DNA of 61,626 nucleotides, the filler included, from Globobulimina sp. (taxonomy: Eukaryota), in assembly GCA_003354225.1 (NCBI GenBank). It is 24 parts of 24 records of this genome, joined end to end, with 100 filler letters (N's around TTAATTAATTAA, not from the genome) between each part and the next. Parts side by side here need not be neighbours in the genome. Positions count along the whole stretch, not along the records: positions 59,157 to 61,626 come from PIVH01006497.1; 23 more parts are not named here. One strand, 5' to 3'. Shown here piece by piece: positions 1 to 61,626 of the stretch. The translations under genes were made by a program, and so were the position numbers. Numbering within the stretch: the first letter of the stretch is position 1; every line of letters starts with the position of its first letter. Below the pieces are notes generated by a model. It had not been told where the DNA came from. It saw nothing but the letters and a program-made list of their open reading frames with translations, and did no database searches.

Positions 1-519
1 ATTAAGTCCGTTTTTTGCAGCCAAGTGGAGATATTTTCAATTAATTCTTGTCTCATAATCGCAGAATTCACTGGTAACTGTTCAAAGGATTTGTTGCATG
101 GATTGTTTTTCCATATACATAGCGATGTATGTGCACATTTTAATTTTTTTAAAAAGGACGATGCCATCGCATTATCTAAAGTTGTTTCATTTATTTGTGT
201 TTGTGTCATAGTGCAAGGATATAAAATAAAAAAAAGAAACTAAACTTGTATCAATAGTCCATAATGGATTTGTTTTATAATTTATTTTCGTACCACATCC
301 GCTGCATTGTAGTGTGTTTTTGGCAATACATTGCCAACCAAAACGTGCACATAATAATGGATTGATATCACGTCGTTTAATGTGCCATTTTAATGGGTTA
401 AATGTTCCAACTCGTTTCAAAAATTGTTTGTGATTATATGGCTCACCGTTTACACCTATTGACGCTGCGGAGGACACATTATTTCGATTTGTATTTTGGG
501 ATACTCTCGTTTTGGACAT
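1..519 (-). CDS. zf-C3HC (NIPA/Rsm1/ZC3HC1-like) protein, 3' truncated, one intron about 176-246
   Basis: FLKRVGTF..W..INPLLCARFGW..LQCSGC; after the GT-AG intron the frame continues LKCAHTSLCIWKNNPC, completing the C3HC motif. Confidence 0.85.
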
Positions 520-797
520 TTTGGCCTGGGAAGAAAGAAAAAAGATGTTTTTGCTTTGATATTTTAAAAACTTCAAGATCTTATTTGCAAGAAAGAAAAA
601 TTGCAACATTAACTACATAAACTTAATGCTGTACAATCGAGAGAAAAAGAAAAAAGTAGACATAATAAAATAAAAAAATATTACTCTGAATTAAAATCTG
701 AAAAACACGCAAAGCAAAGCAACCAATGGCAAAATTAAACACAATTCAAAAACAAAAACAATTCAGATATAATATGTCACGCACAAACAAATACATT

Positions 798-2474
798 TTA
801 AATACGTTTGATTGAAGTCATTGAACTAAATATTTGTTGATCTAAATGCATAAATTCTTTCGTTTGCTTGAATCGCTTAAATGAATCATTCATTAATTTA
901 TACATTTCATAAATACAGTCATCAAATAATGCATATACATCATTGATAACTATTTCTTTATCCATCCAATCATTTAAACCATTCATTGATTTTTTTAATT
1001 TATTTCTTGTATAAGAATCAATATTTATCTCCAAATCACATCCATTTTTATCATAAATATATCTGTTAAATAATGCATATGCCTTCAATTTATAATCAGT
1101 TATAATATTATCCGTATTATGTAACAATGATTCGTCATTTTCATCAATATCTGCATCATTATCCGATACAAACACATTCGTTCTTTGTTGTTTATCATTA
1201 TATTTTACATTCGCAACAATCGACGATAAAGGCACTTTATCCGGGAACTCAAATAATAAAATATGTGATTTATAGTGAACATTACTGTAACTATCATTAA
1301 TTACAATTGATATATCTTTATTTAGCGAAGGTATGCTTTTAATGTCATCGCCTACATTGACGTTATAATTATGTGTTAACATTTGATTTATTAACAATAT
1401 ATGTTCAATATGCTCAGCCTTAAGGTACAGAAACAAGTTACATGTTTGCAAACACTTTGGTTATTTGGTACATTTCCAACATACCTCGAAAACATGTGAA
1501 TTATGTATAATATCATAATTCAAACTGGTTTTCCATTGAACCATTTCAATGAAACATAATAGACATTCTTGAGAGAATTCATATATTAAATGATCCATAA
1601 AAGCATTCAAACCATGATTGTCATTCAATAATTCATGTAACTTTAAATTCGCGCCATTGTCGGAAACCGTTAACGAGCGTTTATAATTTGGCAAACCATC
1701 AGAAAGTGTAACTGATCTCGAAAACGAAAATCCATTCCAATCAGAAACACGTCGATTAAAAATAAATTTATTCAATATCCATCGAGTACAAACATAGACA
1801 AATATGGCGGTGATTATTATTGCAATCCATGAAGATAATAAATTAAATATAAATTCATCAATATTTATTACCAACGCATTTAATAAAGTTCCTATAAAAT
1901 ACCAAATATACAATGTAATGTATGAATAAATAATTATTTTCAGCTCGCAACGAATCCAGAATTTATCTTCAAAATATGGTGTTTTCTGCCAAATTGTATA
2001 CAAAAGCATAAAGGTTAACAGATTCATAACACCATCCAATAATGTTGCAATTCGCTGTGGATATAATTGAATGACAGCCATTAAATGGAAAATAAATGAT
2101 AAAAGGGATGTGATTAAATACAAAAATATACAACATTTAAAGCACCATATTTCGTTTCCAAATGTTTTTTTATTCACCAGAAACCATGCGGTTTTATCAT
2201 GTTTTGGATTGAGTATTTTTTTCCATTTGGAATGGGATGCAGATATTGCAAATTTAATGTCGTAGTAAACCAACCAATATCTCCATACTAAGCACCATAA
2301 AATGCCATAAATTGTAAATGAAAATATTATGTAATGAATTATTGTTAAAATGAACATTTCGCCAAATATTTCCGATGACCATATTAAACCTATTGTTCTC
2401 TCGATGGTCCAGAATATTAATATAAATATAACCAAACAGATAACAGTGGTATCATGTCGTTTATTTCTGTGTTA
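798..2474 (-). CDS. 7TM-RGS protein (multi-pass membrane region plus C-terminal RGS domain), 5' truncated, intron 1419-1484
   Basis: Multiple hydrophobic helices followed by RGS motifs (LLNDNHGLNAFMDHLIYEFSQECLLCFIE ... LFNRYI..LEINIDSYTR ... LFDDCIYEMYKLMNDSFKRFK). A 66-nt phase-0 GT-AG intron joins ORFs 1461..2435 and 798..1451. Confidence 0.85.
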
Positions 2475-2574
2475 NNNNNNNNNNNNNNNNNNNNNNNNNN
2501 NNNNNNNNNNNNNNNNNNTTAATTAATTAANNNNNNNNNNNNNNNNNNNNNNNNNNNNNNNNNNNNNNNNNNNN
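2475..2574. other. Artificial contig-joining spacer (N44-TTAATTAATTAA-N44), first of 23
   Basis: The same 100-nt spacer, with stop codons in all six frames, recurs about every 2.57 kb. Contigs start at 1, 2575, 5148, 7721, 10294, 12867, 15440, 18013, 20585, 23157, 25729, 28301, 30873, 33445, 36017, 38589, 41160, 43731, 46302, 48873, 51444, 54015, 56586 and 59157, and decrease in length from 2474 to 2470. Confidence 0.99.
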
Positions 2575-3521
2575 TCCACTTTTGGTGTGCCAACGGCAAT
2601 GGCCATATCCACTTGAAACGGACACGTGGTTTTTCCAGATTTGGTTAAATTGGATATAAAATTGATAGAGGCATACAAATATTGCACAGTCACTTCCAAT
2701 GAGTCATTGATAAACATCATATTTGTGAATAATAATTTTGGCGTACATCTTTTACCAAAACTAATGACTGCGCCCGTTGCTAACACGCTACACTTCATTT
2801 GGTGTGCTCCCTTGCCCGGCTCTGCTACCATAACTGTCACATTTTTTAACTTCTGGAAATGTCGATGACTGTGGCTCCAATCCGTCTCATTCCACCCTTT
2901 CTCGTCGCCGATATGTTTAACTCGGTCACGCGAATAATCATCGACTAAATGCAATAAATAATCAAACTTATTCTTTTTGGCCACAGCTAATATCTGTAAA
3001 AAAGTGCCATCCGTTGACATTCCCGAATTCCATAAAACCTTTGTTTTTGCAAACAAATTATGTTAAAATGTGCGAAAAAAACAAAAAATCAACAAACCGG
3101 ACATTGCGTTGCATATATTTTTTTAATTTCTTCTAAATCTTTGTCTTTGACCGAAAATAAATCTTGATCAACTTATATAATTTTATTGTTATTTTTTTCA
3201 AGTTATACTATATATATTAAAACAAGAAAAAGATAACACACATTCAGGCAATTTCACTTCAAATGTTACATCTGGATTCTGTTGACATTTTCTTATCAGA
3301 TTAAATATGAATTCAGGTTTGTTTTTAGGTTCACGTTCTGGGTCGAAAGGGAAATCCGCATCAAAATCTATCAAAAGACTATCGCTTGGGTCCACATCCA
3401 ATTCGTCTTTGATTTCATCTTCATCCAAACCATTATCCTCACAGTAATCCGTGAATAAAGAGTCATACTCTTTTCCTAAACTTGCATAATATCTACCTAA
3501 TGCCGCACATATTTGTTCCAT
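2575..3521 (-). CDS. Hypothetical protein, intron-containing, 3' truncated
   Basis: Two same-strand ORFs (3198..3521 and 2575..3056) with AT-rich intron-like sequence between them; acidic N-terminus; no family recognised. Confidence 0.5.
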
Positions 3522-3609
3522 AATATCTACCTAATGCCGACGGGATACAATGGTTCAAAAGTTTTGTGTTTGATGATGGTTTAATTAAAAACAGCTTAAA
3601 AAAATTCAA

Positions 3610-5047
3610 TTAGTTCGTGTTTGTCAAGTCCATGACAGTTATTATTTCTTTCGCACTACAAAAAAATTCAATTGCTTTTGAATACGCTAAATATGATCCT
3701 TTAAATCTTTCGAATAATACAACATATCGTTTATTCTCATCCACCAAATATTGTTTACAAGAAAACAAAACATCTCCGTCGTCTCCGCCGCCATCAAAAC
3801 TAACAAGACATCCAATCGCTGATATTGTAATTTTTGCGCCGGTTCTACGAGCAATACATTCAAATCGAGCAGCAATTTCTGACGGAACTGTATAAGTGAA
3901 AAATTTATGACATGTGCTATTTGCAAATAAATTATCCTTGATGTGATTTGAACATTTTATAAATTCATTTGTTGGATCTAATTCCTTTGCGCGTATTTTG
4001 AATGAAGTTTGATATTTTTCTTGCAAATTTTCTAACTCCTTTTCAATTTTTAAAATGCGTTGTTTTGTGACAATATTAACTCTTTGCTGTATGTATTGCT
4101 TTAGTTCGTTATGATGAATGTGCGAATTATATATTTTACCATTATACCACTTATGCTTTTTAATATCGTTTATATCACATCGATATTCTGCATAAGGATG
4201 CAACATTGCTTCTAATATATTTTTGAACATTTTGTCAAATTGTCTGGTTCTTTCATGTGCTTTCCAGAACAATTTTATTTTCGCAGTACCAGCAGCAATA
4301 TATTTGTCACGGTCTTTTTTATATTTTTGTTTTTCTGCAGCAACGATATATTTCCATCCTTTACTTAATTTATCCCACCACCAATCGGTGTCATTGCGAT
4401 TTTGAAATGGTGGGAAACCAGAATACATCATAAATAATATGATTCCACACGAAAATATATCACATGTATGCCTATATTTGTTACCTTTTACTAATTCAGG
4501 AGACAAATAACCTTTTGTACCGCATGCTGTTTTCAGTTTTTCTATGTCACCATCGCCTGATGCTGATGCTGATGGTGTACGTGGTTGTGGTGCTGGATAA
4601 CTATGGACATTGTTCGCAATTTGTTTCAAATCTCCATTGTATTGAACCACAATCATAGAGGTCCACGGTGTAATAAATTTATATTTCATTGCCAATGACA
4701 ATGCTTCTTTTTCATCCATAACGTTCTCATTCTAATTTTTGCATATTGTCGCAATTTTAAAAATGCCCATATTCTCTCAATGTTATCATTTGTTTGATTT
4801 ACATCAATGTTCAGCACAATACGTTTACAAATTTGTATTGGTTTTGTAATTATGCGCTCATCGGTTTGAATGGCTTTGCCTGTGATCGCTGATACCGTCG
4901 CATTCACACAATATTCACACTGTTTATTGTCATTGTCATCACTGTTTCTGTTTATTTTGCCACAAATAATAATGTCATTTCCTGAATATAATGCATTAAA
5001 CTTAGTATTTGTAAGATTACTAATATTTTGGTCGCAGTCATATTCAA
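3610..5047 (-). pseudogene. ITIH-like (VIT/vWA) C-terminal region joined to a Ser/Thr kinase C-lobe; frameshift near 4725
   Basis: ISNLTNTKFNALYSGNDIIICGKI ... IERIWAFLKL / EALSLAMKYKFITPWTSMIVV (ITIH-type), then LKTACGTKGYLSPE..CDIFSCGIILFMMYSGFPPF..MLHP..RC..I..H.W (kinase subdomains VIII-XI). No GxGxxG, HRD or DFG motif. Confidence 0.65.
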
Positions 5048-5147
5048 NNNNNNNNNNNNNNNNNNNNNNNNNNNNNNNNNNNNNNNNNNNNTTAATTAAT
5101 TAANNNNNNNNNNNNNNNNNNNNNNNNNNNNNNNNNNNNNNNNNNNN

Positions 5148-5853
5148 AAACATTTTATCACGTTATCCAGTGCAATTACAAAAGATATACAGCCAACATC
5201 TTGCCACAACATTTGGTCTCAAACGGTGTGAGACTGGAGTTCATGAATGGATTTTACGTCTGGTTGAATCAAATAATACTCACAGTAATTACAGTGTGGT
5301 GGTCGGAGTTGTAAAAAATAAATTCATTGATGAATGTATTCATAGAAATACCAATTTTAGGCATCCGGGTGGCACCAAAGCTCATTTCAGAATGCCTGTA
5401 GCATTCATGCGCTTTAATGGTGTTGATAGAGGCTATGGATTTGTAGCAAACAAAGCTCGTAAACTGGCTAAATTTAATGAAAATGATCATAAATTATGGA
5501 AATATGGTGAGAGTTTTAAACATTTGAATGATTTGATGCGTGTTATATTGGATATGGATAAGCATACATTGTCATTTGTTATCAATGGAACTGATTATGG
5601 CTCAGCTTTTGATGTGGATGAAAATTGTGAATATCGGTTAGCAGTTTGTATGTTACCTGGAATAACCATTGAACTTTGTGACATGGAGGAAGCACGGATC
5701 CCATGCCAACAAATTGCAGACGATATGCTTAAAAATGATGTGACACAATCAGTTTCTCAAAGGGTTACGTGGAAATCTATAATGATTGTCATCACGTTTC
5801 TTGTTGTGTTAGTTAGTGTTGGTTTTGCTTTTTATCCAGTTGATTTTCAATAA
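5148..5853 (+). CDS. SPRY/B30.2-like domain protein with C-terminal TM anchor, 5' truncated
   Basis: GVHEWILR..VVGV..KYGESF..DLMRVILDMDKHTLSFVINGTDYGSAF..YRLAV; hydrophobic C-terminal tail. Confidence 0.75.
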
Positions 5854-5901
5854 ATAATACTTGTTTTAAATTTCCCTTCCCCTAAACTTAAATAGTACGG
5901 A

Positions 5902-7620
5902 ATGTCTAGCAATGATATTGGCAGCGGTATAATATACCATTCATGTAATGATGAAACAAAGTCATATGAAATCAAATCGAGCGAGGATTCTGCAGATAAA
6001 GTCATTAAGTTTTGTGACGGATTTAATCACATTGTATTATTAAAAGAGAATGGCTTTATTCAAAAGATAGCGTCAAATGATACAATGTTTGATGAGTCAT
6101 ATAAATATTTACAACAATTTAAAATTCCGATTATTGATATTGCATTTGGTAAAAAACATGGTATTGCATTAACAGAAGATTACAAAGTGTGTTCATTTGG
6201 GGATAATACATATGGTCAATTAGGTATTGGTCATATCGGAAATATTGATAATGAAATAAGTATACAACCACAATTTATTAATTATTTTATGCAAGTAAAC
6301 CAAAAAATAATTGAAATTAAATGTGGTTCCCATCATTCATGTGCATTATCAAAATCTGGTGATGTTTATACATGGGGGCAAGGCAAATATGGTCAGTTAG
6401 GAACAAAGGTTCTATCCATTCAAATATTACCACGTTATGTACATATTGCATTCGTAGCAAATAAAAAAGATTTTATTCAGCGCATTGAATGTGGACCAGA
6501 AGGAACCGCTGCTATATCAAGTTAAAAATATTTTATCTGACTTTTTTTTATATAAAAAAATATTTGTATACGATTGTAAAACTACAGAAAGTGGAAATTT
6601 ATATCAATGGGGATATGGTCAACCAACTCCGGTTCAAATTGCATTGAAATATAAAGATAATAATATGCAAATTAGTAAAATATCGATTGGATTTGCACAT
6701 TCTTTATGTTTAACATCAGGCAGTAAGTTGTATGGATGGGGGTTATGGTTATATGGACAGTTAGGAGTCGATGCGCTGGAAAAGAAAGTAACTAAACCAT
6801 TATATTTAAAACAATTTGCAAAAGATATTGTTTCAGATATTAAATGTTGCGGATTATACAGTGTGATTTGTACAGAAAATAATGGCATTTATATTTTAGG
6901 ATTTAATGATTGTTTGTTTGAGAAAAAGCAACATATTAATCCATTTAAAATACGTTTAACCGATAGAAAAATAAAATATATTGGTTGCGGTAGATACGAT
7001 TTTGCTGTTATTACTGCCACGGACATAACCACAATAAAACCATCAGTATGTTGCTCGAATGGATCAAATATTGAGATTGCAGGACATGGATTTTATGCAA
7101 CTGCATTTGAACCAACTGTAAAATTTGTGTTACCGAATAATGTTAAATGTATTATAGACAAAGCAACTTTTGTAGACAATGGAATTTTATCTGCAACGAC
7201 ACCAAATATTAATGATATAAATAATATATCCTATCCATGTAAGATAACAGTATCCGTAGCAATGGATGGCAAATATTATTCCGATCCGTGCGAGTTATAT
7301 CTCATTGACAATCCAGATGATAAAACATTGTTTAATATTACACCAAATTGTGCTGATATTAATGGTGATATTAAATGTATTTTAAGCGATAAAAATGAAT
7401 CAAATTATATTGAGATGTTAACAAATTTTGTTTGCGATTTACAATTGGAACATATTAATATTAGAGTTAAATTAAAAAATGATGTTGTATATATTTTAGA
7501 TGCTGTTTTAAATATAAATAATAATTCGATTGAATTTGTCATTCCGTCAATGGATGTTGGACGATATGATGTATTCATTGCATTTGATGGACAGCAATTT
7601 GTTAATACAAATACTAATTT
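5902..7620 (+). CDS. RCC1-repeat protein with IPT/TIG-like domains, intron 6521-6587, 3' truncated
   Basis: Repeated G..H...L....VY.WG....GQLG motifs; the splice restores ISKSGNLYQWG; then ITTIKPS..GSNIEIAGHGF and VSVAMDG/VFIAFDGQQF TIG-like strands. Confidence 0.85.
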
Positions 7621-7720
7621 NNNNNNNNNNNNNNNNNNNNNNNNNNNNNNNNNNNNNNNNNNNNTTAATTAATTAANNNNNNNNNNNNNNNNNNNNNNNN
7701 NNNNNNNNNNNNNNNNNNNN

Positions 7721-8626
7721 ATGCACTGCTTTTTTGTGCGATAACGCATCATTTAAGGATGGATCAACGGTCTGCATTATATTGACATTTATTGGCATTT
7801 CGCCCCTCATATTCTTCTCAATCAATGCAAATGTCGACACATAATTCATGAGGAAAAACATTAAACTCATCAATGGACTCATTATTGATGAACCAACATA
7901 AAAACTTGTAATCTCCGCAATTACCAAACCACTAAAAAATGTGATTATTGCTAAAATTAATAATTTGGATTGCAATTTGGATTCCCAATGAATAAAAATA
8001 TAAAGCGAATCAAATGACGGTGTTTTCCATAATATAGAAACGAAAAAAATGATCGGAATGGATAACGAAATAACAATTAATGGAATGGATAAAATTGTAG
8101 CAATGGAGTGGATATTTGCTGCATAGCCACTCACTCGGTAATAAACACCAATCATTGATATGATAAATCCAATAAAATGAACACTAAGAAATTGTTTGAT
8201 AACAAACGATGTGTTTCCATATTTTTTATTGTTATCAATAAACCAATTTTCTTCATTTTTAACGTCGGGATTAATAATTTGTTGCCATTCTAATTGGGCT
8301 GCATTGAATGTCCAATGTGATTTGAAATATATTATCCAATTTCTGACATTTAGAAAAAATAACAATAGCCACCAGGTTAGAAATACCAATATGAAACCCA
8401 TGTTATTTAATGAGGTCTGGAAATTAAAGAATGCTATGGGTACTAAGGGATAATTGATCATCATTGCAATAAATGTTATATTTAATCCAAACACAATACC
8501 TAACGATCTTTTCTTCATAAACTGTTCATTTCGTAATTTATATAGTTTGATGTTTCCATATATTGACACTGGGACTAATACTAATGATGGGAGCGCAGAA
8601 AAAAAACTAATAGTGTGGTTGTCCAT
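7721..8626 (-). CDS. 7TM-RGS-like protein paralog, 3' truncated at the start of the RGS region
   Basis: About 7 hydrophobic segments. It shares motifs with the 798-2474 gene (MKKRS/IKRH, W..Y, W..I.NP, WF..N.K.(Y/F)GN, W.KTP.F, I..E.K) and ends at LNDAL. Confidence 0.75.
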
Positions 8627-8791
8627 TGTATATAACTAAATGAAAACTTTTAAACAGCTCAGTTATTAATAGTTGATCAACAACAAAGTCGAAGAAGTGC
8701 GAGTTAAATTTATCATAAAATAATAATAAAAACAAACAAAAACCAGAAGAACTTGTTCTGACGTACAGCTAATTAAAAAAATACGAATATA

Positions 8792-10193
8792 TCATGCAAC
8801 TTTCTTTTTTAAATGTGATAATGTTGGAATTAAATTTGCATCACCGTACACCCAATAGATTGCTGTACCAAAAAGATTCAAAACCAACGTCACATAAAAT
8901 ATAAATTTCCATTCAAATATTTGTTTCTCAAATACATATCCGGTCAATAGCGGTGATAATACGCCCGAGAATGTCGCGATGGTATTACCTACGCCAACAA
9001 TAACTGAAGCATATTTATTTGAAATATTCTGATAATTTGCTATTAATCCACACGAGGAAAGTCCAAGAAAACTGCATGCCACAATCAATAATTTAACAAT
9101 AAATGCCACGTCATCGGAATGTCCACAAACAACCAATAAAACAGCAGGTACGAGCGTCGATAATGCGGTTGCCGTTTTCCGTATTGTTGTCAATGAGTAT
9201 TTGTTGGATGCAATGACTTTGTCACATAATCTGCTCACAATTACAGACACTAAAAATTGTCCAATATAGGGGGCCATTGATACCATGCCTGCGTCTGATA
9301 GATTATAATTTAATTTTTTATTTAAATACGTAGGTAATTGGGTAATGACTGTATAAAAAGTCCATGTGTACCCAAAATGGCAAATATATATGGATACAAC
9401 AGTTTTATTGGTCAAGATTTCCTTCCATGGAATGCTCTCAGATTTTGCTTTTTTGCGCTGGATTCAAATAATATGCATTGGTAACAGTCGATAGTTTACG
9501 TTATTTTGCAATTCATCCCGTAAACACCGTCTGTTATCAACACATTTGAATAAATGTACTAAACTTTATTGGAATTAATATCTAATTCGTTTTTTAAATA
9601 TTTTAATTCATTTTTTGTAATATATGGGTCAACCAAAGGCGAATCAAATACGTATAAATGCCACGCAACACTCCAAACTAAAGCAAGTATACCAAAAAAA
9701 TAAAAAATATTTTGCCAATTGCTATGATCTATAATAAAACTTGAGATTGGAAACGTTATTGTATTTGCAAAGTGTATCCCTGCCACAGATAAACCAATCA
9801 TTGTTGATCTCTCTTTGTTTGGTGCCCAGTTATTAAGAATAGTTTGCAATGCGGGCCATGTAAAACTGGCCAGTAATCCGGATGCAATTCGATTTATTAT
9901 AAATAACCGTACAGTTGAATCACTATCGTCTGTTGTATTTGCACCACAAACGCGCATACTTTGCGCATTGCATTTTATTTCGTCAAGCAAATAAATGTTA
10001 TCTATGAAACACCAATTTGTTGCTATTGAGGCGTCACATTTACAATTTAATGACGAACTTTCTGTTTGTAACTGAAAGGGAGTGAGTATTGTTAATAAAG
10101 CTGGTCCAAATATACCCAAAACAATAATAATTTTAGGTCCATATTTTGCTGCTAATATACCGGCTGAATTATACATAAAAACAACGTTACAAA
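8792..10193 (-). CDS. MFS anion:cation symporter (SLC17/sialin-like), intron-containing, 5' truncated
   Basis: AGILAAKYGPK, WAPNKERSTM, W..IFYFFG, VFDSP..P.I...E..Y, QLPTYL..L.Y....AG..S.APY, IRK, GNTIAT..G..SP..TG. Confidence 0.9.
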
Positions 10194-12940
10194 NNNNNNN
10201 NNNNNNNNNNNNNNNNNNNNNNNNNNNNNNNNNNNNNTTAATTAATTAANNNNNNNNNNNNNNNNNNNNNNNNNNNNNNNNNNNNNNNNNNNNACAACAA
10301 ATAAATCTGTTTCGAGACTCTCTATACCGTTTGACTGCTGATACTTGAAGGTCACGTGAAATGGGGGGACAATCCTTAACGTATAATAACATTTATTTTA
10401 TATGAAATTTGTACAAGTCACCGTGTACATTTCAGTCGAAGGCCAAGCTGTAAGTTCCGAACGAGTTGTCCGATCGAGCTGAATTATGTAGGATATCCGT
10501 GGCCTGCATGCGAAAATGGACTTCGATTTGGCTAAATGTACTTGAAAACGATTTAGAACTATCCATCCTGATTTACAAGCAAAAACGTTTACAAAAACAT
10601 CACATTACAAGCATTATCATTAATTATATCACATCCAAGTATTCGATTCTCAAATACGGCACATCATCTTGGTTGCATTTGCTTTGAACAACCTTTTGTA
10701 CTCGCATATAATGGGTGAACAAATTCTTGTTGGCATCAATAGAGACATTGTTTTTTCTGTCCAATTCATCTTGAATTTCTCGTTTTTCAGGTGATTCGGC
10801 CATTCCTGCAATGACAGAGGGGTTACAGACAGAACTCATGAGTAGGGATGGACCTTTATGGTGGTGGACCCCCTGCGGGAAATAGTCTTCAGTATGTGGA
10901 GCTCACGATGGTTTGGCTAAAAACGCAGTTTTCCAACTTCAATCGCTTATAACTAACGAATGATTGGACGAAATTATCGCGATGCAAAAAGGGGGCGACG
11001 GTCGAGTCGGCCGAAACCACACCCACTACGAATTGGACCAATCACCGTTGGCGTATGTTGTCTGCTATAGTTTCGGAAGCGAAAACGAAAGCGAAAGGTT
11101 TATTCAGAAAACAAAAAAACCAAGAACGTAAACCCGTTCTTGCGCATCTTTTGACACTAAAATCAGAGAAATTGGTTACCGTTTGGCTGACAAATACGTG
11201 CAACAAAAGTACACCGTTTTTTGGTAAAAAATAGCTTCCAGAGGTCTACAAAACTGTCTAAATATTTCAAAATTATAATGGATTTGCTTAACTTTTTGTC
11301 CTCTACAATAAGGTGCTAAGTTTGCTAATTAAAATGATCAGCAGGTTTCTGCGCGAAACCAGCGTCGACGCAAGCACCTCATGCAACGATCACAGCGACA
11401 CCTAGCGAAAAAGTAGTTTTTTGCCGTTTTCTCCATGAAGGTTTAATTTAGAGACTTCGACAAAAAATTCTACGGCATTGTTTTACCCAGAAAGTTTTAA
11501 AATATAGCAAACAATTTGACAGAAAAGTTATTAGAATGATTTAAAGAAATACTAAACTAAATAGAATTCAACTACTACCTTCAATTTGTTTATTTATTTT
11601 AGCATTTAATAAGTCGTTCTTGGCACGTTCTTTTAAGGAAAATTTCCAGACGATATTCCACATTCTCTTTAAAAAGTAAATCATTCCATTTTTAGTTTGT
11701 GAATTGTTGATACACGACATAGCTGCATCGATGTTTCTATTAGTCAACGGCACTGTTTCTGGCAACATTTTTATTATATGACAATAAATGAATGAAACAC
11801 CCAATCTCAGCGAGGAGAAAAACACAACAAAGCTGTGTAGTAAATTGGTAATATCTTAAACGAGCCCCCGAGCCCCGAGCAAACCTATGTAAATTAGATG
11901 ATGGCCTATAATCTGAAAACGATTTTTCTTGCCTGAATCAGGTATAATTTCCTACAGTAATGCAGTCAGTCATCATATATAGCAAATTCTATTTTCCACC
12001 ACACACAACACCAACGACATACACAATCAAATGTATTGATTGGGCATTAATTTGTGGCTGAAACAATTGTGAAAAGTCTAAGTCTTTGTCTACATTGACA
12101 AATTTTATCAAGTAGAACATGAGACAATATGACAAGTCAAGACAAACCGAAAAATCATGTGTTTTGCAGAATATAGTATATAAAATTCCTAGTCATTCCC
12201 TATTATTGTTACTTTGAATCACTTTCACCAAACCAGGGATGGCAACTGTACTGGAAGAAACTTTGCGAGTATACATGTATAAACAATATGTATATACAAT
12301 ACGAGTTATAAGAGAAGAGAATATACAACACACATTTGTATTAAAACTTGTGCTAATTTAATATTGAAGTCACGGAACTATGAAATGATAAGATGCTGAT
12401 TTGGCCGAAAAACAAGCATGGAAAAACATTAATATGCGTATTTATTTTATTTTATTAATATTATTATTATAATTAACAATAATAAAGCAAATATAATCCT
12501 ATAACAAATATGAAAATCAAATCAAAAACAACAGATCAAGAAGCAAAGTCCATGGCTTCCGGATGGGCACTGGAAGATGATTTGGGAATATGCATGAGTA
12601 TCTCTCTCATGCTTTGAGGACTGTATACAACTCCCTTCTGCTCATCATCATCCATTGCATTGTTTGCTTTGGCTGCTGTAACAAAATATTATAAAAACAA
12701 ATGTATGACAGAAAATAGCACGCATGAATTGGTTATTGCTAGGGCTAGTATTATTTCGCTGGCGCGNNNNNNNNNNNNNNNNNNNNNNNNNNNNNNNNNN
12801 NNNNNNNNNNTTAATTAATTAANNNNNNNNNNNNNNNNNNNNNNNNNNNNNNNNNNNNNNNNNNNNATGATAACATTGAAATTATCGAGTAACAGCAAGG
12901 TAATTCACAGCAAAAACAATCTCACAAACCACTTTCAAAC

Positions 12941-14665
12941 TTATTCTTCATAACGAATCAAGTTATTATTTATGTCATCATCCTGATCCGAGTCAACATG
13001 TACACATTTCTCCAAAATACACGCCTCATTTCCACCCTCAAGCAACCATTTTAATTTAGGATTTTCAAATAAAGCGTCCTGATTCACAAAAAAATAGACA
13101 TTTTCCTTTCCATCGACACCATGGTCATAAACACTTCTTTTCCACAAATAATAACAACTATAAATCATGGATAAAATACCTATTTCATTATTGCCAAATA
13201 TATGATAAAAAGTACAATATTGCCGAATTTTAATATTTCTATATCGAAAGCACAATGCACCATTTTCCTGATTCATATCATTCGCATTTATTCCATAAAC
13301 GTTAATATCTCCACAATTAATAGAATCAAATAAATATGATTTGAAGTCTGTAATGCTCCGCACCCCGACATCCTTTTCGTATTTCCCATTCACAGTCTCA
13401 TCCTCCTCTTCGTCCGCAGTCTCTTCGTCAGACATATCATCTTCATATAAATCCGCCTCATCATCCATGAATTCATTCAAATTTATCTGATTCACTTCGT
13501 TATGGATCACTTCATATTCTCCTCCTAAAATATCCTCCTCTTCCTCTTCGATGTCCTGCTCAATATCTCCATCATTGTCCCGTTCCTCTTCCTCTTCCTC
13601 CTCTGTCTCCGCCAGGCCAGTATCCATTTTATTGATTCCTACGTCAAATACTTTCCAGTCAATGAAAATATCACTTTGTTTGTAATAATATAATAAAATA
13701 CAAATAATATTGTCAATATCGCGACATTTTAACTGCTCAAAATGCGATAAATATCCATTGTATATCGCAGCATTATTCTGTGTATATTCTGCATTGATTT
13801 TAGTTAATTTGTGCTCAAATGATGTAAGCTTTGCTGTGGTCAATGAATGATATATAAATCGGATATTTACGGACTGAAAACCAATTTTGTTGGCAAACAA
13901 TGTGGATATTCTGTTACATTTTGCTTGTTTATTATGTGTACATCTAAACCTATGAAGGGATGGATATTTTAACAATGATATGTCGATGCAACATTGCGTT
14001 AATATGCTTGCCATGTTATTATGTTTATGATTGGAATCTATTTTCAATGTCAATATAAAGGCAGTATATCCACCATCTATGATCGTAATAGCTACACTGG
14101 CAATTATTTTGGTTGTTTTTTGGCAAACACAGCCATAAAATAAACATTTCTCATCATGTAAATAGTTAAAAAACTGTGTATGACAAAGGTCTGTCTCGTC
14201 ACACATAGTGAATATATCATCATAATCACGCGATATTATCTCGCGAATCGAGTAAACTTTGTTAAATAAGTCCATCTCCACTTTTTTGTCTTTTTTTCTT
14301 TTTAATTTTAATGCTTGTTCGTCTTTTTCGTGGCTTAATTTGTCACTGTTAACGCCGTCTGGCAATACGGCTGGAGGCTCATTCTTTTGTTCTTTTATTT
14401 TTGTCTCAGTTTCATCCGTTTCTTCTTCTTCTTCTTCTTTTGCTTGCTGTGGTTGTGTGTATTGCTCAGTTTGTATTTTATTTGTTTTGATGGCAGTTTC
14501 AGTTTGGGACTCTTTTAATGCATTGTTATTATGTTTGTGATTTGCTTGTTTTTGTTGGTCAGACTTGGAAGAATTCATTTTTCTGTAGTAATAAAATGAA
14601 CACCCAACGACTACCAATAATGCAATGACTATGGGTAGCAGTGTTGACATGGTTCGTGAACGCAT
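12941..14665 (-). CDS. Membrane-anchored protein with GNAT-like acetyltransferase domain and acidic insert
   Basis: N-terminal TM; SIREI..DYDDI ... IIASVAITIIDGGYTAFILTLKIDSNHKHNNMASIL resembles a degenerate GNAT motif A; long E/D-rich tract. Confidence 0.55.
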   Translation of the reverse strand: MRSRTMSTLLPIVIALLVVVGCSFYYYRKMNSSKSDQQKQANHKHNNNALKESQTETAIKTNKIQTEQYTQPQQAKEEEEEETDETETKIKEQKNEPPAVLPDGVNSDKLSHEKDEQALKLKRKKDKKVEMDLFNKVYSIREIISRDYDDIFTMCDETDLCHTQFFNYLHDEKCLFYGCVCQKTTKIIASVAITIIDGGYTAFILTLKIDSNHKHNNMASILTQCCIDISLLKYPSLHRFRCTHNKQAKCNRISTLFANKIGFQSVNIRFIYHSLTTAKLTSFEHKLTKINAEYTQNNAAIYNGYLSHFEQLKCRDIDNIICILLYYYKQSDIFIDWKVFDVGINKMDTGLAETEEEEEEERDNDGDIEQDIEEEEEDILGGEYEVIHNEVNQINLNEFMDDEADLYEDDMSDEETADEEEDETVNGKYEKDVGVRSITDFKSYLFDSINCGDINVYGINANDMNQENGALCFRYRNIKIRQYCTFYHIFGNNEIGILSMIYSCYYLWKRSVYDHGVDGKENVYFFVNQDALFENPKLKWLLEGGNEACILEKCVHVDSDQDDDINNNLIRYEE

Positions 14666-14849
14666 TAAAAGGGTTTTTTAGAGAATTATAGTTAAAATTA
14701 AAACTATTTATATATGCGAGTAGGACGGGAGTAAAAGAGATTATAATTATGATTCCAATATTTTTTTCATTTTGTAATATTGTGAAAAGCAGTTTAAATT
14801 AATTAAAACAGTCAAGTACAACAATTATAAATCGATCGATCGATCGATA

Positions 14850-15339
14850 TCATTGCTTATGTTGGTTAGCAGCTTGATATCCCGCATAGTATCCATTCCA
14901 ATACCATGCTAGCAACATATTTGCCAATGCTTCATCTCTTGTGGCTGTGTTTGACATTGCAGGTGGTCCCATCATATTTAATCCCATATTAAACATTCCT
15001 GATCTGGCATAAGGTGGCATTGGCGGTGGCTGTGGCATTGGTGGTGGTTGTCGATAATAATATGAATGTGGTTGGGAATATCCGCTATATCCATATGTTG
15101 GTGGTGGTGGATAAGCATATTGTTGATATGGATATGATTGTGGTTGTGTAGCATTTTGCGGTTGTTTGTGCTCTCTAAGTTGTTGTTGTTGATATAATTG
15201 GGCCAAATTTTCCGTCTCTTGATAATTATCATCATTTTCATTTTCTTTTTCTTTTTTCCTTTTCTGTTTTCGTTTTATGTTTTTATTTGTGTTTGGTTTA
15301 TCGATTTGGCTTTGTTTTGGCCGCCATGACGAATATTTA
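14850..15339 (-). CDS. SMN: Survival motor neuron protein C-terminal part (proline-rich region plus YG box), 5' truncated
   Basis: Poly-Pro region followed by DEALANMLLAWYWNGYYAGY, matching the SMN YG-box pattern (L..ML.SWY.SGY.TGY). Confidence 0.85.
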
Positions 15340-15691
15340 NNNNNNNNNNNNNNNNNNNNNNNNNNNNNNNNNNNNNNNNNNNNTTAATTAATTAANNNNN
15401 NNNNNNNNNNNNNNNNNNNNNNNNNNNNNNNNNNNNNNNACCCCTGCATCATGGCTGGAGTCGAAGTGGGCCCGTCCCGCGATCGGGCTCTCGCAGTAGC
15501 TCTCGCAGGTGAAGAACTGGTTGCATCGGTCCAACTCAACGCACGGCTGCGATCAATGGCGAGTGATTCCCGCACGGTAGTTCTGAATGCCAAAGGAACT
15601 CGAACACAGGATGATGATCCTCAGAGAACCAAACCCCATTCCCTAAGGCTCCTCCAAACGGCGGGGCTTCTTGACCAAGAGGAAGAATGAA

Positions 15692-15927
15692 ATGCAATTG
15701 ACACCCAAAGACACACAAGGTACTCGTACTTTCCACTTCCCGCTCGAGCGGGATTCGGATACTCCTCCGGAGATGACCGTCATGATCGAGCTCATGGTCG
15801 AGCCTCGAGCCAATGTATGCCCTCAGTTTCGAGCAGGGGTCGCCTTCTGCTCGCCTGAGGATCAGTTTTCCAAGAAACTTGGGAGACAGATAGCCTTCGG
15901 GCGCATGGTGACCGACAGCTGCTTGGA
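15692..15927 (+). CDS. Small phage-like hypothetical protein (GC-rich fragment), truncated at a junction
   Basis: GC-rich segment 15440-~15927 with a purine-rich RBS-like sequence upstream; motif G.A.CSPEDQFSKKLGRQIAFGR resembles small phage proteins. Confidence 0.5.
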
Positions 15928-16772
15928 AGGAACGAAAGGCAAAGTGTATAAGTCAAGATCCTGCGCTTGAAAATTTTTTGCCATTCGACATAAGTGCCTG
16001 CCCTAAACTGCTTCCCCCAAATACCGAGCTAAGAATAACGCTCCATCATCAGCAAGATGCCTGGCGTTTGCAAACCGAAACTGCTGTCAATGCTCCATAC
16101 AAATTCAAAATCACCAATCCACGACTTGTTGTATGGCGTTATATGTTGAGTAAAGAAAAAATCGAAAATTTTCGTTCATGCTTCTCAATTGAAAGACCAT
16201 TGACATATCAATTTCCTGCTATGGAAGTTTACGGTCCCTACCCTATTGCACCAACTATGGCAACACTTACCCAAAGAATCAGATATGGAAAAAGACCTAT
16301 TTGCATTCATCTGTTTTTTGTGAATGCCGAAGCAGCGACCGGATTTTTCAATACAAATGCATTGTACCTACAAAATTTGTCTATAACCGAATCACAAGCT
16401 ACTTTTGGTTCAAGAACTGTACCAGAACAAGGATTGAAAACAAATTTCAATCCCATAACAAATAATGGAGTACTCGATATTTGTGATGCATACAGAACCT
16501 TTCTACGCAGCCTTGGTTTGTATGGTACTGGACAATCAAGTTTTATGACAGCAGACCATTTTGTCAATGGCTATACTTTCCTTACTTATAAATTTGCACC
16601 AAATTTTTATTCAACAAAATTTCGCCAACCTCAAATAGATTCCTTCGCTGACTTGACTGTTAGCCTTAAAATAGGTGCTCCTCCTACACAAACCATTCAT
16701 ATGTATTGTGCTGTTGTTGAAGACAGGTCATTGATTGTACGTCCTAATAGTACAGCTGAATTGAAAATATGA
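15928..16772 (+). CDS. Polinton-type major capsid protein (double jelly-roll), C-terminal part
   Basis: The frame is open upstream of 15978 (ERKAKCISQ..LPFDI...KLLPPNTELRITL). It shows FKITNPRLVVWR, GKRP..I.LFFV..A..G....N.L, P..G....F, AYRTFL..LG, F.NGYTF..YKFAP and LTVSLKI..P..TI.MY patterns typical of Maverick MCP; protease and ATPase follow. Confidence 0.75.
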
Positions 16773-17362
16773 TACGTGGTTATCAATTGTCTTATATCTG
16801 TAGTAATATTGATTCTAAAATAAAACCTTACTTTCGTGGCTTGTTCAATCCTGACACTACAAAAGATGCACTTGCAATGATTGATCCAAATAAACCTAAC
16901 TTTCTAATTTTCAATACAGACCCTAGTTACAAGGATGGTGCTCACTGGGTTTCGCTATTTGTTGACCTACAAAATAAAAGTTATTTCATCGATTCTTTCG
17001 CCCATCACCCAAACTATTACAATTTAGAAGATTTCTGCACCGAAGCGACAGGGAATGATTTTGAAGTATTGCCCACTGCGCTACAATCTCAATATACAAC
17101 AGTCTGTGGATTGTATACAATATTCTTTGGACATTACCTATGCGATGGTAAAGACTTGGTATCTATTTTGTCGATGTTACAACCAGAAAAAACTAAAGTT
17201 CTGAGAGATAAACATATATTTGAATGGTTTCAAAATCATTTTGGTTCTGAGGTTGAATTGGAAAATTCATTCATAGATTGTAAAAGGTTCGGAAAAGGAA
17301 CAGTGGAAGCACAGAAATGCAAACGTTATAAAGAAATGATTAGTGATCGTAAAGCTATGTAA
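16769..17362 (+). CDS. Adenain-like (clan CE) cysteine maturation protease
   Basis: NTDPSYKDGAHWV (catalytic His), FIDSF (Asp), LQS..TTVCGLY (oxyanion Gln and catalytic Cys). Confidence 0.92.
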   Translation: MIRGYQLSYICSNIDSKIKPYFRGLFNPDTTKDALAMIDPNKPNFLIFNTDPSYKDGAHWVSLFVDLQNKSYFIDSFAHHPNYYNLEDFCTEATGNDFEVLPTALQSQYTTVCGLYTIFFGHYLCDGKDLVSILSMLQPEKTKVLRDKHIFEWFQNHFGSEVELENSFIDCKRFGKGTVEAQKCKRYKEMISDRKAM

Positions 17363-17417
17363 AATGATAATATAAAATAAACATAATTTTGAATTTGTCT
17401 CAGTTGCACTTGTTACA

Positions 17418-17912
17418 ATGTATGAGAAGGTCGAAAAATTTTATCTCTCCTTTCCCAGTTCGGTTCTTGTAGTTGGACCGAGTTGTTCTGGAAAGACAAC
17501 ACTAGTTTCAAAAGCTTTGAAAAATTGGTCAACAAATGTTTGTCCATCAAAACCGAAACTAAAAAGAGTGATAATTTATTATGAAACTTGGCAAAAAATG
17601 TACAGAGATATTCGTGATGAAATTTTACCACATGAATGTGAAGTTTTCTTTTTCCAAGAAGCTCCAAATGAAAAGAACATGGCAGTACTTGGACCACTGG
17701 CAGAAGATGAAGCTCAAGTGGTTATTGTAGATGACTTGCAAACTAAACTTGGTCATAAAGACGGTTGCATAGAAAAACTATTTACAATCACCAGCCACCA
17801 TGCCTGCAATGGTGCTGGAGCTCAATGTTGGTTTGTAGCTCAAGATTTACAAGCTGGCGGAGATTCGATGAGAACTATAAGAAAAAATGCAACCTACATG
17901 TTGCTTATGCCA
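17418..17912 (+). CDS. FtsK/A32-like packaging ATPase, 3' truncated
   Basis: VLVVGPSCSGKTT (Walker A), IIYY..WQ..Y, VVIVDD (Walker B), LFT..SHH, Q, RTIRKNATY, the Maverick ATPase pattern. Confidence 0.92.
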
Positions 17913-18229
17913 NNNNNNNNNNNNNNNNNNNNNNNNNNNNNNNNNNNNNNNNNNNNTTAATTAATTAANNNNNNNNNNNNNNNNNNNNNNNNNNNNNNNN
18001 NNNNNNNNNNNNAAGAAAGACATCAGACTTATTTTGATCAGTTATTTGCAGCAACAAGGGTTCAAATTGTAGATGGATATCCGAGATCATTCGGTAATTT
18101 GTATAACAGCAGTTAAACCTATGTGACATAAGTCCATCAACAACCTGCACCGCGGATTTCCTATACTTCAAAAACGCCTTCCTCCACAATTTCGGCGTCT
18201 TCAATGGTGTATATTGATTGACAATTAAC

Positions 18230-18322
18230 TTTTTTGGCTTACAGTAGTTTCGCTGTTTCGTTTCGTTTCAAAGACTTCGTTTCAACTATTAGCAAAGTTT
18301 TTGGGTTAGCTAAAGTGGTTTT
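18230..18322 (+). repeat. Interspersed repeat family A, copy 1
   Basis: TTTTTGGCTT..GTTTCGTTTCGTTTC..TTTCAACTATTAGCAAAGTTTTTGGGTTAGCTAAAGTGGTTTT matches the reverse complement of 42630-42700. Confidence 0.85.
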
Positions 18323-18343
18323 AATTAAATATATCCTATTATA

Positions 18344-19741
18344 ATGGAGGAAAGAGAACAATTCACACATCAACGACTACCATCAAGTAGTATCGTAGAA
18401 CCTTCTTTGGATTCTGCTGCGTCTCGATTTAACCCATTAAACAATAATCATGATCAAGAGCAAAAAGTGAAAAGGAATTTAATTATCATTGGCATATTTG
18501 CAGTAATCATCATAATCGTTGTAGTTATACTAATGTTTACTATTGAATTTGACAAAAATGATGGTTCTGATGAAGATGACAGTTATCCGTGGTATGATTA
18601 TTATGATGGTGATAGCATTCAAATCACGGAAGTTGGACAAGTTAATGAAATATGTGGCGATCATATGGCAGGACTTTTCAATGCAGCAAATTGTACAGAA
18701 TATTGCACATGTAATTACAATGCCATATATGCGTATCATCTGCCAAATAGCCGACAATGTTATTGCCAAACGTACACTCAATATTACTATAAACAAATAA
18801 ATACAAGTTTGCCTGGTTTCTGCTTCAATGTTTCAAACAACACTGTAGTCACTATGTATGAAGTTTATTTTATTACAGTTGGTCGACCGTATAACATTGA
18901 TAATCATATTATGGATTTAAAGGCTATGGTTCAGCGGATCAATTGCAATGATTATGAATTTTATTTGCATGATGATGACGAATGGATGCAGTTTGTGAGA
19001 AATAATACAGATAACATTAGTATTACTGCTGTGAATAATTGGCTGAATAAAGCGTTTTCAGAACATGCGTCCATAGCGACGTTTGCGAAATTTGCTTTGG
19101 ATTTAATGAGCTTAGCTGCACCATTATGGTTCGTGGAAATGGCAAATCAAGCATCGTTGGATGAGATTGTGCATACAAAGATATCGTTTGATATTTTGAA
19201 TATGTATTTGAAGAATAATAATAAGTATGATAGCGATTGTGTGGTTTATAAAGAATTTGCATCTCATAGTATTGCTGTGGATGGTGACTGGAACAGAATT
19301 AGTTTGGATACAGTGATCGGTGGTTGTTTTGGTGAAACAATGTCAGCATTCACATATATCAATAAACAGGAACGTGATTATATGGATGGAAATGTGATGA
19401 ATGTATATTTGGATAAGATTGTGATGGATGAGCTGGAACATTCTGCATTTGCCTGGGTCACTGTTAAATGGATTATTGATCAGCAAAATGATGTGGATGT
19501 CGCAAATAGGGAATGGTGGAACAGTCAATTATCGAAAAGAAATACTGCTTCAAAAGATGATAGAGAGAAATATGTATATCAGCGAGTAATTCCGTCTGTT
19601 ATGGATCTAATATGGGATCAAAATATATATAATGAATTGATTAAAGTGAAAGATTATAAAGCATTGTTTGTCAGAATTAATGGTATGATGCAAACACATT
19701 TAAATACAGTAATGAGTGATAGTACATATTGTCCATTGTAG
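18344..19741 (+). CDS. Type II membrane protein with Cys-rich linker and ferritin-like domain (myxobacterial type)
   Basis: Single TM, Cys-rich segment, GRP motif, W...A.SEHASIATFAKF..DL..L.AP......A..DEIVH, GC.GET.SA, I..DELEH..FAW..V.W. Confidence 0.75.
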   Translation: MEEREQFTHQRLPSSSIVEPSLDSAASRFNPLNNNHDQEQKVKRNLIIIGIFAVIIIIVVVILMFTIEFDKNDGSDEDDSYPWYDYYDGDSIQITEVGQVNEICGDHMAGLFNAANCTEYCTCNYNAIYAYHLPNSRQCYCQTYTQYYYKQINTSLPGFCFNVSNNTVVTMYEVYFITVGRPYNIDNHIMDLKAMVQRINCNDYEFYLHDDDEWMQFVRNNTDNISITAVNNWLNKAFSEHASIATFAKFALDLMSLAAPLWFVEMANQASLDEIVHTKISFDILNMYLKNNNKYDSDCVVYKEFASHSIAVDGDWNRISLDTVIGGCFGETMSAFTYINKQERDYMDGNVMNVYLDKIVMDELEHSAFAWVTVKWIIDQQNDVDVANREWWNSQLSKRNTASKDDREKYVYQRVIPSVMDLIWDQNIYNELIKVKDYKALFVRINGMMQTHLNTVMSDSTYCPL

Positions 19742-19923
19742 GGTTTACTTTTTGCCGTATTTCTTAGAGTTTTGAACCATGTTCTTGTTGCATGTGTATT
19801 TTCAATCACCTCTAAACTCCGAAGATTAATGGCATATACAAACTCGATCCGTTTTCAAAAAAAATGCATATGTTCAAACTCACAAAAATTAATTTTAAAT
19901 ATCCCATAAGCTGTACATGCAAT

Positions 19924-20484
19924 TTATGAACGCAACTGACTCAATGCATGATCAATGATAGGATGAATTTGTTCAAACGCATTATTTTGGTCCAATACTT
20001 TATGCGCAATGCCAATGCATTCAATATATCGACCAAGTTTTAACAACGATCGAGCCAAAGCATAACCTAACAATTCATTCTTTTCATTATTTAATTTCCA
20101 GGCAGTTCCATAATGTTTACAAGCTTGAACAGTGTTATTTTGTTTTTCCGTCGCAATGCCACAGATTTCCCACGCTTTACTACACGAACCGTCATTCTTC
20201 AACAAATCTAAACACATTTTCTGTATTTGCTGGAGCTGTTCTTGCGTATTAATATTGTTATTCTCATTATTATTAATAATTTCATTTAATTTTAGTTGTG
20301 ATAATATTAATAATAATTGTTGATACTCATCGAAATGTAAATGTTGTTGTTGAATACATTGATTTTCGGAAATAAATTCATTTAAAAATTGAATTGCTTT
20401 CTTTGGTAAATTTTTTAAATATAATGAACATCCAAATGCTAAATGGGATAAGATGTGTTTTGGGTGTTTTTTGCAAATCGCATT
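19924..20484 (-). CDS. TPR protein, IFT139/TTC21-like C-terminus, 5' truncated
   Basis: SCSKAWE..G...EK......A..Y..AW.......GY.LA...LK..RY...I.I.H.VL.......I..II..A...LR; the frame is open to the contig end. Confidence 0.8.
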   Translation of the reverse strand, partial: NAICKKHPKHILSHLAFGCSLYLKNLPKKAIQFLNEFISENQCIQQQHLHFDEYQQLLLILSQLKLNEIINNNENNNINTQEQLQQIQKMCLDLLKNDGSCSKAWEICGIATEKQNNTVQACKHYGTAWKLNNEKNELLGYALARSLLKLGRYIECIGIAHKVLDQNNAFEQIHPIIDHALSQLRS

Positions 20485-20584
20485 NNNNNNNNNNNNNNNN
20501 NNNNNNNNNNNNNNNNNNNNNNNNNNNNTTAATTAATTAANNNNNNNNNNNNNNNNNNNNNNNNNNNNNNNNNNNNNNNNNNNN

Positions 20585-20996
20585 GGTTTCTATACAAATG
20601 TTTGTTCATTAAATAAACATGCATCCATTCTTGATCTGGGTCTAGTTTATGTCCTTTTTGGCAACCAGAAGTGCATTTGCCAGCGTTAGCACACCTAGAA
20701 AGATCTATTACCATAACAAATTTTCTTCCTGGTATCCCTTTTCGTGCTTCTTCACCTACTGCAGGCTCGCATGGGGTGATTGGACAAAGTTTAGATTTCT
20801 CCACTTCCACAATTTCACCATTTGTTGTAAGGAGTTTAACTTTTTCAGTGCTCTCTTCATTTGTCACTTCTTGTGCCTTTGATGTTGAACAAGAAGATAA
20901 TACTCCACTACCAATAACTGTACTGGCGCCAATTGCAAATCCAGACTTTAGGAATTTCCTACGTGAGCTTTCCTTATTCTTTTCGTCCTTTGTCAT
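20585..20996 (-). CDS. Bacterial Tat-exported 4Fe-4S protein (NrfC/DsrO-like molybdopterin oxidoreductase Fe-S subunit), N-terminal fragment
   Basis: Tat motif SRRKFLK, then GIPGRKFVMVIDLSRCANAGKCTSGC. Confidence 0.85.
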
Positions 20997-21306
20997 AAGA
21001 ATTTTGATACCGACGCAATACATTTATTGGTGGTTTGTATTTTTTTTTGTCGTTGTATAATGCTGGAATTGTTTAATTATTTGAAACAACTCTAGATCTG
21101 TTTTTTGAACGATCATAAAACAAAATAGTGCAAATACAAAACAACGAACAAATCAATACGTTTAATTATGTCCAAGCTGTTTTAAATCTAACCATTTTTT
21201 GAGAGTTGTAGATGCTTTTAATATATGCAGTGAATAACAAAGAGATGGTATTATATTATAAAAATTAGAAACAAGTCAAACAACAAAGTTATGCGATGGA
21301 AACAAG

Positions 21307-22712
21307 TCAAAAAGTTAAGTCGCCGCCACTATTATTATTATTATTTAAATACAATGAATTTGATGTACTTCTTTTTCTGCTGTCTCCCCTTCCAATTTTC
21401 TGTTGTCTTTGCATTGATGCGTTATTCTGATGATTATTATTCAGATTCTGATGATTTGTGGTTAATGCTCCACTGACACCCGACATAAATGAGTAGGGAC
21501 TTTCTACGGATCCAAACATGCCAACACCACCAACATCAGCCGTATGCATCATATTTGTATTTAAAAAATGCGATCTTTCCCTTTGATTCTGAGCTACTTT
21601 TTTCTTCTTTGGTATATTTGGCATCTTTACGCAACAAATCAAAAACAAAAAAATCAAAAAAAAAAGGCATTTTAACTTGTTGTGAAGAATGTTGCCGTAT
21701 TTGCATTTGTCTTTGTTGTGGCGCCATTTGCTGCGATTTATTATATGGATGAAATCGAGTGACATGCAATGGATTTGTATGTACAGATTGTCGTTGATGT
21801 CGATCATAATTATTGTTATTTTGAGCGATGACAGTTTCAGGAATTGTTTGTTCCGTCAAATTGATGGTCGAATGCCTCCTTTTCTGTCGTTTATGTGATG
21901 GTGAATGGGAAAATGTGTTTGATTTATTGGACCGTGTCGGAGATTGAATGTTATTGCTTGAAAATGAATGATTTGAGTCTGAATAAAGGGAAGAATTCAA
22001 TGTTCCCAATCCATTATTATTATGTTCCCGATGTTTTCGTTTAGATTTTTTCTTTAATAAATCTGTATATTTTGTGCTCAGATTATTAAATTGCCGGCTT
22101 TTTGCACTCAAATCAGCTTCAACTTTTTTTGTATTTTTCTGTAATTTTATGTACGCTTTTTTGAGTTTAATGGCAGTGATTTTCACTTGTTTGTGTTTTT
22201 GAGATAAATTATTTATTTCATTTTGATGCTTTAATTCTTGTGATTGAGATTTGGCGCGTTCTTTTTTGAAATTTTGGTTTGATTTTGCTGCGTAATTTTT
22301 GTATCGTAAACATATTAAATTTTGTTGTTTGATCCAACATTTTATCGCTTTATTCGCGATTTTAAATATTGTCTCCGGATTAAATCCAACCAAAATAGTT
22401 ATCCATTCCAGCGATGCATCCGTTGCTATGTATGGATTGGCTCGCAATTCGCGTATGTTATAGGCGTGCTTTTTTCTGCAGACTCTGCCTGTTTCGGTTT
22501 GTAATATGATATTGTTTTCTTTTTGAATTGGAATCAAATTATAATTAATATATTTATATATTTTAACATGGAATGACTCCGTATGATTTGAATTTGTTTA
22601 CGCATTGACTGCAGAACAGATGCATTTCGCCGCCGCATTCTGGACTGAAATATAATTTGTGTGCCGGCTTAAACGAAGTCCAACAATTATTGCATAAAAG
22701 GCCTTGGTTCAT
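21307..22712 (-). CDS. HEI10: HEI10/CCNB1IP1-like meiotic RING E3 ligase; introns 22489-22567 and about 21619-21676
   Basis: An exon missed by the track encodes MNQGLLCNNCW..C....HLFCSQC..P. The splice gives CRVC, then EWITILVGFNPETIFKIANKAIKCWIKQ, a coiled coil and a disordered tail. Confidence 0.75.
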
Positions 22713-22798
22713 TTAATTGAGATTACCCATAAAGAAGGAAAGGATGTTAGTGACTTAGTGTAGCAAAGAGGTTTTCAGCTTGCATCTAATATAATATA

Positions 22799-23056
22799 AT
22801 GTCTCAACATCATGCGGCTACAAACGAAGGTGTTGGGGAAGAGGATGCGATGAATGCGTGGATCACAAAAAACAAGTTAGATGATGCCGCACAAAGGTTA
22901 AAAACGAAAAAAATAACATTAAATGAATTGGAAGAATTATCGCAATCATTTGAAGAAAGCGACTTGAGACAATATGCAAAGACTGAATTGAAATTAGATT
23001 TGATGTCATCAGTACGCTTTGCCAAAGCGGTCAAATCTTTGGCATCTGAGTCAACA
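22799..23056 (+). CDS. SAM-like domain protein, 3' truncated
   Basis: AW...NKL......L....I.L.EL..L.....L......LKL......RF.KAV helical pattern. Confidence 0.5.
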
Positions 23057-23156
23057 NNNNNNNNNNNNNNNNNNNNNNNNNNNNNNNNNNNNNNNNNNNN
23101 TTAATTAATTAANNNNNNNNNNNNNNNNNNNNNNNNNNNNNNNNNNNNNNNNNNNN

Positions 23157-24978
23157 AATTGCTTGCACCCGCTTGCGTTTTCAGGTCTCATAGAGCAGTT
23201 TGATCCAGATTCTCCAGTTTTCGACGAACCAGAGTTTCAGTGCATACTGGATAAAGTTGGTGACGCTATGGGTCATACATTTACCGGCAAGAAAGATGGG
23301 ACTTTGCACGCAGTAAAACTTGCATATTGGACAGGAGCTCCTTTGCATTCGAAAGAATTCAATGAATTATCCGAAATCGTCAACAAATTCACCACATACG
23401 AACTTAACCGTCAGCTCTACCCTTCCGAGCGCAACATCGACATCATTAAGGACTTACTAGGAGTGGAACCTCATTTTCTTATACGAGCAATTGCAGATCC
23501 CAACTCGTCCGGTTCACCACAAAGTCCTGCATGTAGTTCGTCCGGACCCATCTCACTAGCTAACGCGCCTGAGAGAGCTCCTAAAATTGGTGAAGAACAT
23601 CTTATTGCTGCTCATCCTATCCGTAGTGCATCGACCATTCTTGCCTCAGCGACCAGTCGAAGGAAAAGGGTTGCTGTCCAATCAAGTCCTTCTCAACAGT
23701 ACAGAACACCGAAACGGGCAAAATATGAGCAAAATGTTGGACGCTCCGCCAGCAAAAACCAAAAGGGAGTTCGGCACGAATACGTAAGTGACTCGCTCAA
23801 CACTTTTTCAGCTGTTGTTAACGCACCTCGTACTGAGTCCGTTAAGCTACGAGGTCCTAACTGTTCCACTGTTCTACTTGCTCCTTTCAAGGATCCCAAA
23901 CCTGGCTTGGACGACAATCGAAAGGGACCATACAAGGCTGCAGATATTGCCGGATTGAGCGCTGCTCTGTATGTTACATATTTCTTAACTTTACCCAAAG
24001 TAATCATATTTAACGTTTTTCAGAAAGCCGATCCCTCCTAATGTTTTGGGCGCTGTATTGGAAGGAGCAAACAAAAGACGTCCTGCTACGAGTAAAGACA
24101 GCGCTGTCGTGGGACAAGTGAAGTTTGCTTTCCGCTTCTTTCTTAGAGATTACCTCGCGCTGCAGAAAGAATTTGGGTTCCAAGATTTTGTCGAAGGTAA
24201 AATTAAATTTGCGTCAAGTTAAATGTTAACGCTTTTACTTTCAGTTCAAAGTGCCGCCAAGAAGATCACTATGTCGAAGATTAAGGGATGCGACGACTTT
24301 TTAAAATGTATGTATGTGTTGTATAGTCATCATAAAATTTGGTGGGCTGTACTATGGGCTTTGGTGTGTCATATGAAGGTTGGACAGGAAGACAGAATCG
24401 GTTTGGTTTCGGTAAGTGCGCGAACTGTCACATTAGTCGCAAACAAACATTTATTGTACATACTTTCAGACAGTCCTTCAACATGTCAACCGTCATGCAA
24501 CACAAGACCAACAACGGGCCTTTGTACAAACGCAGAAATTGGGTTCTACAAGTTCAAAAAGTGTATGTTTAATTAAATTTTCAACATTCTTTTATTGTGC
24601 GTTTGGTTCAACAAGTTTACACTGCGCTTATTTCAACATGTTTATCAACATGTTCACACATAAACGTAACACTTTTTTCAGCCTAAATTCAACCGCTTGC
24701 TTGCCATTTCCTCCGCCGATGACACTTTGGCTGCACTTTATGGCAGTAAACCAGTACCCGATGGCAGTAAAACAGTACCCGATGAACCAGATGCGACCAA
24801 CCCCAACGACGAGGATGTGGACGAAGAAGAAGAAGAGGAGGAGGGCGAAGACGAGGAGGAACCGGAACAAGGGGAACTGGTCGATGAACCACAAGTTGAA
24901 GATGGCCCAGGTGGAGAGAAATTAGTGGAAGAGCCAGAGAAAGTTCTTTCCAAAGGAAAGTTGAAAGTTTACAAATGA
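23157..24978 (+). CDS. Hypothetical multi-exon protein with acidic C-terminus
   Basis: Long ORF 23163..24041, short candidate exons and an E/D-rich terminal ORF; GC higher than most contigs; exon structure uncertain. Confidence 0.35.
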
Positions 24979-25144
24979 TCAGTTTCACCACTTGGTTGTA
25001 TTATATTTTGTTTCTGCGAGCATTGCCAGTTTGCGTCGCCTTCTCTTAAATAAAATTTTCATCGTAGTTTACTTTTATATTAATATGCTCATTTACGTTC
25101 ATTCGTTATGCCTTTCAGTGAGAAGGTTGTACTTACTTTACACT

Positions 25145-25333
25145 TTGCCTAATGGTATATCTGATAAAGCTTTCGAGCAGCCACCACAATGTATGCCTGA
25201 CGAATATAAAGTCGACGGCAACAGTGTACTTGGCTACTGGAATTATTACGAAAACGAAAAACACACAGTAAAAAACAAAAATGAGCAGAAAATTATACGT
25301 CCACACAACATCAACGAATTATGCGAATATTAA
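25145..25333 (+). CDS. Phage-type pyrimidine-dimer glycosylase-like protein, C-terminal fragment
   Basis: LPNGISDKAFEQPPQCMPDEYK..SV.GYWNYYENEK motif. Confidence 0.7.
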   Translation: MPNGISDKAFEQPPQCMPDEYKVDGNSVLGYWNYYENEKHTVKNKNEQKIIRPHNINELCEY

Positions 25334-25542
25334 TACAAAAATTCAAAAAGAACAGAAGAAAAGCAAAACACGTGAAGTTTCTTCACTTAAAGATAGCAGA
25401 GCTACACGGTGAGATAATTGCTGAATCTTTTAAAGGTGAATTTCAATTCAATAAAGGCATAACTATTATACATAGTAATGTAGAAAATAAAGCAAAGCTT
25501 TTAAAAAAGTATAACAGAAGATTAAAATTAATAGTGTACTAG
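25321..25542 (+). CDS. Small phage-like hypothetical protein
   Basis: Overlaps the end of the preceding gene (prokaryotic packing); basic 73-aa ORF. Confidence 0.45.
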   Translation: MRILIQKFKKNRRKAKHVKFLHLKIAELHGEIIAESFKGEFQFNKGITIIHSNVENKAKLLKKYNRRLKLIVY

Positions 25543-25588
25543 TGTGACGATAGCTAGTATATAATAATAGTAAGAGGCTAATGTCACA
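25543..25588. promoter_or_regulatory. Inverted repeat TGTGAC..TAGC / GCTA..GTCACA around an AT-rich core, overlapping the next ATG
   Basis: TGTGACGATAGC-TAGTATATAATAATAGTAAGAG-GCTAATGTCACA; ATG at 25581 starts an ORF that runs off the contig. Confidence 0.4.
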
Positions 25589-25779
25589 GTACGAAAGAAA
25601 TACAAGATATTTAGAGTTGCATCGTATANNNNNNNNNNNNNNNNNNNNNNNNNNNNNNNNNNNNNNNNNNNNTTAATTAATTAANNNNNNNNNNNNNNNN
25701 NNNNNNNNNNNNNNNNNNNNNNNNNNNNTATTCATTATCACATTTCGTATCAACAGCAACAAAAACATGTGTTATAGTC

Positions 25780-27264
25780 GTGATCATAGTGACGATGGCA
25801 TTACTTCTATTCTCTAACCTGCACCAAGCTGAATATATAAATGCTTATATTAAAGTGAATAAACCATCGCATAAATCCATCACCGATAATCAACATATAA
25901 TATATAACAATATTTCCGCATCTACGTCTACGATGATACAAAATTATTTATCCAAAGATAGCCGCATAAATATTGGCGATGAGTATAAAATAGAAATATT
26001 TGCGATAACTATTCCGTCCTCGATCAAAGATTTTTGGCAGTCAGAGGCCTATGAGCTTGCTATTATAATTGCAGCGGCATCATTGATATGGCCATATATC
26101 AAACTAATAATATTATTGATTGTATGGTTGGTGCCGTTAACTCAAAAGCACCGAACCCGAACAATATTGCTCATCGACCAAATTGGCAAATGGTCGTTTA
26201 TGGATTTATTTGCCTCCGTTGTGATGACAGTGTGTTTTTATGTTCATATTTCATATACCTTTGAACATTACAACTTTGATGTTCGTATTGTATGCGAGCC
26301 AGACTTAGGCATTGTTACCTTTGTAATTACTAATTTATTATCCATGGCATACAGCCATGTATTTATAATTTGGGACCAGAAATATGGCTACAAACAACAT
26401 ATTAATCTGCGAAATGGCACAAGCATCAGCCATTCCATCGGCTATCCTGAGCCTGACCAGGATTTGTGTGCTTCCTCCAACAAAATGCATGATGCGGTTG
26501 ACATTAACAATGGGCCCTCAGTGAAGAAGTTGCCTTTATTGCCAGTAGCAGCATATCAGTCATTTTATAGAAGAGATATTCATTTGTGGCAAGCGGATAA
26601 AAAGTATAATATATTTGCGTTGCTTTACAGACCGCAATCTGGGTTTGGTATAGTTTGTTTTTCCGTTTATTTGATGTGTCTATGGGGTATTTTATGGTTG
26701 ATTGTAGAGAATTCATTTACTGTGCCGGCAAGATTCGATATGGAAGGCATTGCCGGAGTGGCTCTGGGATCCCCGGCAAATGTCAGACAATTCAGTCCCA
26801 TACAGATTGCGGATGCACTCATACCGTCGACGGATAAATATTGGAATGCGCTGTTTTTAGCGGCGTGTTATTGGATAACAGTTATTATCGCTCCCATAAT
26901 CACTCAGATGGTGTTGCTCGTGATATGGTTTTGTCCCATAAAACATAAACATTTTGTGATGTTGTTGAAATCAATATGGTTTATACAAGCTTGGAATGCA
27001 TTGGATGTGTTTTTTATTGGTTCTATTTCTGGCGCAATGGAACTGGATACTGTTAGTAAATGGATCATTGATTCAACATTTCCTGAATTATGTGGGGATG
27101 ATGGTATATTGACCAATATGTTTGGAATGGGTTGTTTTAATGTGATGGGACATATAACTCGCGGCTGTTGGATAGCTGGCGCTGCTGTGATATCACAATG
27201 GTTTGCAATATGGTTTTCATTTTCGACGGCTAAAGATATTGGCATCCATGGCCTGGAATATTGA
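25780..27264 (+). CDS. PqiA-like membrane protein with two repeats
   Basis: SLIWPYIKL...IGKWSFMDLF and a second repeat PII...WNALDVF; multiple TM segments. Confidence 0.8.
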   Translation: MIIVTMALLLFSNLHQAEYINAYIKVNKPSHKSITDNQHIIYNNISASTSTMIQNYLSKDSRINIGDEYKIEIFAITIPSSIKDFWQSEAYELAIIIAAASLIWPYIKLIILLIVWLVPLTQKHRTRTILLIDQIGKWSFMDLFASVVMTVCFYVHISYTFEHYNFDVRIVCEPDLGIVTFVITNLLSMAYSHVFIIWDQKYGYKQHINLRNGTSISHSIGYPEPDQDLCASSNKMHDAVDINNGPSVKKLPLLPVAAYQSFYRRDIHLWQADKKYNIFALLYRPQSGFGIVCFSVYLMCLWGILWLIVENSFTVPARFDMEGIAGVALGSPANVRQFSPIQIADALIPSTDKYWNALFLAACYWITVIIAPIITQMVLLVIWFCPIKHKHFVMLLKSIWFIQAWNALDVFFIGSISGAMELDTVSKWIIDSTFPELCGDDGILTNMFGMGCFNVMGHITRGCWIAGAAVISQWFAIWFSFSTAKDIGIHGLEY

Positions 27265-27332
27265 TGACATGGAATATAGCTGACTCAGACTCGTTAAATC
27301 AACTTTTTGCTTTATTTGTGACATTTTGTGTT

Positions 27333-27443
27333 CATGGTCAAATAGGCAAAAATTAACACAAAAACCTGCGCAAATTTGTGTATACCAAATCAAATTTACA
27401 CGGATTTGTATGTTTATTTTTGCATATTGCCCATTTGAACATG
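27333..27443. repeat. Imperfect inverted repeat (MITE-like)
   Basis: CATGGTCAAATAGGCAA..AACACAAAAACCTGCGCAAATTTG versus reverse complement CATGTTCAAATGGGCAA..AACATACAAATCCGTGTAAATTTG. Confidence 0.65.
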
Positions 27444-27569
27444 TTCTACTTTTGAAATATTTAATTTATGCTATTATTGTTTTCGTAGACTTTCTTATCC
27501 TGTGACCGTGCGAAGTAAAAGATTTGCTGTTTTTAATCTCAAGTCCAGTCCTGTTCTTTACGCCTCTGC

Positions 27570-28200
27570 ATGTCTACTATTTCGAGTACAACCAACTGTG
27601 ATCATGATATTTTATTGCCATCCGGATACTTAAGAGAACAGGAAAGCAGCAGCTCATTATTTTTGCCAGATGATATCAAATCTGTTGTCACTTCATTCAG
27701 CAAACAAATATATGTGCGTTTTGTCAAAGCAATCCATAACTCACGAGACAAAGTAAAAATTGATTCCATTCAACCAGATCGAGATGGTGCATCGGACGAA
27801 CTTTCCGCACATATTCCAGATTATTATCTCGCCACTGACATTGAATCAAAAGTGCAGTTATTTTGTGCTGCACATAATATTAAACCCTCAGTCATAGCAA
27901 AACTATCGGCTCGCAATCATGGAATTAAATTAATATCGCATGGGATTGCACATAATTCAAATTTGTTTGTGTCCACTCACAACAATAAACTATATTTATT
28001 ATCATCATCATCCGTAAAAAAAATAAGAATTGATTTTATTGCAGACAAAAATGATGAGATTATTGAGATTAAAAATGGCGAACAACACACTCTGTTTTTA
28101 ACTAAATGTGGTTGTGTTTATAGTTTCGGAGGTAATGATTCTGGGCAATGCGGATTAGGCGCACAAATACGGAGTGTTTCGCGACTTACACTGGTTCCAT
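27570..28200 (+). CDS. RCC1-repeat protein, 3' truncated
   Basis: IKNGEQHTLFLTKCGCVYSFGGNDSGQCGLG. Confidence 0.8.
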
Positions 28201-28300
28201 NNNNNNNNNNNNNNNNNNNNNNNNNNNNNNNNNNNNNNNNNNNNTTAATTAATTAANNNNNNNNNNNNNNNNNNNNNNNNNNNNNNNNNNNNNNNNNNNN

Positions 28301-30012
28301 TGCTTTAATAAATTGCAGCAATGTCTTACCATTCCCGTATTTCTGACAAAATTCCGCTGCGATTTCACCCAAATCGATGCTCGACCGACCCACAACAATT
28401 CTAATTAACATCTCTTGGTTCACTGATATGCCTTCAACAAAATATCAAAACACTTTCAAACTGAAATTCCGAATCCAAAACATAAAAAAACATTTTTTTT
28501 TGAACATGATACCTTTCATAGATTGGAACAATAACTGTGCAAAAAACGAATGTTTATTCCTCGAAACATCAATAATTTTTTGCAACGCATCCCCAGACTT
28601 GCTATTTTTGCCGAATTTCTTCTCAATCATTGTCTTCAAATCATACTTGGATTTCTGACCATATTCCTTACACAGCCTCGCAATGTGACACCAGGAGCGA
28701 TGGCAAAACATCTCAATGATCTTCAACTTATTCAATTTGCCTTTGGTATTTTCCAGCAAATGGTACAATATTTTCGCATCATCTCTCACTTTCTTCTCGT
28801 TTAAGCCTCGCGGCGCACACTCTTTCCTTAAGATTTTCGCATTGTCCGTCAATACCAACTTCAATAACGACCCATAACTGCCGTTATCATGAAAGGACTG
28901 CAACAAACAATGCAACAAATCCCTACCAAACCTTTTTTTGTACGCTTGCTTAATATCTAATAACTGACTGTTGGTCCGACTCATTAATATCTCATTGATG
29001 ACACTCGTATTCACATTTAATTTGTGTCTGCATTTTTCAATCCATTCCGCGTCATTCACTGCACTCGAACGGCATAATTGGGTCAATATTAACAATAAAT
29101 CGCCGCTGAAATTGTCCTCCAACGCACTGTGCAAAGCCTGGTTGCGAGAGCCAATGAAATTATTTCTCACCGCGATGCGTTGCGGCACAGTTAAGGCAGA
29201 CAATATTTCTCCAACTTGTTGGCCACGGTTCTTTTTATTTATTCGCATCGCGTCTTGCAATGTTCGCACTGTATAATCGAGCTGAAATTGTGTGGCTGGG
29301 TCTGGTTTAATAGTCGGTGAGGTCGAGATGAATGACAACATATCGAATATCTGAGGGTATTCCTCGGTAAATACAGTGGATTCATCGTGGTCGGACTCGA
29401 TTTCTTCGGTCAATCCGTTTGTTATTTCTTTTTTTTGTGTGGATTTCTGCAGTTATAACGGAGGGATATTGTATACAGAGTACCTGGATTGGGTTCGGCG
29501 AGGTATTTTTGTACGTTTTCCAGGAAGAAGTCTCTGGTCATAACGTCGCCGATATAGTGATAATTGGCCAATATGCTTTGAAATTGAATGGATAATTCAT
29601 TGGAAAGTGCGTGTGCGGTGTGGCTAAATTGGGTGTCGTTTGTTTTTTGGTCGGGTTGTTGTCGGATGTAATGATGAATGAATATAAGGAATATGTTTTG
29701 TAATTCGTTGTGGATGTTAATTTCGTCTGTGTTGTCTACATCGTTTTGGCGCCATACCTCGATTAAGTCGAATGTTGTAATTTGTGGCGATAATATGTAG
29801 GATATTATGGCGGAAGAGTCCAATGTGATGTTTGTGGTTGGCGTTGTTGGCGTTCCTTCAACATCGAATTCAATGGAGTCTTTCATGTCTGTTGTATCAA
29901 TCAATGGTTGTGTTATATCTTCAGTGTAGTTGTTGCATGATCTTTTTTCAGTGTTACGCAATGCAATGGTTTCTGGAATCACATCATTTCTCGTGCAACA
30001 AGCAGAACCCAT
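28301..30012 (-). CDS. Annexin, probably with an acylated N-terminal EF-hand-like extension; introns; 3' truncated
   Basis: Annexin repeats (L.DAMR, INEILMSRTNSQL..IKQAYK..FGRDL, FFAQLL..SMKG, LIRIVVGRSSIDL). The upstream ORF starts MGSACC and contains D-x-D-N-T-D-E-I; the splice linking it to the annexin ORF is not certain. Confidence 0.75.
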
Positions 30013-30068
30013 TGAACTTGAGTGTTTTTTTTAAGTGTTATCCACAAAACAATTTTTATAATATCAAC

Positions 30069-30216
30069 ATACTTTAGAATATGACCTGTTTGAAACACAT
30101 TGTTTTTAAAATCCGCAAATTCGCAAGTCGTTTGTTAGGAGATGGTGATGACCTCTCCATAGGTTTTAAAATTTTTCTAAAACGCAGTGTTTCAAACAGG
30201 CACTATTCTAAAGTAT
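30069..30216. mobile_element. MITE family B, copy 1 (about 38-bp TIRs, possible TA target duplication)
   Basis: ATACTTTAGAATATGACCTGTTTGAAACACATTGTTTT ... AAAACGCAGTGTTTCAAACAGGCACTATTCTAAAGTAT; internal hairpin GGAGATGGTGATGACCTCTCC. Confidence 0.75.
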
Positions 30217-30484
30217 CCAAATTTTGTCATTATCATATGATATGTGTTGTGGTGATACAACATTATTATAATAATGGCACAGCAACCACACCATATTTAG
30301 ATGAATGGATTCATTCTCCAAATACAATCACGCGGCTATGCTATGCCAACGGACCTAGTAGCATTTGTGTTTCTATTGTGTTTTTGTGTTTCTCTAAATA
30401 AATCCGCAGAAGTTAATTTCTTGGCCGGATAACTAAGATGTTTTTTAAAATTATTTTAAAAAGGAAGTCAAGCGTCAAGCAATT

Positions 30485-30772
30485 ATGAATAATAAAACCA
30501 CAGATTTTGAAGAATTAACATCGCGATGGTCATCAGGTGAAAATGTTTACGGCTGTGGATGTCAAGTGGATGATGCATCACCTTCAACAATCTTCGAAAT
30601 AGCATTTTCAAATCAATCAAAGAAATTCTTTGCTGACTTGATTAGCCATAATTCACCATCTAATTCCAATTCAAATGAGCCAAATTATACTGTATCGCCA
30701 TGGACTGATATCCGAAGTGATAAATACATTAATATAAAACAAAGAAATTTAACACTAAAAGCTGTTGAAACC
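30485..30772 (+). CDS. Hypothetical protein, 3' truncated
   Basis: ATG-initiated ORF open to the contig end; no motif recognised. Confidence 0.4.
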
Positions 30773-31048
30773 NNNNNNNNNNNNNNNNNNNNNNNNNNNN
30801 NNNNNNNNNNNNNNNNTTAATTAATTAANNNNNNNNNNNNNNNNNNNNNNNNNNNNNNNNNNNNNNNNNNNNCTGACTATTAAGTTAATTTTTATTTCAG
30901 AAAACATCATCTGAAATAATCCAGGAAATTATCTGACTCTTAAGTTAATTTGTATTTCAGAAATTCCTCTTTTTTGTATGTAATCAAAAAAACTTAAAAT
31001 ATAATAAATTGTCGAGAACCTGCTGATATTAATAAAAGTATTAAACGA

Positions 31049-31914
31049 ATGAATGGAATACAAAATGAAATATCGAGAATACGCGGCTGTGCATTATCTG
31101 ATTTGAACGAAAATACCATGTCACATAATTCCAAATTAAAAGAATTACAAAAAGAACTAAGTGAATGTGATAAAGAAATCAATCTTTTGGAAGCTAAGAA
31201 ATTAATAATTCAAAAAAAAACAGAAACCACAAAAGAAGCTATCTATGAATGCCATGAAAGTTGTTCAGAAAAAAAGAAAAAAGCAAATGAGAGGTATTCA
31301 TATTTAATATCAGATCTGATCTGAAGTATTCTGATCAACAAATAACAATATACAAATAATTATAATTATTATACAGCATTAACAGCATTCAAACAAAAAT
31401 AGATGAGGTTAGTAGAGCATATCATAATTTATTACAAAATACGCAACACAATGAAACATTGCTGGAATTAATAACTGATAAAATTGAAGAATTTGAGACA
31501 AGTTGGTATGAATGGACAGTAAATGATATTGTAGTTTGGGTCAGAAATATTGAAAATAAATATTTTGATGTTATAACGTTTAAATCATTTTTTGATAAAC
31601 TTCATGAATTAAATGTTGGTGGACGCCAATTAAAAGAGATGAACAATAAATTATTTTTAGAAATGACTGGATTAGATATTAAGAGTCAATCTGTTTTAAT
31701 GAGAAATATAGGACGAATATCAAGTTATGAGAATGTATCGGGAAATAGAAATCACTGTGGATTTTGTACACAGAATATTATCAACTCTGTAATTTTACCA
31801 TGCGGGCATCAGTATGCATGCTATGCATGTTCAAAAAAGGGAAAAATATCAAAATGTCCTCTTTGCCGAAAAGATATAACTCAAATAATAAAAACATATA
31901 TGCAAGGGTTTTAG
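31049..31914 (+). CDS. Coiled-coil + SAM-like + C-terminal C3HC4 RING protein (probably spliced; 5' end uncertain)
   Basis: WYEWTVNDIVVWV (SAM-like); CGFC..INSVILPCGHQYACYACS..CPLCRKDI..IIKTY (IAP/MDM2-type RING). Confidence 0.8.
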
Positions 31915-32041
31915 TTGTACAATATATTATAATATGTAAAATAATGTTTATTTTTATGTTCACTGAATTTCACTAATTCACAACCACGCGCTGCAGAATG
32001 TATGGCTACTTCAATAACATGTTTCTAAATTCTATTATCAT

Positions 32042-32569
32042 TAAGTATAGGTTATATGTATTAAAAACGAGGGGTATAACTGGTTATATCACGAGTGCCT
32101 TCAGGCACGAGTGATATAACCAAGTTATATCCCGAGTTGATTATACATATAACCGACTTATATCATAGGAATATCCCATATACATAACTCTAGTTAGACT
32201 ACATAGTAGCATCACGGCTGATTTTGCCACCTATTGAATCATTTATAAATAATAATAATACAACACAAAAGATGGCAAACAATCCTACATTTCCACAAAA
32301 TTTGCCAGGCACAGATACAGCATCTCAAATAAATAATGCAATCACCAATGTAAATGATAATTAAGTTGTGTTTGTTGTTACCATTGTAATTGCCGGCACT
32401 GGGGAGTTTTTTCTTGAAGTGTTCTGTCTATTTAATTGTTTCGACTCAACAAATAATCCTTGAGTCATAATCAACTCCACCAAGACAAAGTATAACCAGG
32501 TTATACTAGCTGTGGGTGATGAATTATGAGAAAGTTATACCACCCTCGTGAACTATAACTATGATATAA
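32042..32569. mobile_element. Putative non-autonomous palindromic element (about 120-nt hairpin plus 11-bp inverted repeat pair)
   Basis: Hairpin 32042-32160 centred on GTGCC-TTCA-GGCAC with tandem GA/GA mismatches; TTATATCATAG (32158-32168) is the inverse of CTATGATATAA (32559-32569). Confidence 0.6.
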
Positions 32570-32770
32570 TTACAAGTATATCAATATATTATAGGTATAA
32601 CTGTAACAGTATAATTATAGGTGTAATTTGGTATAATTGTATTTGTGCACTGTGTTGAATCTGCGAACTTAATTCAAATTATAAAAAAATAAACAGAAAA
32701 AAATAGTTTATTGAGAAAAAAATAACATAATTGACATCAAATATTTCTTCATTAAATTTATCAGTTATAA

Positions 32771-33344
32771 TTACCATATGCATTCATACAAAAACAACAG
32801 AATATAGCTAGAGTCACAGCAAATAATTACTAGACTCACAGCAAACAATATAACGGCAATTACCAGACTCACAGCAAATAATAACCAAATATTCATCCAC
32901 ATAAAACGGCAAACAATATTATTATCCATTTCATTTTTTGCAAATAATGCATTATCCGCGCTGTTACTTTCACTTTGACTGTCACTGTAACTGTCACTTT
33001 CCAATGTGGATGGTGCTGTGGATGGTGCTGTGGATGGTGCGTTACAGATGACAGCACCCTGTTGATGGCCATTTATAACTTCGGTTATTGATCCCATGCT
33101 ATTTACAACTGCATAATCAGCACCGTCACCGTTAGATGGTAACGCATACCAATATGAATGACAAAGTGGTGTTGATAAGTTGCAGGGTGTGCCGTCAGTC
33201 CATACCCAAGTGCCTTCATTTTATGCATATGGAATAGAGAGTAATGGTAAATACTAAATAGTTATATATTCCATACCTTCAGTATCTGCATCACTGAGTC
33301 CAATGAAGGCCGCATAACCAATGGCGGCGGCAGAATTCATCAAA
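32771..33344 (-). CDS. C-type lectin domain protein with APST repeats and C-terminal TM, one intron, 5' truncated
   Basis: The splice yields AFIGLSDADTEGTWVWTDGTPC; then GAVICN, (APST)3 and a hydrophobic tail. Confidence 0.8.
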
Positions 33345-33444
33345 NNNNNNNNNNNNNNNNNNNNNNNNNNNNNNNNNNNNNNNNNNNNTTAATTAATTAA
33401 NNNNNNNNNNNNNNNNNNNNNNNNNNNNNNNNNNNNNNNNNNNN

Positions 33445-33973
33445 CATTTTGATTTATAATAAATGTCGATAATTTTTGCTGCTTTTTTGTTTCAAATTCT
33501 CTCCATTTTAATTGAAATATGCAAAGTATTAAACCATTAAATGATGCACATAATATCATTAATAATATCTCATTAAAACTTATTGTCTCTGATGTTGTAT
33601 CACTTGTATTTGTATTGCCATTCATAATATAATTATAATCGATATCCTCCATACTTGTATTTGTATTAATTGATAACATTTCGTTGAATCCAATAGAGGC
33701 TGTTAATGTGGCTAATATCGAGGAGGTATTTAATATAAATAAGAAGACAATAAATGTATCATTCCAGTCATATGTTGCACTGTATAACATTGATAATATC
33801 GGATCATAATAAAATAGATAATTCTTGAAATCTTTTGGTTTATTATTGACCCACACAGTCTTCCCAAGTTCAATATCCTTTTCATATATTTTCCTGCCAA
33901 ACTTTAGAGCATTGGATATAAGAAACATTATTAAATTATATAGATTAATATACCTCTTTCCCTGATGATTCAT
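33445..33973 (-). CDS. Hypothetical two-TM protein, 3' truncated
   Basis: ORF with two hydrophobic segments, divergent from DPH2. Confidence 0.4.
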
Positions 33974-34128
33974 CTAATTTTGTTGTTAATGCTGTTCCTG
34001 GTTTTATGGGATTTAATACTGCTAAAGCCATTATCAAAGCAGGAAAAAAATAATGCGTTCACACAGAAAACAAAAATGAACAAAAAAAAAAAAAGACAAA
34101 AAAAAAGACAAAAACAAATTAAAAAAAA

Positions 34129-35733
34129 ATGTCACTCCCAAACCTGAACTTGAACATGGACTCTTGGCAAATAGCGGAAACAATTGCGTTTATCACAAAA
34201 CATGAAGCAGCAAAGGTAGCATTGCAATTTCCCGATCATTTATTAAAACAATCAGCATCAATAACACTGTTACTTAAGCAAACATTATTGAAATTATCCA
34301 AAAGTAACAATGGAAATGACACTGATTATAAAATTTACATTATGGGAGACAGCACCTTTGCGCCATGTTGTGTGGACGAGATAACTGCGCAACATATCAA
34401 TGCAGATGTTATTATTCATTACGGCTGGTCGTGCTGTTCAGCAACAAATAGAATTCCCGTTTTTCATGTTTTAGGCCATCAAACCTTTGATATCCAATTA
34501 TTAAATAAATTGTTTTTCGCACCAACAACATTCCAACAAACATTTGCTTCCTTCGATAAAATATTAATTATATACGAACCACATTACAATCATTATAAAA
34601 ATCAATTCATTCAACTATTTAAACACAAAAACATCCAATTTATAATCTCGGACATTCATAACAAAATAAACAAATCAATGAAATCATCCTTGCGCTGTCA
34701 GTCCGAACCACAGCAAAATGAAAACAAAAATGCTGACAAACAAAAAACGGAACAGTCTCATTTTTGTGGGTTTCACTATGAGAATTTCTTAGATATAAAA
34801 CAATGGAACGAACTGTTGCAATCAGATAATTTTAGCATCGATGCTATCAAAAAGAAGTATGGTGTTTTGTATATTGGTAATGACGAATTTGATGAATACT
34901 CAGAAACACCATCTTGTGCGAATCAATTGTATTTATCGCTGCTAACAAACTTTGGTTCGTGCTTTAAATTTATTTCATATAATCCACGCAAAGCACAATC
35001 ATATTTTGATGAGGAAAAAAACAATGAAACAGGTAATTATGATATTGATTATATTTTTAATATGAAAAGAAATGAAAAATTGTTATCTAAAATGTTAATT
35101 TATAGATACAGTTTGATAGAAAAGATAAAAACGAGTGATATCATAGGTATTGTTTGTGCGACCTTGGTAGTTGAGAATTATTTGGATATTATAAAAACGT
35201 TAAAAGAAACTATCCGTAAATCAGGTAAAAAATCATATATGTTCAGTGTTGGCAAAATAAATCCAGCAAAATTAGGCAATTTCAGCGAAATTGATATTTT
35301 TGTAATTGTTACATGTGCCATGTCATTTGCTTATTTATTACCCGTGCAACAAACAGCATTTTTTAAAAATTTAGTCACTCCCTTTGATATTATGATGGCA
35401 TTGAATCATTTGGATGGTGATAGTAAGGATAGTATGAAATGGACAGGAATGTATTCGACAGATTTTAATGATATATTAAACCATTCATTTAAGATGGGTG
35501 GAATTGAAACATTACCATTTGGAAAATCAGAGAGTGAAATGAAAGATAACAATGATAAAATAGTTGCAACGTATGGTAAAGCGGGAGATTTGGTGAAAAG
35601 CGATGCAACACATTATATGTTAGAGAAACGAACATGGAAAGGGGTTGAATTTATATCTGACGACATTGCACCAAGTAAAATCGAACAAGGATTAACTGGG
35701 ATTGCATCACAATACAAAGGTGAATTTAAGTAA
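34129..35733 (+). CDS. DPH2: Diphthamide biosynthesis protein 2
   Basis: VALQFPDHLL, GDSTFAPCCVDEITAQH..AD.IIHYG.SC, GKINPAKLGNF.EID.FV..C, and C-terminal RTWKG...IEQG..GIA..Y typical of Dph2. Confidence 0.92.
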   Translation: MSLPNLNLNMDSWQIAETIAFITKHEAAKVALQFPDHLLKQSASITLLLKQTLLKLSKSNNGNDTDYKIYIMGDSTFAPCCVDEITAQHINADVIIHYGWSCCSATNRIPVFHVLGHQTFDIQLLNKLFFAPTTFQQTFASFDKILIIYEPHYNHYKNQFIQLFKHKNIQFIISDIHNKINKSMKSSLRCQSEPQQNENKNADKQKTEQSHFCGFHYENFLDIKQWNELLQSDNFSIDAIKKKYGVLYIGNDEFDEYSETPSCANQLYLSLLTNFGSCFKFISYNPRKAQSYFDEEKNNETGNYDIDYIFNMKRNEKLLSKMLIYRYSLIEKIKTSDIIGIVCATLVVENYLDIIKTLKETIRKSGKKSYMFSVGKINPAKLGNFSEIDIFVIVTCAMSFAYLLPVQQTAFFKNLVTPFDIMMALNHLDGDSKDSMKWTGMYSTDFNDILNHSFKMGGIETLPFGKSESEMKDNNDKIVATYGKAGDLVKSDATHYMLEKRTWKGVEFISDDIAPSKIEQGLTGIASQYKGEFK

Positions 35734-36485
35734 TTACTGATTAATGACCATTGATAGTACCTTTTCCATTTATATTTTGTTTAATTAATTGGCATTGGCA
35801 ATAGGGTTTTTGCTTTTAGTTCATTTCTTCAATCAACATTTAAATTTTCTATTTTTACTAACATTTGAGTGCTTCACTTTGTAACTAAGTATGCTGACCA
35901 TGGGCAATAACTCTTTNNNNNNNNNNNNNNNNNNNNNNNNNNNNNNNNNNNNNNNNNNNNTTAATTAATTAANNNNNNNNNNNNNNNNNNNNNNNNNNNN
36001 NNNNNNNNNNNNNNNNCAATTTATGTGCAATATCGGCTAAATACTATATGAATTGAATGTGTTTTTGGAAGGAAAATAGGTTAATAATAAAATGTGAAAG
36101 GTAACATTTAACTTTTTGAATTGTTGGGATAATGTATGATATGCCATTTGTACAGTTTGTATATGTTGAATTTGTTCGTTTGTCTTTTGCATAAATTTTC
36201 TTATTTCATCATTAGTGGCTTCTGTGGGTTTTTCATGTGATTCTGTGGGTTGTATTGATTTTTGGTTTTTTTCGTCATTATCATCAGATTTGATGGAACC
36301 ATTTTTGCGTTTTTTTGAATGTTTGGCCACATGTGCTTTGGTTGAAATCTTCGAATCGTCTGACTCTGATGCTGCGTCCGTTGACATTTAGCAAGTAACC
36401 GGCGTGATGATGTCGGAGTTGGTAAGTTGTAAAAAGAAAGTTTTTGCTCAAACACTTGCTTCAACAAAAATAACGACATTCGTTT

Positions 36486-37217
36486 TCATAACTCTTGGTG
36501 CATATTACTGTATTTTTCCCACTGTTTGCAGTACAAATTAGTATCAAACGAACGAACTTCAATATCCCACAACGTTACATCTGCCGCAACATTCAGTGGA
36601 TCACTGATGATAATGTCTTGATGTCTACACATATGGACATTGTTTGTCACTGCTTTTCTGTTTCCTTGATAAATAATATCATGTTTAATCAATTGATTAT
36701 TATCCGTATAGTGACGATATTCAATTTTAACATTGGTTTCATTGAATTGTAAATCAAAATGATAAATAGATCCTATATTAACAGATAAACATTGATGACA
36801 TGGCGATTTGAATGGATATTGTCTCCAACAATACGATTTATCAGATATTGCAAATTCGAATTTGAGCAGTTTAGTGTCGATATAAAGAGCTGGATATCGT
36901 GAACCATGGCAATTACAGCCATAATCTAAACCATTTTTGCCAATACGGAATATATTTTCAAATTCATTATTTGGATGATCATGCTTTATGCCGTGACATA
37001 TTAACTTAAACTTTATCTCAAAATCTTTTCTTAGTTGTATTGTACCATACGATTTCCCCAATTTCGGTTTGAAATATGATAAAGATTTCCAATAAGAGAG
37101 ATTATCGGTCTCATATTCATTCTGATTCATATTGCTTGGGCTTTTAAACAACTCTGAACCATACAAAACTATTAAAGTATTCCATACAATGTACATAATA
37201 TTCAGTATTTGTGTCAT
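36486..37217 (-). CDS. Hypothetical secreted or membrane-anchored beta-rich protein
   Basis: Complete 243-aa ORF with hydrophobic N-terminus; ENIFRIG..GC..HGSRYPALYI. Confidence 0.5.
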   Translation of the reverse strand: MTQILNIMYIVWNTLIVLYGSELFKSPSNMNQNEYETDNLSYWKSLSYFKPKLGKSYGTIQLRKDFEIKFKLICHGIKHDHPNNEFENIFRIGKNGLDYGCNCHGSRYPALYIDTKLLKFEFAISDKSYCWRQYPFKSPCHQCLSVNIGSIYHFDLQFNETNVKIEYRHYTDNNQLIKHDIIYQGNRKAVTNNVHMCRHQDIIISDPLNVAADVTLWDIEVRSFDTNLYCKQWEKYSNMHQEL

Positions 37218-37291
37218 GATGATCCGAAAATATTCGCGGGCTTCGTTTTGTATTCTAGCTTACTCAGTGAAAACTTCAAACGCACCGCATT

Positions 37292-37353
37292 TTGGAAACA
37301 CAAAGTTTTAAAAAAATTAGAAACCAATGGAGAGGTCATCACATCTCCTAAAC
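37292..37353 (-). repeat. MITE family B, partial copy 2
   Basis: Reverse complement TAGGAGATGTGATGACCTCTCCATTGGTTTCTAATTTTTTTAAAACTTTGTGTTTCCAA aligns with about 30135-30197. Confidence 0.75.
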
Positions 37354-37403
37354 TATCCATATAAAAATATTTGAAAACACATAAAAATCAGTTGACAAAA
37401 TTA

Positions 37404-38488
37404 TTATACCATACAATTTACATTTTGTTCTTGTTGTTTCCTTTCTCGCCTCCTTTTAAGTCTTCGAGCGCGTTTTTTATAGAGCTTTTTTCTTTTGCTT
37501 TTATTTGTAATGTGTTTGTTGGGAACACGCTGAAACCATTCAATATAAATAGCATTGTTCGGTGACGTATAAGGTGACTTTATATTTTTGGATCGGTGAC
37601 GTATAAGGTTTTTGGAAGGTTTAGAAGAAAACATATTGAATTGTATCCTCTTAAATCTGTCTTTATATTTGCGTAACGCATATGATATATTAAACTGTTG
37701 TTTTTCAATTACATCCGCCAACCTAATTTTTTTCAAATGTGGATTCACAGAACTGCTCAAATAACTTAATATGCGGTCAAACAATGTTAACGATAATTTT
37801 TGATCATAAACCCAAATTACATTAGCAACAGGAAATAATGCATTTATCTCCACCCATTTAATATGTTCTGCTTTATCATAAAATAAATCTGACAATGACT
37901 CTTGTTTTGCCTTCTTTAGCCTTTGACAACTTAAAGTTACCCATCTTTGGTTCTCACAATATACATTCAACATATTTTTGGCATACTCTGCCAACACATT
38001 AAGTTTCTTATAGAATGGTAAAGTTAATGAGAATTGATTATGAATAAGTTTCACCACTAAACGGCGTAAATTCCCATGTAGATCCCCTTCAAAATAACAT
38101 GGAAATCTAGTTATTTGATGGATAACCTCTAACGCGTCAAAGATTTCTTTATAAGAATCTCCTAAACGCGTACTATAAATATCTTGGATCCTCAATTTCG
38201 CCTCATTTTGAATAAAAAACCATTCATTTTCATTGGTATAGTCAGAAACACACTTAGCGTCAAAATATTTGCAAAAAATTGGGTTAAAACTGGCATTTGT
38301 AAAAAATGGGTTAAAACTGGCATTTGAAAGTTCAAGTATTAGTCCATTGAGCATATTTGCGAAATTGATGGCAAACGCAAAACTGGTGGTGGTTGACACT
38401 GGTCCTCTAATAATAATGCCTCCGGGACCGACATATTGCGGGAATGACATCCCTTCGTCAATTCCGTGATGAAACCTATCATCTTTTT
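37404..38488 (-). CDS. Putative ADP-ribosyltransferase-fold protein, 5' truncated
   Basis: The frame extends upstream to FHHG; then GPVSTTTS..A.NFA..G.ILEL and SDY.NENEWFF, matching the order of the ART motifs (R/H-G, S-T-S/T, E-x-E). Confidence 0.55.
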
Positions 38489-38588
38489 NNNNNNNNNNNN
38501 NNNNNNNNNNNNNNNNNNNNNNNNNNNNNNNNTTAATTAATTAANNNNNNNNNNNNNNNNNNNNNNNNNNNNNNNNNNNNNNNNNNNN

Positions 38589-41059
38589 GCATTGGTGTCA
38601 TCCCCAAACTAAGATGTTTGAGGAGGAATTCATTTATCTTTTCATCGCAGTCTATTGTCTCAACCGTGAGATTGCTTTGACCCAAGAACTGATTCGTAAA
38701 GGCTTGAAAGATGATTCTGTTATTGATCAATATGCGGAAACCTGCCCATTTCGTAATCCTTGGCGGGATAATGCGTCTCAACCAACAATACATATTAAAC
38801 CATCGCCGGTTGCTTGTTGGAAAGGTATATTAGCGTTGGGTCATAAGTTTCGTTTCCGAATCATGGGCGTGAAGCATCAGACAATGTTCGCCAGCAAATT
38901 GCCGCCAAGTTTGATGAAATCTGATGATAATAAAGCACGCATTGCATATATTCTTGAATTGATTACACAAAAAAAGTATCGATTGAATGAAATAGAGCTT
39001 TTAACTGGAAACTGGTTCAATAAAAGTGCGGAAATCTGTGATTATACCGTGGGTGACACAGCTTTGTTTGTATACGGTTGGAAATATACTGATTCTTTGG
39101 TCGCGGCGTGGAATGACAGAGCATCATTATTTGTTGAAACCACTGGTATTAAGATTCAAATTGCCAATTATCGCGTTGCTGTGGTTGGGGGTAAAATGCA
39201 TAAATATATACCGTATATGGAGGCGCCTATGGGAGATAGGACCCGTTTATATGAACAGAATCAAATTGTCTATGCGAGAGATAATAAATACACTTTTAGT
39301 AAAATGCCAGGTTCCAATATAAAATTGCGTAAATCTGCTGTTATTCCACAGCCCCGAGATCGCAGTGTGTATCACGTTGATGTATTAGAGCAAAATTACT
39401 GTTTGGCCTCGAAATTCGATCTTGCGAAGAATCCGCACTTTAAATTGAGTGTACATGCACAACAACGTTCATATACAAACACTGAATGGCATCCGCAACA
39501 TATTAAGATATTTAAATCCGAGATCGAAGCCAATGGTACTTTGCTGTATATTGTTGATGTAGTATGGAGTACGTTGTTTACTGCGACCATTGCTCGCTTC
39601 AAATCTGTTGAACAATGGTGTGGGACAGAAATTGCTTTGTTTGATCGTCATTTCCATGCTACCATTGATGCCATACAATATTATGTACCTTCTGACCATC
39701 ACTTTATTGAGAATTTTGACAATAAAGTTACTAATTATTTAGCGAAAATTGCAGGTTTGGACGATGGCACAGTTGGTTCTGCGCAAAAAGTGAATTCGTA
39801 TGGTTTGGAGGAACAGATTAGTAATCCCTCGGTGCTCCGAAATCTCCCTCGACGTCGACGCCGTAATAATCGCAATAATCGGTCAGTTCCTACCAAACAA
39901 TTTGTCACTTCGAAATTGCGTAATATTCAACGCATGAACCAAATTTCTCCGACAATCTCTCTCCGTTCACCACAGGCCCCAAATCGCGTGCATTCACATC
40001 ATGTACAAGCGCCTCCCTCTGCTCCTCGTTTACATCATGTCCAGCCACCGTTAAATCAATCCAATGTGTTACCCTCTGATCCGACGTACAAAGACGTTTT
40101 GGTTTCTGCACAGAAACACAGTGATACCCACAAACCAAACAAAGCTGACTCTGCTCCGCTACCCGTTCCCCACACAGCTTCTCTTCGTGTTAATAGTGAT
40201 CGCTTTGCACGTAACGAGCCTGTAAATGTATTAAATGTACCATCACGACCACCACATTATGGACGCCGACCACTTTTCATCCAAAAGGAAATATCTTCGA
40301 TCACTCCCCGATTAATCCACATACTGCAGACTTTGCTAAATTTGATCCCCTCTATGCACATAGTGGCCATTTAATAGATAATGGTGATCTTTATTTTGCT
40401 GCCATGCTCGTCCAATATTATATGTATACCAATAAATATAAAACTGGCTATGAGCGCATTGAGGTGTTTTGGAGGCAATTTACCAAAGATCCTTTCATTC
40501 CGATTCGGCGTATTCTCGATATTAAGGCGCTTGGCATTCCATTTACTAACACTATACGCTCTGGCCGCGTGATTATCCGGTAATGAATTGGCATCGTTTG
40601 CTTTCTTCATCGATTGTGCAGGAATACACAGCTGCCATTTATCAGAATCGTGCCATTATACCGGATACATTAAAGAGCCGTGCCTTTGAGATATATGCAC
40701 AATCTCTTGACCCTAATTATAATGTTTCTGACAATGTTGTTGATGATGAGACTGAGACTAAATCTAATTTGCATGATGATTCTCACTCAGATTTGCAACA
40801 TGACTCTCACCGCGATGCCCAGTCATCTGTGGGTAATGATATTTCGTCACAAATTGATGATGGCGCGGTTGTTGATGCTGTGCAATCTGATATTTCCATG
40901 GATGAACATGTCCAAATTGATAAACATGTTGACACTGTAAAACATATTGAAATTGCGCAAAATCGAACTGTTTCGTGTGTTATGTGTGGATGTCAAGGAA
41001 AGATTGATAATCACTCAACTCATTGGCCATGCGATGCCTGCAATTATGATAATAATGCG
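38589..41059 (+). pseudogene. Long intron-less ORF with apparent frameshifts, ending in a RanBP2-like zinc finger
   Basis: 586-aa ORF; an overlapping open frame of about 100 codons (~40278-40583); then ORF 40583 onward with CVMC and WPCDACNYDN. Confidence 0.45.
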
Positions 41060-41159
41060 NNNNNNNNNNNNNNNNNNNNNNNNNNNNNNNNNNNNNNNNN
41101 NNNTTAATTAATTAANNNNNNNNNNNNNNNNNNNNNNNNNNNNNNNNNNNNNNNNNNNN

Positions 41160-42185
41160 TTCTTCTTTTTCTTTTGACATTAAGGAGTATAGCCTATGAG
41201 GGACAAAATCTCAATTACCAAACACAAATAAATTCTTACATGACCGCAATGTGCCCGTTTTATTAGCGGCAAAGGCCCAAAGTGGGCCAAATAAATACCA
41301 CATTGATCAGAAAGTAACGTATAAATCGAATGTGATCGTCAACACAGTGTTGGAATATTTGTGTGTGAATGGAAAAATGCCGCAAAATGAATTTGAAAGA
41401 AGCCGGTCTGACATTATTAATGCATGGCAGGACTGGATGGATAACAATTTAATACCTCATTTATATGCGGCGATAGACTATGATTCTTATAATATTTCTT
41501 ATATAAATAAATTATTCAATGAAGGCAAAAACAAACAAGGCGAAGAAAATAGCACTGATATTATGTTTAGATATTTGAAGGAATTTAAGGTATTCTTTCA
41601 CGTCGGATTCTGGAAACGATTTAAGTGTTGATTGTTTGTTAAGGATTTGTCGGTGTTATAATGACAATTTGCAAAGATAACGTTTGGTGATGATCAATAT
41701 GACATATTTGTGTATTTTGATTGGTATTTAATATATTTGCCACAACAAAAATAAGTTCCAATCAAAATACACAGATATGTCATAAATCCGAAATGAATTT
41801 GATATATTTTATTCTTTTGCAAATTGGGAATTATAATGTTTTAAAGAAATTTGAGACTCTGGCTGTGACCACATTTCCTGTGCAACAAATGTGTACTCAG
41901 TTGTTTCACAATCAAGCTAAGCAAATACGGCATAAATATGGCATACCCAATGGATTTGATATACAACATTTGACAGAGACTATGCAGGAATGGCATGAGG
42001 TTACACACATTTCTTTCCATGGCGGCAGTAAACCCGATATTGCCGATTTAATGTGTTTTGGTATTCTTAGAACCTTTTCAAATATTCCGATGGTGACGCA
42101 ATTGATCAAAGAGAGTGGATTGCAGGAATGGTATGAGAGTGTCGAGGAAATGATTGGACCACATTCTTGTGTCACACATGCTTAA
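41160..42185 (+). CDS. Prostaglandin E synthase 2-like GST-family protein, introns, 5' truncated
   Basis: WQDWMDNNLIPHL and FHGGSKPDIADLMCFGILR...WY..VE match the PTGES2 C-terminal pattern. Confidence 0.7.
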
Positions 42186-42629
42186 AATTAATGGCATGTA
42201 AATTGAAATAATCTGTGAAATATGAGATAGTAAAAAATTAAAAATACATCTCCCATGAATGAAATTGATCGCTACGTGTCCATAATTATTGAACAATGGA
42301 CTAGTTTCAAGTCTGTACTCCCAGTCCCAGCCTATCACATACTTTGAGTTCCCTACAAACTGTAATATTTACTCCAACATCTTGTTCCCAACCACTGCAG
42401 TCACAGCTAATTTTAATTTTGGTGATCGGAGTTATTCGCTCACCACAATAAATTAGTGTCTGCAGTGACTGCATACACAACTATTGACCTAATTTATTCA
42501 GCTCCAAATGTTGATATCCGATCACGCAATGAAAATTAGCGAGGTCAGTGTCAGGTCACAGTGATGAAGCTATGAACCGTTTTTCAATCGGATTAATTTG
42601 CAACTAGGTCAACTTCGAATACTAGGTTG

Positions 42630-42700
42630 AAAACCACTCTAGCTAACCCAAAAACCTTGCTAATCGTTGAAATGAAACGAAACGAAACTAAGCCAAAAAA
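42630..42700 (-). repeat. Interspersed repeat family A, copy 2
   Basis: Reverse complement of the 18230-18322 sequence. Confidence 0.85.
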
Positions 42701-42764
42701 TTCAAATAAATAGTTTTTATCTAGCGCCGTGAGAAGGTTATACAATGGGAGATTTTTGAAAGAA

Positions 42765-43630
42765 TTATATATCAACATCCATGATACTGCTCAGATGTCT
42801 ATTTTTTTCATCACAATCACAATTAGACTTACTTTCATTGTTTTCATTCATATGATTTTGATATTGATTAATTAACTGAGCCATAACAAATGGATAGACA
42901 CTGTCATTTACATCTAAACCGATCAATGTTCTTTTCCCAATTGAAAAATCTTTATTTTTCGCTTCAAATCCTTTCGCAATCTCCATAATTTGTGGTCCAT
43001 TTGGTAGTCCTTTGCCCAACTTAGAAATATCAAACTTAACATCCAAATCTTCAAAATGCTCATATTTTATATTATAATCAGGATCTAAATCATATCTTTT
43101 CCGTTCCTCCTCAACTTCATCCCTTTCACTCTCTGTTTGTAACTCACCATCAAAATCTCCAACACCAACAACAAAATCATTCCTTTTCTTGCTCTTACAA
43201 TATTTCCTCATTTCATTTTTCCTTTCTCTCTGTCTTTGATTTGCGTTTGGTCCTTTTTTCAATCTTTCGATATAATCCAATTCTTGTTTAACTTCCATCG
43301 CTGTTAATTTATCATCGCCAATCCATGCCTTTTCATGCAATCTTTGTTTATGCACTGCATATTGTTTATGATTCATTATTAAATCATTAAATTCTTCCTC
43401 CAATTCAACTTTATGACAATGCGGCAATGTCTGCATGATCTCATCTCTCTGTCTTGCCACCATATCACACATCATTTTATCATGAATATGTTCCAATGTT
43501 TCATTATCCGCTTTCAAATGCTCCACCAACGATTTCCAATATTCTTCATCTTCCTAAAAAAAACAAATCAACCAATCAAAAACACAGAAAACGCATCGAA
43601 AAAAAACATATTCGCACTCAAAAACACATA
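42765..43630 (-). CDS. Hypothetical charged helical protein, 5' truncated
   Basis: 254-aa ORF preceded by intron-like sequence; no family recognised. Confidence 0.45.
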
Positions 43631-43730
43631 NNNNNNNNNNNNNNNNNNNNNNNNNNNNNNNNNNNNNNNNNNNNTTAATTAATTAANNNNNNNNNNNNNN
43701 NNNNNNNNNNNNNNNNNNNNNNNNNNNNNN

Positions 43731-44192
43731 ATGTCGTCTGGTGATTATTTGGTATATATGGATGCCGGTTCATATCCAATATCATCGTTTGAAGATATTT
43801 ATGAATTTATTGAGACCCATTCGGAGTATAACGGTGTGCTATTCTTCGGTGTTGGTTTACCACAAAAGGAATGGTGCAAAAGAGATGCATATATATTACA
43901 AAATTGTGATGAGGAAAAATGTTGGAATGCTGGACAAATAAATGCTTTCTTCAATGTATGGAGAAAGAGTAAATTCTCTATAAACCTATCTAAAATTTGG
44001 TTAAATGAAGCAAGTAATAAATCAATTTTAGACGATGGACCGAGTAAACTTGGAAAAGAATTGCCTGGATTTCAAGCTCATAGACATGACCAAGCCGTTA
44101 TTACAAATATTATGAACAGAGAAGGGTACAAATATGGACCACCCGGGTGGCAGTTACATGATTATGTTGTTCACGATAGGTTTCCATTTTAG
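43731..44192 (+). CDS. Glycosyltransferase-like protein, C-terminal fragment
   Basis: GDYLVYMDAG, WCKRDA and F..HRHDQAV motifs. Confidence 0.65.
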   Translation: MSSGDYLVYMDAGSYPISSFEDIYEFIETHSEYNGVLFFGVGLPQKEWCKRDAYILQNCDEEKCWNAGQINAFFNVWRKSKFSINLSKIWLNEASNKSILDDGPSKLGKELPGFQAHRHDQAVITNIMNREGYKYGPPGWQLHDYVVHDRFPF

Positions 44193-44242
44193 TGTGTGAC
44201 TGTTACAGTGAAGTCACTAACTTTATATTTATTTCTGTAACC

Positions 44243-45019
44243 ATGGCGTCCATCCTAAACATTAACTTACTTCCAATGATTGAACCGGTATCGAAGGAAT
44301 TTGAAGTGTTGCCAGTTAGAAGAGTAATAATTTCCATGTTTTCTATTTGTATTTGGGAATTTATTTATCAAACATTCAGAAGAAAGTACAAATACAATAT
44401 CACCAAAGCATCCAATCGAACTGCTTTGATTCATTCGATTCATGAAATCTTTGCAATTACATTTGTATTACTAACATACTACGATGATTTGTTTGTTATT
44501 CCTCCAAAATCTACGTTTTGTGATCCAATACCAAAGGCGGAATATGTTTTAGCTATAACATGCGGATATTTCTTATGGGACTTAACATGGTTGGCACGAC
44601 ATTTTGATGTTTTATGGTTATTGCATGCTTCAATGAGTCTCGGTATATATATACCAGCAATGATGGTGCCTTATTTTCAAAGACAATCATTATTTGTTTT
44701 ATACTATGAAGTTTCGACAATATTTTACCATTTATATGTTATTTTTGAAGATGCAAATTGTTGCATGGCACTGATAAATGTCACCAAAATATTTTTTGCT
44801 GCTTCATTTTTCATATTTCGAATTATTTTAGGAAGTTGGGTTGTTTTTGAGGTGTGGGATAGTTCGTGGTTTAATATATTTTACGGAAAACATCTTTCAA
44901 TGTGTGTTCCATTGGCATGTTATGGACCAGTTTCAATGTTAGTTGCGGCATTTCAATGTCTAAACCTTTATTGGTTTATACATATTCTCACTCAATCTGG
45001 TAAAAACAAGCAAGATTAA
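44243..45019 (+). CDS. TLC (TRAM/LAG1/CLN8) domain membrane protein
   Basis: LIHS, CGYFLWDL, LLH, YEVSTIF, FAASFFIFRI, LNLYWF..I. Confidence 0.88.
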   Translation: MASILNINLLPMIEPVSKEFEVLPVRRVIISMFSICIWEFIYQTFRRKYKYNITKASNRTALIHSIHEIFAITFVLLTYYDDLFVIPPKSTFCDPIPKAEYVLAITCGYFLWDLTWLARHFDVLWLLHASMSLGIYIPAMMVPYFQRQSLFVLYYEVSTIFYHLYVIFEDANCCMALINVTKIFFAASFFIFRIILGSWVVFEVWDSSWFNIFYGKHLSMCVPLACYGPVSMLVAAFQCLNLYWFIHILTQSGKNKQD

Positions 45020-45181
45020 TTTGTTTATATAAATACATAATCATTTTCACATTTTCCTGATTTATAATCCTTGTCATTCCTTGCACGAAACATATATATA
45101 ATTAGAAATCCATTCTGATATAATGGAAAACGAATTTTCCTGATCTTTCTCGTTAGAAAGTTTTTGATTTTACATTCTTTA

Positions 45182-45877
45182 ATGCCTTCGTTTGAGTTAC
45201 TTTTATTGTTTTTAAGTTTAATTGGATTGAATGGAGGAGAACAAGTAATTACACCATTACAATGCGGATCAGAGGTGTTAATAAAACATGCAAACTCAGA
45301 TTTATGCTTAACAATGACCAAAAATAAACATAATTCAAACTTGACTCAAATTGGATTAAAAACATGCTATGAAATATATACTAATCAACGATGGATAATA
45401 CATTGCTGTGATCAATATTTATTGCGATGTGGAAAATATAATCCTTTTACAAATGATGGTTCCGCAATTCAGTATAATTCATATTTCCAAATACAACAAA
45501 AAATGACAAAATTATGCATTTCAACAGCAAATACTTGGAAAAATGGGAAAAATAATCAGTCTGTTTATTTGCAACAATGCCAACTATCATTATTAGATGT
45601 TATGGATTCAACACAATCCATAAAAATACAGAGAGATAAATTTTTTTTTAATGATGGCGATGAAAATGGAAATACAGTAATTTATACAAATCATTTAACA
45701 CAATTTATTAATTTATACAATCCATTGTGTTTAGGGTATGATTTAAGTCCAACACAAAAATTGTTAAAAGGATATGATTGCAACCTATCAAACGACAAAA
45801 AAAAGAAACGGACACAATTTAAATTTATACCATTTTTGCAAACACAAAGTATAAATGCACTGCATAGAGACTTATAA
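45182..45877 (+). CDS. Secreted beta-trefoil (MIR/ricin B-like) protein
   Basis: Signal peptide; three repeats (L.CGS.V.IKH..S.LCL / I..N...QI....T.LCI / I..N...F.N..N.LCL), with QRW.I. Confidence 0.6.
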   Translation: MPSFELLLLFLSLIGLNGGEQVITPLQCGSEVLIKHANSDLCLTMTKNKHNSNLTQIGLKTCYEIYTNQRWIIHCCDQYLLRCGKYNPFTNDGSAIQYNSYFQIQQKMTKLCISTANTWKNGKNNQSVYLQQCQLSLLDVMDSTQSIKIQRDKFFFNDGDENGNTVIYTNHLTQFINLYNPLCLGYDLSPTQKLLKGYDCNLSNDKKKKRTQFKFIPFLQTQSINALHRDL

Positions 45878-46301
45878 ATTGATTTTAAGGTAACAACTGA
45901 CACCGCTATGTCGAGATTCGTAACGGATTTTATATAAAAACGTGTCAAATAATGTAAAACCGACTTCGTCGACGTCTGCACCCATTTGGAATTTTTAACA
46001 TAATCACATTTAACATGTACTAGTACTTTTAATAGAATAACTGAGTGAACAGACCTTTTACTCCTTACTTTAAAAACTTACTAAAAACCATTAGACTATG
46101 CTCAACTAAGTTTTTTTCGAGACCGTTACATTTCAAGTCTACTTATGTCTAAGAGGATTGCTTGCCAGCAGCGTGGATTAATAAATAGTCCTCACTCTAT
46201 TNNNNNNNNNNNNNNNNNNNNNNNNNNNNNNNNNNNNNNNNNNNNTTAATTAATTAANNNNNNNNNNNNNNNNNNNNNNNNNNNNNNNNNNNNNNNNNNN
46301 N

Positions 46302-46552
46302 ATCAATATGAAAAATTTAAAAACCAAAATATTAAAACTCCGACAAATGGGTGGCACCAATTTTGAGAAAGGTTATAAAGCGGCAAGTGAAGCATTGAAA
46401 GCATATTCAATTGGTAAACAGCAAGATATTCAACAATATGATAATCGCATTATTATGCTTACCGACGCCCAACCAAACATAGGAGTAACTAATCCAAATT
46501 CGTTGCTATATGTTGTTGCTAAAAATGCAAATGACAAAAGAAAAATGCAAGC
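46302..46552 (+). CDS. vWA domain internal fragment
   Basis: LRQMGGTNFEKGY..A...RIIMLTDAQPN.G; breaks off at NANDKRK. Confidence 0.75.
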
Positions 46553-46756
46553 ATTAATAAAAGGTATACTTGAAGATGTTTTTCTTTACTAAAGTGGTTT
46601 TTTACTTACACTGAATGATAATGACAGCGTGAAAAAATGTCTGCCAAACCCAACTAGGATCTATGTGTATAGTATATTTTGCATCATACATCGATCCTTA
46701 AAATATATTGGAAACCATCGATGTATCCACTACTAATTATTTATTCTGACAAATAG

Positions 46757-48016
46757 GCAGAGGTCAGTGGCGTGCACCTGAATATGATTATCCCTGTGAG
46801 TCTGATGATGACTCTGACGATGACTCTGACTCTGACTCTGAAGATGACTGTGATGATGACGATGACGATGACTCTGACTCTGAGTGGTGTGCTGAAGATG
46901 AAGATGAAAAAGAAGAAGAAGAGGAAGAGGAAGATGAAGATGATACCATTGGTTTATCAGTGGGTGGAGCCAAAGACGTGAATCAATTTCGAAAATTTAT
47001 ACAAAATAATATTCAGCCAACAATAACATCAATTACTTATAACGGTTTATTATACCAATATTATTTTAAAACAAAAACACGAAAATCGCAAAAATATGAC
47101 GATAATGATCAAAAAAGTAACACTCAACAAGTTGTACAACAAAATAAAGATGAAAAAATAGCACCGATTTATACTACAGTTAATTATTGCATTTCTTATG
47201 AAAGCATAAATATTCATTTATAAAAACATTCATTTTTCGTAGTTTATCGGTGTGGGATTGGATTTTAATACAAATTTAGTTTCAAAAATAACGGATACTT
47301 TGGGTTGTAATTATTTTTGTGTTTCATCGACAAAAGAATTTATGGAAAGAATGGAAGATAAACAGTTTGAATTCATGGTAACTCCGTTGGTGTTCAATCT
47401 GTGTTTAACACTTAAATGTGAAGGGAATGTTTGTCAAATCGATAAAGTGTATGGTTCAAAAGCAAAGCAACAACAAAATATTTTACAACATGGTGAAATA
47501 AAGCGGATAAACACATTATTTCCGAGCAACAAATCCAAACAAAAGGGAGGGACTAAAGGTGGTATCCAATTGATTCGATTAAAGAAAAAAGAAACAGATA
47601 AAAGTGGCAAAGATGATGAAAATATTAATGTGGAGATACAGGTTGAATATGAGGATAGATTCGGTAAAAAATATAAAAATGTTGAATTTGTTTCGTTTAA
47701 GCCGCCAATTTTAAAAAATCAAAATCAAAATAAAGATATGATCGAGTCGGATGAAGATGAGGTTGACGAAGAGAATGAGCATTGTAATTTTTATGATAAT
47801 TTGGGAATTCGGAAAGGTGTCTTGTTATGTCGTTACGTGGAATTGCTACATTTATGGATTAATGCATTGGGATCCAAAGGCAAATTGAGAATGAACGATG
47901 AATATAAACAAAAATTTGAAAAGTTTGCCAAACATTTTAAACAAGAAATGATTGCATGTAAAGATGATGAGTTACAAAAAGAAATGAAAATAATACAAAA
48001 ATTAATTCAATTGTAA
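46757..48016 (+). CDS. vWA-family protein (acidic tract, GGAKD N-terminal segment and vWA C-terminus), intron 47179-47242; vWA core missing
   Basis: GLSVGGAKDVNQFRK..P....ITYNGLLYQYYFKT joined to IYTT/FIGVGLDFN..LV.KI....G.NYF.V...EF..RM...F..MVTPLVFNL...TLFPS...TKGG ... GIRKGVLL.RY. Confidence 0.7.
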
Positions 48017-50285
48017 TTGCGTAATTTTTGTGTACAATTTTTCATATAATTTGTTTGTTTTTTTTGTGAGGAAAATTTAAAATTCAAAACCATGGCACTT
48101 TTCGTAATCTAGTTTTTCCATTGTATATAAAAATGATTCTCAAGTATCCCAGCTGCCTGCTGTCGCAGTATCGCATTGTCGGGAAAACCAAGAATTAAAC
48201 ATTCTGATATTATATAATAATGAATGAAAAAAACACCCTGTCCACACATGCGATTTTTATGATACATAGAGGACAGCAAATAATCTTCAATGAAGGGGAT
48301 ATTGCAGAGCTTGCACATTCCAAATACATTAACAGCACAATTGAAGCAGCACATTACTCAAAGTCGAATGGAAAGTTGGTTTGGAAGAATTTGCAGATTC
48401 ATGACTGCGACAAAGGCAGAGCGGAAACATACGTCAATGCATCCATTCAATTCACGGACGACACGTTCTTTTTTAAAATACGATGTTGTCCAATGAATGC
48501 AATCTCGACCACTGCCACCTCATCGCCATTGGACATCTCCTCCTCATCGCCCCTTTGGACGAATTTTTGTAATCAAGACAAAGTACAAAAGATACTCTGC
48601 AAAACTCCCACTGCCACACCGCAGGAAATCATCACACTGCAACGAAATGTTCCTACAGTAGTGTTCCCGATAAGAGATACGCATATTAGTAGCTAATATA
48701 TATGATTAGTACTAATATATGCTAATATATAGCTAATATATTGATCATATATATATTACCCAGCGAAGATTTNNNNNNNNNNNNNNNNNNNNNNNNNNNN
48801 NNNNNNNNNNNNNNNNTTAATTAATTAANNNNNNNNNNNNNNNNNNNNNNNNNNNNNNNNNNNNNNNNNNNNTGAGTCAAATACCACGTCGGCGAAGATG
48901 ACTAATATTAATAAATAAAAATATGTAAATGTTTCACGAAAGGCTAATAGCCTTTGATCCTGGATTAATAAATTGTCTCTAATAAATTCTGTTTTTTCTT
49001 CTTGAAATGCAACAATTAATGTCTTGAATGGCAATGCTTGACAAAATACGTATATGGGGTTAAATCTAACCCGATGCAATTCTCCGTATAATTGTTGTAT
49101 CCTCCAATTGAATATATGTTTTGAGTTTATTGCTAGGATTATCAATGGTGATTGCTATGGTTTTAAGGTGAATATCGATTTTATAGCGATTCTTATTTTT
49201 TATTTTAATTTCGCTTTTAACCAATTCTAATGTCCTCCATATGATGTCCAATGACTATATATATGATTTTGTTGTTGCTTTTTTTTTATTTTTTGTGGCA
49301 AAATCGCCTGTTGTTTTTGAGATCGCTTTTAAACTAATATAGCATATGCTTATGTTGCATAGATGTTTCGTATGTAAACTGCTATCGTAGTTTAAAAATC
49401 CAATCTCGGCTAGAAGTGACTGTAAAAGTGACATGCTTAGTTAAGGCTCCGAATTCATTCAGCCATATCATCTCTTCCACAAAAACTAAAAATCAAATCC
49501 TCCAACCTTCGCTACAGGTACTGCTAGTATATCAATCGATCATATATGTACATCTTATCTGGAACACTCCTGTACTAATTACAAATTACAAAAATAATAA
49601 TGAGAACAGATATACATTATTTATTATCTTGAATTGAATTGAATTTATAGACGTCAGAATCGCAAGCACAAAACTGTGATACGTACAATTTCCTTTCCTG
49701 TCCTTGGGAAAGAAAAAAGACCTCACCTCACAGCAAAGCACCCAAAAAAGAAACAAAATAAAACAAACCAAAAGAAAATAAAAATAGAGCACCAGTACAT
49801 CCATATCACAATCGGAGCAACACCTAAGATATGACAATAACCTAAACAAAGGTGAGTATAGCCCAGATCAGTCAGTAAGTATAGTACAAGACCAGTCGTA
49901 TCAAACCAAAGTAATAAGAAAAAGCAATATCCAGGAAATAAAAGATCCAATGAGCACCAAATGTAAGATCAAAAACTGAATGAATACCCAAGGTAACAAT
50001 TGTCCCCAATATACTATATAAGAGGGAGATGCAATACCATCTCCCAATAATAGATCCTAGTATAAAATAATACCATTTTTTGATTGTTTCATGTAGTTGC
50101 TCATCTCAGCTACAATATGATACATCATAATCCCGTATTAATATGATGTATCTCCTATTAATAGTGATAATTACTGAATATAATACAGTAAGCTCACAAT
50201 TAAATCCTGTTTACATCCAACAATTAAAATTATCACTTCTGAACTCAAACCTCCTCGCAGACATCATCTAAAGTGCAAGATAATA

Positions 50286-51343
50286 ATGGCTGAAGTAATC
50301 AATTACTGTGACGATTGGACTCGAAATGCTACACGTATCCCTCTTGAAGATTTCAGCACGCTACTTCAACTGATACTAAACGATATAGTATTTTTCTATG
50401 CTACTGCAATACGATACCATTTTCATTTTCTGAGTTACGTTTACAATGTTGGGATGAGACGTGAACATGGCATTAACATTGAGAACCATATATTACGTTT
50501 CATTTGCAGTATTTTGTATCCAGTATTCACACCGTGCATTTGCTTCATTTACGGCGTCAGAGATGAAGTTCAAAGAAAGGAAGTTACATTTATGCCTGGC
50601 ACAAATTCAAAAAGCAGGTTATTCAATTGCCTTTTGAGAAGCATGTATTACCTCGGTTTTCATACATTCACATTTTATTGTCAATCAAAGGATGATTTAT
50701 TTGAAAAAAGCAAAGATCCGTGGGATAAAATAATGAAAACGAAAACATTTTGGAGAAAATTATTATCCAAAATTGATGGTATTAAAGTTCCTGAACTTGT
50801 GGCTGAATCATTTAAAGGATATCATATTGACTTGCATGGTAATAAATTTGGAACTCTCATTTTCAAAATTGACAACGGTGCATTAGGTTTAGGCTCAGGT
50901 GTTTTTAGTTGCAAGAATGAGGATGGTTTAAAAAAGGTAATGATTGCACAACAAAAGAAAGAACCAGGAAAATATTTAGTTTTAAGAATGGAAAATTTTT
51001 GGAAGAATCGAAAATGTGTATACCAGATTCAAACATTATGCGATAAGAATTTAGAAGCAACTGTAATTAGTATGAGAGGAATATTTAATTTTCAAGAAAC
51101 ATCACATGCTTCAAGTCGTAAATTTTTCATCTTGGATCCATTCACAATGCAACCAAAAGGAACCCATGAATTTGCTGAAATGTTAGATTACACAAGTGAT
51201 TGCATTCAAACACTGAAAATTGCTGTTGTAAAAGCGATCGAAGCTCACAAAGCTATGCTCACAATGCCAGAAGCAAATGTCACACATTGTTATGTTGGCT
51301 GGGATGTTATGATAAATGAAAAGAAAGAAATTATTTTTTTTGA
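50286..51343 (+). CDS. ATP-grasp protein (sugar-transfer-associated-like), 3' truncated
   Basis: IKVPEL, LIFK..NG.LG.G, A.EAH, YVGWDVMI.....IIFF. Confidence 0.6.
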
Positions 51344-51540
51344 NNNNNNNNNNNNNNNNNNNNNNNNNNNNNNNNNNNNNNNNNNNNTTAATTAATTAAN
51401 NNNNNNNNNNNNNNNNNNNNNNNNNNNNNNNNNNNNNNNNNNNTAAAGTTCAACATTTAATAATATCTATTATATTTATATATTTTTTCGATTTCTCGTC
51501 TGCCGTCAATAAAAATGACGATCCTACACTCAGTCAAAAA

Positions 51541-53547
51541 TTGTTTGATAATATATTACAACCGTTTGGAAACAAACTGCTGTACAAATTTAAGAAAACA
51601 TCGGTTTTATCTGAAAATGAAGTCGCATCATTAACTAAAATAGCTTATCTTTGCCCTCATCTATGTACATTGGATGACGAATTGCGGTCCAAAATGGAAG
51701 CATTTGGTGGCAAATGTTTGGATGATGTTCTTAGTGATATGGAAGAAAGGATAATTAAACAAAATGCAGAAGAAATGAGAGGAAAAACAGAATTTTATGT
51801 TGAGAAAGTTCGAGAAGGCAAATGTTGTGATTTTATTCTTAATAACTTTGCAGAGATGGATGAGCTGATTAAATTTACACTGGGTGAAAATTCTGATATT
51901 GTTGACCGTATATTCGTATTATTACAAGATATTATCAATTATAACAACGCCGACATAAACAAATCAATATTTGTTTCGTTTCTTGATTCATATGAATTTG
52001 AGGAGGAGCTTTTTTTTATATTCAATGAGGAAACTGTTGATTTTATTTATTTATTATTAAACAAAAGCAATGTGCAAATATTTATTGATTGTCAGTGTAT
52101 TCAGAGATTGCTTTATTTGTTTGATACTCAATTGGAGCAAAATGGTTTATTGAAAGAACAGTTGAAATTCGTGAAATGTATCGAAAAAACAATTAATTTG
52201 ATGAGCGCCCAACAATTAATAAAGGAATTTAACAATATCGATATTTTGATACATTGTATGTTTTTCCATTCTAAAATCTCGCATGAAATACTTCGACTGA
52301 TTATAGTTATTTTATTTTCTGATTTAGAAAGCAAGAAACATAAAATATGTGTTGTGTTAGAAAAAACGCGTTTTTTTGCGTCTATGTCAAATTATAATGA
52401 AATCAAATTGTCGATTAACAGAATAGTCAATTTATACATGCCAACCATTACAGATATTCATTATGAGCCTGTTCTATCCAACAACAATAAATTATGTTTT
52501 GCTTATTTTCGAGAAAATTATGAAAAATATTTTACAAAAGAAATCATTGCCATTACTTATTTTAATCATGGTCATATTTTTAAAGGTTCCATAATCTCAT
52601 TTCAAGATAAAAAAGCTGTGGTTAATAACTGTAATGATCAACAGTTGTCATTGCAAATTTTGAATGATAATACAACTCAAATAACCAATGCTGAATACAA
52701 AGAATGCGAAAAAATAGAAGTTTTTGAAGGCGGTGAATTTGTGTGTATATTATATGGAGAACACAAAGGTAAAATTGGTAAAATATTATCTATTTGGAAT
52801 TATTTTTTTGCGAAGGTCGAATTAACTTTTATCAAAGATAAAGAATCGCGAATTGTCATGGTTTTGGTGGATTTTGTATTTCCTATACAATTTAAGAGAT
52901 ATCCGATATCATTAAAGCAAATAACAACGGTTGTATTGAATCATTCGGTGATTGATTGCGGTTTTGGTGCTGCTTTGTTGTGGAAAAAGAAAAATAATTG
53001 GAATGAATATAAACTGCCTTGTAATTGGAAGTGTTCGTATCTGGATATGTCTGCACGTGATAGCATACACTATATCACACCGTGTAGATTTCGTAAATTT
53101 TTGTCCCGTACATTGGTTAAAAAATATATTATGAATAAGGAAGAACATAATATGAGCTGGATATTTTGTGAAATTGTACCTTATTCAAAATATGATGAAA
53201 CGCAATATCATAAGTTTTGTGAATATGAAAATGAACATCTTCGGCAAATTGTTTGTGTTGATGACCATTTTCAATTTCATAGCGGACATTCACAGGATAT
53301 TAATATTAGCGGCAATATAATGCAATCAAATGAATTTGTCAAAGATGGTATTTTATGTTGGTTTTTTGCTCCAAAACTCTATCTATATAAAGAGGGTGAA
53401 CTCATTGAAAAGGTGTTTGATATCAAGTTGCCAAATGATAAATTATCCGCATTAATATTTTGTGATGATGATATTAAGCAACATTTGCCGGAAACAGAGA
53501 GTGAATCATCTTCTGATGAATATGACAGTGATTCTTATCATTATTAA
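51541..53547 (+). CDS. Hypothetical protein with helical N-region, KOW motif and MBD-like segment (5' end uncertain)
   Basis: GEFVCILYGEHKGKIGKILSI (KOW); LPCNWK......DSIHYITPC..RKFLSR..V.KYI (MBD-like). Confidence 0.55.
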   Translation: MFDNILQPFGNKLLYKFKKTSVLSENEVASLTKIAYLCPHLCTLDDELRSKMEAFGGKCLDDVLSDMEERIIKQNAEEMRGKTEFYVEKVREGKCCDFILNNFAEMDELIKFTLGENSDIVDRIFVLLQDIINYNNADINKSIFVSFLDSYEFEEELFFIFNEETVDFIYLLLNKSNVQIFIDCQCIQRLLYLFDTQLEQNGLLKEQLKFVKCIEKTINLMSAQQLIKEFNNIDILIHCMFFHSKISHEILRLIIVILFSDLESKKHKICVVLEKTRFFASMSNYNEIKLSINRIVNLYMPTITDIHYEPVLSNNNKLCFAYFRENYEKYFTKEIIAITYFNHGHIFKGSIISFQDKKAVVNNCNDQQLSLQILNDNTTQITNAEYKECEKIEVFEGGEFVCILYGEHKGKIGKILSIWNYFFAKVELTFIKDKESRIVMVLVDFVFPIQFKRYPISLKQITTVVLNHSVIDCGFGAALLWKKKNNWNEYKLPCNWKCSYLDMSARDSIHYITPCRFRKFLSRTLVKKYIMNKEEHNMSWIFCEIVPYSKYDETQYHKFCEYENEHLRQIVCVDDHFQFHSGHSQDINISGNIMQSNEFVKDGILCWFFAPKLYLYKEGELIEKVFDIKLPNDKLSALIFCDDDIKQHLPETESESSSDEYDSDSYHY

Positions 53548-54264
53548 ATAATTCTAATACTATTACTAAACGTTTCTGTTGAACCATGTTTGTGCAATGT
53601 CGTCTTCTACGGCTGGCGGGTTTTTTTTGGTAAGAGATGTACTCATTGTAATGGCTGCACTATTGAGGAAATATTGTCATAGATACTTCATTATAAATAA
53701 ACGATACGGTTCAAATGATAGCTCAAAACAAGTTGAAAAATTAACACAAATACTAAATAGATTAAAAAAGGTAGATCCAAAAGCTTCTGAACAATCAAGC
53801 CATGATACAAAAACAAACCTATTTTCTGCCTCTAAAATCATTCAACAATCACAAAAACAACAACCAAAACCAAAACCAATACCACTGACTCAACAACCAT
53901 TGCCAATTCCAACTNNNNNNNNNNNNNNNNNNNNNNNNNNNNNNNNNNNNNNNNNNNNTTAATTAATTAANNNNNNNNNNNNNNNNNNNNNNNNNNNNNN
54001 NNNNNNNNNNNNNNTTTATATATTTTAATTTTTTGTTGTGAAGTTTTTTCTTTTGATTTTTAAACCTACACTTTTCCAAACACTCTAACAGCACCATGAC
54101 GCTCGCAATTCCGTTTCAATTTATTACCAGCCGTAATAAGCCAACTACTCGTGTCAAATAACGAATCGCAGTCTAATTTTAAATTAGAATTAACTTTTCA
54201 CACAACCCTGGAAAAAAGAATTTAATTCATTTTGAATAAGAAAATTCACAATTAACCATTCCCC

Positions 54265-56134
54265 ATGTTTCAATTCATTAAATCATCACACATTCCATCG
54301 AATGGATCAACTGATCGTTCCATCGAATTAATAGATAAATATTTAACAGCATCGACATCGCAATTTAAATCTGATATACATTGCCGTTGTCCATTAACCA
54401 ATCAACAACGGAAATATTTAACAGCATTCGGTGCATTCTGCATCAATTTCATCATTGGCGGATATATGGCCGTTGGCGATTTCATACCTTACTTAGCATC
54501 GTATTTAACTGCATCGCAATTTAAATATGACATAGATTCCTGCACAGATAGTGTCAAAGATGCGTATTCATCCAACATAGCACTTTGTAATTGGATGTTC
54601 GCCGCGTTCACTGTCGGCACTTCGACCTTTGGCTGTATTGGTGGTATGGTACAATTGTATGCGTCCACGCGATTATGTGCGTTTTTAGGCGGCTCCATTG
54701 TAGCATTGCAATATTTGTTCACCTCCTACAATGCCAGTAATGTGCATGTCATTTTATTATGTAGTTTTGGTTTATTTTATGGCATCGGCTCTGGCATTAT
54801 GTGGTCGCCATCACTGGTATACGTTATCTCCCATACTACGATTTATTGTTTTTTCTCTGTCGTAAATCGTAAATCGACTCATTTTCATATAATATAACAT
54901 TAATGCCATAATTCTGAGTTTAAGTGTAAGATTATTTTCAGTCTAAACAGCAAACCGGAAACGAATACTAAGTGTACAATTTCTGACTGTTGTATACTGT
55001 GTATGTCGTAATTAAATACCATTGTTTGTGTTAACGTTCGTTCGATTTTGTTCGTGTTTTGGTTATGGATAACTGAGATTTTTCTTGCTGTGTCAGCTGC
55101 GATCGGATTTATAATTTTCTAATATTGGGCTGCCGGAATCGTGTTTTTTTTTTCTTTGTTGTGTTATATAGGTTTGTGTCATTCGATGGTTTCCCGAAAA
55201 CAAAGCGTTGTTGACCGGGATATTAATGAGTGCCATCGCCAGCGGTTCCATCTGTTACTCGTTGATTGGAACGTTATATATCAATCCAACCGACATTGCT
55301 AACGACGATAATTGTGGTTATACGTTGCATTCAGAAATTACTGATAACGTTCCTGCAGTTTTTAGTTTGTTGGCAATGTTTTGTGCCATTTTAACTTTAT
55401 GTGGCACCGTTTTCTTGTTTGATAGACCCGCAGTGAACGTATGTTCTAAATTAGATGAAAACACTTTGTTTGAATTGGTTGAAAAGAATAATGAGCATAC
55501 ATTGAAAGAGGCGGTTTGTTCAAGTCAGTTTTGGTCAATATTTATCAATGTAATGTGCAATGTTTATGTAGCAAGTTTTGTGTATTCTGATTGGAAGGAA
55601 TTTGCAGAAAATTATTTATTAATTGAAAGTGATGAGTTTTTGTTAACGTTGAACGTTTTCGCGGCTGTTTGTAATTTGCTTGGTCGATTGATGTGGGGCT
55701 GTTATTATGATTATGTTAAATCATATAAATTGACAATGCAAACTATTACATTATTGACATTCATATTTACCATAAGCTTACCGCTTTGCAAAGGGGTAAA
55801 TAATGCAATGGCATTTATATGGATTGGTTGTTTATGGTTTTGCAGTGCTGGAACATATCCTGTTTTACCTGCTGCCATCTCTGATATATTTGGTGATAAA
55901 TATTGTGCGATTGTAACCGGATTTATTATGATGAGTGACATTGCCGCCACTGGATTGCAATCTGGGTTTTTCACAATTGTCGTTGCTATGAATATGGGGG
56001 TATCGGAGAAATGGATATTTATTTCTGTGGTAAATGGGATGTTTATTGGAATAAGTTGTATTGTTGCATTCAGATTTAAAAAGCCACAAAGTGCACAAAA
56101 AACTTATAAAAAAGATAAAGTGTGTGCTGCATAG
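54265..56134 (+). CDS. MFS transporter, oxalate:formate antiporter-like; intron 54817-55171
   Basis: The splice gives YGIGSGI.WSP.LVCVIRWFPENKALLTG; YINP, QFW, N..GRL.WG...D, P.A....FG. Confidence 0.88.
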
Positions 56135-57129
56135 CTCAAATGTTTAATTGTTAAATTAAAAAAACGCTTTTTTTTAGTTGTTTAAAATCAATTGTTTCAT
56201 TTATTTATTTTAAAAGGCCCGAAAGTTTGCGCACAGAGTTAATTATAAAAATTCGACTATTTTTCACGTGGTATTCTTTGTATACCGGTCCGGGACACAA
56301 ATTAATGATCGATTAGGTTTCGATAAAAAGTTAATAAAGTTAATAGATTTAAACTCACAAAAATTACAAAAATTCATTAATATTTGCTACTTTTCCTCAA
56401 ATGATAATAAGTATTATTGCGATATGATTTGTTATACTTATATCGAGATCTCTTCGCTCGAAAATATTTTACTTCATCGTTATTTNNNNNNNNNNNNNNN
56501 NNNNNNNNNNNNNNNNNNNNNNNNNNNNNTTAATTAATTAANNNNNNNNNNNNNNNNNNNNNNNNNNNNNNNNNNNNNNNNNNNNAAAGTCAATGTATGA
56601 GATTGTGCAGGCACTGAAATTTATAATCAGCGAGATTTAAAAAAATATATCTTGGCAAACAATCAATAACACTGGAAATACAAAAAAAAAACAAACAAAA
56701 AGGTTGGTCATTTTCTTGCGAAATAAATATTAATTCACAAAAAACGCGGGACAAAAATATTAAAAAAAAAAGGTATGAGGCCGGTTAAGGCAATAATTAA
56801 ATATGTAGTAAACATAAAAAAATGCGGCAAGGATTAGTCTAAAAACATGGCAGAAACAAAAACGAAATGGACACAGCATGAGACAAAAAAATGTGTGCTA
56901 CAAAACTTGACAAGGCACAAAAAAATAATATTAAAAAAATATAGAAAAGTTCGATATCATACCCCTTAACAATATTTTTTTTTTAATATCTACTTCACAT
57001 TAAAGACTTATTTTTTTTTAACGTAATTTTATGCAACAAAAAAAAGCTTCAAATTTAAAGTATGACATTCAAAAAAATTTATTGTTAATTGTGTTAATTC
57101 AAAAAATCATACAAAATGGCGCACGAAAT

Positions 57130-58465
57130 TTAGTATTGACCATGGAAATTATTAAAACCTTGTTGTTGTTGGCCAGAATAATTCTGCTGTCCATATTGCT
57201 GTGGCTGTTGCTGTCCATATTGCGGTTTAGACCCTTTTACACAAAACAGCACAAACAATGCGATTTTGCGTCAACCTCAAACTTAACTTTTGGAGGAGGA
57301 ATGCTTTTGTTGTGCACTGGAATGATACTTATTTTGTTTGGATTTGCTGTGAGTGGCCGGCTGATTATGCGCCGTGGCTTGCTGCCGCGAGGAATGATGT
57401 TTGGCGGGCTTCTGATTGGAGGCATGCTTGGTTTGTCCGTGTGCATTCTTTGCATTCTTGCTGCGCGATTTCTTATTGTTTTTGATTTTGTCGTGCTTGT
57501 AATTGAGCACTGTCCAATCGAACCTATAATCGGCGGCATAGCCTTGGCGGAAAAATAAGTCTCGAAACAGCCGCCGCAAATAGGCATAATCCGGCTTGTC
57601 GTCGAAACGTAGGGCACGGCAATAATTCAAATACGTGGCGAACTCGGTGGGGAAGTGCTTACATAAAATCTCGACCGGAGTCGACATCTTCTTCTCTGCG
57701 ATGCGATTATATTTCTCTTTCTTTGTGTTGGCTTTCAGGCCTTGCCATGGTAACTGCCCTCTGTTGAAGTACATCAATACATAGCCCAGACTCTCTAAGT
57801 CGTCTCTCCGCGATTGCTCTATGCCTAAATGCGTGTTGATGCTCGCATAGCTATCAAAAAAAAGATACATTAGTATGGAGTGCAAGGATATCGATGCCAC
57901 ATAAAATAAATAAATAAATAAAAAAATACCGTGCGGTGCCAGTGAGGGATTTGCCTTCGACGTAAGGTATATGTCTATGAGTGCGCGGGTCGCGGTATCT
58001 CTTCGCCAGACCGAAGTCGATGATGTAAATCTGATTCAATTTGCGACGGCCTAAACCAATCAAGAAATTATCCGGCTTCAAGTCGCGATGGATGAAGTTC
58101 TTGGTGTGGACGTATTCGATGCGTGCCAACATTTGGTCCGCTAACATTAAGACGGTTTTTAATGTGAATTTGCGGGAACAGAAATTAAATAGATCTTCCA
58201 AGGAAGGGCCCAATATGTCCATCACCATGACGTTGAAATCGCCCTCGCGGCCAAACCAGCGCACATTGGGTATCCCCACGCCTCCGGCCAGGATGCGGTA
58301 CACTTTGTACTCGTACGCTAATTGCGGATGGCGCGTCTTGACGGATTCTAATTTGATGGCGACTTCCTCGCCGGTGTTGATGTTGGTGCCCAAATAGATG
58401 TCACCAAACGAGCCTGAGCCGATCTTGCGGCCTAAACGATATTTACCACCGACCCGCAATTCCAT
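57130..58465 (-). CDS. CSNK1: Casein kinase I (delta/epsilon-like); intron 57851-57929 and a probable 3' intron
   Basis: [59 protein letters not shown]-rich tail exon. Confidence 0.97.
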
Positions 58466-58650
58466 GTTGTTTGCGACAATTTAGGTGTAATGCAATAAAG
58501 TGGCTGTGCTTTGGAGTGGATTGGTAAGTGGTGTTTGGTTGAGAGGTTTTTTGCTTTTTAAAAATAAAATAAGTGAAGTTTGTTTTTTCCGCCACTTTGC
58601 AATCAAATCTTGTGGGGAACTAAAAATAAATTTGCCTTTTTTTGTGCGAA

Positions 58651-58900
58651 ATGCCAAAAAAAAGAAAGAATGGAGGTAAGAATCGGCACAATCGTGGACT
58701 TGTAGGCTTTGTGCGATGTGATGTCTCGGGAAGAGTCGTGCCGAAAGACAAAGCCATTAAACGTTTTATAGTGAGAAATTTAGTGGATCCATCCGGACAA
58801 AAAGATCTTAAGGATGCCTCATATTATGACAAATACCAAGTTCCTAAAATGTATTACAAAGCATGTTATTGTGTTTCTGCTGCCATCCATCAGAGAATAG
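58651..58900 (+). CDS. RPS26: 40S ribosomal protein eS26, first exon
   Basis: MPKKRKNGG...VPKDKAIKRF.VRN.V...PKMY.K..YCVS.AIH; divergent from CK1. Confidence 0.95.
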
Positions 58901-59156
58901 GTTCATTTTTTTGAGTAATTGTAAGAAATCAAGCAATGATGCAATTAGTCAGCAAATAAAGTGATGTTTTAAATATGTTAATATCAATCATTTGGACACA
59001 AAAAGAATATGAATTTAATAAATAATCAGTGGCAAACTGCATGATTGGATTTGATANNNNNNNNNNNNNNNNNNNNNNNNNNNNNNNNNNNNNNNNNNNN
59101 TTAATTAATTAANNNNNNNNNNNNNNNNNNNNNNNNNNNNNNNNNNNNNNNNNNNN

Positions 59157-61626
59157 AAGCTCATACATGATTTGATAGGAAGTATCAATAACAGAAATGC
59201 TCGAAATTCATTAATCAGTCGTTTGTTACTGGATGAAGAACTGGCTCAATTGCGTCGATCACCATATGTACAATTATTAGAATACTATGGAACGCCTAAT
59301 GAATTGACATTACGGACATTAGGAATCAAGGAATGGTTACAGGACTCAGAAGTCACAAGAGCAGGGAAGAATTGGGAAACAATCACAACCTTTGGACTAG
59401 GAGAAGATAAACCCGATATCATTGAACAAGGATCATTATTGTTTGGATCAATGTACGAAGCACCAAATGATACAACAACTTTTGATGTGACAGCAGTAAT
59501 AATCCATGTTAGTAGATTAGTACTATTTCGGATTACAGATGGATCATGGCGAAGAATAACTGCTTCACGTAGAGCAGCAGGACTAACTAAGATGTACATT
59601 TCCAATGTAGGATGGCTCTCGTACATTCAAGATTACAAAGGACAATCACTTAATGGAACGGGATATCTCAAATGTTGGTTTAGAACACCACAAGAAACAG
59701 CGAAATATTGGGGTGAAGAAGACAGAGCCACAATTGATTTTCAACAACCATATGTAACTCAATTTGTACGAAATGACGAAGTAATATTACGCATTCGCAT
59801 ACAGGATCAGCCTTACGACGTATGGGACAGCGAAGGACTACCAGGACGTCCACTATTAATGCCACGTGGAACTCGTTGTCGCATGTATGCAGAAGCAGGA
59901 CAATTTACTATACGACCAAGAATTGAAGAAACCATTGGAGTAATCAGAAATTTTGTTAAAGTAACCGAACATCGGGAAGCAGATGTACGGTATGAAGGAG
60001 CAGATACTCCAAAAGATATCATAATGTGGAATGTAGTTGTAGCATCAGATGAAGGAGTTGAATCATTTATGTCGGTAAGACCTTGTTATATTACACCACA
60101 GAAAGATACATATAATGCTGACACTGCATCAGTTGGATCCTTTTGTTATATGTATTACATTCCTGATCAATTAACTAAAGTGATGATCCCTCGGGAACGA
60201 CGCATAGTCCCGGAAGGAGAAACGTCAATGACCGAAAGTAGTACATCCGAGGAAGACGGTGAAGAACATCCGAAACATGAAATGAAAATCATACCAGCTC
60301 GAGTGGTAAGGTGTGTAATTGGAGAAGAAGCATGGAGACGATTGTATGCATGGGCTACTCCATCTCGCATTAGCCTTCAATACATTCCAAAGGTTTGGCG
60401 ATTGTTACGACCAAATTTTCAAGACTTTGATTTTATTGTTATGATGTATTCCCGTGCTCATGCTCTAATGGTTCTGAATGAATTGAACATTATGAGAAAA
60501 AGAGCAGCGAAACTCAGCTTGAATATGACGGCAGTTGTCAAACATCGTTATCCAAATTTAGTCCTCGAAGTTTTTGTCCCTAAAGCACGTTTTTGCTCTC
60601 AGAAAGCGCTAAAGAAAACCATCGGTCAGTTTGCTTTTCATTTAAGCCGACCTTTAGCCATCAAATTACTACATTCAGTAATTGAACCTGAAGAAGGAGT
60701 ACAAAAATTTCTTGTAGACGATCATGTACCAGGAGGAAATGCATATGTGACAGTAATAAAGCAGGCATATGGAGAGGAAGCATTCATCCGTGACCCCAAC
60801 GGTCCATTATGGGCATCCAATGCGCTACAGACGCTTGACCCACGGTTGGTTACTGATGTACCATCCCCTGCTGACGTCACGATGATTGTTGCGGGACGCC
60901 GTATCACCATCACATTGAATCCAGTATCGGCTATTCCATTCATTGAAAGGATTCGAAAAGAAGAAGTAATCGCAATCCAATTGACACCTGCTATGAGTCA
61001 TAAAGCTCAGAAAGAAATGGTAGAACATGTAATGGAGAACAACATTTTCGGAGCATTGGAACGAGAAAAAGCATTGCCAACACACATCAAGCGACGAAAT
61101 CAAAGAGACAATGTACATGGAGCAAAAGCCGTTGAAGATAGTAACAAAAACAAATGTATCGCTTCCTTTTTGGGTGCAGAATTTGCTGGTAATATGGCGC
61201 CTTTACCGACATGTGCAAATCAATACTATTTTGCGGGTCAAGACGGGAAACAGATCGCTTTGACAAAGGAACAAAATATTTTTATTGACTCAGCATTAGA
61301 AACCTGTGGTGATGGAATTTCAGCATTACGGTCACTTATTAGCCTGATTGGCCCACCTGGTACCGGTAAATCATTGACTTTGATGGCACTTGTGAAGGTA
61401 CTCTTAGACAGATTGGCCGATGACGAGGGCAGAGTGACATTCACCAAAATTGTTGATGACAAAGTGGTTCGAGAACAAGAAGTGGTGGGGATTATAACAC
61501 CAACTCGTGAAGCCTCTTACTCATTGTGCATTAAAGCATCAGCAATGATGGATTATGGATTTGCATTAATGGCACATAAAACGAGAAGATCAGGTATATC
61601 AGTTCAAGACTTGCCTCGTTATCGTG
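59157..61626 (+). CDS. Large intron-less ORF (about 823 codons, both ends truncated) ending in a superfamily 1 helicase domain
   Basis: Manual translation from 59157 shows no stop through 61626. LTKEQ (Q motif), LIGPPGTGKS (Walker A, G at 61350) and VGIITPTREAS (motif Ia). Absent from the ORF track, probably because it has no stop codon. Confidence 0.85.

Follow-up and report, generated by a model that had tools for sequence, protein, structure and literature searches.

Which kind of virus or mobile element left three abutting genes, read at first sight as those for a capsid, a protease, and a packaging ATPase, on a short contig from a sequencing project registered as foraminiferan? Viruses of the Polinton type rank with the most abundant mobile DNA viruses that eukaryotes carry, yet how widely they occur beyond animals and a handful of protist groups is still being mapped out. 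The window, meaning the whole stretch of 61,626 nucleotides that we analyzed (Globobulimina sp., assembly GCA_003354225.1), consists of 24 unrelated contigs of 2470 to 2474 bp (~2.47 kb) each, with N44-TTAATTAATTAA-N44 spacers between them.

Contig layout and gene content

The viral finding is confined to one contig (15440 to 17912), whose features are as follows.

15440..15911, no strand: GC-rich DNA (55.5% GC), without similarity to the viral relatives
15912..16772, + strand: predicted major capsid protein gene, 5'-truncated, 286 codons; 90% identity to residues 156-440 of P0001
16769..17362, + strand: clan CE (adenain/Ulp1-like) cysteine protease, complete, 197 aa; matches in Pfam, a PDB profile search, and L003
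17363..17417, + strand: AT-rich spacer of 55 nt, read from the sequence
17418..17912, + strand: first 165 codons of a predicted A32/IVa2-type P-loop packaging ATPase; relatives of 235-239 aa, and the ATPase of L003

All three frames are co-oriented on the + strand and free of internal stops, as the first-pass annotation of this DNA had stated. The capsid stop (16770-16772) and the protease ATG (16769) overlap by 4 nt (ATGA), and the ATPase frame, which starts with the ATG at 17418, is still open at the contig end at 17912, covering 165 of ~237 codons (the N-terminal ~70%). No conserved or shared motif was found in the spacer between protease and ATPase. The gene order in the clade to which these genes belong is small basic protein, capsid, protease, ATPase. 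Contigs of the same sizes (5651, 7843, 4551, and 10720 bp) recur among the relatives of the three genes, which indicates that the three genes share contigs. Chance open reading frames (ORFs) were ruled out by relatives at E values down to 1e-175.

The third-position GC content (GC3) of the viral genes is 0.26-0.28, against a mean of 0.30 +/- 0.11 for 14 Pfam-supported eukaryotic ORFs of the window, and viral codon use correlates with that of the window's AT-rich eukaryotic ORFs (RSCU r = 0.60). Searched with the clade's proteins, the window's remaining 23 contigs gave no match. Within the contig, repeats amounted to short chance-level pairs, and an Rfam scan of the whole window returned 0 matches. 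Scans against PHROGs and NCBIfam yielded nothing of use. Two related contigs, L001 (2284 bp) and L002 (4551 bp), add just three small ORFs (98, 98, and 181 aa), which gave no Pfam match at the cut-off (best E 0.011) and had none in L003.

The capsid protein

The capsid frame is open from 15912 to its stop and represents the C-terminal ~65% of a protein of 432-440 aa, approximately residues 155-440, which cover the last part of the first jelly roll and all of the second. A word-indexed protein search found six relatives at 57-90% identity, with E values down to 5e-175. The fold was modeled with AlphaFold2 on P0001, a full-length relative that shares 90% identity with the 286 residues in the window, from a 94-sequence alignment (pLDDT 91.4, pTM 0.90). 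Across residues 9-440, the model aligns with double jelly-roll capsid proteins. The best solved match by VIA-align was the PBCV-1 capsid (Z 27.0, rmsd 3.3, 349 aligned), followed by those of Faustovirus (25.5), ASFV (p72, 23.2), SGIV (23.1), Sputnik (22.4), mavirus (21.2), and adenovirus (hexon, 19.1). Foldseek gave 264 PDB matches at E<=0.001, with SGIV capsid best (4.6e-18) and PBCV-1 (7e-16) and mavirus (6e-15) among the others. In BFVD, 131 matches at E<=0.001 included a bracovirus-borne protein (8.7e-21), an Adintovirus capsid protein (7e-17), adomavirus LO7, and virophage and NCLDV capsids, and identity to the named capsids was <=15%. As modeled, and with high model confidence, the capsid family is therefore a double jelly-roll major capsid protein, the outcome on which the first-pass reading had been made to depend.

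Sequence-based searches returned much less. A Pfam scan of P0001 found nothing, and a PDB sequence search with the capsid profile gave nothing meaningful (top match a beta-lactamase, E 0.42). A profile search at E<=1e-3 collected a wide capsid family of 733 representative proteins, mostly of 430-460 aa; among its 94 aligned members, the Pfam DJR-like_dom was matched in 3 and the virophage Pfam capsid domain in none. Scans with the capsid alignment found no relative in IMG/VR and nothing in a prokaryote genome collection. One of the best 30 language-model look-alike clusters of the capsid carries Sputnik capsid domains.

The protease and the ATPase

The protease has seven relatives at 55-81% identity by word-indexed search and is conserved in every copy of the clade that we examined. 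The adenain catalytic set H-D-Q-C reported in the first-pass annotation proved sound, with H59, D75, Q106, and C113 unchanged in 8/8 sequences. In Pfam, the window protease falls just below the cut-offs for Peptidase_C5 (E 4.3e-4, 20.4 bits; cut-off 21.3) and C48 (E 1.4e-3, 19.0 bits; cut-off 20.7). C48 was matched in 7/8 family members and C5 in 6/8, the best reaching E values of 5e-5 and 6.8e-5. A PDB profile search matched ASFV S273R (2.4e-4) and SENP8 (3e-3), the latter with the catalytic H, D, Q, and C aligned. We presume that this 197-aa protein is the capsid maturation protease, of the adenain/Ulp1-like clan CE.

Five ATPase relatives of 235-239 aa were found by word-indexed search at 70-90% identity. 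The Walker A and B motifs noted at first hold throughout, since G20, G25, and K26 of Walker A (G20-T27) and D105 and D106 of Walker B are invariant in 6/6 sequences. A direct Pfam scan for Pox_A32 (PF04665) matched 0/6 family ATPases, even at E<=10; the ATPase profile gave generic P-loop matches only among PDB sequences; and a scan of IMG/VR with the ATPase alignment found no relative. An AlphaFold2 model from the 6-sequence alignment was too poor for a structure search (pLDDT 42.6). The language-model look-alikes are mostly eukaryote-derived Pox_A32 clusters. Judged by its sequence relationship to the ATPase of the element described next, the protein is homologous to A32/IVa2-type packaging ATPases.

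Relationship to an integrase-encoding element

Genome-level comparison covered one distant relative, L003, an IMG/VR contig of 12,321 bp (12.3 kb) with terminal inverted repeats (TIRs). Three nearly contiguous arm pairs of 135, 30, and 71 nt make up these repeats; the arms are 94-97% complementary and lie no more than ~265 nt from the contig ends. L003 encodes an integrase with rve and chromodomain matches (2e-10), a protease scoring 22.0 bits for Peptidase_C5, and an ATPase that exceeds the Pfam cut-offs for both Pox_A32 (24.6 bits) and Adeno_IVa2 (26.2 bits), as well as a 1146-aa ORF, a possible polymerase, without a Pfam or PDB sequence match. The window protease matches that of L003 by BLASTP at 3e-17 with 31% identity (family hhalign 98.7%, E 2.2e-16). 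For the ATPase, the window sequence alone gave a BLASTP E value of 8e-10 at 23% identity, and the family hhalign gave 97.8%, E 6.9e-13, over 193 columns. The L003 capsid protein belongs to the same wide family as that of the window; the comparison of the window's capsid family with it gives hhalign 67%, E 5e-5, and ~19% identity, which is weak on its own.

Because the capsid fold is joined by protease and ATPase homology to L003, an element bounded by TIRs and carrying an rve integrase, we consider it highly probable that 15912-17912 holds part of a virion-morphogenesis module that belonged to a small dsDNA virus of eukaryotes, of the Polinton/Maverick kind (Polisuviricotina, most likely Polintoviricetes-related). 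Three features of Polinton membership were found, namely, a double jelly-roll capsid (modeled on P0001), an adenain-like protease, and an A32-like packaging ATPase. The polintovirus reading of the first-pass annotation is supported for the virion module and its homology to L003 and unproven in the strict sense, since no polymerase (pPolB), integrase, penton, or terminal repeats were found on the window contig (2 kb of viral DNA), L001, or L002.

Two other origins have to be weighed against this one. It is unlikely that the module came from a virophage or from another Polinton-like class (Aquintoviricetes), even though virophages carry this set of four core genes, the capsid model fits Sputnik (22.4) and mavirus (21.2), Sputnik capsid domains occur in one of the 30 top-ranked look-alike clusters, and no integrase or polymerase was seen for the clade. 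NCLDV-type capsids score best (Z 27.0-23.1), above the virophage ones, and the capsid length of 440 aa is like that of the 430-460-aa wide family, one member of which lies in the element with rve integrase and TIRs. The protease and ATPase identities to L003 (31% and 23%) and the mostly eukaryote-derived Pox_A32 clusters around the ATPase point the same way. So does the presence of a cysteine protease, which, in the available excerpts of one study (10.64898/2026.06.19.733378), is core among PLV groups only in Maverick-Polintons and Gosseviruses; the same excerpts assign Aquintoviricetes a core of capsid, penton, and A32 ATPase, from which a cysteine protease is usually missing. An ordinary animal Maverick, from animal or other prey or a contaminant rather than from the protist, is very unlikely. 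The dataset is mixed, its contigs are unlinked, at least the GC-rich piece is foreign, and nematode and arthropod entries occur among the language-model look-alike clusters. However, the genes are not close to any named animal Maverick, in keeping with the divergence assumed in the first-pass annotation: identity is <=15% to named viral capsids and <=24% to any of the other 90 aligned database representatives. The GC3 and codon use fit the window's AT-rich eukaryotic ORFs, and the clade is also present in a second organism and study.

A distinct clade and its copies

In a capsid tree without named reference sequences, the window copy, L001, L002, and P0001, P0003, P0004, and P0005 form one clade (SH-aLRT 100) on a stem of 0.84 substitutions per site, compared with a median inner branch of 0.09. 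Scans of IMG/VR with the capsid, the ATPase, P0022, and the pair A8 found no close relatives of the clade. The lineage is a distinct, isolated, sparsely sampled small clade of a well-known virus group; it stands out by its capsid distance from other representatives and its presence in at least two organisms or studies.

Among Logan contigs, sequencing run X1 has 35 on the viral stretch: 6 at >=99% identity, 8 at 95-99%, 10 at 90-95%, and 11 at <90%. Run X3, from the second organism and study, has eight contigs of the clade, seven of them at <90% identity. Run X4 contributed none, and no RNA run was listed among those carrying the sequence. Comparison of the window copy with L001 and L002 gave dN/dS values of 0.08-0.19 for all three genes, and, as judged from these sequences, the clade's genes evolve under purifying selection.

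The 5' junction

The module had been described at first as intact-looking, a description that we withdraw. The capsid gene is cut at 15912, where ~155 N-terminal residues are missing and 472 bp of unrelated DNA is joined, and the ATPase lacks ~72 C-terminal residues because the contig ends first. With its capsid gene truncated in this way, the window copy, as read from its sequence, cannot make a capsid protein. GC content is 55.5% in 15440-15911 and 36.4% in 15912-17912, versus 28.7-40.8% across the 24 whole contigs; the compositional step is sharp (within ~50 bp), and nucleotide and protein similarity to relatives begins at 15911-15915. Pfam, PHROGs, and NCBIfam gave nothing significant for the ORFs of 15440-15911 (best E 0.086), and neither did phages or plasmids. 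Fusion of the GC-rich ORF to the capsid gene was considered and rejected, as the frames differ and that ORF stops at 15970.

Contigs of the individual sequencing runs bear on how the join arose. One contig of run X2, 244 nt long, is an exact match to 15689-15932 and reaches ~20 nt past the breakpoint. None cover 15440-15688 or 15933-15965, and none bridge the junction by a 31-letter rule. Coverage of the two sides came from separate runs of a single sample, that of the GC-rich one only from X2 (depth 2.8) and that of the viral one only from X1 (~7). X1 contigs upstream of 15948 carry on as normal capsid sequence, and X1 also has loose ends inside genes at 16712, 16857, 16877, and 16931, where copies run into unlike sequence.

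We put at only slightly under an even chance the explanation that the junction arose artificially, from a chimeric read, amplification, or assembly, with the viral part derived from a free or episomal virus in the sample. The sharp step in composition suggests this, as do the separation of the GC-rich part (X2 only) from the viral part (X1 only), the intact capsid gene of the related contig L001, the normal capsid sequence of X1 upstream of 15948, and purifying selection on the genes. Against it, the run split is weak, as contigs show presence and not absence; the X2 contig enters the viral side by ~20 nt; and no complete genome or terminal repeat was seen for the clade. That the junction is real, marking a 5'-truncated endogenous insertion or rearranged remnant in an AT-rich protist genome, one of many copies, is plausible at well below an even chance. 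The X2 contig that passes the breakpoint favors a real junction, and one sample holds many diverged copies. L002 is also 5'-truncated, at a different codon (~residue 112), and is flanked by ~215 bp of non-coding DNA with 28.5% GC and, on the 3' side, by 1.2 kb without long ORFs. The loose ends inside genes in X1 would fit as well, but they could equally be amplification chimeras. The flank of the window copy, at 55.5% GC, is unlike all 24 window contigs; no contig bridges the junction, whose sides come from different runs; and the low dN/dS argues that copies diverged as working genes and not as decaying inserts. The window contig is, in sum, short and possibly chimeric, and it comes from an AT-rich protist dataset.

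Proposed function and significance

By analogy with their families, the three proteins would act together in particle formation. Trimers of the ~440-aa double jelly-roll protein would be the pseudo-hexagonal capsomers from which an icosahedral shell is built; a linear dsDNA genome would be pumped into that shell by the A32/IVa2-type ATPase, and maturation would involve cleavage of capsid or core precursors by the adenain-like cysteine protease. Many diverged copies of the lineage are present within one sample, under purifying selection. The window fragment itself is too short and damaged to teach a new mechanism.

We speculate further, as a possibility that we hold to be doubtful, that the clade is an undescribed, protease-encoding lineage related to Mavericks/Polintons, tied to foraminifera or related AT-rich protists, currently active, and repeatedly inserting into or recombining with host DNA. 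On that reading, current activity would be indicated by purifying selection, by copies that are intact, by the dozens of variants in a sample, and by occurrence in two organisms. If true, no earlier small dsDNA virus lineage would have been linked to these hosts, and the clade would be a deep branch lying between the Mavericks of animals and the protist Gossevirus and PaM1 groups. Full-text literature searches that paired foraminifera with polinton and Reticulomyxa with Maverick returned no paper on the subject; a tie to the host would add a virus lineage to a protist group for which we found no small DNA viruses described.

Comparison with known virus groups

The virophages Sputnik and mavirus share the fold (Z 22.4 and 21.2) and the core morphogenesis genes with the window module. 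They differ in the length of their solved capsid chains (503-515 residues versus 440), in an identity of 10-12%, and in Z scores below those of NCLDV capsids. Adenoviruses have the same three functions in hexon, adenain, and IVa2. Their hexons align with the capsid model at Z 16-19, the protease finds its best Pfam match in Peptidase_C5, and the L003 ATPase matches Adeno_IVa2; however, the hexon is about twice as long (884-950 residues), and sequence similarity is marginal.

Among protist-linked groups, PaM1-type capsids are described as abundant in Rhizaria in the portions available of three sources (PMC10120064, 10.64898/2026.06.19.733378, and 10.64898/2026.10.13.758929). The first-pass remark that such elements are poorly described in Rhizaria holds in part, but excerpts of PMC10120064 count 3,251 capsid genes in one rhizarian, Paulinella micropora. 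Gossevirus/GKS1 and PaM1 of Rhizaria and Amoebozoa resemble the window clade, as far as the excerpted accounts go, in being protist-linked small dsDNA viruses with a core of capsid, ATPase, and cysteine protease. Gossevirus capsids are most like Sputnik in the same excerpts (PMC10120064), whereas the window-clade capsid is nearest NCLDV; these groups are compared by description only.

The closest counterpart is the Maverick/Polinton type as represented by L003. The window ATPase follows the protease, whereas the L003 ATPase lies upstream beside the large ORF; the rve integrase and TIRs of L003 have no counterpart on the clade's window contig, L001, or L002; and the clade sits on a long stem. 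The two are alike in combining a double jelly-roll capsid of the wide family, an adenain-type protease, and an A32/IVa2-type ATPase, and in both the protease gene comes directly after the capsid gene.

Results

The window consists of 24 short contigs from one assembly (2,470 to 2,474 bp each, in descending order of size), joined by spacers of the form N44-TTAATTAATTAA-N44. Because these unlinked contigs are laid end to end, adjoining genes in the window provide no genomic context for one another. A capsid-protease-ATPase gene trio is confined to a single contig (15440-17912), on which we distinguished the following features.

15536-15952 (-), ORF of 138 aa in the GC-rich 5' piece
15647-15970 (+), ORF of 107 aa in the GC-rich 5' piece, overlapping the former
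15912-16772 including stop (+), 5'-cut capsid frame, open, 286 codons
16769-17362 (+), protease ORF, 197 aa
AT-rich spacer of 55 bases between protease and ATPase
from 17418 (+), ATPase ORF of 165 codons, without a stop before the contig ends

Among 48 longer ORFs from the window's other contigs, 19 had Pfam matches at an E value of ≤1e-5. These were to ordinary cellular, mostly eukaryote-typical families (RCC1, annexin, protein kinases, TTC21, diphthamide synthase, MFS, TLC, and others), with no viral families among them, and the module family's proteins matched nothing in the rest of the window. One ORF of bacterial appearance (20585-21023, minus strand), at the start of another contig, has an N-terminal twin-arginine-like signal (RRKFLKSG...) and cysteine-rich motifs; it had no Pfam match at E ≤1e-5, and its contig also bears AT-rich, low-complexity, eukaryote-like ORFs.

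Public data yielded close relatives of the capsid (6 proteins, 57 to 90% identity), the protease (7 proteins, 55 to 81%), and the ATPase (5 proteins, 70 to 90%). The same largest-contig sizes recur across the three lists, which indicates that the trio travels together. One related contig, L001 (2,284 bp), encodes a 98-aa basic protein, a 440-aa capsid protein, and the protease, in that order; another, L002 (4,551 bp), carries a cut capsid gene, the protease, a 237-aa ATPase, and ORFs of 98 and 181 aa, followed by 1.2 kb without long ORFs. In all three copies the stop codon of the capsid gene and the start codon of the protease gene share an ATGA (window 16769-16772, L001 1686-1689, L002 1202-1205), a compact, possibly coupled arrangement that is unusual among nuclear eukaryotic genes. 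Within the module, variation is greatest in the protease tail and the spacer.

Several further features of these copies were observed. In one contig from sequencing run X1, 128 other letters replace 138 nt of the protease C terminus and spacer (window 17233-17372). The 98-aa ORF of L001 (78-374), directly 5' of the capsid gene, has a strongly basic, lysine-rich C-terminal half; it had no family match and could be a DNA-binding core protein. Beyond its last viral ORF, L002 (3378-4551) contains a 48-bp unit present twice (4043-4136) and diverged direct repeats (3653-3890), and could represent an element terminus or host DNA.

The window capsid had no match in Pfam or in a PDB sequence search. 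A profile of its close family retrieved 733 representative proteins at E ≤1e-3 and 112 at ≤1e-10, mostly of 430 to 460 aa; among 94 aligned members, Pfam detected DJR-like_dom in three and Capsid_N in one. We modeled P0001, a full-length 440-aa relative 90% identical to the window piece, with AlphaFold2 from the 94-member alignment (pLDDT 91.4, pTM 0.90). Foldseek matched the model to PDB capsids of SGIV (4.6e-18), PBCV-1 (7e-16), mavirus (6e-15), and Sputnik (1.6e-14). VIA-align matches, which span residues 9 to 440, gave Z scores of 27.0 for PBCV-1, 25.5 for Faustovirus, 23.2 for ASFV p72, and 23.1 for SGIV, all NCLDV-type, and of 22.8 for vaccinia D13, 22.4 for Sputnik, 21.2 for mavirus, and 19.1 for adenovirus hexon. 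In BFVD the matches were a bracovirus-borne protein and capsids of adintovirus, adomavirus, virophage, and NCLDV origin, none above 15% identity. The predicted fold is thus a double jelly roll, the absence of which the first-pass annotation had named as grounds for abandoning its reading. The window piece itself is without most of the first jelly roll.

All eight protease sequences compared share H59, D75, Q106, and C113. The window protein falls narrowly below Pfam cutoffs (Peptidase_C5, 20.4 versus 21.3 bits; C48, 19.0 versus 20.7), with C48 detected in 7/8 and C5 in 6/8 of the family. The family profile matched ASFV protease S273R (2.4e-4) and SENP8 (3e-3); the family's His, Asp, Gln, and Cys align with SENP8 positions that we take to be its catalytic residues.

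Walker A and Walker B are invariant in the ATPase family. Pfam reported generic P-loop families alone, with PF04665 (Pox_A32) matching none of six members, and structure prediction was poor (pLDDT 42.6). Pox_A32 clusters ranked top in a language-model atlas, where the commonest family set accounted for 25 of the 30 best matches (score, 0.98); we treat this affinity as a lead.

Searching with an alignment of two distant capsid relatives led to L003, an IMG/VR contig of 12,321 bp that is apparently a complete 12.3-kb element. Its very ends bear inverted repeats, made up of three nearly contiguous pairs of arms (94 to 97% complementary) in the outermost ~265 nt on either side. It encodes an integrase with rve and chromodomain, an ATPase exceeding the Pfam cutoffs for both Pox_A32 and Adeno_IVa2, and a wide-family capsid gene followed at once by a Peptidase_C5 protease. 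A 1,146-aa ORF (2118-5558) that matched nothing in Pfam or among PDB sequences is presumed to be the replicase. Family profiles compared by hhalign matched L003 for the protease (98.7%, E = 2.2e-16), the ATPase (97.8%, E = 6.9e-13, 193 columns), and the capsid (67%, E = 5e-5), and BLASTP with the window sequence alone matched its protease (3e-17) and ATPase (8e-10). By sequence comparison with this one distant relative, therefore, each gene of the window's trio has a homolog in an element that shows Maverick/Polinton hallmarks. Together with the close relatives of all three genes, this upholds the first-pass annotation's gene trio and family assignment; placement of the module at the class level is probable, not proven.

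Discussion

The window copy, which had been called intact-looking, is a truncated fragment, and the short contig that carries it may be chimeric. Full-length capsid relatives have 432 to 440 aa, of which the window covers residues 156 to 440 alone, and the contig runs out ~72 residues short of the ATPase C terminus. At the nucleotide level, the match to L001 (87%) and to L002 (73%) starts at 15911-15914. The 472 bp upstream have 55.5% GC, versus 36.4% in the viral part and 28.7 to 40.8% across all 24 contigs. This piece has a GC3 of 0.64 and overlapping opposite-strand ORFs, which are in different frames from the capsid gene; they had no significant match in Pfam, PHROGs, or NCBIfam (best E, 0.086) and none in phages or plasmids.

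The junction could mark one of many rearranged or inserted copies or an amplification chimera, and the sequencing runs fit either. Exact-match contigs in X1 tile 15966-17773 in pieces, and other X1 copies continue into ordinary capsid sequence upstream of 15948. The GC-rich side (15689-15932) has an exact match in X2 alone, a different run on the X1 sample, where the contig extends ~20 nt beyond the breakpoint; a bridging call needs 31 letters. The L002 capsid gene is also cut, at another codon and with AT-rich flanks, and X1 contains several loose ends inside the genes. This coverage pattern, the cut in L002, and the loose ends are compatible with both explanations.

A tree of 97 capsid proteins united the window, L001, L002, and four close relatives (P0001, P0003, P0004, and P0005) in one clade (SH-aLRT, 100) on a stem of 0.84 substitutions per site, versus a median inner branch of 0.09. 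No other aligned member exceeds 24% capsid identity to this clade, whose pairing with a sister group is weakly supported (75) and joins long branches. Between copies, dN/dS is 0.08 to 0.19 in all three genes (dS, 0.36 to 1.9), indicating that they diverged as working genes. X1, the run with most of the stretch, has 35 contigs on it, with identities from 99+% down to <90%; X3, from another organism and study, has eight over all three genes, seven of them <90%. The module's GC3 (0.26 to 0.28) and codon use (RSCU r = 0.60) match the window's AT-rich eukaryotic ORFs, which hints that it may reside in the organism those ORFs come from.

In excerpts, a recent preprint (10.64898/2026.06.19.733378) equates Maverick-Polintons with adintoviruses and Polintoviricetes. 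The same excerpts describe the protease as missing from most Polinton-like viruses, with Gosseviruses, which are protist viruses, the sole major group of these to have it as a core gene, shared with group 1 Maverick-Polintons. The first-pass annotation held such elements to be poorly described in Rhizaria. Searches of article full text turned up no description of polintons for foraminifera or of Mavericks for Reticulomyxa. Excerpts of two further sources (preprint 10.64898/2026.10.13.758929; PMC10120064) report PaM1-type capsids, near Polintoviricetes, as abundant in Rhizaria and Amoebozoa, and count 3,251 genes for capsids in Paulinella micropora; on these accounts, this kind of virus is well known, Rhizaria included. 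Possible novelty lies in this one clade and, subject to confirmation, in its host group.

Follow-up and report, generated by a model that had tools for sequence, protein, structure and literature searches.

What kind of gene, and what kind of genetic unit, is represented by a stop-free frame that crosses a whole contig and ends in helicase motifs? The case considered here lies in a window of 61,626 nucleotides, linkers included, from a genome assembly of Globobulimina sp. (GCA_003354225.1). The contig of interest, at 59157..61626, is one of 24 separate contigs, each 2470-2474 bp long, split by artificial linkers. The linker just before it (59057..59156, unstranded, 100 bases) reads N44 + TTAATTAATTAA + N44, and an identical one stands at every contig boundary. 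Because the 24 contigs are unlinked, genes on the others are not physical neighbours of the frame at 59157-61625; the 'neighbouring host genes' with which a sequence-only reading had contrasted this frame sit on those other contigs. The same reading had proposed a large protein of an uncharacterised mobile element or virus, with a long N-terminal region that it could not assign.

The open frame and the longer gene

Frame 1 from 59157 (59157..61625, plus strand) is open at both ends and has no stop in 823 codons, as had been claimed, against 30-65 stops in each of the other five frames. The probability of meeting no stop over 823 codons is ∼8e-26, and in 2000 mononucleotide shuffles the best of the six frames always held at least 20 stops. 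The open frame is not due to chance. No Rfam family was found in the whole window or in either of two related metagenome contigs, L001 and L002, and the window's other 23 contigs hold no related or Gag-like sequence.

L001 and L002 were found by a degenerate-pattern scan of the metagenome_contigs collection, with a probe peptide (IQDxPYDVWD) taken from the best-conserved block of the contig protein. Both come from a foraminifer-associated metagenome, from the part of it left unbinned (PMC6783311). The first ORF of L001, whose product P0009 has at least 2,088 aa, is collinear with the contig frame at 48% identity over 832 aa with 13 gap positions, which agrees with the earlier claim that the frame lacks introns. 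The contig frame corresponds to aa 416-1245 of this ORF, and GC by codon position is nearly identical in the two (0.515/0.405/0.288 in the contig frame, 0.514/0.409/0.283 in L001 ORF1). A further sequence, P0003, extends the contig's frame by 62 aa and is collinear with P0009 up to aa 1307, and P0002 was recognised within L002. These alignments place the frame at 59157..61625 in the interior of a much longer gene. That gene runs from a Pro/Ser/Thr-rich start through ∼700 conserved aa of unassigned fold to a divergent UPF1/Sen1-type SF1B helicase and then ∼400 further, likewise unassigned, aa. Of this very long, intron-free gene the contig covers the ∼700-aa region and the Q-like motif, motif I and motif Ia, the first three of the helicase.

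The helicase end of the contig

The three motifs named in the sequence-only reading were found where it had placed them, all on the plus strand. LTKEQ (61260..61274; aa 702-706) lies ∼25 aa N-terminal of the P-loop and is Q-motif-like; the AAA_11 match in P0009 begins (aa 1125) at the residue equivalent to it. GPPGTGKS (61350..61373; aa 732-739) is the Walker A sequence, helicase motif I, and is kept in P0003 and P0009. IITPTREA (61491..61514; aa 779-786) is helicase motif Ia, present as IIAPTREA in the same two relatives. The contig stops 37 codons past IITPTREA, ahead of motif II, and because it ends there the contig protein alone (P0001) scores 15.0 bits for AAA_11, under the Pfam gathering cut-off of 27; its P-loop matches are all sub-threshold.

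P0009 contains the whole helicase core. It scores 48.1 bits for AAA_11 (aa 1125-1413; cut-off 27) and 58.1 bits for AAA_12, the second RecA-like domain with motifs IV-VI (aa 1464-1685; cut-off 27), and it has Walker A, motif II (LLADEAS, from aa 1370) and motif III (GDPMQL, aa 1402 to 1407). Among PDB chains it matches Sen1 (1.7e-5), UPF1 (2.6e-5) and Aquarius (2e-3), as well as Nam7 and IGHMBP2, in the core only. Given that the collinear P0009 clears the cut-offs of both Pfam models and resembles Sen1, UPF1 and Aquarius, the contig appears to end within a UPF1-like SF1B helicase, right after motif Ia, and the identification of its C-terminal end as the start of a UPF1/DNA2-type SF1 helicase is borne out. 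As a lead only, the ten best feature matches of the contig protein in the ESM Atlas are all AAA_11 clusters (0.92-0.94). The Pfam family Viral_helicase1 is absent at E≤1 for P0001 and P0003, and at E≤0.01 for P0009. The sequence MFKDEG in P0003 was weighed as motif II but does not qualify: the equivalent residues in P0009 are DM, and the true DEAS follows ∼120 aa later. A full-length alignment to a single-copy host helicase (UPF1, MOV10, SETX, ZNFX1 or HELZ), which the earlier reading had named as the evidence that would count against it, was not found; the likeness covers the core only, at E ∼1e-5.

The region upstream of the helicase

The conserved region upstream of the helicase core (59157..61259, plus strand; aa 1-701) has no assigned fold. 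Pfam gave no family for aa 1-701 and only P-loop noise at aa 710-770 of the contig protein, and PDB searches, by sequence and with two profiles, returned nothing beyond the helicase core. With a 4-row alignment, AlphaFold models were unusable both for the whole 823 aa (pLDDT 31.6) and for aa 96-350 (pLDDT 33.3). The ∼700 aa described earlier as unrecognised thus have no assignable family, by Pfam, by PDB or by structure prediction (pLDDT 32-33). Weak language-model leads (0.85-0.88) point to the N-terminal accessory domains of UPF1-like helicases (ZNFX1, DUF6469, Aquarius N, 1B barrels); the accessory domains of known UPF1-like helicases gave no match above any threshold.

The best-conserved block is aa 96-350 (59442..60206, plus strand), where a four-sequence alignment has 19 invariant columns; it includes LRIRIQDQPYDVWDSEGLPGRPLLMP (59787-59864, plus strand) and VRPCYITPQKDTYNADTA (60075-60128, plus strand). 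It is followed by an acidic Ser/Thr/Glu-rich linker, EGETSMTESSTSEEDGEEHPKHE (60213..60281, plus strand; aa 353-375, read directly), and the truncated copy L002 breaks off at the position equivalent to this linker. Identity to L001 is 60-62% over aa 201-400 versus 53% at the helicase start; by this measure the upstream region is at least as well conserved as the start of the helicase. Over the long gene, the ∼1,100 residues before the helicase and the 400 after it retain 35-62% identity between lineages and have no detectable known relatives, which makes both stretches, N-terminal and C-terminal, candidates for new folds.

A rare, repeated and diverged family

The helicase family is rare in protein databases. 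Among 1.84 billion protein representatives it has six true relatives, all of them short fragments; a seventh match, P0006, is a tandem-repeat artefact with a 46-aa repeat unit that aligns at 28%, and is not counted. When proteins of similar, greater and lesser length were searched by shared words, P0004 (ncbi) alone came up, and the protein searches yielded no homologue of similar or greater length, full-length cellular ones included. Peptides of P0001 gave 35 pattern matches in metagenome_contigs, none of them a relative. The viral_contigs collection held no relatives of P0001, P0009, P0010 or the degenerate pattern, and the prokaryotic genome_contigs had 0 matches to that pattern.

In sequencing run X1 the gene is present as a family of repeated and diverged copies, with 78 contigs that align to ours at ≥80% identity: 11 at ≥99%, 11 at 95-99%, seven at 90-95% and 49 under 90%. 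Up to six different contigs lie over one position. Runs X3 and X4 gave no cover of the contig. In the best-supported 40 of 301 differences, 23 fall at codon position 3, and 27 are synonymous versus 13 that are not. Such mainly synonymous differences among copies indicate that coding capacity is being kept, a bias equally expected of an expanded host gene family. One fragment, P0007, departs from the frame.

Codon usage and composition

Frequent GGA, CGA and GTA codons had been put forward as a sign of foreign origin. In a comparison with 11 Pfam-supported ORFs from other contigs of the window these codons are indeed enriched in the contig frame (GGA 0.67 versus 0.31; GTA 0.47 versus 0.23; CGA 0.25 versus 0.18), but its overall usage is no outlier, since GC3 (0.29, against 0.19-0.59 in the other ORFs) and the overall synonymous-usage distance (0.82, against 0.51-1.57) both fall inside the range of the other ORFs. 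The enrichment therefore stands and the argument drawn from it is unsupported. Amino-acid make-up does differ, with Arg at 7.7% in the contig frame versus 2.6% in the other ORFs, and with a GC1 of 0.52. Ordinary synonymous usage and GC3 fit a long-resident element, and equally a host gene family. As to the genes on the other contigs of the window, at least one occupies two reading frames, suggestive of an intron.

A possible retroelement context

L001 is the single relative with flanks, and the link between helicase and retroelement comes from this one locus; L002 stops before the equivalent point. In L001, ORF1 ends 1.3 kb upstream of a co-oriented ORF2 with Gag-like, CCHC and aspartic-protease parts in canonical order, each under its Pfam cut-off (Retrotrans_gag 18.5 bits, cut-off 24.1; zf-CCHC_2 24 bits, cut-off 27; Asp_protease 22.2 bits, cut-off 26). 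The motifs CxxCxxxxHxxxxC and LVDSGS are present in ORF2. The two ORFs have GC by codon position of 0.51/0.41/0.28 and 0.53/0.46/0.30, and the synonymous-usage distance between them is 0.56.

The sequence-only reading had recommended a search for RT, integrase, Rep and RdRp; none was seen. RT, RNase H and integrase were not seen in L001, which ends at the protease, and the YxDD motif is absent from P0009 and P0010. L001 has no long direct repeat, only short chance-like pairs (a single contig of this kind cannot hold both LTRs), and its 1.3-kb spacer has 0 candidates with TG..CA ends, a purine run upstream and TGG downstream. L001 does contain a purine run, at positions 6427-6439, and an AATAAA, at 7140. 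Neither the window nor L001 contains a tRNA gene.

The Gag-protease ORF just downstream in L001 suggests that a protist retroelement probably carries the helicase gene as a new accessory gene. With some reserve, we favour the explanation that the gene has an accessory role in an LTR-retroelement-like mobile element of a protist, either an LTR-retrotransposon or an endogenous-retrovirus-like element. The earlier proposal of a mobile-element origin is thus supported, by the repeated and diverged family, the truncated L002 and the Gag-like/CCHC/protease ORF of L001, though short of proof. The helicase and Gag-protease ORFs would then belong to one element, with the helicase gene either ahead of gag, or behind pol with an LTR connecting it to the next gag. 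Its product would be an active enzyme, an ATP-driven 5'-3' RNA/DNA helicase working on the element's own RNA or ribonucleoprotein, which it could remodel, help to export or shield from host RNA surveillance. The large N-terminal region may be the part that binds the substrate or a partner.

Alternative explanations

A lineage-specific, expanded host family of UPF1-like helicases, employed for example in RNA surveillance or defence as ZNFX1 and MOV10 are in animals, would make the Gag-protease adjacency in L001 a coincidence in a repeat-rich genome. Such a family would sit well with the agreement in GC3 and overall synonymous usage with the genes of other contigs, with copies that differ mostly by synonymous changes, with the weak leads (0.85-0.88) that link the N-terminal region with accessory domains found in cellular UPF1-like helicases, and with an L001 in which LTR, RT and integrase were not seen. 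We nevertheless consider it rather unlikely. The frames are intron-free over 823 codons here and 2,088 in L001, in contrast to the intron suggested on another contig of the window; copies are many and diverged (49 of the 78 contigs under 90% identity), and some are truncated (L002) or frame-broken (P0007). The family is also extremely rare in protein databases, and a co-oriented Gag-like/CCHC/protease ORF of similar composition lies 1.3 kb off in L001. Foreign DNA from a contaminant or symbiont of the AT-rich eukaryote that dominates the window is improbable, as neither the GC3 of the contig frame (0.29) nor its synonymous usage falls outside the range spanned by genes on the other contigs. 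It would draw on the absence of linkage to the other 23 contigs, on another contig whose sequence at 20586-21023 (minus strand, read directly) opens with a bacterial-looking twin-arginine signal, and on the origin of L001 and L002, which are described as unbinned in their foraminifer-associated metagenome (PMC6783311). Foreign origin fits alongside any other reading, and it leaves the identity of the gene unsaid.

The virus named in the sequence-only reading would here be an RNA virus, exogenous or endogenised, with the contig as a fragment of a replicase polyprotein that has a nidovirus- or alphavirus-like SF1 helicase. GPPGTGKS-type P-loops and PTRE-type motifs Ia are of a kind present in viral SF1 helicases, and those of the contig may resemble them; the long stop-free frame and the lack of a full-length cellular homologue in protein searches point the same way. 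Against this stand the order in L001 (helicase, ∼400 aa, a stop, then a Gag-like/protease ORF, with no RdRp), the passing AAA_11 and AAA_12 scores of P0009 with Viral_helicase1 absent from the Pfam matches at E≤1 for the contig protein and E≤0.01 for P0009, the many copies more than 10% diverged within one run (X1), and viral_contigs without a match, so that we give a viral origin very little credence. We think it less probable still that the contig belongs to a Helitron-like or other DNA transposon, with the 700 aa upstream as the nuclease or Rep part of a RepHel protein. The arrangement of an SF1B helicase behind a long N-terminal part, within a repeated element, is similar to the RepHel layout as one account gives it (PMC6431247), yet the H-hydrophobic-H motif is absent from P0001 and P0009, the Helitron_like_N and PIF1 Pfam models are unmatched, and the helicase is of UPF1/Sen1 type rather than Pif1 type.

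Significance

Within the favoured explanation of a retroelement accessory gene, we tentatively consider a more specific possibility, an undescribed giant protist retroelement that carries a UPF1/Sen1-type RNA helicase in an accessory protein that exceeds 2,000 aa and has two large domains whose folds are new. Since the relatives were found in a metagenome associated with a foraminifer, this element would possibly be foraminiferal. A helicase of the nonsense-mediated-decay/RNA-surveillance type would be a first for a retroelement, and the helicase might shield or remodel the element's long, multi-ORF genomic RNA. Cellular UPF1/Sen1-type helicases police aberrant RNAs and restrain retroelements, so that a copy borne by an element raises the question of whether it serves to escape host RNA surveillance or to borrow it. 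A full-text search of the open-access literature found no paper that ties a UPF1/Sen1-type helicase to a Gag-protease element. The find adds to knowledge of mobile elements in rhizarian protists, whose genomes are called poorly explored in one account (PMC13746701).

Comparison with known systems

The cellular UPF1-like SF1B helicases (UPF1/Nam7, Sen1/SETX, Aquarius and IGHMBP2) share the core, that is, AAA_11 and AAA_12 in P0009. The core alone matches them (E ∼1e-5), neither the preceding 1,120 aa nor the following 400 having a match, and the gene described here differs in being intron-free, repeated, diverged and, in L001, next to a Gag-protease ORF. The nidovirus helicase (nsp13-type) is likewise UPF1-like, lies within a giant polyprotein and has a GPPGTGKS-type P-loop; here there is no zinc-binding domain or RdRp context, and a Gag-like/protease ORF follows in L001.

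Helicase-bearing mobile elements are already known: the helicase of Helitrons is of Pif1 type, and that of some insect retrotransposons is tobamovirus-like. The RepHel protein of Helitrons, as outlined in one report (PMC6431247), resembles ours in belonging to a repeated element, in exceeding 1,500 aa and in having a long N-terminal part ahead of its SF1B helicase, and differs in its HUH Rep domain and Pif1-type helicase, neither of which is present here. Two other candidates were rejected as models: Replitrons, which by their description are without helicases (bioRxiv 10.1101/2022.12.15.520654), and the extra ORFs of bdelloid LTR elements, which by theirs are not helicases (PMC5408684). Insect retrotransposons that have gained viral SF1 helicase domains (Lazareva 2015; Morozov 2017, 2019) offer a retroelement-linked, accessory helicase reported as dispensable for retrotransposition (PMC6338049; PMC5563155; PMC4686597). 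In the published descriptions, tobamovirus-like helicase domains are fused in frame to LINE ORF2 or to LTR-element proteins, and by description the present gene stands apart, with a UPF1/Sen1-type helicase in an ORF of its own of >2,000 aa from a protist-associated sample. Burro, the giant Gypsy-like LTR retroelements of planarians, are similar, as described, in two respects: their polyproteins are very long and hold numerous accessory domains, an AAA ATPase-like part among them, and further accessory ORFs precede the main one (PMC6431247). Compared by description, Burro differ in that Gag comes first, env is in frame and a UPF1-like helicase is not mentioned in the account used (PMC6431247), whereas the Gag-like part here lies 600 aa into L001 ORF2.

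An open frame in the last contig

The contig at 59157–61626 is open throughout in frame 1, with no stop in 823 codons against 30–65 stops in each of the other five frames; across 2000 shuffles of the contig, at least 20 stops remained even in the best of the six frames, and a stop-free frame has a chance probability of ∼8e-26. GC content by codon position (0.52/0.40/0.29) is a clear coding signature. The sequence-only reading had reported such a frame ending in helicase motifs, and both points hold: LTKEQ (aa 702–706), GPPGTGKS (Walker A, aa 732–739) and IITPTREA (motif Ia, aa 779–786) are all present at the C-terminal end of the translation, here termed the window protein, which breaks off 37 codons past motif Ia. 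That reading also claimed codon usage unlike that of neighbouring host genes, which survives in part. Relative to 11 Pfam-supported ORFs on other contigs, GGA (0.67 versus 0.31), GTA (0.47 versus 0.23) and CGA (0.25 versus 0.18) are commoner, but GC3 (0.29) and overall synonymous usage (distance 0.82; 0.51–1.57 for the comparison ORFs) are unremarkable. What sets the frame apart is its amino-acid composition, with Arg at 7.7% versus 2.6%. Nor are the genes neighbours, since they sit on other contigs without physical linkage. The window consists of 24 contigs of 2470–2474 bp each, sorted by length and not forming one genome stretch, with an identical linker between all of them (e.g. 59057–59156: 44 N, TTAATTAATTAA, 44 N); because unlinked contigs are artificially joined, arguments from neighbouring genes across the linker are void.

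The other contigs are AT-rich (GC 0.29–0.41) and carry eukaryotic genes (protein kinase, RCC1 repeats, annexin, MFS transporters, TLC domain, diphthamide synthesis); no relatives of the helicase gene were found on them. Of 33 ORFs of at least 200 aa, 12 could be assigned to a Pfam family at E≤1e-5, leaving 21 orphans. Long stop-free stretches without a family at that level lie at 51445–53544 (+, 700 aa), 38590–40371 (+, 594 aa) and 12944–14677 (−, 578 aa). The protein-kinase gene at 57286–58480 (−; Pkinase, 84.6 bits), which we take to resemble casein kinase I, is split over two reading frames, apparently by a short intron, which suggests that introns occur in the main organism. The small ORF at 58630–58914 (+) may encode ribosomal protein S26. 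The ORF at 20586–21023 (−) starts with a twin-arginine-type signal (RRKFLKSGFAIGAS...) and is bacterial in look; the assembly may include non-host contigs.

Helicase identity

Searches with the window protein itself gave little. Pfam yielded only sub-threshold P-loop matches at aa 710–770 (AAA_11, 15 bits versus a cut-off of 27), and PDB sequences no match. A word-based search of 5.8 billion clusters, covering near, longer and shorter lengths, returned a single 103-aa fragment, while HMMER, run in full against 1.84 billion representatives, matched seven short proteins, six of them true fragments of the helicase family (30–74% identity). One of these, P0003, is 74% identical to the last 110 residues and continues beyond the contig end. 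The seventh, P0006, was rejected as a tandem-repeat artefact. The ten best language-model matches were all AAA_11 clusters (0.92–0.94), a placement that is a lead and not a test.

Contig-level relatives came from scanning metagenome contigs with a degenerate back-translated pattern of the best-conserved peptide, IQDxPYDVWD. It found two contigs, L001 and L002, in one record set, which excerpts of PMC6783311 describe as foraminifer-sample contigs binned with neither bacterial nor foraminifer draft genomes. L001 (11 925 bases out of a 12 593-base contig) has a helicase ORF of at least 2088 aa, P0009, open at its 5′ end and stopping at 6269, whose residues 416–1245 align with residues 3–823 of the window protein; the two are 48% identical there, and the alignment has no more than 13 gap positions. 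P0009 exceeds the Pfam cut-off of 27 bits for both AAA_11 (48.1 bits, aa 1125–1413) and AAA_12 (58.1 bits, aa 1464–1685); its core matches chains of Sen1 (1.7e-5), UPF1 (2.6e-5), Nam7, Aquarius and IGHMBP2, and its motifs include Walker A, LLADEAS and GDPMQL. This sequence evidence places the family among the UPF1-like SF1B helicases, as a divergent member. The original SF1 call was right, and is evident only through the above-cut-off domains of this relative.

Outside the core, the preceding 1120 aa and following 400 aa have no Pfam match, even when searched in pieces at E≤5, and profile searches of PDB chains found nothing for them; the ∼700 aa initially described as unrecognised remain without Pfam or PDB match by sequence or profile. 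AlphaFold pLDDT is 31.6 for the whole window protein and 33.3 for its best-conserved block (aa 96–350). Identity between the window protein and L001 peaks at 60–62% over aa 201–400 (window 59757–60356), in the unassigned region and not at the helicase start (53%), and falls to 35–37% over aa 501–700. Language-model matches of aa 1–690 (0.85–0.88) are ZNFX1, DUF6469, the 1B barrels of SMUBP-2 and UPF1, and Aquarius N-domains, all of them accessory domains from the N-terminal part of cellular UPF1-like helicases; these weak leads suggest that part of aa 1–690 may be a helicase accessory module.

Repetition and decay

In X1, the sequencing run that contains most of the contig's words (share 0.66), 78 assembled pieces align to the contig with ≥80% identity (11 at ≥99%, 11 at 95–99%, 7 at 90–95% and 49 below 90%), with up to six different pieces over one place. 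Among the 40 best-supported of 301 differences, 23 fall at third codon positions, and synonymous changes outnumber the others 27 to 13 when each is considered on its own, which indicates copies that diverged while the protein was kept. L002 (1–1746) follows the family, at 60% identity, only up to the acidic linker, with a stop at 696; the ∼1 kb after it is unrelated DNA without similarity to L001, so this copy is truncated or interrupted. P0007, another of the short proteins, runs out of frame after 55 residues. Judged by these breaks, decayed family copies exist. We are confident that the contig covers an internal part of a repeated gene that encodes a UPF1-like helicase of >2000 aa.

Genomic context in L001

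Downstream of the helicase ORF, L001 has a 1.3-kb ORF-free spacer (GC 0.35; one AATAAA, one 13-base purine run) and then a co-oriented ORF of at least 1444 aa, open at the contig 3′ end and like the helicase ORF in composition. Its second half matches, in canonical order and each below the curated cut-off, Retrotrans_gag (18.5 bits versus 24.1), a CCHC knuckle (24 versus 27; CHTCKKKGHYRDEC) and aspartic protease (22.2 versus 26; LVDSGS), an arrangement that looks like a retroelement Gag-Pro. A ∼600-aa N-terminal extension, unusual for a Gag, precedes this part (7594–9400, +), and includes a helix-like charged segment as well as long low-complexity tracts rich in Ser, Arg, Asn and Thr. No LTRs, primer-binding site, RT or integrase were found on L001, which ends at the protease, and a strict LTR-boundary search of the spacer gave 0 candidates; neither the window nor L001 yielded a tRNA gene against which a primer-binding site could be matched.

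We somewhat favour placing the helicase gene in a mobile element, most likely LTR-retroelement-like. Two layouts fit: the helicase ORF could precede gag as an accessory gene, or it could follow pol, the spacer then being an LTR that links it to the next gag, either in a tandem copy or where the assembly has collapsed. By analogy with its family, the protein may act as an ATP-driven 5′–3′ helicase on the element's RNA or RNP. The main rival, that the repeated gene is an expanded host helicase family, we hold to be rather unlikely; it is also possible that the helicase and Gag-like ORFs are chance neighbours in repeat-rich DNA. An RNA virus is a minor alternative, with no Viral_helicase1 match in Pfam and no RdRp context, as is plain contamination.

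Comparison with known systems

Our full-text search of the open-access literature turned up no account of a Gag-protease element with a linked UPF1-type helicase. The finding would gain weight if the tie to a retroelement and the novel domains at both ends of the protein were confirmed. A Helitron-like origin is another minor reading: the RepHel protein of Helitrons has a Pif1-type helicase (excerpts of PMC6431247), whereas the present gene has neither a Pif1 match nor an HUH motif. In the portions of the sources consulted, Replitrons are without helicases (bioRxiv 10.1101/2022.12.15.520654) and the extra ORFs captured by bdelloid LTR elements are not helicases (PMC5408684). Planarian Burro elements, as partly covered in PMC6431247, have giant polyproteins rich in accessory domains, together with accessory ORFs placed upstream, and insect LINE and LTR elements have acquired tobamovirus-like SF1 helicase domains (excerpts of PMC6338049; see also PMC5563155 and PMC4686597).
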